Part shown: one piece after another, positions 1-25,953 of the stretch
Layout: every line of letters begins with the position of its first letter
Position numbering within the stretch: the stretch's first letter is position 1
Source: Thermodesulfovibrionales bacterium
GTDB taxonomy: Bacteria > Nitrospirota > Thermodesulfovibrionia > Thermodesulfovibrionales > UBA6898
Assembly: GCA_044450345.1 (NCBI GenBank)
Contig: JBIOIY010000044.1
Span: 1 to 25,953 of the forward strand
DNA length: 25,953 nucleotides
Direction: 5' to 3'
Notes under the pieces: model-generated
Database searches by the model: none
The model's input: only the letters and a program-made list of their open reading frames with translations
What the model was told of the DNA's origin: nothing
Program-made: the position numbers and the translations under genes

Positions 1-326
1 GAATAGTCCGATATCTTTTTTTCAAGTAGCGTTCTATGCTTTACTAAACGTTCCAAGACTAAAGGATATGCATCATTTCCCCGTTTCTTCTCTCGTCGGA
101 TAAGGTATAACGCCTTGATTTCTTTAAGCGGCAATCCTAATTCCTTGAGGCTCTGAATGAAGCGAACCTTATCCGCCGCACTATCATCAAAAAGATAAAA
201 TCCACCCGGGCTTCTCTCCACGGCCTCAATAAATCCTTGCTCCAGATAATACCTGACAGTTCTAATCGTTGTGCCGGCCTGATTGGCTACCTCTCCAACT
301 TGTAGAAGGGACCTCCGTTGCTCCAT
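1..326 (-). CDS. MerR-family transcriptional regulator (3' end runs off the window)
   Basis: Manual translation from ATG 326 (not in the ORF track): MEQRRSLLQVGEVANQAGTTIRTVRYYLEQGFIEAVERSPGGFYLFDDSAADKVRFIQSLKELGLPLKEIK..., a MerR HTH signature. Confidence 0.9.
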   Translation of the reverse strand, partial: MEQRRSLLQVGEVANQAGTTIRTVRYYLEQGFIEAVERSPGGFYLFDDSAADKVRFIQSLKELGLPLKEIKALYLIRREKKRGNDAYPLVLERLVKHRTLLEKKISDY

Positions 327-360
327 GTTTCTTTATACCATACAGTTACGTAATTGTCAA
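327..360 (-). promoter_or_regulatory. Sigma70-type promoter of the MerR gene with overlapping dyad (likely leaderless)
   Basis: Minus strand TTGACA(360-355)-17 nt-TATAAA(337-332)-5 nt-ATG; near-palindrome ACAATTACGTAACTGT at 342-357; no SD. Confidence 0.65.
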
Positions 361-385
361 GTTCCTCAGACTCCTTCACTTCTTG

Positions 386-780
386 TTACTCAACATCGAC
401 AGTAATGTTTGTTGTCCAGGTCTGACCGCCTCTTGAAATTTTCACCGCTATAGTCCAGGGACCAGCCATGGACAAACTCATCTTTCCTTTGTACCGACCC
501 TTTTTCATCACAGTGTCAGCTTTATAGTTCATTGCGGGCATCCCCGGCCTGGCCGGTCTGAAATATTCAATTATTACCATCAAATCACTTTGGCGGCGAC
601 CTGATGCATCAGTGACTTCTATGCTGACATTGTTGTCACCCGCAATCGGTGGGTTTCTGTCGCTTTTTATTACGACATTGCACGGCCCGACTATTTTCTT
701 TACTTCATAAACTTTTGCAAAAGCGAGTTTGCCGCCAGAAGCAGGAGCACCGCTAGCAACGTAAATCTGCCCATGATCAT
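386..780 (-). pseudogene. Frameshifted FixH/YtkA-like exported protein, paralog of 20272-20661
   Basis: SD GAGGTGG then ATG 780 gives a signal-like MIMGRFTLLAVLLLLAA that stops at 700. Another frame continues LAFAKVYEVKK..DRNPPIAGDNN..DASG..GMPAMNYKAD..LSMAGPW..VKI..GG..VDVE*, colinear with the 20272 protein. Frameshift near 720-740. Confidence 0.8.
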
Positions 781-1054
781 AATTCCACCTCGGCCTACTC
801 GATGATGAGAACGTGGAGGGGAAACAAACGTTCGGATGGTAAAACCTTCATTCTGTAATCGTGACCCATCGGCCAACGTGCAAAAACAAAACTTGTGGCT
901 GAATTGCGCATCGATGGCCAAACTCAGGCGCGTCGAGTACGGGATGAACATCTCAGTTCAAAGTTCAGCTTGAATTTATCATCTATGGCTTCTCAGGAGA
1001 GACGGCCGAATGGCCCGGAAATCAGTGGCCGAGATGCGTCGGAATGCGCACTGG

Positions 1055-1073
1055 TGCGACCAAAATGCGACCA
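1055..1073. repeat. Direct repeat TGCGACCA-aaa-TGCGACCA, candidate integrase arm-binding sites
   Basis: Two 8-mers with 11-bp period next to the broken tRNA. Confidence 0.5.
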
Positions 1074-1113
1074 GCGTCTTGTAGAATGGCTTAAATACTC
1101 GGTTTTTCAACGT

Positions 1114-1153
1114 ATTTTAAGTCCCTTGCGTCTACCAATTCCGCCACTCGGGC
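1114..1153 (-). tRNA. tRNA-Leu(UAA), 5' half only (truncated after the anticodon loop)
   Basis: GCCCGAGTGGCGGAATTGGTAGACGCAAGGGACTTAAAAT: acceptor 5' strand, D-arm, AGGGA-CT-TAA-AA. It continues TACGT instead of TCCCT, and I found no T-arm/CCA half in the window. Confidence 0.85.
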
Positions 1154-1224
1154 GAGCGTTATAAGATACAAGATCTGGCGGTGAAAAGACAATTAAACGG
1201 GAGTCGGGTGTTGCCGGTACAAAC

Positions 1225-1254
1225 AAAAAAAACCGGGAGATACCCGGCTTTTTT
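1225..1254 (-). terminator. Intrinsic terminator after tusA (possibly bidirectional)
   Basis: Minus strand GCCGGG-tatct-CCCGGT followed by a T run; A/T tracts on both sides. Confidence 0.75.
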
Positions 1255-1277
1255 CTGGAGTAAAGAGCAATAGGAAA

Positions 1278-1514
1278 TTACTTTTTCTTGATGTAAAACT
1301 CGAAAACGTTGCCCTCTTCCTTAGTCCCGACGAGCTCATGTCCGAGCCTTTTCAGTAACGCCGGGATATCGGACTTCGAACCTGCGTCGGTCGAGATGAC
1401 CTCGAGGATCTGCCCTGATTGAAGCGCGTCAATGGCCTTTTTGGTCTTCAATACGGGCATCGGGCAATTCATGCCCTTCGTATCCAGTACGACATCTGCC
1501 TTAATATCACTCAT
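1278..1514 (-). CDS. tusA: TusA-family sulfur carrier protein
   Basis: LDTKGMNCPMPV (CPxP motif), 78 aa, SD GGAGG. Confidence 0.9.
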   Translation of the reverse strand: MSDIKADVVLDTKGMNCPMPVLKTKKAIDALQSGQILEVISTDAGSKSDIPALLKRLGHELVGTKEEGNVFEFYIKKK

Positions 1515-1545
1515 AACAACCTCCTGGTCTCTATTGTCAACAAGA

Positions 1546-1563
1546 TTATAAACTATTTAACAA
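1546..1563. promoter_or_regulatory. Possible Rex-type operator upstream of tusA
   Basis: Minus strand TTGTTAA-ATAG-TTTATAA versus Rex consensus TTGTGAA-N4-TTCACAA (3 mismatches), in an AT-rich promoter region. Confidence 0.3.
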
Positions 1564-1652
1564 TATTCTTTTCTTTTTGTCAACACGTCCCGACTTAGAA
1601 ATTCGGTCACGAAAAATCAGCTTCTTAACAATAGAGCCTTATCGGCAGGCGC

Positions 1653-1937
1653 TCATTTTATTTTTTTCACAAAGTCGGAAACCGTCATACCTGCCAACGT
1701 CAATAATTGGACGGACCCCCGCGAACCAAGCTCCACCGACATCTTCATAACGGCATCATTGTCCTTAGCCTCGACAATATTGACGAAATCATAAGGCCCA
1801 AGAACGGCATACTGCTCCTTGACTTTGATCCCCATCTTTTCGAGTTCCTTGTTCACTTCTAGGATGCGTTTCGGATTTTCCTTGATAGTCTTCCTTCCCT
1901 CATCCGTCAGCTTGCTCAAAATAACATAAGTGCCCAT
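1653..1937 (-). CDS. GYD domain-containing protein
   Basis: YVILSKLTDEG...YAVLGPYDFVNIVEA pattern, 94 aa, SD AAGGAG. Confidence 0.85.
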   Translation of the reverse strand: MGTYVILSKLTDEGRKTIKENPKRILEVNKELEKMGIKVKEQYAVLGPYDFVNIVEAKDNDAVMKMSVELGSRGSVQLLTLAGMTVSDFVKKIK

Positions 1938-2052
1938 AGCTCGTCTCCTTTCTCAATCTGTCTGTATTTGATTTCATATTCTCATTTATACTCCCTTACG
2001 CCTCTGATGTCAATCATTTGACTTCCGCGTCTGTTCGTGCGAGGATTTGAAC

Positions 2053-2886
2053 ATGTGGGAATATACCGATAAGGTAAAAGAAACCTTTCTCAAACCGAAA
2101 AATGTGGGTGAGATTCCGGACGCCGACGCCGTGGGAGAGGTCGGAAGTATCATATGCGGCGATGCGCTTAAGCTCTTTTTGAAGATCGACAAACAGACCG
2201 GGAAAATCGCCGATGCAAAATTCCAGACCTTCGGCTGTGCGAGCGCCATCGCCAGTTCCTCTGCCCTCACCGAACTTGTCAAGGGAAAGACCCTCGATGA
2301 GGCGCTAGAAATATCCAATCAGGACATAGCCGATTTTCTCGGCGGCCTTCCCGACCAGAAGATGCACTGTTCGGTCATGGGCAGGGAGGCGCTCGAAGCG
2401 GCAATCGCAAATTATAAAGGAGAAAAGATACCCGAAAAGGAGGAGGGGAACCTCATCTGTAAATGCTTCAATGTCACCGAAGAGAAGATACGGAAGGTCG
2501 CCGTCGAAAACCACCTCACCACCGTGGACGAAATCACGAATTTTACGAAGGCCGGGGGCGGATGCGGGGAATGCATACCCAATATTGAATCCATACTCAG
2601 GGACATATGGTCCTTAAAGCAGCCCGAAAAGCCCCCGAAACCTAAAAAGCTTACCAACCTTCATAAGATAGCGCTCATACAGGAGATTATTGAAAACGAA
2701 ATAAGACCGGGTCTCCAGGCGGACAACGGCGACGTCGAGATCATCGATATCGAAGGCACTAAGGTAACGGTCGCCCTCCGGGGCATGTGCACCGGATGCC
2801 TCATGGCCGACGTCACGGTAAAGGGCATTCAGGACAAGCTGAAGGAACTTGTGAGCGACGATATAGTCGTGGAGGTATATCAATGA
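2053..2886 (+). CDS. nifU: Fe-S cluster assembly scaffold NifU (three-domain)
   Basis: IscU-like domain (CGD, FGC, MHCS), central CKC...CGEC [2Fe-2S] domain and C-terminal Nfu CTGC; ATG 2053 follows GAGG. Confidence 0.95.
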   Translation: MWEYTDKVKETFLKPKNVGEIPDADAVGEVGSIICGDALKLFLKIDKQTGKIADAKFQTFGCASAIASSSALTELVKGKTLDEALEISNQDIADFLGGLPDQKMHCSVMGREALEAAIANYKGEKIPEKEEGNLICKCFNVTEEKIRKVAVENHLTTVDEITNFTKAGGGCGECIPNIESILRDIWSLKQPEKPPKPKKLTNLHKIALIQEIIENEIRPGLQADNGDVEIIDIEGTKVTVALRGMCTGCLMADVTVKGIQDKLKELVSDDIVVEVYQ

Positions 2887-4061
2887 GCGCTATTTACCTC
2901 GACAACAATGCGACTACCAGGATAGCGCCGGAGGTAGTCCAGGAGATGATGCCCTATCTGACAGAACTCTACGGCAACCCATCGAGCATGCATACGTTCG
3001 GAGGGCAACTTTACCGGAAGATCGAGGAGGCCAGGGAAAAGGTAGCTTCGCTCATCAATGCCGAGCCCGAGGAGATCATCTTTACGAGCTGCGGGACCGA
3101 GAGTGACAACACAGCGATCCTGAGCGCCGTCGAGTCCTATCCTCGGAAAAAACATGTCATCACCACGAGGGTAGAACATCCCGCGGTGCTGAACTTTTGC
3201 AAGCATCTCACCAGAAAGGGCTATCGGGTCACCTTTGTCCCGGTGAACCACCTTGGGCAGCTCGACTTGGATTTTTTTTTCAAGTCGCTCGATGACGAAA
3301 CCGCCCTCGTCTCGGTCATGCACGCCAACAACGAGACAGGGGTAATTTTCCCTGTGGCCGAGATCGCCGAAAGGCTGAATGAAAGGGGCATCCTGTTTCA
3401 TACCGATGCCGTCCAGACGGTCGGTAAGATCAGTATCAACCTAAAAAGCCTCCCCGTAGACATGCTCTCACTTTCAGGGCACAAGCTCCATGCGCAAAAA
3501 GGGATCGGCGTACTTTATGTCAGGAAGGGCACGAGGTTCAGCCCTTTCATCATCGGCGGCCACCAGGAAATGGGGAGACGCGCCGGCACAGAAAACGTGG
3601 CGTCCATCGTCGGACTCGGAAAGGCCTGCGAACTGGCAGACAAATTCCTGCACATGGAGGCGACGTATCTCAAAGTACTCTGTGACAAGCTCGAAACCGC
3701 TCTTCTGAACTGCTGTCCGGATGCGAGGATCAACGGCGACATGGAGAACAGGCTCCCGAACACCACTAATATAAGTTTCGAATACGTCGAAGGAGAGGCG
3801 ATATTGCTGCGGCTGAACGAATTCGGGATCTGCGCGTCCTCCGGCTCGGCCTGCACTTCCGGATCACTGGAACCTTCACACGTCCTGCGCGCGATGGGCA
3901 TACCCTATACTGCGGTGCACGGTTCTATCAGGTTCTCTCTAAGCCGCTATACTACCGAACAGGAGATCGACCGGGTAATAGAGGTAATGCCGGGGATCAT
4001 CCGCGAACTGAGAGAGCTTTCACCCTTCGGCAGGGAAAAATTCTTCTGCCCCCCGGAATGA
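2883..4061 (+). CDS. nifS: Cysteine desulfurase NifS
   Basis: IYLDNNATT, GNPSS, SGHK (PLP Lys), SSGSACTS; ATGA overlap with the nifU stop. Confidence 0.95.
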   Translation: MSAIYLDNNATTRIAPEVVQEMMPYLTELYGNPSSMHTFGGQLYRKIEEAREKVASLINAEPEEIIFTSCGTESDNTAILSAVESYPRKKHVITTRVEHPAVLNFCKHLTRKGYRVTFVPVNHLGQLDLDFFFKSLDDETALVSVMHANNETGVIFPVAEIAERLNERGILFHTDAVQTVGKISINLKSLPVDMLSLSGHKLHAQKGIGVLYVRKGTRFSPFIIGGHQEMGRRAGTENVASIVGLGKACELADKFLHMEATYLKVLCDKLETALLNCCPDARINGDMENRLPNTTNISFEYVEGEAILLRLNEFGICASSGSACTSGSLEPSHVLRAMGIPYTAVHGSIRFSLSRYTTEQEIDRVIEVMPGIIRELRELSPFGREKFFCPPE

Positions 4062-4069
4062 TACAACCT

Positions 4070-4879
4070 CTACTCAGACGGTCTCGTCCTCTCTATCGGC
4101 TGAGAAGACTGCTCCTCTGAAGTTACATCGGGCTCCGTATTTTCCTCCACCTCTTCGTACTCAGGAACCACGATGCCTCTTTTTACCATAATTTTGTAAA
4201 TAAGATTCGAGCGGTTCACGACATAACGCTGGGTACCAACGGGATTAAACTTCCTCGGGTTCGGCAGCACCGCCGCGAGCCGCACCGCCTCTTCAGGCCC
4301 AAGGGCGGATGCAGGCTTGCCGTAATAATGCCTTGCCGCTGCCTCTATCCCGAATATCCCATTATCGCCCCACTCCGCGACGTTCAGATAGAGTTCAAGA
4401 ATCCTCTTCTTTGACAATGCCTTTTCCATCCGCCGGGTGATAATCGCTTCTCTGATCTTTCTGACGGGGTTCTTTGAAGGCGAGAGAAAAAGGTTCTTCG
4501 CGAGCTGCTGGCTTATTGTCGACCCCCCGAGTTTGAACTTCTGCTCTTTTAAGTCTTTTTCGATCGCCTTCTGCATCGCCTCGTAATCGAACCCCTCGTG
4601 CTTCCAGAACTTGTCGTCCTCACCTATGAGGACCGCCTTGACAAGGTATGGCGAAACAGCGCGAAGGGGGACCCATTTTTGAACGACCCTGTAATTTTTC
4701 CCTTCCCTCTTCCATTCCGCCTCGCGGTACTCCATCATGGCCGTCTTCCCGGGGTTCACCTTTTTCAGGACGGAAACGTCGGGATAGACGAACTGTAAGG
4801 CGACAAATCCCGCCAGGGAGATTAAGGACAGGGGAATTATGTATTTAAGAAATGATCTTCTCTTTTTTCTTCTGGCCAT
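4070..4879 (-). CDS. mtgA: Monofunctional peptidoglycan transglycosylase
   Basis: N-terminal TM, EDDKFWKHEG, GGSTISQQLAKNL, RKIRE, KKRILELYLN (GT51 motifs). Confidence 0.92.
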   Translation of the reverse strand: MARRKKRRSFLKYIIPLSLISLAGFVALQFVYPDVSVLKKVNPGKTAMMEYREAEWKREGKNYRVVQKWVPLRAVSPYLVKAVLIGEDDKFWKHEGFDYEAMQKAIEKDLKEQKFKLGGSTISQQLAKNLFLSPSKNPVRKIREAIITRRMEKALSKKRILELYLNVAEWGDNGIFGIEAAARHYYGKPASALGPEEAVRLAAVLPNPRKFNPVGTQRYVVNRSNLIYKIMVKRGIVVPEYEEVEENTEPDVTSEEQSSQPIERTRPSE

Positions 4880-4896
4880 TTGGGATCTGTCTTGAT

Positions 4897-6300
4897 TCAG
4901 AGCAGCGGTGTTTCGTCGAAGCTGATCTCCGCGTCCGGCGCAATGTCCTTCTGTCGTCTCAAATCCTCGATTTTCTTAAGAGGCCTGTCGAGCATATTGG
5001 TCCTCGTTGTTACAAGAAGGTCGTATTCCTTTTTTGCTGCGTCAAGCCTTTCTCCCATTAGCCTGAACTTTTCTTTATACGCGTTCCATTGTTTCGAAAA
5101 CTCCGCAAGCAGCTTCAGTATCTCGGAGGCTGTCCGTTCGAGATTGAAGTTTTCGACCGCCTGCCGTATGACAGCAAGCACGGCATAAAGGGTGAAAGGA
5201 GAGCATAAGATGACCTTTTGTTTCAGTGCCTCATCCATGATGGTCGGGTCGGCTTCATTTATGAAACTATACACCTGCTCATTTGGGATGAAGACAAGCA
5301 CATAATCAACGGTATTTTCACCGGGGTTTATATAATCTCGTGTCGTTACCTGTTTTATCATGGTCTTTGCGTTTTTCAGAAGTTCGTCCTTAAAACGCCT
5401 CCTATCGTGTTCCGACTGCGCATCGAGATAGTGCTGATAGTTTTCGAGCGGAAATTTCACGTCCATATTGACCATCAGGTCATTCGGAAGCAAGAAGGTG
5501 TAATCAGGTCGCCCCGGGGCGTGCTCCAGGGTCTTTTGCTTGATATAATTTATCCCTTCGGACATCCCTATCAGTCTGATAACGTCTTCCGCCATGCGCT
5601 CGCCCCACTCCCCTCTTTTCTTCGAACTCGCAAAGGCGTGCCGCAGATGGTCCGTGGTATCCTTCAGTTTGACAGTTACTTCTTCATGCTTTTTGATGAG
5701 CATCGATACCTCAGAGAATTTTTCGCCGCTAGTCTTACCGACATCTTCAATCCTCTTCTGGACCTCGGTCAGGGTCTTTCCTATAGCTTCGATGTTTTGG
5801 TCGATGAGTCCCTTCTTTCCCTCAAGCTCTTTCTTGCCTTCGACCGTTTGGGATTTGAGCTTTTCTTCCGCAAGTTTAATGAACTCCTCCCCGTATTTCT
5901 TGAATTCGTCCGAGTTCCTGGCAAGGGCATCGAGCGAAAGGGCCTTGAACGTCTCTCCAAGCTTGGTCTCCATTTCTTCGAAACGGCCCATCTGTTCTTT
6001 GAGGTATTTCTGCGCCTCTTCGAGCCGCGCCTTAACTTCCCGTTCTTTCCCGAGCTCGCCCTGCAACCGCTCAAGGTCAGTGTCTTTCTGCCCGAGCTGC
6101 TGCCTTAACTCAGCGTTCACCGCCTCTGCGCTCTTTGCCTTCCCTTCGAGTTCATTTTTCAGGTCAGACTGTTTCATCTGCTCTTCTGCGAGCTGCCCCG
6201 AGTAGAACCACTTCAGACGGGAAGAAGCGATTATCCAGGCCGCAACTCCCCCTATTACCGCTCCGAGGATGATATATACTGCAGTATATGGATTAAGCAA
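4897..6300 (-). CDS. rmuC: DNA recombination protein RmuC
   Basis: N-terminal TM, long coiled coil, RGEWGE, RPD, DVKFP, FIPNE, SPFTL; TTG start overlaps the argB stop. Confidence 0.9.
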   Translation of the reverse strand: MLNPYTAVYIILGAVIGGVAAWIIASSRLKWFYSGQLAEEQMKQSDLKNELEGKAKSAEAVNAELRQQLGQKDTDLERLQGELGKEREVKARLEEAQKYLKEQMGRFEEMETKLGETFKALSLDALARNSDEFKKYGEEFIKLAEEKLKSQTVEGKKELEGKKGLIDQNIEAIGKTLTEVQKRIEDVGKTSGEKFSEVSMLIKKHEEVTVKLKDTTDHLRHAFASSKKRGEWGERMAEDVIRLIGMSEGINYIKQKTLEHAPGRPDYTFLLPNDLMVNMDVKFPLENYQHYLDAQSEHDRRRFKDELLKNAKTMIKQVTTRDYINPGENTVDYVLVFIPNEQVYSFINEADPTIMDEALKQKVILCSPFTLYAVLAVIRQAVENFNLERTASEILKLLAEFSKQWNAYKEKFRLMGERLDAAKKEYDLLVTTRTNMLDRPLKKIEDLRRQKDIAPDAEISFDETPLL

Positions 6301-7177
6301 GTATCTCCGTCCCTATACCTTCTTTTGTGAATATCTCGAGCAGGAGGCAATGGGGCACCCTTCCGTCGACGATGTGCGTCTTCCCTACTCCGCCTGCGAT
6401 GGCGTTCAGACAGGCCGTAACCTTGGGCAGCATGCCCCCGGAAATGGTGCCGTCTTTTACCAGTTTGTCGATCTGGCCTTTCCTCAGGGTCGAAAGCGTC
6501 TTCCCTTTTTTGTCGAGAAGTCCCGGCACGTCGGTCAAAAGGATAAGTTTCTCGGCCCCGAGGGCGGACGATAACGCAGACGCGACAAAATCGGCGTTGA
6601 TATTCAGCGTCTCGCCCTTCGGTCCGACTCCTATCGGCGCAACGACAGGGATAAAGCCGCTCTTGTCGAGACCGTCTATCACCGACGGATCCACGGATGT
6701 CACCTCTCCTACAAGGCCCAGGTCGATTATCTCCTCCATCCCGGCCTCCGGAGCAGGTTTCCTGATCATCTTCTTCTGAGCGCGGATCATGCCTCCGTCC
6801 TTTCCGCTCAGCCCCACCGCCTTCCCTCCGTGCCTGTTTATAAGAGAGACGATCTCCTTATTTATGAGGCCGCCGAGCACCATCTCTACTATGTCCATCG
6901 TCTCCTGGTCGGTCACCCGCTGACCGTTTACGAACTCCGGCTTCTTCCCCATCTTCTCCATAGTCGCCGAAATCTTCGGTCCGCCTCCGTGTACGATGAC
7001 CGTGTGAATCCCGATGTAATTCATTATGACGACGTCCTTTGCGAAAGACTCCTTCAGCTCGCTCTTTGTCTGTGCGGCCCCGCCGTATTTTATAACAAAG
7101 GTCTTGCCGTAAAAATTCCTGATATAAGGCAGCGCATCGATAAGTATCTCCGCCTTCTTAATGATCTCTTCCATCAT
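6293..7177 (-). CDS. argB: Acetylglutamate kinase
   Basis: ALPYI..FVIKYGG, VHGGGP, GQRVTD, NINAD, GGMLPK; start at ATG 7177 or 7174. Confidence 0.96.
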   Translation of the reverse strand: MMEEIIKKAEILIDALPYIRNFYGKTFVIKYGGAAQTKSELKESFAKDVVIMNYIGIHTVIVHGGGPKISATMEKMGKKPEFVNGQRVTDQETMDIVEMVLGGLINKEIVSLINRHGGKAVGLSGKDGGMIRAQKKMIRKPAPEAGMEEIIDLGLVGEVTSVDPSVIDGLDKSGFIPVVAPIGVGPKGETLNINADFVASALSSALGAEKLILLTDVPGLLDKKGKTLSTLRKGQIDKLVKDGTISGGMLPKVTACLNAIAGGVGKTHIVDGRVPHCLLLEIFTKEGIGTEILA

Positions 7178-7398
7178 CTCTTCCCTTCCATACACCGGAT
7201 GCACAATAATCTTCCGTCCTTTATCCGCACCTTCGGCTCGACTACCTTTTCCCCGCAGTTGTCGCAGACGATGCTCCGATAGATCTCCTCCGACCTTCTT
7301 TTGAACTCCCTGAGCGCCCTCAAAGAGACCCTGTAGCCGAGTGCAAGTCCCGGACAGGAATGTCTATGGAATTCAACCGCTTCACCATATGTTTTCAT
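7174..7398 (-). CDS. Miniature FmdE-like protein (N-terminal HxHxCPG joined to a C4 zinc finger); possibly an internally deleted pseudogene
   Basis: FHRHSCPGLALGYR followed directly by IYRSIVCDNCGEKV...CIRC; 74 aa. Confidence 0.7.
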   Translation of the reverse strand: MKTYGEAVEFHRHSCPGLALGYRVSLRALREFKRRSEEIYRSIVCDNCGEKVVEPKVRIKDGRLLCIRCMEGKR

Positions 7399-7478
7399 AC
7401 GGGAATTTTACACGAAAAGAGAATTTTTTTATAGCGTGGCATAGTTGGTTGGGCAGATATGGCAAAAAATCACAGGTC

Positions 7479-8144
7479 TCAGATCTTCAGGTCCGCCTTC
7501 ACGACCAGAGCAGGATATCCCTCTTGTCCCAATTGCTCGGCCGTCGAAAGCGCTCCGGACATAACGTCGAAATTGCCGACTCTCACCCTGTAATAAGTCG
7601 ATCCCTTTATCTCGGCCTCCTGGATATAGACATTCCCGTATTTCAGGTTGAGCGCCTTTTTCAACCGTATCGCATTGATGCTCTCACTGAAAGAGCCGAC
7701 CTGTATCGCAAAAGGGCCCGTCTTCCCGGCAGCCTGCACCCTCACCTTTCTAATATAAGAGCTGTCCCTGCCGGTGACCTCGACAAAAACTCTGCCCGTC
7801 CCGGGACCTATCACCCCGATCTCCTTGGCAGCAGCATATGAGAGGTCAAGGTCTCTCCCTTCGACAAAAGGGCCTCTGTCATTCACAATGCATTCGACCG
7901 TTTTTTTGTTAGCGGTATTGGTGACCTTCAATATTGTTCCGAAAGGGTAAGCCCTGTGCGCGCAGGTCATAGAATACATATTAAAAATCTCACCGGAAGA
8001 CGTCGGCCGTCCATGAAAATCAGGGCCATACCAGGAGGCAACGACATAGGAGGACTCCGGAGTCACTTCCTGCCTTGCCGTCGAACAAGCGCACAACCCT
8101 GTTATTATCGAAAGGGACAATATTACGGCAATTCTGATCGTCAT
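7479..8144 (-). CDS. rlpA: Septal ring lytic transglycosylase RlpA (lipoprotein with SPOR domain)
   Basis: Lipobox-like LCAC, ASWYG..FHG..TSSGE, NDRGP, DLS; C-terminal IQVGSF..YRVRVG. Confidence 0.93.
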   Translation of the reverse strand: MTIRIAVILSLSIITGLCACSTARQEVTPESSYVVASWYGPDFHGRPTSSGEIFNMYSMTCAHRAYPFGTILKVTNTANKKTVECIVNDRGPFVEGRDLDLSYAAAKEIGVIGPGTGRVFVEVTGRDSSYIRKVRVQAAGKTGPFAIQVGSFSESINAIRLKKALNLKYGNVYIQEAEIKGSTYYRVRVGNFDVMSGALSTAEQLGQEGYPALVVKADLKI

Positions 8145-8276
8145 TTTTTTCCGTCAATAACAGGTGTCCCCATTAAGGTAAACATTCATCCAGTAGGAAG
8201 AGCCTGGGTTTTCGAGCGGCTTCAGCGGCGCGGATTGCATCGCCCCCACGGTGATGTGCGCCGGTGCCCCGGAATT

Positions 8277-8304
8277 GTAGGGGCGTATGGCGATACGCCC
8301 TTAC
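8277..8304. repeat. REP-like palindrome GTAGGGGCGTATGGCGATACGCCCTTAC
   Basis: GTAG-headed hairpin; near-identical copy at 21617-21643; degenerate inverted partner at about 8225-8249. Confidence 0.75.
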
Positions 8305-8390
8305 GACGGCCCGAGAATGAGCGTCCGTCACAGACGGATTCGCCGGGGAGAAAAAAAACAGTCCCATGCGGCCATCATGAATGATCCGGC

Positions 8391-9728
8391 CTAAAGTATA
8401 TATCTGCTCAGGTCCTCGTCCTTAACGATATCGGTCAGTTTTTCCCTGACATATGTCCTGTCGATATTGAGTTTTGTATGAGGCTTCTCAGGCGCCTCGA
8501 AGGAAATGTCCTCAAGGAGCTTTTCGAGTATAGTATGCAGTCTTCTGGCGCCTATGTTTTCAGTTTTATCGTTCACAAGTGCCGCGATCTCGGCGATCTC
8601 GTCTACAGAATCGTCCGAGAAACTGATCTCTACTTCCTCTGTGGCGAGGAGCGCGGTATACTGCCTGACCAGTGCGTTATGGGGTTCAACCAGGATCCTT
8701 TTGAATTCGTCCTTGCCTAGAGGGTCGAGCTCGACACGTATCGGGAACCTGCCTTGAAGTTCCGGTATGAGGTCTGAGGGCTTCGCCATATGAAAGGCCC
8801 CGGATGCTATAAAAAGGATATGCTCTGTCCTGACCGGTCCGTATTTTGTCGTCACCGTCGAGCCCTCAACGATCGGCAGGAGATCTCGCTGGACCCCTTC
8901 CCTCGATACGTCCGGCCCGTATCCCCCGCCTTTGCTCGCGATCTTGTCTATCTCGTCGATAAAGACTATCCCTGTCTGCTCGACGCGATCCACCGCCTCT
9001 TGAGTGATCTTGTCCATATCGATCAGCTTGTTCGACTCCTCCTGCTCCAGGAGCACAAGCGCTTCGGGGATCTTCACCTTTTTTCTCTTCGCTTTTTCGG
9101 GAAGAAGGTTGCCGAGCATGGACTTCAGGTTCATTTCGAGGTCCTCCAGGCCGACATTAGAGATTACGCCGAAGGGCATCGTCCTCTCACGAACCTCGAT
9201 CTCGACATAGCGCGCATCGAGTTTGCCGCTCCTCAGCTGCTCCCTCAGCCTCTCTCTGGTCTCCCTGGTCCGTTCTCTCTCCTGTTCATCGACCTCTATC
9301 CTCGCGACCCGCTGTTGGGGCAGCAGGAGGTCAAGCAGTCTTTCTTCGGCAAGATGCTTCGCCTTTTCCTTTATCCTTTCGAGGTGCTCGGCCTTGACCA
9401 TGTTGACTGCTATCTCTGTCAGGTCCCTTATCATTGACTCGACGTCACGACCGACATACCCCACCTCCGTGAACTTCGACGCCTCGACCTTCATAAACGG
9501 GGCGTTGGCGAGCTTCGACAGCCGTCTGGCTATCTCGGTCTTGCCGACCCCGGTCGGCCCGATCATGATGATATTTTTGGGAAGCACTTCATCTTTAAGG
9601 TCCGGAGAGAGTCTCTGTCTTCGCCACCTGTTCCTCAGCGCGATCGCCACCGCCTTCTTCGCCCTGTCCTGCCCGATAATAAATCTGTTCAGCTCTTCAA
9701 CAATCTTCCTCGGTGTAAGGGTGTCCAT
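8391..9728 (-). CDS. hslU: ATP-dependent protease ATPase subunit HslU
   Basis: [30 protein letters not shown]-terminal DLSRYIL. Confidence 0.98.
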
Positions 9729-9729
9729 G

Positions 9730-10260
9730 CTATGCCAGCTCCTCGATGAATATATTTTCGTTCGTATATATGCAGATGCCGGCCGCGATCTTCATCGCCT
9801 TTTCCAGTATCTCCTTAGCTCCAAGCTGAGTATTTTCATAAAGCGCCTTCGCAGCAGCCTGGGCATACGGCCCGCCAGAACCTATCGCTGCAATGCCCTC
9901 CTCGGGTTCGATAACATCACCCGTCCCCGATATGATAAACATATGCTCCTTGTCCGCAACAATAAGCAGCGCCTCCAGCCTCCTCAGCACCTTGTCGGTC
10001 CTCCAGTCCTTGGCGAGCTCCACGGCCGCCCGCGTGATATTGCCCCTGTAGGATTCCAGTTTACCCTCGAATTTTTCGAACAAAGTAAATGCGTCGGCGG
10101 TGGCGCCTGCAAAGCCCCCGATCACTTTGTCATTGTACATCTTTCTTATCTTCTTGGCATTGTGCTTCAGCACCGTGTTACCCATCGTGACCTGACCGTC
10201 ACCGCCTATTGCAACCTTGCCGTCCTTGCTGATGCAGAGTATTGTCGTCGCGTGAAACAT
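9730..10260 (-). CDS. hslV: ATP-dependent protease peptidase subunit HslV
   Basis: ATTIL, GDGQVT, GFAG, WRTD, GSGG, CIYTN. Confidence 0.98.
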
Positions 10261-10328
10261 GGTCTCTCCTTTTTTGTAATCAGCTATATTACAAGAAGCC
10301 GATGGGGTATGTCATTACATTATAGGAT

Positions 10329-11219
10329 TTAATCTTCGTCTTTGGAAGAGAGCGGGTGGGCCTTATCGTAGATGTCCATCAGATGAGTAATGTCGAGGTG
10401 AGTATATTTTTGTGTCGTAGACAGCGACGCATGTCCCAAGAGTTCCTGGATAACCCTTAGGTCGGCGCCCGACTGCAAGAGATGCGACGCGAAGGTATGT
10501 CTGATAGTATGAGGACCAATACTGCCGCTGATCCCGGTCTGCTTTGCATATTTCACGACTATCCTTCGTATGCCCCTGTCTGACAGTTTTTCGCCCCTGT
10601 TGTTTAGGAATACAGCCTTGTTTCTGCGTTTGACAAGCATTTTTTCGACCAGATAGGATTTTATCGCGTCAACCGCCTTGGATCCGACAGGGAGAATACG
10701 CTCTTTCTTTCCCTTTCCCTTTACTTTAACCAGCCCTTCCCTCGTATTGATGTCTTCCGTGGTAAGCCCTGCTATCTCACTCACCCTCAGGCCGCTTGAA
10801 TAAAGAAGTTCGAGTATCGCCCTGTCCCTCGCCCTCATTAAGCCTATGCCTTTTGGTTGTTCGATGAGAGAAAAAGTCTCATCGACCGATAGAAACTTGG
10901 GCAGGAGTTTTTGGGCCTTTGGTGTGGACACAAGCTTTGCCGGGTTCACCTTAATATATCCCTCCCTGTGGAGATATTTAAGGAAAGAGCGTATCGCCGC
11001 AAGCCTCCTTCCGGCCGTCGTCTTGTTGAGGCCGTTCTTTATCTGCCGGGCAACAAACCCCCTCACGTCGATCATCTCTACCTCTTCAGGTCCCTTCTTT
11101 ACAAATTCGGCGAACTCTTCAAGGTCCTTTTTGTAGGCCCTGAGAGTATGAGCCGAGGCCCCTTTTTGGAGGTCGAGATACCTAAGGAAATTGACGATAT
11201 GCCCTTTCATGTCAGACAT
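10329..11219 (-). CDS. xerC: Tyrosine recombinase XerC
   Basis: SAM-like N-domain, GLRVSE, KGKG.KER, HTIRH, LGH, TQKYTH; trmFO-xerC-hslV-hslU context; start uncertain (11222/11219/11210). Confidence 0.9.
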   Translation of the reverse strand: MSDMKGHIVNFLRYLDLQKGASAHTLRAYKKDLEEFAEFVKKGPEEVEMIDVRGFVARQIKNGLNKTTAGRRLAAIRSFLKYLHREGYIKVNPAKLVSTPKAQKLLPKFLSVDETFSLIEQPKGIGLMRARDRAILELLYSSGLRVSEIAGLTTEDINTREGLVKVKGKGKKERILPVGSKAVDAIKSYLVEKMLVKRRNKAVFLNNRGEKLSDRGIRRIVVKYAKQTGISGSIGPHTIRHTFASHLLQSGADLRVIQELLGHASLSTTQKYTHLDITHLMDIYDKAHPLSSKDED

Positions 11220-11275
11220 CATTTCTCCAAATGGCACGCCCGCCAAAAATGTATGATATGGTATTTAAGCGGCTT

Positions 11276-11334
11276 CTTTTATCCCGATCAATATCGGGAG
11301 AAAAGCCCTCGGAGGTCCGGCTGCAAGTCGGACC
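11276..11334. repeat. Two intergenic hairpins between trmFO and xerC
   Basis: CTTTT-a-TCCCGAT-caat-ATCGGGA-g-AAAAG (11276-11305) and GGTCCGGC-tgcaa-GTCGGACC (11314-11334). Confidence 0.55.
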
Positions 11335-11366
11335 GAGAATGAGCGAAAATACTATGTCATGCATTT

Positions 11367-12683
11367 TCACGGAACCACCTTCTTCACATACTCTTCCCAG
11401 TCCCTGAGCGCCCTATCGACTATCGCAGCCTTCTTCTTCTTTTTATCCCTGATTCTCGGAAGTTCTTCAGAGGCCGGAAAGAGCCCGAAGTTTATATTGC
11501 TGGGCTGGAAGTTCTTACTCTCCGATTCAGTGATATGCCGCACCAGAGCGCCGTGCGAAGTCGTAGGAGGCACTTTCACCGGATCACAGCCCTTCAGCCT
11601 GAACACCGCATTGATCCCCGCAACAAGTCCCATCGCAGTAGATTCGATATACCCCTCGACACCGGATATCTGGCCGGCGACAAAGATATTCTCCCTGTTC
11701 TTAAGGGTGAGGTCCTCGTTCAAAAAAAGGGGCGAGTTGATGAACGTATTCCGGTGAAGGCTGCCGAACCTCAGGAATTCTGCTTTCTCCAGACCGGGGA
11801 TCATTTGAAATACCCTCTCCTGTTCAGGCCATTTCAGGCGCGTCTGAAACCCGACCATATTGAATGCCGTCAATCCTTTATTCTCCGCCCTCAGCTGCAC
11901 CACCGCATAAGGCTCCTTGCCTGTCTTCGGATCGTCCAGCCCGACCGGCTTCATAGGGCCAAACCGCGGCGTATCCTTTCCCCTCGACGCCATCACCTCT
12001 ATAGGCATACATCCCTCAAAGACCTTCTGGTCCTCAAACTCCCTCGGTGTCACCCTATCGGCCTCTGTAAGCGCATCATAAAAGGCCTCATATTCTTCCT
12101 TATCCATCGGACAATTTATATAATCGTCGCCTCCCTTGCCGTACCTCGACGCCCTGTAAACCCTATCATAGTCGATAGATTCAGCGTCGATGATCGGGGC
12201 GATGGCATCGTAGAAATAGAGATGGTCGCCTCCCAGCAATACTGATAAGGAATGTGCCATGGATGCGGAAGTAAGGGGTCCTGTAGCAATTATGGCAGGT
12301 CTTTCGGGCAGCTCAACGACTTCTTCTCTGATGATCTCGATGTCAGGATTATCCGAAAGCCTCTTCGAAATGAACTCCGCAAAAATACTTCTGTCCACGG
12401 CAAGCGCCGATCCCGCAGGAACAGTAGATGTCTCAGCGGCCTCCATGACAAGCGAGCCGGCCATCGCAAGTTCTCTTTTTAGAAGACCCGGCGCGCTGTA
12501 GAGGTCGTACGACCTGAGGGAGTTAGAGCAGACCAGTTCGCCGAGGTCCCCGGTCTTGTGGGCCTCTGTCATCTTACCGGGCCTCATCTCGTAGAGTGTG
12601 ACCTTTATCCCCCTTCGGGCAGCCTGCCAGGCGGCCTCGGAACCCGCAAGCCCCCCGCCGATTACAATCAATTCCTTCGACAT
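11367..12683 (-). CDS. trmFO: Methylenetetrahydrofolate-tRNA (uracil-54-C5)-methyltransferase TrmFO
   Basis: GGGLAGSEAA, ELVCSNS, FYDAIAP, FEGCMP, GQISGVEGY. Confidence 0.97.
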   Translation of the reverse strand: MSKELIVIGGGLAGSEAAWQAARRGIKVTLYEMRPGKMTEAHKTGDLGELVCSNSLRSYDLYSAPGLLKRELAMAGSLVMEAAETSTVPAGSALAVDRSIFAEFISKRLSDNPDIEIIREEVVELPERPAIIATGPLTSASMAHSLSVLLGGDHLYFYDAIAPIIDAESIDYDRVYRASRYGKGGDDYINCPMDKEEYEAFYDALTEADRVTPREFEDQKVFEGCMPIEVMASRGKDTPRFGPMKPVGLDDPKTGKEPYAVVQLRAENKGLTAFNMVGFQTRLKWPEQERVFQMIPGLEKAEFLRFGSLHRNTFINSPLFLNEDLTLKNRENIFVAGQISGVEGYIESTAMGLVAGINAVFRLKGCDPVKVPPTTSHGALVRHITESESKNFQPSNINFGLFPASEELPRIRDKKKKKAAIVDRALRDWEEYVKKVVP

Positions 12684-12708
12684 GATTAATTATAACCGAT
12701 CCGGTCGA

Positions 12709-13941
12709 TCATCCCTTCGGGCGGGGCGTTCTCTTCGTCCTACCGCCTTTGGGCACAATGGCTATACCCGAAGAATCTATGTGGCAGCGGAAACGGTCCG
12801 CCTCAGTGTCGAATCCGATCCGCTCGTCTTCTTCTATGACATTCATTTTGTCCACGATCACCCGCTTGAGCCTGCATCCCTTCTTCAGCACCGTGCGTTC
12901 CATGATGATGCAGTCTTCCACACTCACGCCGCTTTCGATAGTAACGCCGCTGCGGATAATGGAGTTGACTATGCGGGCCTTCTCGATGAAGACCCCCTCG
13001 GCAAGTATGCTGTTTTTTATATCCGCCCTCAGTATTCTGGCGGATGGACCTTCGTACCTGGAGGGGTGGATCGGCCAGTTCACATTACCGATTTCGAACT
13101 TGGGAAAACGGCCCAGCATGTCCATATTAGCGTCGAAAAAGGCAGATATAGTCCCCACGTCCCGCCAATAGCCTTTTTCCTCGCGCGACGTCGTGCCCGG
13201 TATGATATTCGTCGAGAAATCATAGGCGAATATTTTTCCCGTATCAACGATGTCCGGCAACACGTGTGCGCCGAAATCATTCTGTTTTTTCCTCTGCGCC
13301 CGGGCCAGTGCATCTTCCAATACTTTTCTGTTAAAGATGTAATTGCCCATCGAGACATAAGAGCGCTTCGGGTCACCGGGCATAGAGACCGGCTGTCGTG
13401 GTTTCTCCTGAAAACTGACTATCCGATGTTCGCCGTCCGATACGATGACCCCGAAAGCCGGGGCCTCCTCGATAGGGACAGGCCTTGCCGCAACGGTCAC
13501 TGCAGCGTCTTTGCTCAGATGAAAATCAATCATCTGCCTGACGTCCATCCGGTAAATATGATCTGCGCCGAAGACCACAACTAGCTCGGGGTCGAATGCA
13601 CGGATAAGGTTGATATTCTGAAAGACCGCATCTGCCGTGCCCTCAAACCATTCGGGGCCCGTCCTCATCTGCGGGGGGACGACAGTGATAAAATGGTCCC
13701 TGAGGACGGGAGAAAGCACCCAGTTCTGTCTTACATGCTCAATGAGAGATTGTGACTGGTACTGCACAAGCAGGTAGATCGAATATATCCGTGAATTCAC
13801 GAGATTGCTCAGAACGAAATCGACTATTCTATACCTGCTGCCGAACGGGACGGACGGCTTCGAACGGAATGACGTCAAAGGGAAAAGCCTCTTGCCCCTG
13901 CCTCCGGCAAGGACAAACGCAAGGATCCTCGGATGCGCCAC
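12709..13941 (-). CDS. glgC: Glucose-1-phosphate adenylyltransferase
   Basis: LAGGRGKRLFPLT..RSKPSVPFG, GTADA, GADHIY, FQEKP, YWRDVGT; GTG start with SD AAGGAGG. Confidence 0.95.
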   Translation of the reverse strand: MAHPRILAFVLAGGRGKRLFPLTSFRSKPSVPFGSRYRIVDFVLSNLVNSRIYSIYLLVQYQSQSLIEHVRQNWVLSPVLRDHFITVVPPQMRTGPEWFEGTADAVFQNINLIRAFDPELVVVFGADHIYRMDVRQMIDFHLSKDAAVTVAARPVPIEEAPAFGVIVSDGEHRIVSFQEKPRQPVSMPGDPKRSYVSMGNYIFNRKVLEDALARAQRKKQNDFGAHVLPDIVDTGKIFAYDFSTNIIPGTTSREEKGYWRDVGTISAFFDANMDMLGRFPKFEIGNVNWPIHPSRYEGPSARILRADIKNSILAEGVFIEKARIVNSIIRSGVTIESGVSVEDCIIMERTVLKKGCRLKRVIVDKMNVIEEDERIGFDTEADRFRCHIDSSGIAIVPKGGRTKRTPRPKG

Positions 13942-14077
13942 ACAAACCTCCTTGAAGCTGCAAAAGATAGTACAAGATTACCTCATTGCAGGGGCCGATA
14001 CAACAGGGTCGACGGCGCAGGCCGGATTTACGCAGATGGGGTCCGTGATTGCGGAAGCAGCGCATCCTTCCCGGAGC

Positions 14078-14305
14078 TTATCGGCCACCTCTCACCACTC
14101 TGTAAATCATCCAGGCCGAGACAAGAAGCGATATCCAGAAAGCGAACCTGAGGAAGGCTATAAGTGCAGACGACTCTTTGTCGGTATCTCCGGGGCTGAA
14201 AAAAAACAGGGTAATCTTTTCCTTATAATTTCTTCCGGCATTTCCAAGGATGAGGGCAGAAATCAGGAGTGTCAAAAAGGGGAGTAATCCGAGGACCAGG
14301 ATCAT
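14078..14305 (-). CDS. Small hypothetical membrane protein (2 predicted TM)
   Basis: Two hydrophobic segments; upstream TTGACA(14339-14334)-17 nt-TATAAC-5 nt-ATG. Confidence 0.55.
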   Translation of the reverse strand: MILVLGLLPFLTLLISALILGNAGRNYKEKITLFFFSPGDTDKESSALIAFLRFAFWISLLVSAWMIYRVVRGGR

Positions 14306-14335
14306 ACATAGTTATAGTATTTCGCAGCACTTATG

Positions 14336-17300
14336 TCAATCCTGTTCCTTAACAGACACCAGTTCCCTTCTCTTCCATATCTTATAGATGGCGGGATAGA
14401 TCGTGAGTTCGAGTATCTCCGAAGTAACGACGCCGCCGATCATGGGCGCCGCAATCCTCTTCATGACATCAGAACCCGCACCGTGGCTGAACATGATCGG
14501 TATAAGTCCGGCGAGGATAACGCCGACAGTCATCAGCTTCGGCCTGATCCTCTTCACCGCGCCGTGCATGATTGCGTCGTCGAGGTCGCCCACCGTCTTC
14601 ATCCTGCCTTCCTTCTTCCACTGCTCAAAGGCGAGGTCAAGATAGAGGAGCATGACCACACCCGTCTCCGCGTCGAGTCCTGCGAGCGCGATCATACCGA
14701 CCCATACGGCGATGCTCATATTGTAATTGAGAAAGTAAAGAAGCCAGAAAGATCCGACAAGTGAGAAGGGCACGGCAAGGAGCACGATGAACGTCTTCAT
14801 CACCGACTTCGTATTAAAATAGAGGAGGACGAAGATGATAACAAGCGTGAGGGGAATAACCGTCTTCAGCCTCTCATGCATCTTTACAATAAATTCATAT
14901 TCCCCGCTCCAAAGGAGCCTGTAGCCGTCCGGCAGTTTGACAGAAGAGGCTACCTTTTTCTTAGCGGCCTCCACATATCCTCCGAGGTCGCCTCCGGAAT
15001 AATCGACGTACACATAGTTGGCGAGAAGTCCTTCCTCGCTCTTGATCGCCGTAGGGCCTTTAATAATCGAAATGTCGGCGATCTCGCCCAGCGGTACACG
15101 GCCTGCGGCCCCGGCCTGCACCGGGCTTCCCATCCCAGTCGAGCCGTTCGAAAGCGTGACCGGCACGAGTATCCTCTTTATCTTCTCGATGTCGTTCCTC
15201 AATTCCCTCATGTACCTCACGTTCACCGGATACCGTTCCCTGCCCTCGACGGTCATCGTCACATTCATGCCTCCAAGCGAAGTCTCTACAACGTCCTGCA
15301 CGTCGTTCACCGAGAGCCCGTAGCGGGCTATTTCCTCGCGCTTAGGAATAATATCAAGGAAATAGCCGGTCCCGACTCTCTCGGCATAGGTGCTTCGTGT
15401 ACCGGGGATATCCTTGATCGCATCCTCCACCTGTTTCGAGACCCTTTCGATTTCATCGAGCTTCGGCCCGATGACCTTTATACCGACATTCGTCTTCATA
15501 CCAGTAGCGTTCATATCTATCCGGTTCTTTATAGGCATGGTAATGGTATTTGACACGCCTGGGATGGTCAGGACATCGTTTATCTCATTTTTGAGCTTAT
15601 CCATATCCATGTTCTTCCGCCATTGCGACTCGGGCTTGAGATTGACGACCGTCTCGAACATCTCGAGGGGAGCTGGATCTGTAGCCGTCTCCGCCCTTCC
15701 GGCCTTTCCGAAGACCTGCGCAACTTCGGGTATGGTTTTCAGCAGCCTGTCCTGCATCCGGAGGAGTCTTGCTGCCTCCGATACTGACACACCGGGCACG
15801 GTAACCGGCATATAAAGGAGCGTCCCTTCATTCAAGGGAGGTTGAAATTCCGAGCCGAGTCTGACCGACGGTAACACCGTGATATCAAACATGGGAAATA
15901 TGAAGATCACCGCGGTCGCCGAAACAATGATGAGCGCAAAAATGATGATAGCACAGCTGTGAGTGAGGGAAAAATGCACCCTCGGTTTATAGAGCCTGCC
16001 TAGGAAATTAACTATCGGGTTTTTACCCTCGGGCTGTATGTTTCCGCGAATAAAAAGCGACATCAAGACAGGAGTAAGCGTAATCGCCAGGAATGATGCG
16101 AAAAGCATCGCGAAGGTCTTTGTGAAGGCAAGCGGCTTAAAGAGTCTTCCTGCCTGCGCCTGAAGAGTGAATACCGGAAGAAAGCCGACGGTGATGACCA
16201 GAAGAGAGAAGAAGAGAGACGGACCAACCTCTTTCGCGGCATCAATAATTACATCGGTCCTGCTGCATCTCCTCCTTCCGTCACAGATCCATTCCTCCAT
16301 CTTCTTATGGGCGTTCTCGACCATAATGATCGAGGCGTCGACCATTGCTCCTATTGCGATGGCTATGCCCCCGAGGCTCATGATGTTTGAGGTGACGCCC
16401 AGGTAATACATGCAGATAAAGGAGATCACTATCGCCACCGGCAGCGTCAATATCACCACCAGGGCGCTCGGAAGATGAAAGAGAAAGACGAGGCAGACCA
16501 CGCTGACTGCTATGGTGAGCTTTATTATCTCTTCCTTAAGCGTATCTATCGACCTGTGGATCAGGTCGGACCTGTCGTATGTCGTTACAATTTTGACGCC
16601 CTTGGGCAGCGAAGGCTGTATGTCTTTGGCGATCTTTGCCTTGACGCGTTCGATCACGTTCAACACATTCTCTCCGAAACGGACAACGACTATGCCTCCT
16701 GCCACTTCGCCCTTGCCGTCGAGTTCAGCAATGCCCCTTCTAATGTCAGGGCCGAGCTGGACCGTTGCAACGTCCCGCACGAAGACCGGCGAGCCCGCGC
16801 CGTTTGTGCCTACCGAGATATTTTCGATGTCCTGAACATTACGTATATACCCGCGTCCCCTCACCATGTACTCTGCACCGGAGAATTCGACGACCCTTCC
16901 CTCTACGTCCTTGTTGCTCGCACGGACGGCATCGACAACCTTCATGATCGGAACGTTATACGCCGCAAGACGGTTCGGGTCGATATTTACCTGATACTGT
17001 TTTACGAACCCGCCCACACTCGCCACCTGAGACACACCCTGTACGCTTTCGAGTGCGAGCTTGATATTCCAGTCCTGCATAGACCTAAGCTGCGAAAGGT
17101 CGTGCCCTCCGGTTTCATCGACCACAGCGTAACTAAAGCCCCAGCCGAGGCTCGTTGCGTCCGGTCCGAGCACCGGGCTGACGCCGGACGGAAGCTTCCC
17201 TTTCACCGAGTCTATATACTCAAGCACACGGCTCCGCGCCCAATAGATGTTAGTGCCTTCTTCGAAGATGACATAGATAAAGGAACTGCCCAGGAATGAA

Positions 17301-17554
17301 AAGCCGCGCACGGCCTGGACCTTCGGCGCAGCCAGAAGTGTCGAGGTAATGGGATAGGTGACCTGGTTTTCGACGAGGTCGGGGCTTCTGCCGGGCCAGT
17401 CGGTGAAGATGATCACCTGGGTGTCGCTCAGGTCCGGTATCGCATCAAGCGGGATGTTCTTGATAGCCCAGATCCCCCATACAAGAAGGAAGCCTACCAC
17501 CAGAAAGATGATGAACTTGTTCCTTGCGCTATATTCGATTATTTTGGAAATCAT
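14336..17554 (-). CDS. cusA: CusA/SilA-type heavy-metal RND permease (Cu(I)/Ag(I))
   Basis: PLDAIPDLSDTQVI, AIAIGAMVDASIIMVEN; the CusA Met-triad motifs are present (LLYMP, PLEMFET, NRIDM); start MISKIIE at 17554. Confidence 0.93.
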   Translation of the reverse strand: MISKIIEYSARNKFIIFLVVGFLLVWGIWAIKNIPLDAIPDLSDTQVIIFTDWPGRSPDLVENQVTYPITSTLLAAPKVQAVRGFSFLGSSFIYVIFEEGTNIYWARSRVLEYIDSVKGKLPSGVSPVLGPDATSLGWGFSYAVVDETGGHDLSQLRSMQDWNIKLALESVQGVSQVASVGGFVKQYQVNIDPNRLAAYNVPIMKVVDAVRASNKDVEGRVVEFSGAEYMVRGRGYIRNVQDIENISVGTNGAGSPVFVRDVATVQLGPDIRRGIAELDGKGEVAGGIVVVRFGENVLNVIERVKAKIAKDIQPSLPKGVKIVTTYDRSDLIHRSIDTLKEEIIKLTIAVSVVCLVFLFHLPSALVVILTLPVAIVISFICMYYLGVTSNIMSLGGIAIAIGAMVDASIIMVENAHKKMEEWICDGRRRCSRTDVIIDAAKEVGPSLFFSLLVITVGFLPVFTLQAQAGRLFKPLAFTKTFAMLFASFLAITLTPVLMSLFIRGNIQPEGKNPIVNFLGRLYKPRVHFSLTHSCAIIIFALIIVSATAVIFIFPMFDITVLPSVRLGSEFQPPLNEGTLLYMPVTVPGVSVSEAARLLRMQDRLLKTIPEVAQVFGKAGRAETATDPAPLEMFETVVNLKPESQWRKNMDMDKLKNEINDVLTIPGVSNTITMPIKNRIDMNATGMKTNVGIKVIGPKLDEIERVSKQVEDAIKDIPGTRSTYAERVGTGYFLDIIPKREEIARYGLSVNDVQDVVETSLGGMNVTMTVEGRERYPVNVRYMRELRNDIEKIKRILVPVTLSNGSTGMGSPVQAGAAGRVPLGEIADISIIKGPTAIKSEEGLLANYVYVDYSGGDLGGYVEAAKKKVASSVKLPDGYRLLWSGEYEFIVKMHERLKTVIPLTLVIIFVLLYFNTKSVMKTFIVLLAVPFSLVGSFWLLYFLNYNMSIAVWVGMIALAGLDAETGVVMLLYLDLAFEQWKKEGRMKTVGDLDDAIMHGAVKRIRPKLMTVGVILAGLIPIMFSHGAGSDVMKRIAAPMIGGVVTSEILELTIYPAIYKIWKRRELVSVKEQD

Positions 17555-17560
17555 AATTAA

Positions 17561-17699
17561 GTGAATAGTGAATGGTGAATAGTAAATAGTGAACGGCAAA
17601 AAACATCAGCCATATAACTCGATGTCATTGATATAATTTTCCGTATGCCATTTTTTCACGGTTCACTTTTCATCGTCTCCCTGCTCACTATTTACTATT
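17561..17699. repeat. Heptamer tandem repeats (GTGAATA-type) forming a 15-bp inverted repeat in the cusB-cusA spacer
   Basis: GTGAATA GTGAATG GTGAATA GTAAATA GTGAACG at 17561-17595; AATAGTAAATAGTGA 17578-17592 is the reverse complement of 17685-17699. Confidence 0.75.
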
Positions 17700-17701
17700 A
17701 A

Positions 17702-18955
17702 CTACTTACTGTTGCTTTTCAGCGGCGTCACATTTTTTAACTGGGCCTCTGAATCGATAAGGAATGTCGCCGAGGAGGCTACCTTCTCCCCCGCCTTTAA
17801 TCCCATCAAAACCTCCCGCATCCCCTCCGCCCTGACGCCGAGCGACACTTCCCTTGGCTCGAAGTTCCCGTCGCCCTTATCGACATACACGATCTGTCTT
17901 GTCCCGGTGTCAATGACCGCTTCATCCGGGATCGAGAGCTTTTTGCCGAGATCTATCTTCACCTCGATATTGGTATACATCTGAGGTTTCAACTTTCCGC
18001 CGTAATTGGGGACCTCGAACCTCACCTTCGCGCTCCTGGTCGTGCCGGAAATAGAGGGATACACATAGTCGACACGTGAAGAAAACTCTTTCTCCGGAAA
18101 ATAACTAAGCGTGATCTTAGCCATTTCGCCGGGCTTTACCATCGCCAGCTCGTTTTCGTAAACATCCGCAAGGACCCATAAAGAAGAAAGGTCCGCGATG
18201 TCGAGAAGTTTTTCCCCCGGCATGACCTTCATCCCCTGGACCGCCATCTTCTGGACAACATAGCCGTTTACCGTGCTATAGAGAGTGAGTGTCCTTATCG
18301 GTTTTCCGCTCTCGCCGATCTTTTTTATCTGGGTCTCGCTGATGTCCCATAGCCTCAGCCTTTGCTTTGCGGCCTCGATCATCACGTCGGCATCTCTGTC
18401 AAGCATCTCAGAGACAGACGCATTCATCCCCCCGTTGCCAGGGGGGAGTGATGGGGGGGCACCGCTCTTCCTCGCCCACTTAAGCAGGTTGATAAACTCC
18501 TGTTGGGTGGCCACAAGCTCGGGGCTGTAGATATCTGCCAGGGGCTCGCCCTTCTTCACGTATTTGCCGTTATAGTCCACATAAAGCTTTTCTACCCAGC
18601 CTTCGAACTTGGTGTTGACGGTAGAAATCTTTCTCTCGTCGTATTCGATCAGCCCGACGGTCCTTATGACCTTCCGGAGAGTCCTCACCGAAACCTCGGC
18701 TGTTTTGACACCCATCAACTGCTGTTTTTCAACAGGTATCTCTACGACAGGGGTTTCCTCAGCCTGTTCCGGTTGCTGCGCCTGTGCCTGGGGCTGAGTC
18801 GAAGAGGACGATCCTGCCTGATGCTCCTGCGCCGAAGGTAAAGCCTGAGAAGCGGCCTTCTCGCTCTTTGGGCCGTGCCCCGCCTTTACCGCATAAAATA
18901 ATGCCCCTGATATGAGGACCAATATAGCGGTCAAAATCAGATATTTCTTTTTCAT
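17702..18955 (-). CDS. cusB: CusB-like RND periplasmic adaptor
   Basis: N-terminal anchor, GWVEKLY..G.YVKKGEPL..IYSPEL, LKPQMY, FLIDSE. Confidence 0.92.
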   Translation of the reverse strand: MKKKYLILTAILVLISGALFYAVKAGHGPKSEKAASQALPSAQEHQAGSSSSTQPQAQAQQPEQAEETPVVEIPVEKQQLMGVKTAEVSVRTLRKVIRTVGLIEYDERKISTVNTKFEGWVEKLYVDYNGKYVKKGEPLADIYSPELVATQQEFINLLKWARKSGAPPSLPPGNGGMNASVSEMLDRDADVMIEAAKQRLRLWDISETQIKKIGESGKPIRTLTLYSTVNGYVVQKMAVQGMKVMPGEKLLDIADLSSLWVLADVYENELAMVKPGEMAKITLSYFPEKEFSSRVDYVYPSISGTTRSAKVRFEVPNYGGKLKPQMYTNIEVKIDLGKKLSIPDEAVIDTGTRQIVYVDKGDGNFEPREVSLGVRAEGMREVLMGLKAGEKVASSATFLIDSEAQLKNVTPLKSNSK

Positions 18956-20265
18956 CGCCCTTCCCCCAAGGTCTCCGAGATGCCGCAGATCGATTCGCTT
19001 CTTGCAATCGCCTTTTCCCTTTCGGCAAGCTGGACCCAGTAAAGGTTTTCGAATTCTATCAGGGACTTCAGTCTGGAAATTACGGTCAAAGCCTCTGCCT
19101 TCCCCGTCGCATATCCGGCGAGGGCGGACTCGAAATCCTGGTAGGACTTGGGGATCAGACCGCCTTTATATAAATCCATCAGCCTCTCGGCTGTCCTGAT
19201 CATCGAATAATTGTCCCTGATACTTGAAGCCAACATCAGCTTCGTCGCCTCAAGTTCATTTTTCGCCTCCAGCTGCATCGCCTCCGCCTCCAAAACGCCC
19301 TGCCTCTGCTTGGTTTTGTAGTATAGGGGGATGTTGATCGTGGTCGTAAGCGCCCACATGTCCATGAAGGGTCCGCCTTTCTTGTCGTACTCGGCAGTGA
19401 TCGTAAAATCCGGATAATATTCCCTGTGGGCCAGGTCCACCCTGAGTCCGGAGGCCGCAACCATCCTCTCCTTCGCCTTTATCTCGGGAGATTTCTCATA
19501 GGCGTGCAACAGCATCTCATCAACGGTGCGGCCATAGGGGCTGTATGCAGGCTCGATAGGTCTTCCCAGAGGGGCGTTCACATCCCTTCCCACCGTGGTA
19601 TTCAGCATAGCCTCGGCCGACTGGATCTTCTGCTTCAGCATCTCTTCCTTTTCGAGGAGCATATACTTTTCGGTCTGGGCCATCAACACCTCTTGCTGCG
19701 AGCCCATGCCCGAGGAATAGCGCGCTACCGCTGCGTCCTCGATCTGCGAAAAAAGAGAAAGCCTCTCCTTTATCAGATCGATATTTTTATAGGCGAGGAA
19801 AAGGTCATAGTAGACCTCCCTGATTTTCGAGACCACCTTCAGCCGCGTAAACGTCTTTATATCGCCGAGGGTCTCTGCGTCCGTCGATGCGATCTGCCCC
19901 TTTAACCCGCGCTTGCCGGGAAACGGGAACATCTGAGAGCCGGAGAACATCCACTGGGACATCAGGGTTTCTCCGTAAGAATACCGGTTGAATCCCTCGT
20001 TCTGGTACCCGAACATAAGCATCGGGTCAGGCAGACTCTTTGCCTGGGGTATCCTGAAACGGGCGGCGGCGGCCCTGGCCTCGGAGGCCCGGATCTCGGG
20101 ACTCTTCGTCAGCGCCTCCTCGATGAGATCCTTAAGCTTCAGATCATCGGCAGACGAAACCCCGAAAAAAAGAAAGATGGAAAATATTGCGAAAAGCGCA
20201 ATGAGCAACCGGGTGGGGAATTCGGTAATCCATCCGACACCTATTACGCCTGACACATTTTTCAT
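18952..20265 (-). CDS. TolC/CusC-family outer membrane efflux protein
   Basis: SLPDP, SQMFPFPGKR, REYYPDF, INIPLY; overlaps the cusB start (ATGA). Confidence 0.9.
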   Translation of the reverse strand: MKNVSGVIGVGWITEFPTRLLIALFAIFSIFLFFGVSSADDLKLKDLIEEALTKSPEIRASEARAAAARFRIPQAKSLPDPMLMFGYQNEGFNRYSYGETLMSQWMFSGSQMFPFPGKRGLKGQIASTDAETLGDIKTFTRLKVVSKIREVYYDLFLAYKNIDLIKERLSLFSQIEDAAVARYSSGMGSQQEVLMAQTEKYMLLEKEEMLKQKIQSAEAMLNTTVGRDVNAPLGRPIEPAYSPYGRTVDEMLLHAYEKSPEIKAKERMVAASGLRVDLAHREYYPDFTITAEYDKKGGPFMDMWALTTTINIPLYYKTKQRQGVLEAEAMQLEAKNELEATKLMLASSIRDNYSMIRTAERLMDLYKGGLIPKSYQDFESALAGYATGKAEALTVISRLKSLIEFENLYWVQLAEREKAIARSESICGISETLGEGR

Positions 20266-20271
20266 TGAGAT

Positions 20272-20661
20272 TTACTGTGCATCTACGTTGAACTTCATCG
20301 TCGAGATCTTGCCGCCCTTTGCGATCTTCACCGAGACATTCCAGGCGCCCGACATCGAAAGGTTCAGCGTCGTCTTGTACTCGCTGCCGGTGAGTGTGGC
20401 GTCTGCCTTATAGTTCATCGCGGGCATGCCCTGCATCGCCGGCATAGAATATTCGACCCTCACCTTTGCGTCGGCCACAGCCTTGCCCGAGGCGTCCTTG
20501 ACCGCGATCGTGAGAATATTGTCTCCGGCGACGGGCGGGTTCTTGTCGATCGTAGCGACCACGTCGTAGTCCCCGGCCTTCTTCTTCACTTCATAATTTT
20601 TCGCGTAGGCGATCCCCGCAATCAAAAGCAGGGCCATTGTTACTGCAGCTATTTTCTTCAT
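20272..20661 (-). CDS. FixH/YtkA-like exported Met-motif protein (candidate periplasmic copper-binding protein)
   Basis: SD GAGGAGGAG then ATG 20661; signal peptide ending AYA; YSMPAMQGMPAM; LSMSGAW; first gene of the cus operon. Confidence 0.8.
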   Translation of the reverse strand: MKKIAAVTMALLLIAGIAYAKNYEVKKKAGDYDVVATIDKNPPVAGDNILTIAVKDASGKAVADAKVRVEYSMPAMQGMPAMNYKADATLTGSEYKTTLNLSMSGAWNVSVKIAKGGKISTMKFNVDAQ

Positions 20662-20846
20662 TATTCTCCTCCTCAAAATAATAATATTCATTCGTAATTG
20701 CAACATACCCAGTATATTCTTTACGAGATGCCTTCTTTTGTAAAGCGTTCCGCTCCTTTTGCTTCTCAAGACCAATATCTCATATCGCGGAATCGCAGTC
20801 AATGCAAAACCCGATAAAACAGATCGCTGTCGCCGAAGCAGGTTTC

Positions 20847-20870
20847 TCATCCGACGCAGCATATATTCAT
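20847..20870 (-). CDS. Candidate leader peptide MNICCVG upstream of the cus operon
   Basis: GGAGGTGA (20881-20874), ATG ATG AAT ATA TGC TGC GTC GGA TGA; overlaps alternative hairpins. Confidence 0.45.
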   Translation of the reverse strand: MNICCVG

Positions 20871-21125
20871 CATTCACCTCCCACAGAAATATTTATTCAT
20901 GCCATCAATGTAAACAATTATTGTGAAGAAATGTTGAAATTCCGGTATCTTTCGCTTTTTTTCGAGATTTACCTGGAAATGGTGAAAGATTGCTTTTTTC
21001 CTTTACGCCTAACGTTCTTGCGTCTCAACGTGTTTTTTTCAGTTGCCGGTCTGCAATTTCCATGGTAAAAGAATAGTAGGGTTACACATCATGGATTCGG
21101 CAAAACAAAAAAAGGGAGGAGTACC

Positions 21126-21605
21126 ATGGACAGAAGAGATTTTCTGAAAAATACGGCAATAGGGGCTTTATCGATGACTGTCGCGGCGGAGGCCTTCGGC
21201 GCCGATATCTTTTACCCTACAGGTGTCGACAAAACTCTGTTCGAAGCATTCAACAGGGCAAAGGACCCGGCGAACAAGACGCCGCTTGAGAAATCGCACG
21301 CGCCGTTCATTACAGCTCCCGGCAAAATAAAGGCGGGAGAGCCCTTCACGGTCGAAGTAAGTGTCGGTGAGAACCTGCATGCCATGGGTCCGGCACACTG
21401 GATCGAGTATATAGAGCTTAACATCGGCAATGAGCCTGCCGGAATAGTAAGCTTTCAGTCTAAAGGATACCTGAAACCGAAGGCAGCATTCACTGTAGTG
21501 CTGACGAAAGAGGCCGCACCTAACGGCAAGGTCACACTGATCGCCCGTCAGCGGTGCAATCTCCACGGCCTCTGGGAAAGCGTCATGGATGTGGAAGTGT
21601 CATAA
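21126..21605 (+). CDS. Superoxide reductase-like (desulfoferrodoxin ferrous-iron domain) protein with Tat signal
   Basis: MDRRDFLK Tat motif; ligand pattern EKSHAP, HAM..AHWIEYI, CNLHG; SD GGAGGA. Confidence 0.85.
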   Translation: MDRRDFLKNTAIGALSMTVAAEAFGADIFYPTGVDKTLFEAFNRAKDPANKTPLEKSHAPFITAPGKIKAGEPFTVEVSVGENLHAMGPAHWIEYIELNIGNEPAGIVSFQSKGYLKPKAAFTVVLTKEAAPNGKVTLIARQRCNLHGLWESVMDVEVS

Positions 21606-21616
21606 TTACGTACTTC

Positions 21617-21643
21617 GTAGGGGCGTATCGCGATACGCCCCAC
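21617..21643. repeat. REP-like palindrome GTAGGGGCGTATCGCGATACGCCCCAC
   Basis: Second copy of the 8277 element, 11 nt after the SOR-like stop codon. Confidence 0.75.
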
Positions 21644-21683
21644 TATTATAATCATAGGTGTCCGCCATATATCTAAAGGGTCT

Positions 21684-21731
21684 GTCATTCCCGCGCCATG
21701 CCTGCCGGCAGGCAGGAAGGCGGGAATCCAG
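21684..21731. repeat. GTCATTCCCGCG-AAGGCGGGAATCCAG palindrome interrupted by a CCTGCCGGCAGG-type palindrome
   Basis: Outer parts 21684-21695 and 21717-21731; insert 21696-21716; uninterrupted relative at 22070-22096. Confidence 0.8.
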
Positions 21732-21745
21732 TCTTTATTGTTAAT

Positions 21746-21949
21746 GTGGGGCGTTGCCCCATACCCCAGTTACCTTTCTTACATGCCTAAGAAAGGGTAA
21801 CCCAAAGAACGCACCCCGACGAAAATTTCATACGGCTGCGCCGGTTGCCCTCGCTAAATTTTAGAACTCGCCCCTAACATCGGTGCTCAGACATGCTAAA
21901 ATTTTTAACGCTCCGGGCGACCGTGCTCGCCTAAATTTTCGAAGGGGCC
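21746..21949. repeat. About 200-nt highly structured intergenic element (MITE-like or ncRNA)
   Basis: Stems: 21769-21780/21789-21801, 21820-21828/21933-21941, 21842-21850/21915-21923 and 21856-21864/21896-21904. Confidence 0.65.
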
Positions 21950-21984
21950 AAGAAGTATCCGATAATCATTATTGATTGTGTCTT

Positions 21985-22096
21985 GTCATTCCGGCTCGCC
22001 TGCCTGCCGGTAGGCAGGTCCGGAATCTTTCCCAGTCCCCTCCTTGGAGGGGTGTAGGGATGGGTGGCCGTCATTCCCACGCAGGCGGGAATCCAG
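21985..22096. repeat. Cluster of short palindromic repeats (nested GTCATTCCGG..CCGGAATC, CCCCTCC-TT-GGAGGGG, GTCATTCCC..GGGAATCCAG)
   Basis: 21985-22028 with insert 21999-22018; 22037-22052; 22070-22096. Confidence 0.8.
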
Positions 22097-22559
22097 GTTC
22101 CATTTATTGTCTTTGACTTTTTCATTTCACTATTCACCTTTCACGTCTTCTTGATTCTTAAGCAGACTGCTGATCGCTGACAGCTGATAGCTTTTGTTTC
22201 CCTCCTTGCTATTTACTTCTTACTACTCGCTGCCTTACAATGATTTGAGCGGATCGGGGGATCTTCTGCCCTCATTCACGCTCGCCTTATCGGAAATGCA
22301 GGTCTCAAAAGAGAAGGGGATGTTCAATCAATTGATATTGCCGCAGCAGTGGAGGGCTGCAATAAACGGCGGTAGCCTGCCTGCTGTCCGTGTGTAGGGC
22401 CTGCGCTATGAAGGCGGAACTCCTGAAGTTTTTTTTTCGACGTGTCCACCATGATCCCCATTTTTTACGACTATTCGTATTTGGTCGGTATTACTATAAT
22501 ATACGGAATACGGTAATAGACATATGTTGATTTTAAACCTTTTTTTTCTCTAATATTTT

Positions 22560-22624
22560 TTGAATATGCTATATTGATAACGAAAAAGGGGAAAATCAGG
22601 AAGTTCGTATATTAATTGTTAAGT
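22560..22624 (+). other. attI-like site and candidate cassette promoter
   Basis: GTTAAGTTC at 22618-22626 is the exact reverse complement of GAACTTAAC ending cassette 1. The upstream sequence is AT-rich with no attC fold; extended -10 TGCTATATT at 22567-22575. Confidence 0.55.
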
Positions 22625-22629
22625 TCAAA

Positions 22630-23241
22630 ATGAAAAAGAAAATAATAAAAACATTACTTATTCTACTGGTGGTCATAATCAGCTTTGTTGCTGGTTTCAC
22701 CACATCTGAATACCGGTGGAAGAAAAACCGACCTATCCGGGCATCCATGGCTGCTTTCTCCGGTACATGCGCTTATCAAAAAAAAGATATTCCAGAGGCG
22801 TTAGAGGACCTTTATGCAGCAGTTTACCTAGATCCTTCAAACTCGGATGCTCATCTCGGACTTGGGTCCTTATTTTATGAGCAAGGATTATATGATTTAT
22901 CGCTCCACGAATATGGAAAATACCTACAAAATCCAACAAACGGAATGCTCACGATATTCTCTGAAAAAAAATATAAACAACAATCAGAGAGAATGGTAAA
23001 GCGTGACGTCGCATGGGTCTACTGTTATATCGGCGATATTTACGAAAAGAAAGGCGATAAGTCGAAGTCAATAGAGAATTACGGCAAGGCGCAAAAGAGC
23101 GACCCAGACTTTAAAAAGTACATTGAGACCTATATCAAATTCATAAACGACATGAAAGTAAAAGAGCCAAGACATATTAAAAAGCTCGAACTTTTGACCA
23201 AAACTCTCACAAGAATCAAAGAGGCGGAAAAAGGAACTTAA
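22630..23241 (+). CDS. Membrane-anchored tetratricopeptide-repeat protein (gene cassette 1)
   Basis: N-terminal TM; TPR-like LDPSNSDAHLGLG..Y and YCYIGDIY...A...DP; the stop codon lies inside the attC R'' box. Confidence 0.8.
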   Translation: MKKKIIKTLLILLVVIISFVAGFTTSEYRWKKNRPIRASMAAFSGTCAYQKKDIPEALEDLYAAVYLDPSNSDAHLGLGSLFYEQGLYDLSLHEYGKYLQNPTNGMLTIFSEKKYKQQSERMVKRDVAWVYCYIGDIYEKKGDKSKSIENYGKAQKSDPDFKKYIETYIKFINDMKVKEPRHIKKLELLTKTLTRIKEAEKGT

Positions 23242-23323
23242 CAACCGGCTCGACCAGATGGCGAATAAGCTCGGCGGGTTTTGCAAGGGTGGTTGCCGCC
23301 ACTGGTCAGCCACATCGTTGTGC
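23236..23323 (+). other. Integron attC site 1 (88 bp)
   Basis: R'' ACTTAAC-5 nt-L'' GCTCGACC ... L' GGTCAGC-6 nt-R' GTTGTGC; extra C and A on the top strand (bottom-strand extrahelical G and T). Confidence 0.9.
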
Positions 23324-23356
23324 ATCAAATAGATTAATAGAAAAGGAAGGCGTCTA

Positions 23357-23983
23357 ATGCCAAATATCCCCTCCATATGTTTAAATCCAGCTTGTGGCCT
23401 TATCTTCCCATCTGGCGTTATTGTTGAACGCACGCCAGGAGCAGAAAAGGCTTCAGAGCCAGAATATGTTGAATTTATCAATTGCAGTGGCGCAGCATGT
23501 CCAAAGTGTGGCTCCGAAGGAAGAATCCCTAATGGCCGATATGATATTTTCGGTGAGACTCTCTTCGCCATGCTCCACGATGTCGCAGACACAGAAATAA
23601 TCAGGCAATCAATCGCGGTCATAAAAACCAACATCGCCGCGCAGGCAACGCCAGAAAAGATCGCAGAAGAGATGACAAAGGCCGCGCCTGAATTACAAAC
23701 CCTGTGGGACTGTATCCCAAAGACCAGAGTAGAAGCATACGCTTTTATCACGCTGTTGATTTTAGTTCTAACAAAATTCATTGATTATTATCCTTCTCTA
23801 AAGTCTCCAAATGCGAATACAACTGTTATACAACAGCAAATCATCAATCAATCTTTTCAGCAATTCTACGCTCAAGATATTCCAGCGAAACCCGCCATCC
23901 AACGAGATAGCCATAATAAAAAGAAGAAAAAACAACAGCGAAAAATGAAAAAAGATACTCAGCGGAAGTCAAAGAAAAAATGA
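23357..23983 (+). CDS. Hypothetical protein with zinc-ribbon-like Cys pairs and Lys-rich tail (gene cassette 2)
   Basis: CLNPAC...CPKC, a hydrophobic stretch and a basic C-terminus; SD AAGGAAGG; cassette start GTTGTGCAT matches its end ATGCACAAC. Confidence 0.75.
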   Translation: MPNIPSICLNPACGLIFPSGVIVERTPGAEKASEPEYVEFINCSGAACPKCGSEGRIPNGRYDIFGETLFAMLHDVADTEIIRQSIAVIKTNIAAQATPEKIAEEMTKAAPELQTLWDCIPKTRVEAYAFITLLILVLTKFIDYYPSLKSPNANTTVIQQQIINQSFQQFYAQDIPAKPAIQRDSHNKKKKKQQRKMKKDTQRKSKKK

Positions 23984-23999
23984 GCACTAATAGACCCAT

Positions 24000-24087
24000 G
24001 CACAACAATCGCATCCAGCCGAGTCGCAATAAGTGCGATTCGTCTTCACTTTTACTGTACGCTCCCGGCTGATGCACGGCGTTGAAG
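24000..24087 (+). other. Integron attC site 2 (R' followed by an IS-like end)
   Basis: R'' GCACAAC-5 nt-L'' CATCCAGC ... L' GCTGATG-6 nt-GTT(24081). Confidence 0.88.
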
Positions 24088-24101
24088 CTGTAGAAAAAGT
24101 C
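24084..24101. mobile_element. Solo IS/MITE terminal repeat directly after the attC2 GTT
   Basis: GAAGCTGTAGAAAAA is 13/15 identical to the MITE left end GAACCTGTAGGAAAA at 24901; no matching right end found. Confidence 0.55.
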
Positions 24102-24205
24102 TAAAAAAGGCTGGAAGAACGCCATTCTGATTTGATAAGATGCTAGTGGTGGGGTCACCCATTGTCCCTTGTGAAGATCCAATCAAGTAAAAAAAGGAGG
24201 AAAAG

Positions 24206-24808
24206 ATGGAATATGATTTTCTCATAGACACTTATGATACTGAACGACTAAAAATTCTCGGTGTTTGGAGCACGTTCATGGATGATGATCTTTCAATTCG
24301 GCCTCATCCATTGGATAAAAGAGACAGAAATGCCCTCGAACACATGGTGCATCAGTGTTTGAGTGAAAATAGGTGGTTTTGCAATATGTTCGGCATTGAT
24401 GTTGGAGCGCCTCCCTTGCCTGATCCGGAAACACGCATCGAGTTTATAAAGCGGTATGCTGAAGATAGTGGAAAGCGGCTTGCCGCTCTTAAGAAAAAGG
24501 ATAAAGCCTGGTGGGAAATTGAGGCATCCTTTTTTGATGTTATAAGAACAAGAGCTTGGATTCTGCTGAGAAGGATAACACATACTGCGCATCATCGGGC
24601 AGAGCAGGGAGTTTTGCTTAGATTGTTGGGGAGAGAAAACTACAGTGTATATGGACCGTCGATTGATTCAGGGTGTTTGCCTGAACACGGGGCTGTTACC
24701 ATATATCCATATCCTGACATTGAATCTCTTATTAAAGGAGAGTCTGCAGGTGGGCAGAAAGCGAAATTACCGGGACCTGGAGATAAGCCATGCACAGAGC
24801 GTCCGTAA
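24206..24808 (+). CDS. DinB-family protein (gene cassette 3)
   Basis: EHMVHQCLSE and RRITHTAHHRAEQ (His triad), SVYGP; SD AAGGAGG. Confidence 0.85.
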   Translation: MEYDFLIDTYDTERLKILGVWSTFMDDDLSIRPHPLDKRDRNALEHMVHQCLSENRWFCNMFGIDVGAPPLPDPETRIEFIKRYAEDSGKRLAALKKKDKAWWEIEASFFDVIRTRAWILLRRITHTAHHRAEQGVLLRLLGRENYSVYGPSIDSGCLPEHGAVTIYPYPDIESLIKGESAGGQKAKLPGPGDKPCTERP

Positions 24809-24857
24809 TGTTGAGAAGAAGCACTCTAGTGAGTGGAGTCAAATCGACTTTTCACTC

Positions 24858-24904
24858 ATTTAACAAAAAATGCACCAGATAAACTGGTGATTTTCACGTT
24901 GAAC
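24858..24904 (+). other. Integron attC site 3, ultrashort (47 bp)
   Basis: R'' ATTTAAC-AAAAA-L'' ATGCACCA-G-ataaa-C-L' TGGTGAT-TTTCAC-GTT(24898). Confidence 0.75.
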
Positions 24905-25118
24905 CTGTAGGAAAACCCCTGAATGAGCATGATTTTGATGGTTCAGGTGGTGGCAGTAAAGTCTCGGATCGAAATAGAATGCGTGATGGAAATGCGTCAG
25001 AGCCACAATGATAGGCCTTCCCGCATCTCATTGGGAACAAATGATTCGGTCAGTAGTAAATCGCACTGTGACGCTTCCGGTGCGTCGGGGTCTAAAAGGT
25101 GACTTATCCTACAGACTC
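24901..25118. mobile_element. 218-bp MITE inserted at the attC3 GTT, flanked by GTT direct repeats
   Basis: Left end GAACCTGTAGGAAAA; right end reverse complement GAGTCTGTAGGATAA (12/15); GTT at 24898-24900 and 25119-25121; no transposase. Confidence 0.75.
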
Positions 25119-25154
25119 GTTAGTGGCAAAGCCCATATTCGGAGGACAGAATTA

Positions 25155-25763
25155 ATGTCACCCGACAAATACAAATCATATCAATCACTCAAGGACAGTG
25201 AACTGCAAAATGCCGACTATGAAATCCTATATAGCAGCCGTCCATCTAAATACATAGTCATGGCCCCTCATGGCGGCGGGATTGAACCGGGTACGACAGA
25301 GATTGCTGAAGCCATCGCAGGTGATACCTTTAGTTTTTACTCGTTTTCGGGCACCAAAGAGAAGGGCAATAAGGTTCTTCATATCGCAAGCGAACGATTT
25401 GATGAGCCAATCGGTCTCACTTTGGTGAAATCTTCAGGCACGGCCGTTACTGTACATGGGTGTGAAGGAAATGATCAATATGTATGTCTAGGGGGATTGA
25501 ATGATGAACTGGTAGAAAAAATATCGGCTTCACTCAAAAAAGCCGGTTTTCCGGTGAAAGAAGAAGTCCAGTCTCATTTGGCGGGGAAACAGCCCAATAA
25601 TATTTGCAATCGTTCTAAAGAGGGCAAAGGTGTTCAAATCGAGATTAGTCACGGCCTTAGAAAGTTAATGATAAAAGGGATGAATCGTACAGAAAGAAAG
25701 GAGAGAACAGGAAAATTTGTCGTATTTATTCAAGCTATTCAGGATGTTCTTAGCAATTATTGA
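25155..25763 (+). CDS. Poly-gamma-glutamate hydrolase family protein (DUF867/PghP-like), gene cassette 4
   Basis: APHGGGIEPGTTEIA, HIASERFDEP, TVHG, NICN, GVQIEIS; SD GGAGG 25141, ATG 25155. Confidence 0.85.
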   Translation: MSPDKYKSYQSLKDSELQNADYEILYSSRPSKYIVMAPHGGGIEPGTTEIAEAIAGDTFSFYSFSGTKEKGNKVLHIASERFDEPIGLTLVKSSGTAVTVHGCEGNDQYVCLGGLNDELVEKISASLKKAGFPVKEEVQSHLAGKQPNNICNRSKEGKGVQIEISHGLRKLMIKGMNRTERKERTGKFVVFIQAIQDVLSNY

Positions 25764-25953
25764 ATCCCGAGCTGTGGAACGAAGATATTGGTGAGTAAAA
25801 TGATATGTAATAGCATCAGCGTCCGACTGTTTTTTGCATAAAGCAATATAACTCATTGAAAGAATAATATAATAATGACATTTCGACCTGTTACCGACTT
25901 GAAATATTTTCAGCCAGTCGGTCATCGTTCCGGGGACACCCGGAAGGAGACGA

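Follow-up and report, generated by a model that had tools for sequence, protein, structure and literature searches.

An integron cassette array that lacks an integrase, located in the 25,953-bp stretch of DNA analyzed here (the window), holds two relics of a single IS1182-family lineage, namely a MITE and a truncated left end. We assign a probability of roughly 0.9 to the reading that this lineage, together with its MITEs, is specialized on the crossover triplet of attC sites and that the window preserves one such MITE and one broken left end. In the mechanism that we propose, an autonomous IS of ~1.8 kb with one DDE transposase gene would insert into the attC R' core at the GTT where the integrase crosses over. 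Insertion would put the left end of the element against the attC hairpin, in sense with the cassette genes, and would duplicate the GTT; the MITE in the window would have been moved in trans by such a transposase.

The window is an entire contig of a 3.19-Mb assembly (86 contigs, 91% complete). From ~22618 to 25813 it carries four ORFs on one strand, which encode a TPR protein, an unknown protein, a DinB-family protein and a poly-gamma-glutamate hydrolase and are separated by imperfect palindromes ending in GTT. Candidate attC sites were scored with covariance model R1, which was built from 12 left flanks of this element family with the element bases left out and is not IntegronFinder's own model; attC1 and attC2 of the window lie outside its training set. 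The features of the array are as follows.

22618..22624, plus strand: start of cassette 1, GTTAAGT (R' remainder), the exact reverse complement of ACTTAAC, the R'' of attC1 (23236-23242)
23236..23319, plus strand: attC1, canonical, with its GTT at 23317-23319; model R1 61.2 bits, E 4.9e-14; fold z -2.11
23317-23323, plus strand: start of cassette 2, GTTGTGC, the exact complement of the attC2 R'' GCACAAC (24000-24006)
24000..24083, plus strand: attC2, canonical, with its GTT at 24081-24083; model R1 61.7 bits, E 3.5e-14
24084..24146, plus strand: truncated IS1182-type left end, ~63 nt, directly behind the attC2 GTT, recognized by its identity to the full-length copy in genome G040
24206..24808, plus strand: DinB-family ORF (cassette 3); Pfam DinB, E 5.4e-9
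24858..24900, plus strand: attC3, a minimal attC-like hairpin of 43 nt with R'' ATTTAAC and GTT at 24898-24900, recognized by model R1 and fold; target of the MITE
24901..25118, plus strand: MITE, 218 bp, with left inverted repeat 24901-24915 and right inverted repeat 25104-25118, the ends matching at 12/15
25119..25121, plus strand: second GTT (putative duplicated target), followed by AGTG as the start of the next cassette, read from the sequence and by analogy with related loci
25156..25763, plus strand: poly-gamma-glutamate hydrolase ORF (cassette after the MITE); Pfam Gamma_PGA_hydro, E 2e-63

The starts of cassettes 1 and 2 are exactly complementary to the R'' boxes of attC1 and attC2, which is the signature of integron cassettes. 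attC1 carries no insertion and shares 86% identity with one of the attC sites that G040, a genome of the same genus, has in its intI-linked array; attC2 folds with a z of only -1.54, with 15 of 200 shuffles folding equally well. The original prediction had taken attC3 as an attC target; it does form an attC-like hairpin that ends in GTT, but it is a non-canonical, weak and shortened site. Over its 43 nt it reaches only 18.9 bits with model R1 (E ~9e-4, filters off), with the R'', part of L''/L' and CGTT aligning, and its fold of -7.9 kcal/mol has a z of -3.54, with none of 200 shuffles as good. Upstream of it, the DinB cassette has lost its original 5' boundary together with the remainder of the IS. 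The Pfam match of the hydrolase, computed on the 25008-25763 frame, begins at residue 55, and the likely start of the gene is the ATG at 25156, which is preceded by GGAGGA.

No IntI was found above the curated cut-off in the window's own assembly, which yielded Xer-like matches only. In G040, however, a homologue of window positions 22248-22380 adjoins an intact intI, suggesting that the array in the window once had an integrase and has probably lost it since. The setting resembles a CALIN (cluster of attC sites lacking an integrase): the array is short (22618 to ~25813), its attC sites are two canonical ones and a minimal one, and no IntI exceeds the cut-off. That term names the host setting and not the inserted element. 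An Rfam scan of 20900-25953 returned only a weak CRISPR-repeat match (25888-25934, E 0.17), and a scan of 23950-25250 for sigma-70-like promoters found no plus-strand site in the MITE, with a total count not above that of shuffles.

The layout and coordinates of the MITE are those of the original prediction, which had described a 218-bp non-coding element at 24901-25118 with imperfect 15-bp inverted repeats and GTT on both sides. The GTT at 24898-24900 is followed by GAACCTGTAGGAAAA (24901-24915), and TTATCCTACAGACTC (25104-25118) is followed by the GTT at 25119-25121 and AGTG; reverse-complemented, the right end reads GAGTCTGTAGGATAA and agrees with the left end in 12 of 15 positions. The 59-aa ORF of the MITE has no Pfam match, and model R1 with filters off gave no attC match inside 24901-25118. 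On its left side, 20 nt share 95% identity with an end in genome G012; on its right side, 25 nt share 92% identity with the right ends of MITEs in three other genomes (G020, G021 and G013), and a 40-nt match at 85% identity links it to a ~220-nt MITE in G225, which lies in tandem behind a full-length IS in another Nitrospirota family and matches in internal blocks as well. Save for this likeness to the MITE of G225, the resemblance to the IS family is confined to the ends. The MITE is a single copy in its own assembly, and related MITEs were found only in other genomes.

The second relic directly follows the GTT of attC2, where the 15-mer GAAGCTGTAGAAAAA (24084-24098) agrees with the MITE left end at 13 of 15 positions, exactly as had been claimed beforehand. 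Over the 68 nt of window positions 24079-24146, the window shares 98.5% identity with the left end of the full-length G040 copy; the match stops there and the sequence diverges, which identifies 24084-24146 as a truncated left end. Metagenome contigs carry the 24080-24146 stretch running on, at loose ends, into the transposase leader. Another remnant is found on contig C3, behind a weak attC-like site. Within the window alone, the count of end motifs is not significant (8 matches at ≤3 mismatches against 4.8 expected, with 7 of 100 shuffles reaching 8), and significance comes from other genomes. Of the 17 matches to a regular expression in the window's own genome, the three inside the window alone are real ends, and no transposase of the IS1182-lineage kind was found in the window or in its assembly (91% complete).

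Such transposases are present in related genomes. With ≤1 mismatch allowed, the 17-mer GTTGAANCTGTAGRAAA has 39 occurrences, of which 22 are exact, spread over 21 of the 54 genomes of the taxonomic family, against 19 for the reversed control, and an ORF beginning MARYKEYDYSQGKF lies downstream of many of its copies. The search for full-length copies that the original prediction had called for recovered five elements of 1808-1822 bp, each running from the left end GAAGCTGTAGAAAAAGTC to the right end GACTTTTTCTACAGACTC with GTT on both sides. Their terminal inverted repeats match at 16 of 18 positions, with an 18-bp consensus of GA(A/G)(G/T)CTGTAGAAAAAGTC, and bound a single transposase ORF, which is intact in two copies (516 aa and 526 aa). 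The 516-aa transposase (L041:1756-3306) scores 282.8 bits against a cut-off of 270 with the NCBIfam model NF033551 (IS1182), and matches Pfam DDE_Tnp_1_6 (PF13751, E 2.1e-21), DUF772 (PF05598, E 9.9e-15) and DDE_Tnp_1 (PF01609, E 1.9e-11). By these domain and model matches the partner transposase is classified as an IS1182-family DDE enzyme, in agreement with the earlier suggestion of a DDE-type family with IS1182/IS5-like ends. Members of the IS1182 family range from ~1.3 to 2 kb.

The same ends bound shorter elements, among them deletion derivatives (674, 870 and 1081 bp long), MITEs of ~218 bp and, in three genera, of 157-159 bp, and a 34-bp stump. All 14 distinct paired elements, from 34 to 1822 bp, have GTT before the left end too; the pairing itself had demanded GTT after the right end. 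One extra pairing at L052 (113 bp), with a poor right-end match, is followed by TTA instead of GTT. Copies in different genomes are 76-83% identical. Two copies at different sites in G015, by contrast, are 99.78% identical over 1820 nt, a comparison that shows recent movement inside one genome. Tandem IS-GTT-IS and IS-GTT-MITE arrangements also occur.

Because the first search pattern itself contained GTT, we repeated the analysis in two ways that were blind to this triplet. A 16-mer end pattern found 59 places in 25 of the 54 family genomes, compared with 30 for the reversed control. GTT stood before 19 of 20 left ends (GAAGC/GAACC/GAGGC) and after 22 of 28 right ends (GAGTC/GAATC); three of the other six right-end matches are left-end variants with GTT before them, and the count is otherwise 22 of 25. 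The GAT- and GAAA-type matches, with GTT on neither flank, look like chance matches. In the second test, loci were picked by transposase similarity only (52-86% identity, from 31 of 401 genomes across the phylum), and GTT was observed before 16 of 16 left ends and after 10 of 12 right ends. True-looking ends without GTT do exist (L023, L059, L061, L070, L071, L107 and L111). On the right flanks, strict GTTRRRY is present in only 12 of 37 cases, and the looser GTT-R-N-R-Y is matched by 30 to 35 of 37 per position. Orientation is fixed, the left end (the 5' side of the transposase gene) always lying against the upstream hairpin, and in each of the four intI-linked arrays analyzed the element reads in the same direction as the cassettes.

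The left flanks themselves have the character of attC. Twelve of them align with 15 consensus pairs, 11 of which show compensatory changes, and with two unpaired positions, which sit where the extrahelical bases of attC are expected. Model R1 recovered 31 sites in five sources, comprising attC1 and attC2 of the window and 29 sites in the loci of four relatives; these 29, of which 3 are training sites, form regular arrays beside intI and lie on the strand opposite to it. The model also picked out 7 element-adjacent sites that had played no part in its training, and another 6 from other families and Pseudoalteromonas. IntI above the curated cut-off is present in 34 of the 54 family genomes, and in 4 genomes the element lies 1.5 to 6.4 kb from intI. 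The proposed targeting of the attC GTT is thus borne out by both GTT-blind searches, by the covariance-model flanks and by the arrays next to intI; most of the flanks are attC sites, the exceptions being 7 of the 24 distinct GTT-flanked left ends, which have no attC by model R1 (L010, L011, L018, L029, L030, L035 and L072). A test of hairpin energy at the sites against random GTTs gave only moderate separation (6 of 24 sites below the 5th percentile of controls; Mann-Whitney p = 3.5e-7). This test is crude, as taking the minimum over many lengths favors long stretches, and the covariance model was used instead. Target choice would read attC, by the sequence C-GTT-R.RY and/or by the hairpin, and one possibility is that the transposase recognizes the folded attC hairpin and not duplex sequence.

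The right flanks carry the complementary signal of a cassette start. In 7 of 10 loci the 7-mer from the second GTT is the exact complement of a downstream R''-like 7-mer; two more loci agree at one mismatch and one has no match, with ~0.1 matches expected by chance per locus. The loci were those with at least 1.1 kb of downstream sequence, and the window was left out, its contig ending too soon. Both GTTs are therefore native, the first being part of the attC and the second part of the cassette that follows, as a 3-bp target duplication predicts. Of the duplication originally proposed, the GTT on both sides and the native flanks stand; no precise empty allele was found for any copy, in the 54 family genomes or in the metagenome contigs, so we infer the duplication from the flanks. 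The GTT would then be a true 3-bp target duplication produced by staggered DDE cleavage.

For the window, contigs of four public metagenome runs were compared with positions 23900-25800. Two peat runs contain the block 24161-25748, including the MITE, at ~97% identity and with different upstream sequence, and in these two alleles position 25119 is A. One contig of a soil run joins 24900 to 25762 and has neither the MITE nor the hydrolase gene (861 bp, 24901-25761). The gap may be a deletion by microhomology (TTGAA occurs on either side), the work of the integrase at a secondary site, or the loss of a unit that had become fused. No contig of the four runs skips exactly the MITE. A scan of the metagenome contigs with the 30-nt start of the hydrolase cassette gave 0 matches, and a DNA search of the 54 family genomes with window 24150-25813 found right-end 30-mers only and no orthologous cassette.

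By sequence comparison, the element lineage is spread across Nitrospirota and extends to Pseudoalteromonas. In a tblastn search of plasmids, the nearest relatives were marine gammaproteobacterial, two from Pseudoalteromonas (44-45%) and one from Catenovulum adriaticum (44.5%). The Pseudoalteromonas copies, at 45% protein identity, sit inside an attC array, where the GTT of an attC is followed by GAGGCTGTAGAA, and TTCTACAGGCTC at the other end by GTT. Beyond these three marine records, the protein atlas and the plasmid tblastn returned generic IS1182 relatives only, at 23-26% identity. Distant IS1182 members from Nitrospirota (29-34% identity) have other ends and other targets. An unrelated IS1182 member of this phylum, L128, occupies the loop of a REP-like hairpin and is flanked by GAA at either end.

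Three other explanations of the 218-bp unit were weighed and rejected. The first, which we judge to be very improbable, takes the unit and its relatives for integron cassettes, either ORF-less or with a transposase gene, that the integrase moves; their boundaries would lie between G and TT, and their inverted ends would form a site on circularization. Such cassettes would explain why the element boundaries coincide exactly with cassette boundaries and why the family lives almost only in arrays, and a circle would indeed make a palindrome around GTT from the two ends. A cassette should nonetheless end in an attC, and none lies at the element 3' ends, either by model R1 within 24901-25118 or at the right end of the full-length copy at L086; likewise, no R'' complementary to GTTGAAG stands ahead of the right end. 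The DDE transposase with matching inverted repeats, the MITEs and deletion derivatives that keep the ends only, and the seven insertions without a recognizable attC all speak for transposition instead.

Even less credible is the view that the 218-bp unit is a non-mobile, conserved 5' untranslated part of the next cassette whose likeness to IS ends arose by chance. The unit is a single copy in its own genome, only 12 of the 15 positions of its inverted repeats agree, the window holds no more end motifs than chance would give and the metagenome contigs keep the unit with its neighbor genes at ~97% identity, all of which this view would accommodate. Chance does not, however, readily produce ends that match the family beyond the 15-mer (95% in G012, 92% in three genomes, and 40 nt plus internal blocks of the G225 MITE), nor GTT on both sides as in every other paired member. 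Least probable of all is a single 1035-bp composite bounded by the left end at 24084 and the right end at 25118, with the DinB gene as passenger, for although GTT flanks both of these ends and the site behind DinB is not a canonical attC, two metagenome runs have 24161-25748 with different upstream sequence and without the left-end remnant, the same two runs show the remnant 24080-24146 in other contexts, and the inner junction of GTT and left end at 24898-24915 is a complete insertion signature in itself.

We return to the preferred reading, an IS1182-family lineage with MITEs specialized on the attC crossover triplet, for a further idea that we regard as possible yet on balance doubtful. The lineage could be an integron parasite that mimics the recombination site, in that its GAR left end would restore a GTT-RRR R' box, leaving the attC usable for the integrase and for further copies, while the integrase could excise the element and the next gene and insert them again as a fused cassette. 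The tandem IS-GTT-IS and IS-GTT-MITE arrangements and the 861-bp indel are compatible with the original proposal of a regenerated GTTGAAN box that would keep the site active and of an element that would travel with the next cassette, without proving either. If true, a DDE transposon could pass from phylum to phylum within the cassette pool by way of such fused cassettes, here between Nitrospirota and Gammaproteobacteria.

Insertions of this kind can fuse, freeze and re-route cassettes and add homology for array rearrangements, with consequences for integron dynamics. They also matter for annotation, as MITEs and end remnants are easily mistaken for ORF-less cassettes or conserved cassette leaders. 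As a DDE transposase that uses one 3-bp target next to a hairpin, in one orientation, the enzyme would furthermore be a tractable model of structure- or site-directed transposition, and apparently intact copies exist in culturable hosts (Pseudoalteromonas).

The element may already bear an IS name in ISfinder. The publications retrieved by full-text search, mostly at the level of their abstracts, contain no link of IS1182-type elements or MITEs with attC targeting, and passages of 10.1101/2021.07.26.453812, PMC9137128 and PMC11023631 hold nothing relevant to such targeting. Like members of the IS1182 family such as IS1272 of Staphylococcus, the partner elements have DUF772 and DDE domains, terminal inverted repeats and a single ORF. 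IS1272 is reported in the abstract of PMC5678879 to target inverted-repeat structures without target duplications, whereas the elements described here enter a single fixed target, the attC R' GTT, in one orientation and with a putative 3-bp duplication. A liking for hairpins may be a habit of the IS1182 family, by analogy with IS1272 and L128.

Two mobile groups specialized on attC are known, and the expectation that the present family is distinct from them agrees with the relevant passages of PMC3001079 in enzyme, position and orientation. The IS1111-attC group (ISPa21, ISPst6 and ISKpn4, of IS110/IS1111) homes into attC in an orientation-specific manner, with a DEDD transposase guided by a seekRNA and with subterminal repeats, and lies antisense near the attC 5' end, according to excerpts of PMC3001079 and PMC11187229. 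The present family, in contrast, has a DDE enzyme and terminal repeats, occupies the 3' GTT crossover in sense and spawns MITEs. Group IIC-attC introns are presented in the corresponding part of PMC3001079 as a monophyletic mobile lineage specialized on attC, consisting of retroelements (ribozyme plus reverse transcriptase) that enter the bottom strand near the attC 5' end, against cassette transcription. Unlike them, our family sits at the 3' GTT in sense; Rfam detected no intron in 20900-25953, and Pfam detected no reverse-transcriptase domain in the window ORFs or the partner protein. Beside IS1111-attC and group IIC-attC, the lineage described here would be a third mobile lineage specialized on attC, one that has a classical DDE enzyme and occupies exactly the nucleotides at which the integrase cuts.

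We compared the window with contigs of public metagenome runs. A contig from soil run X4 fuses position 24900 directly to 25762 and is missing 861 bp (24901-25761) comprising the MITE and the hydrolase gene of the next cassette. Both edges of this gap carry TTGAA, and the resulting junction reads GTTGAAT, which pairs at seven of seven positions, one of them G-T, with the R'' box of attC3, ATTTAAC. Separately, two MITE-bearing alleles from the peat metagenomes have A at base 25119, where the right-hand GTT therefore reads ATT.

Additional copies of the IS1182-family element were found elsewhere. A 9-kb stretch of one genome (locus L106, G301:C38:139332-148403) contains three full-length copies, at least two of which lie head-to-tail with nothing but GTT between them. 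Another copy shares 83% protein identity with the Nitrospirota copies and resides on a 2,535-bp contig (L091) filed under a Bacillota MAG; this contig holds only an attC and the single copy, and is probably a mis-binned fragment.

Two further kinds of feature were annotated within the window:

10329-11246, minus strand: tyrosine recombinase, 305 aa, a weak match to the integron-integrase model
21684-21731, 21985-22027 and 22070-22096: hairpins resembling REP elements, with the form GTCATTCCCGC...GCGGGAATCC

The recombinase scores 69.9 and 46.6 bits on that model, far below its cut-off of 265; the protein is of the Xer-like kind and is no IntI. In genome G439 (locus L128), the loop of such a REP-like hairpin holds an unrelated IS1182 member, with GAA at either side.

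Contigs C3, C48, C61 and C66 end in exactly the 140 bases (or 138 of them) that close the window (25814-25953). The flanks upstream are unrelated, and the sequence beyond the shared terminus is absent from the assembly. This terminus appears to mark the boundary of a multi-copy element at which the assembly broke. Within it, 25888-25934 gave a weak CRISPR-repeat-like match (E 0.17).

Immediately 5' of the array, non-coding stretch 22130-22380 has a second copy on contig C3 of the same assembly (G000:C3:160960-161130), where what follows is again a site resembling attC, together with a remnant of the element's left end. The stretch is 88% identical to intI-adjoining DNA of the same-genus genome G040 (L086 4943-5072), a sequence match that suggests the window's genome once had an integrase that has since been lost.
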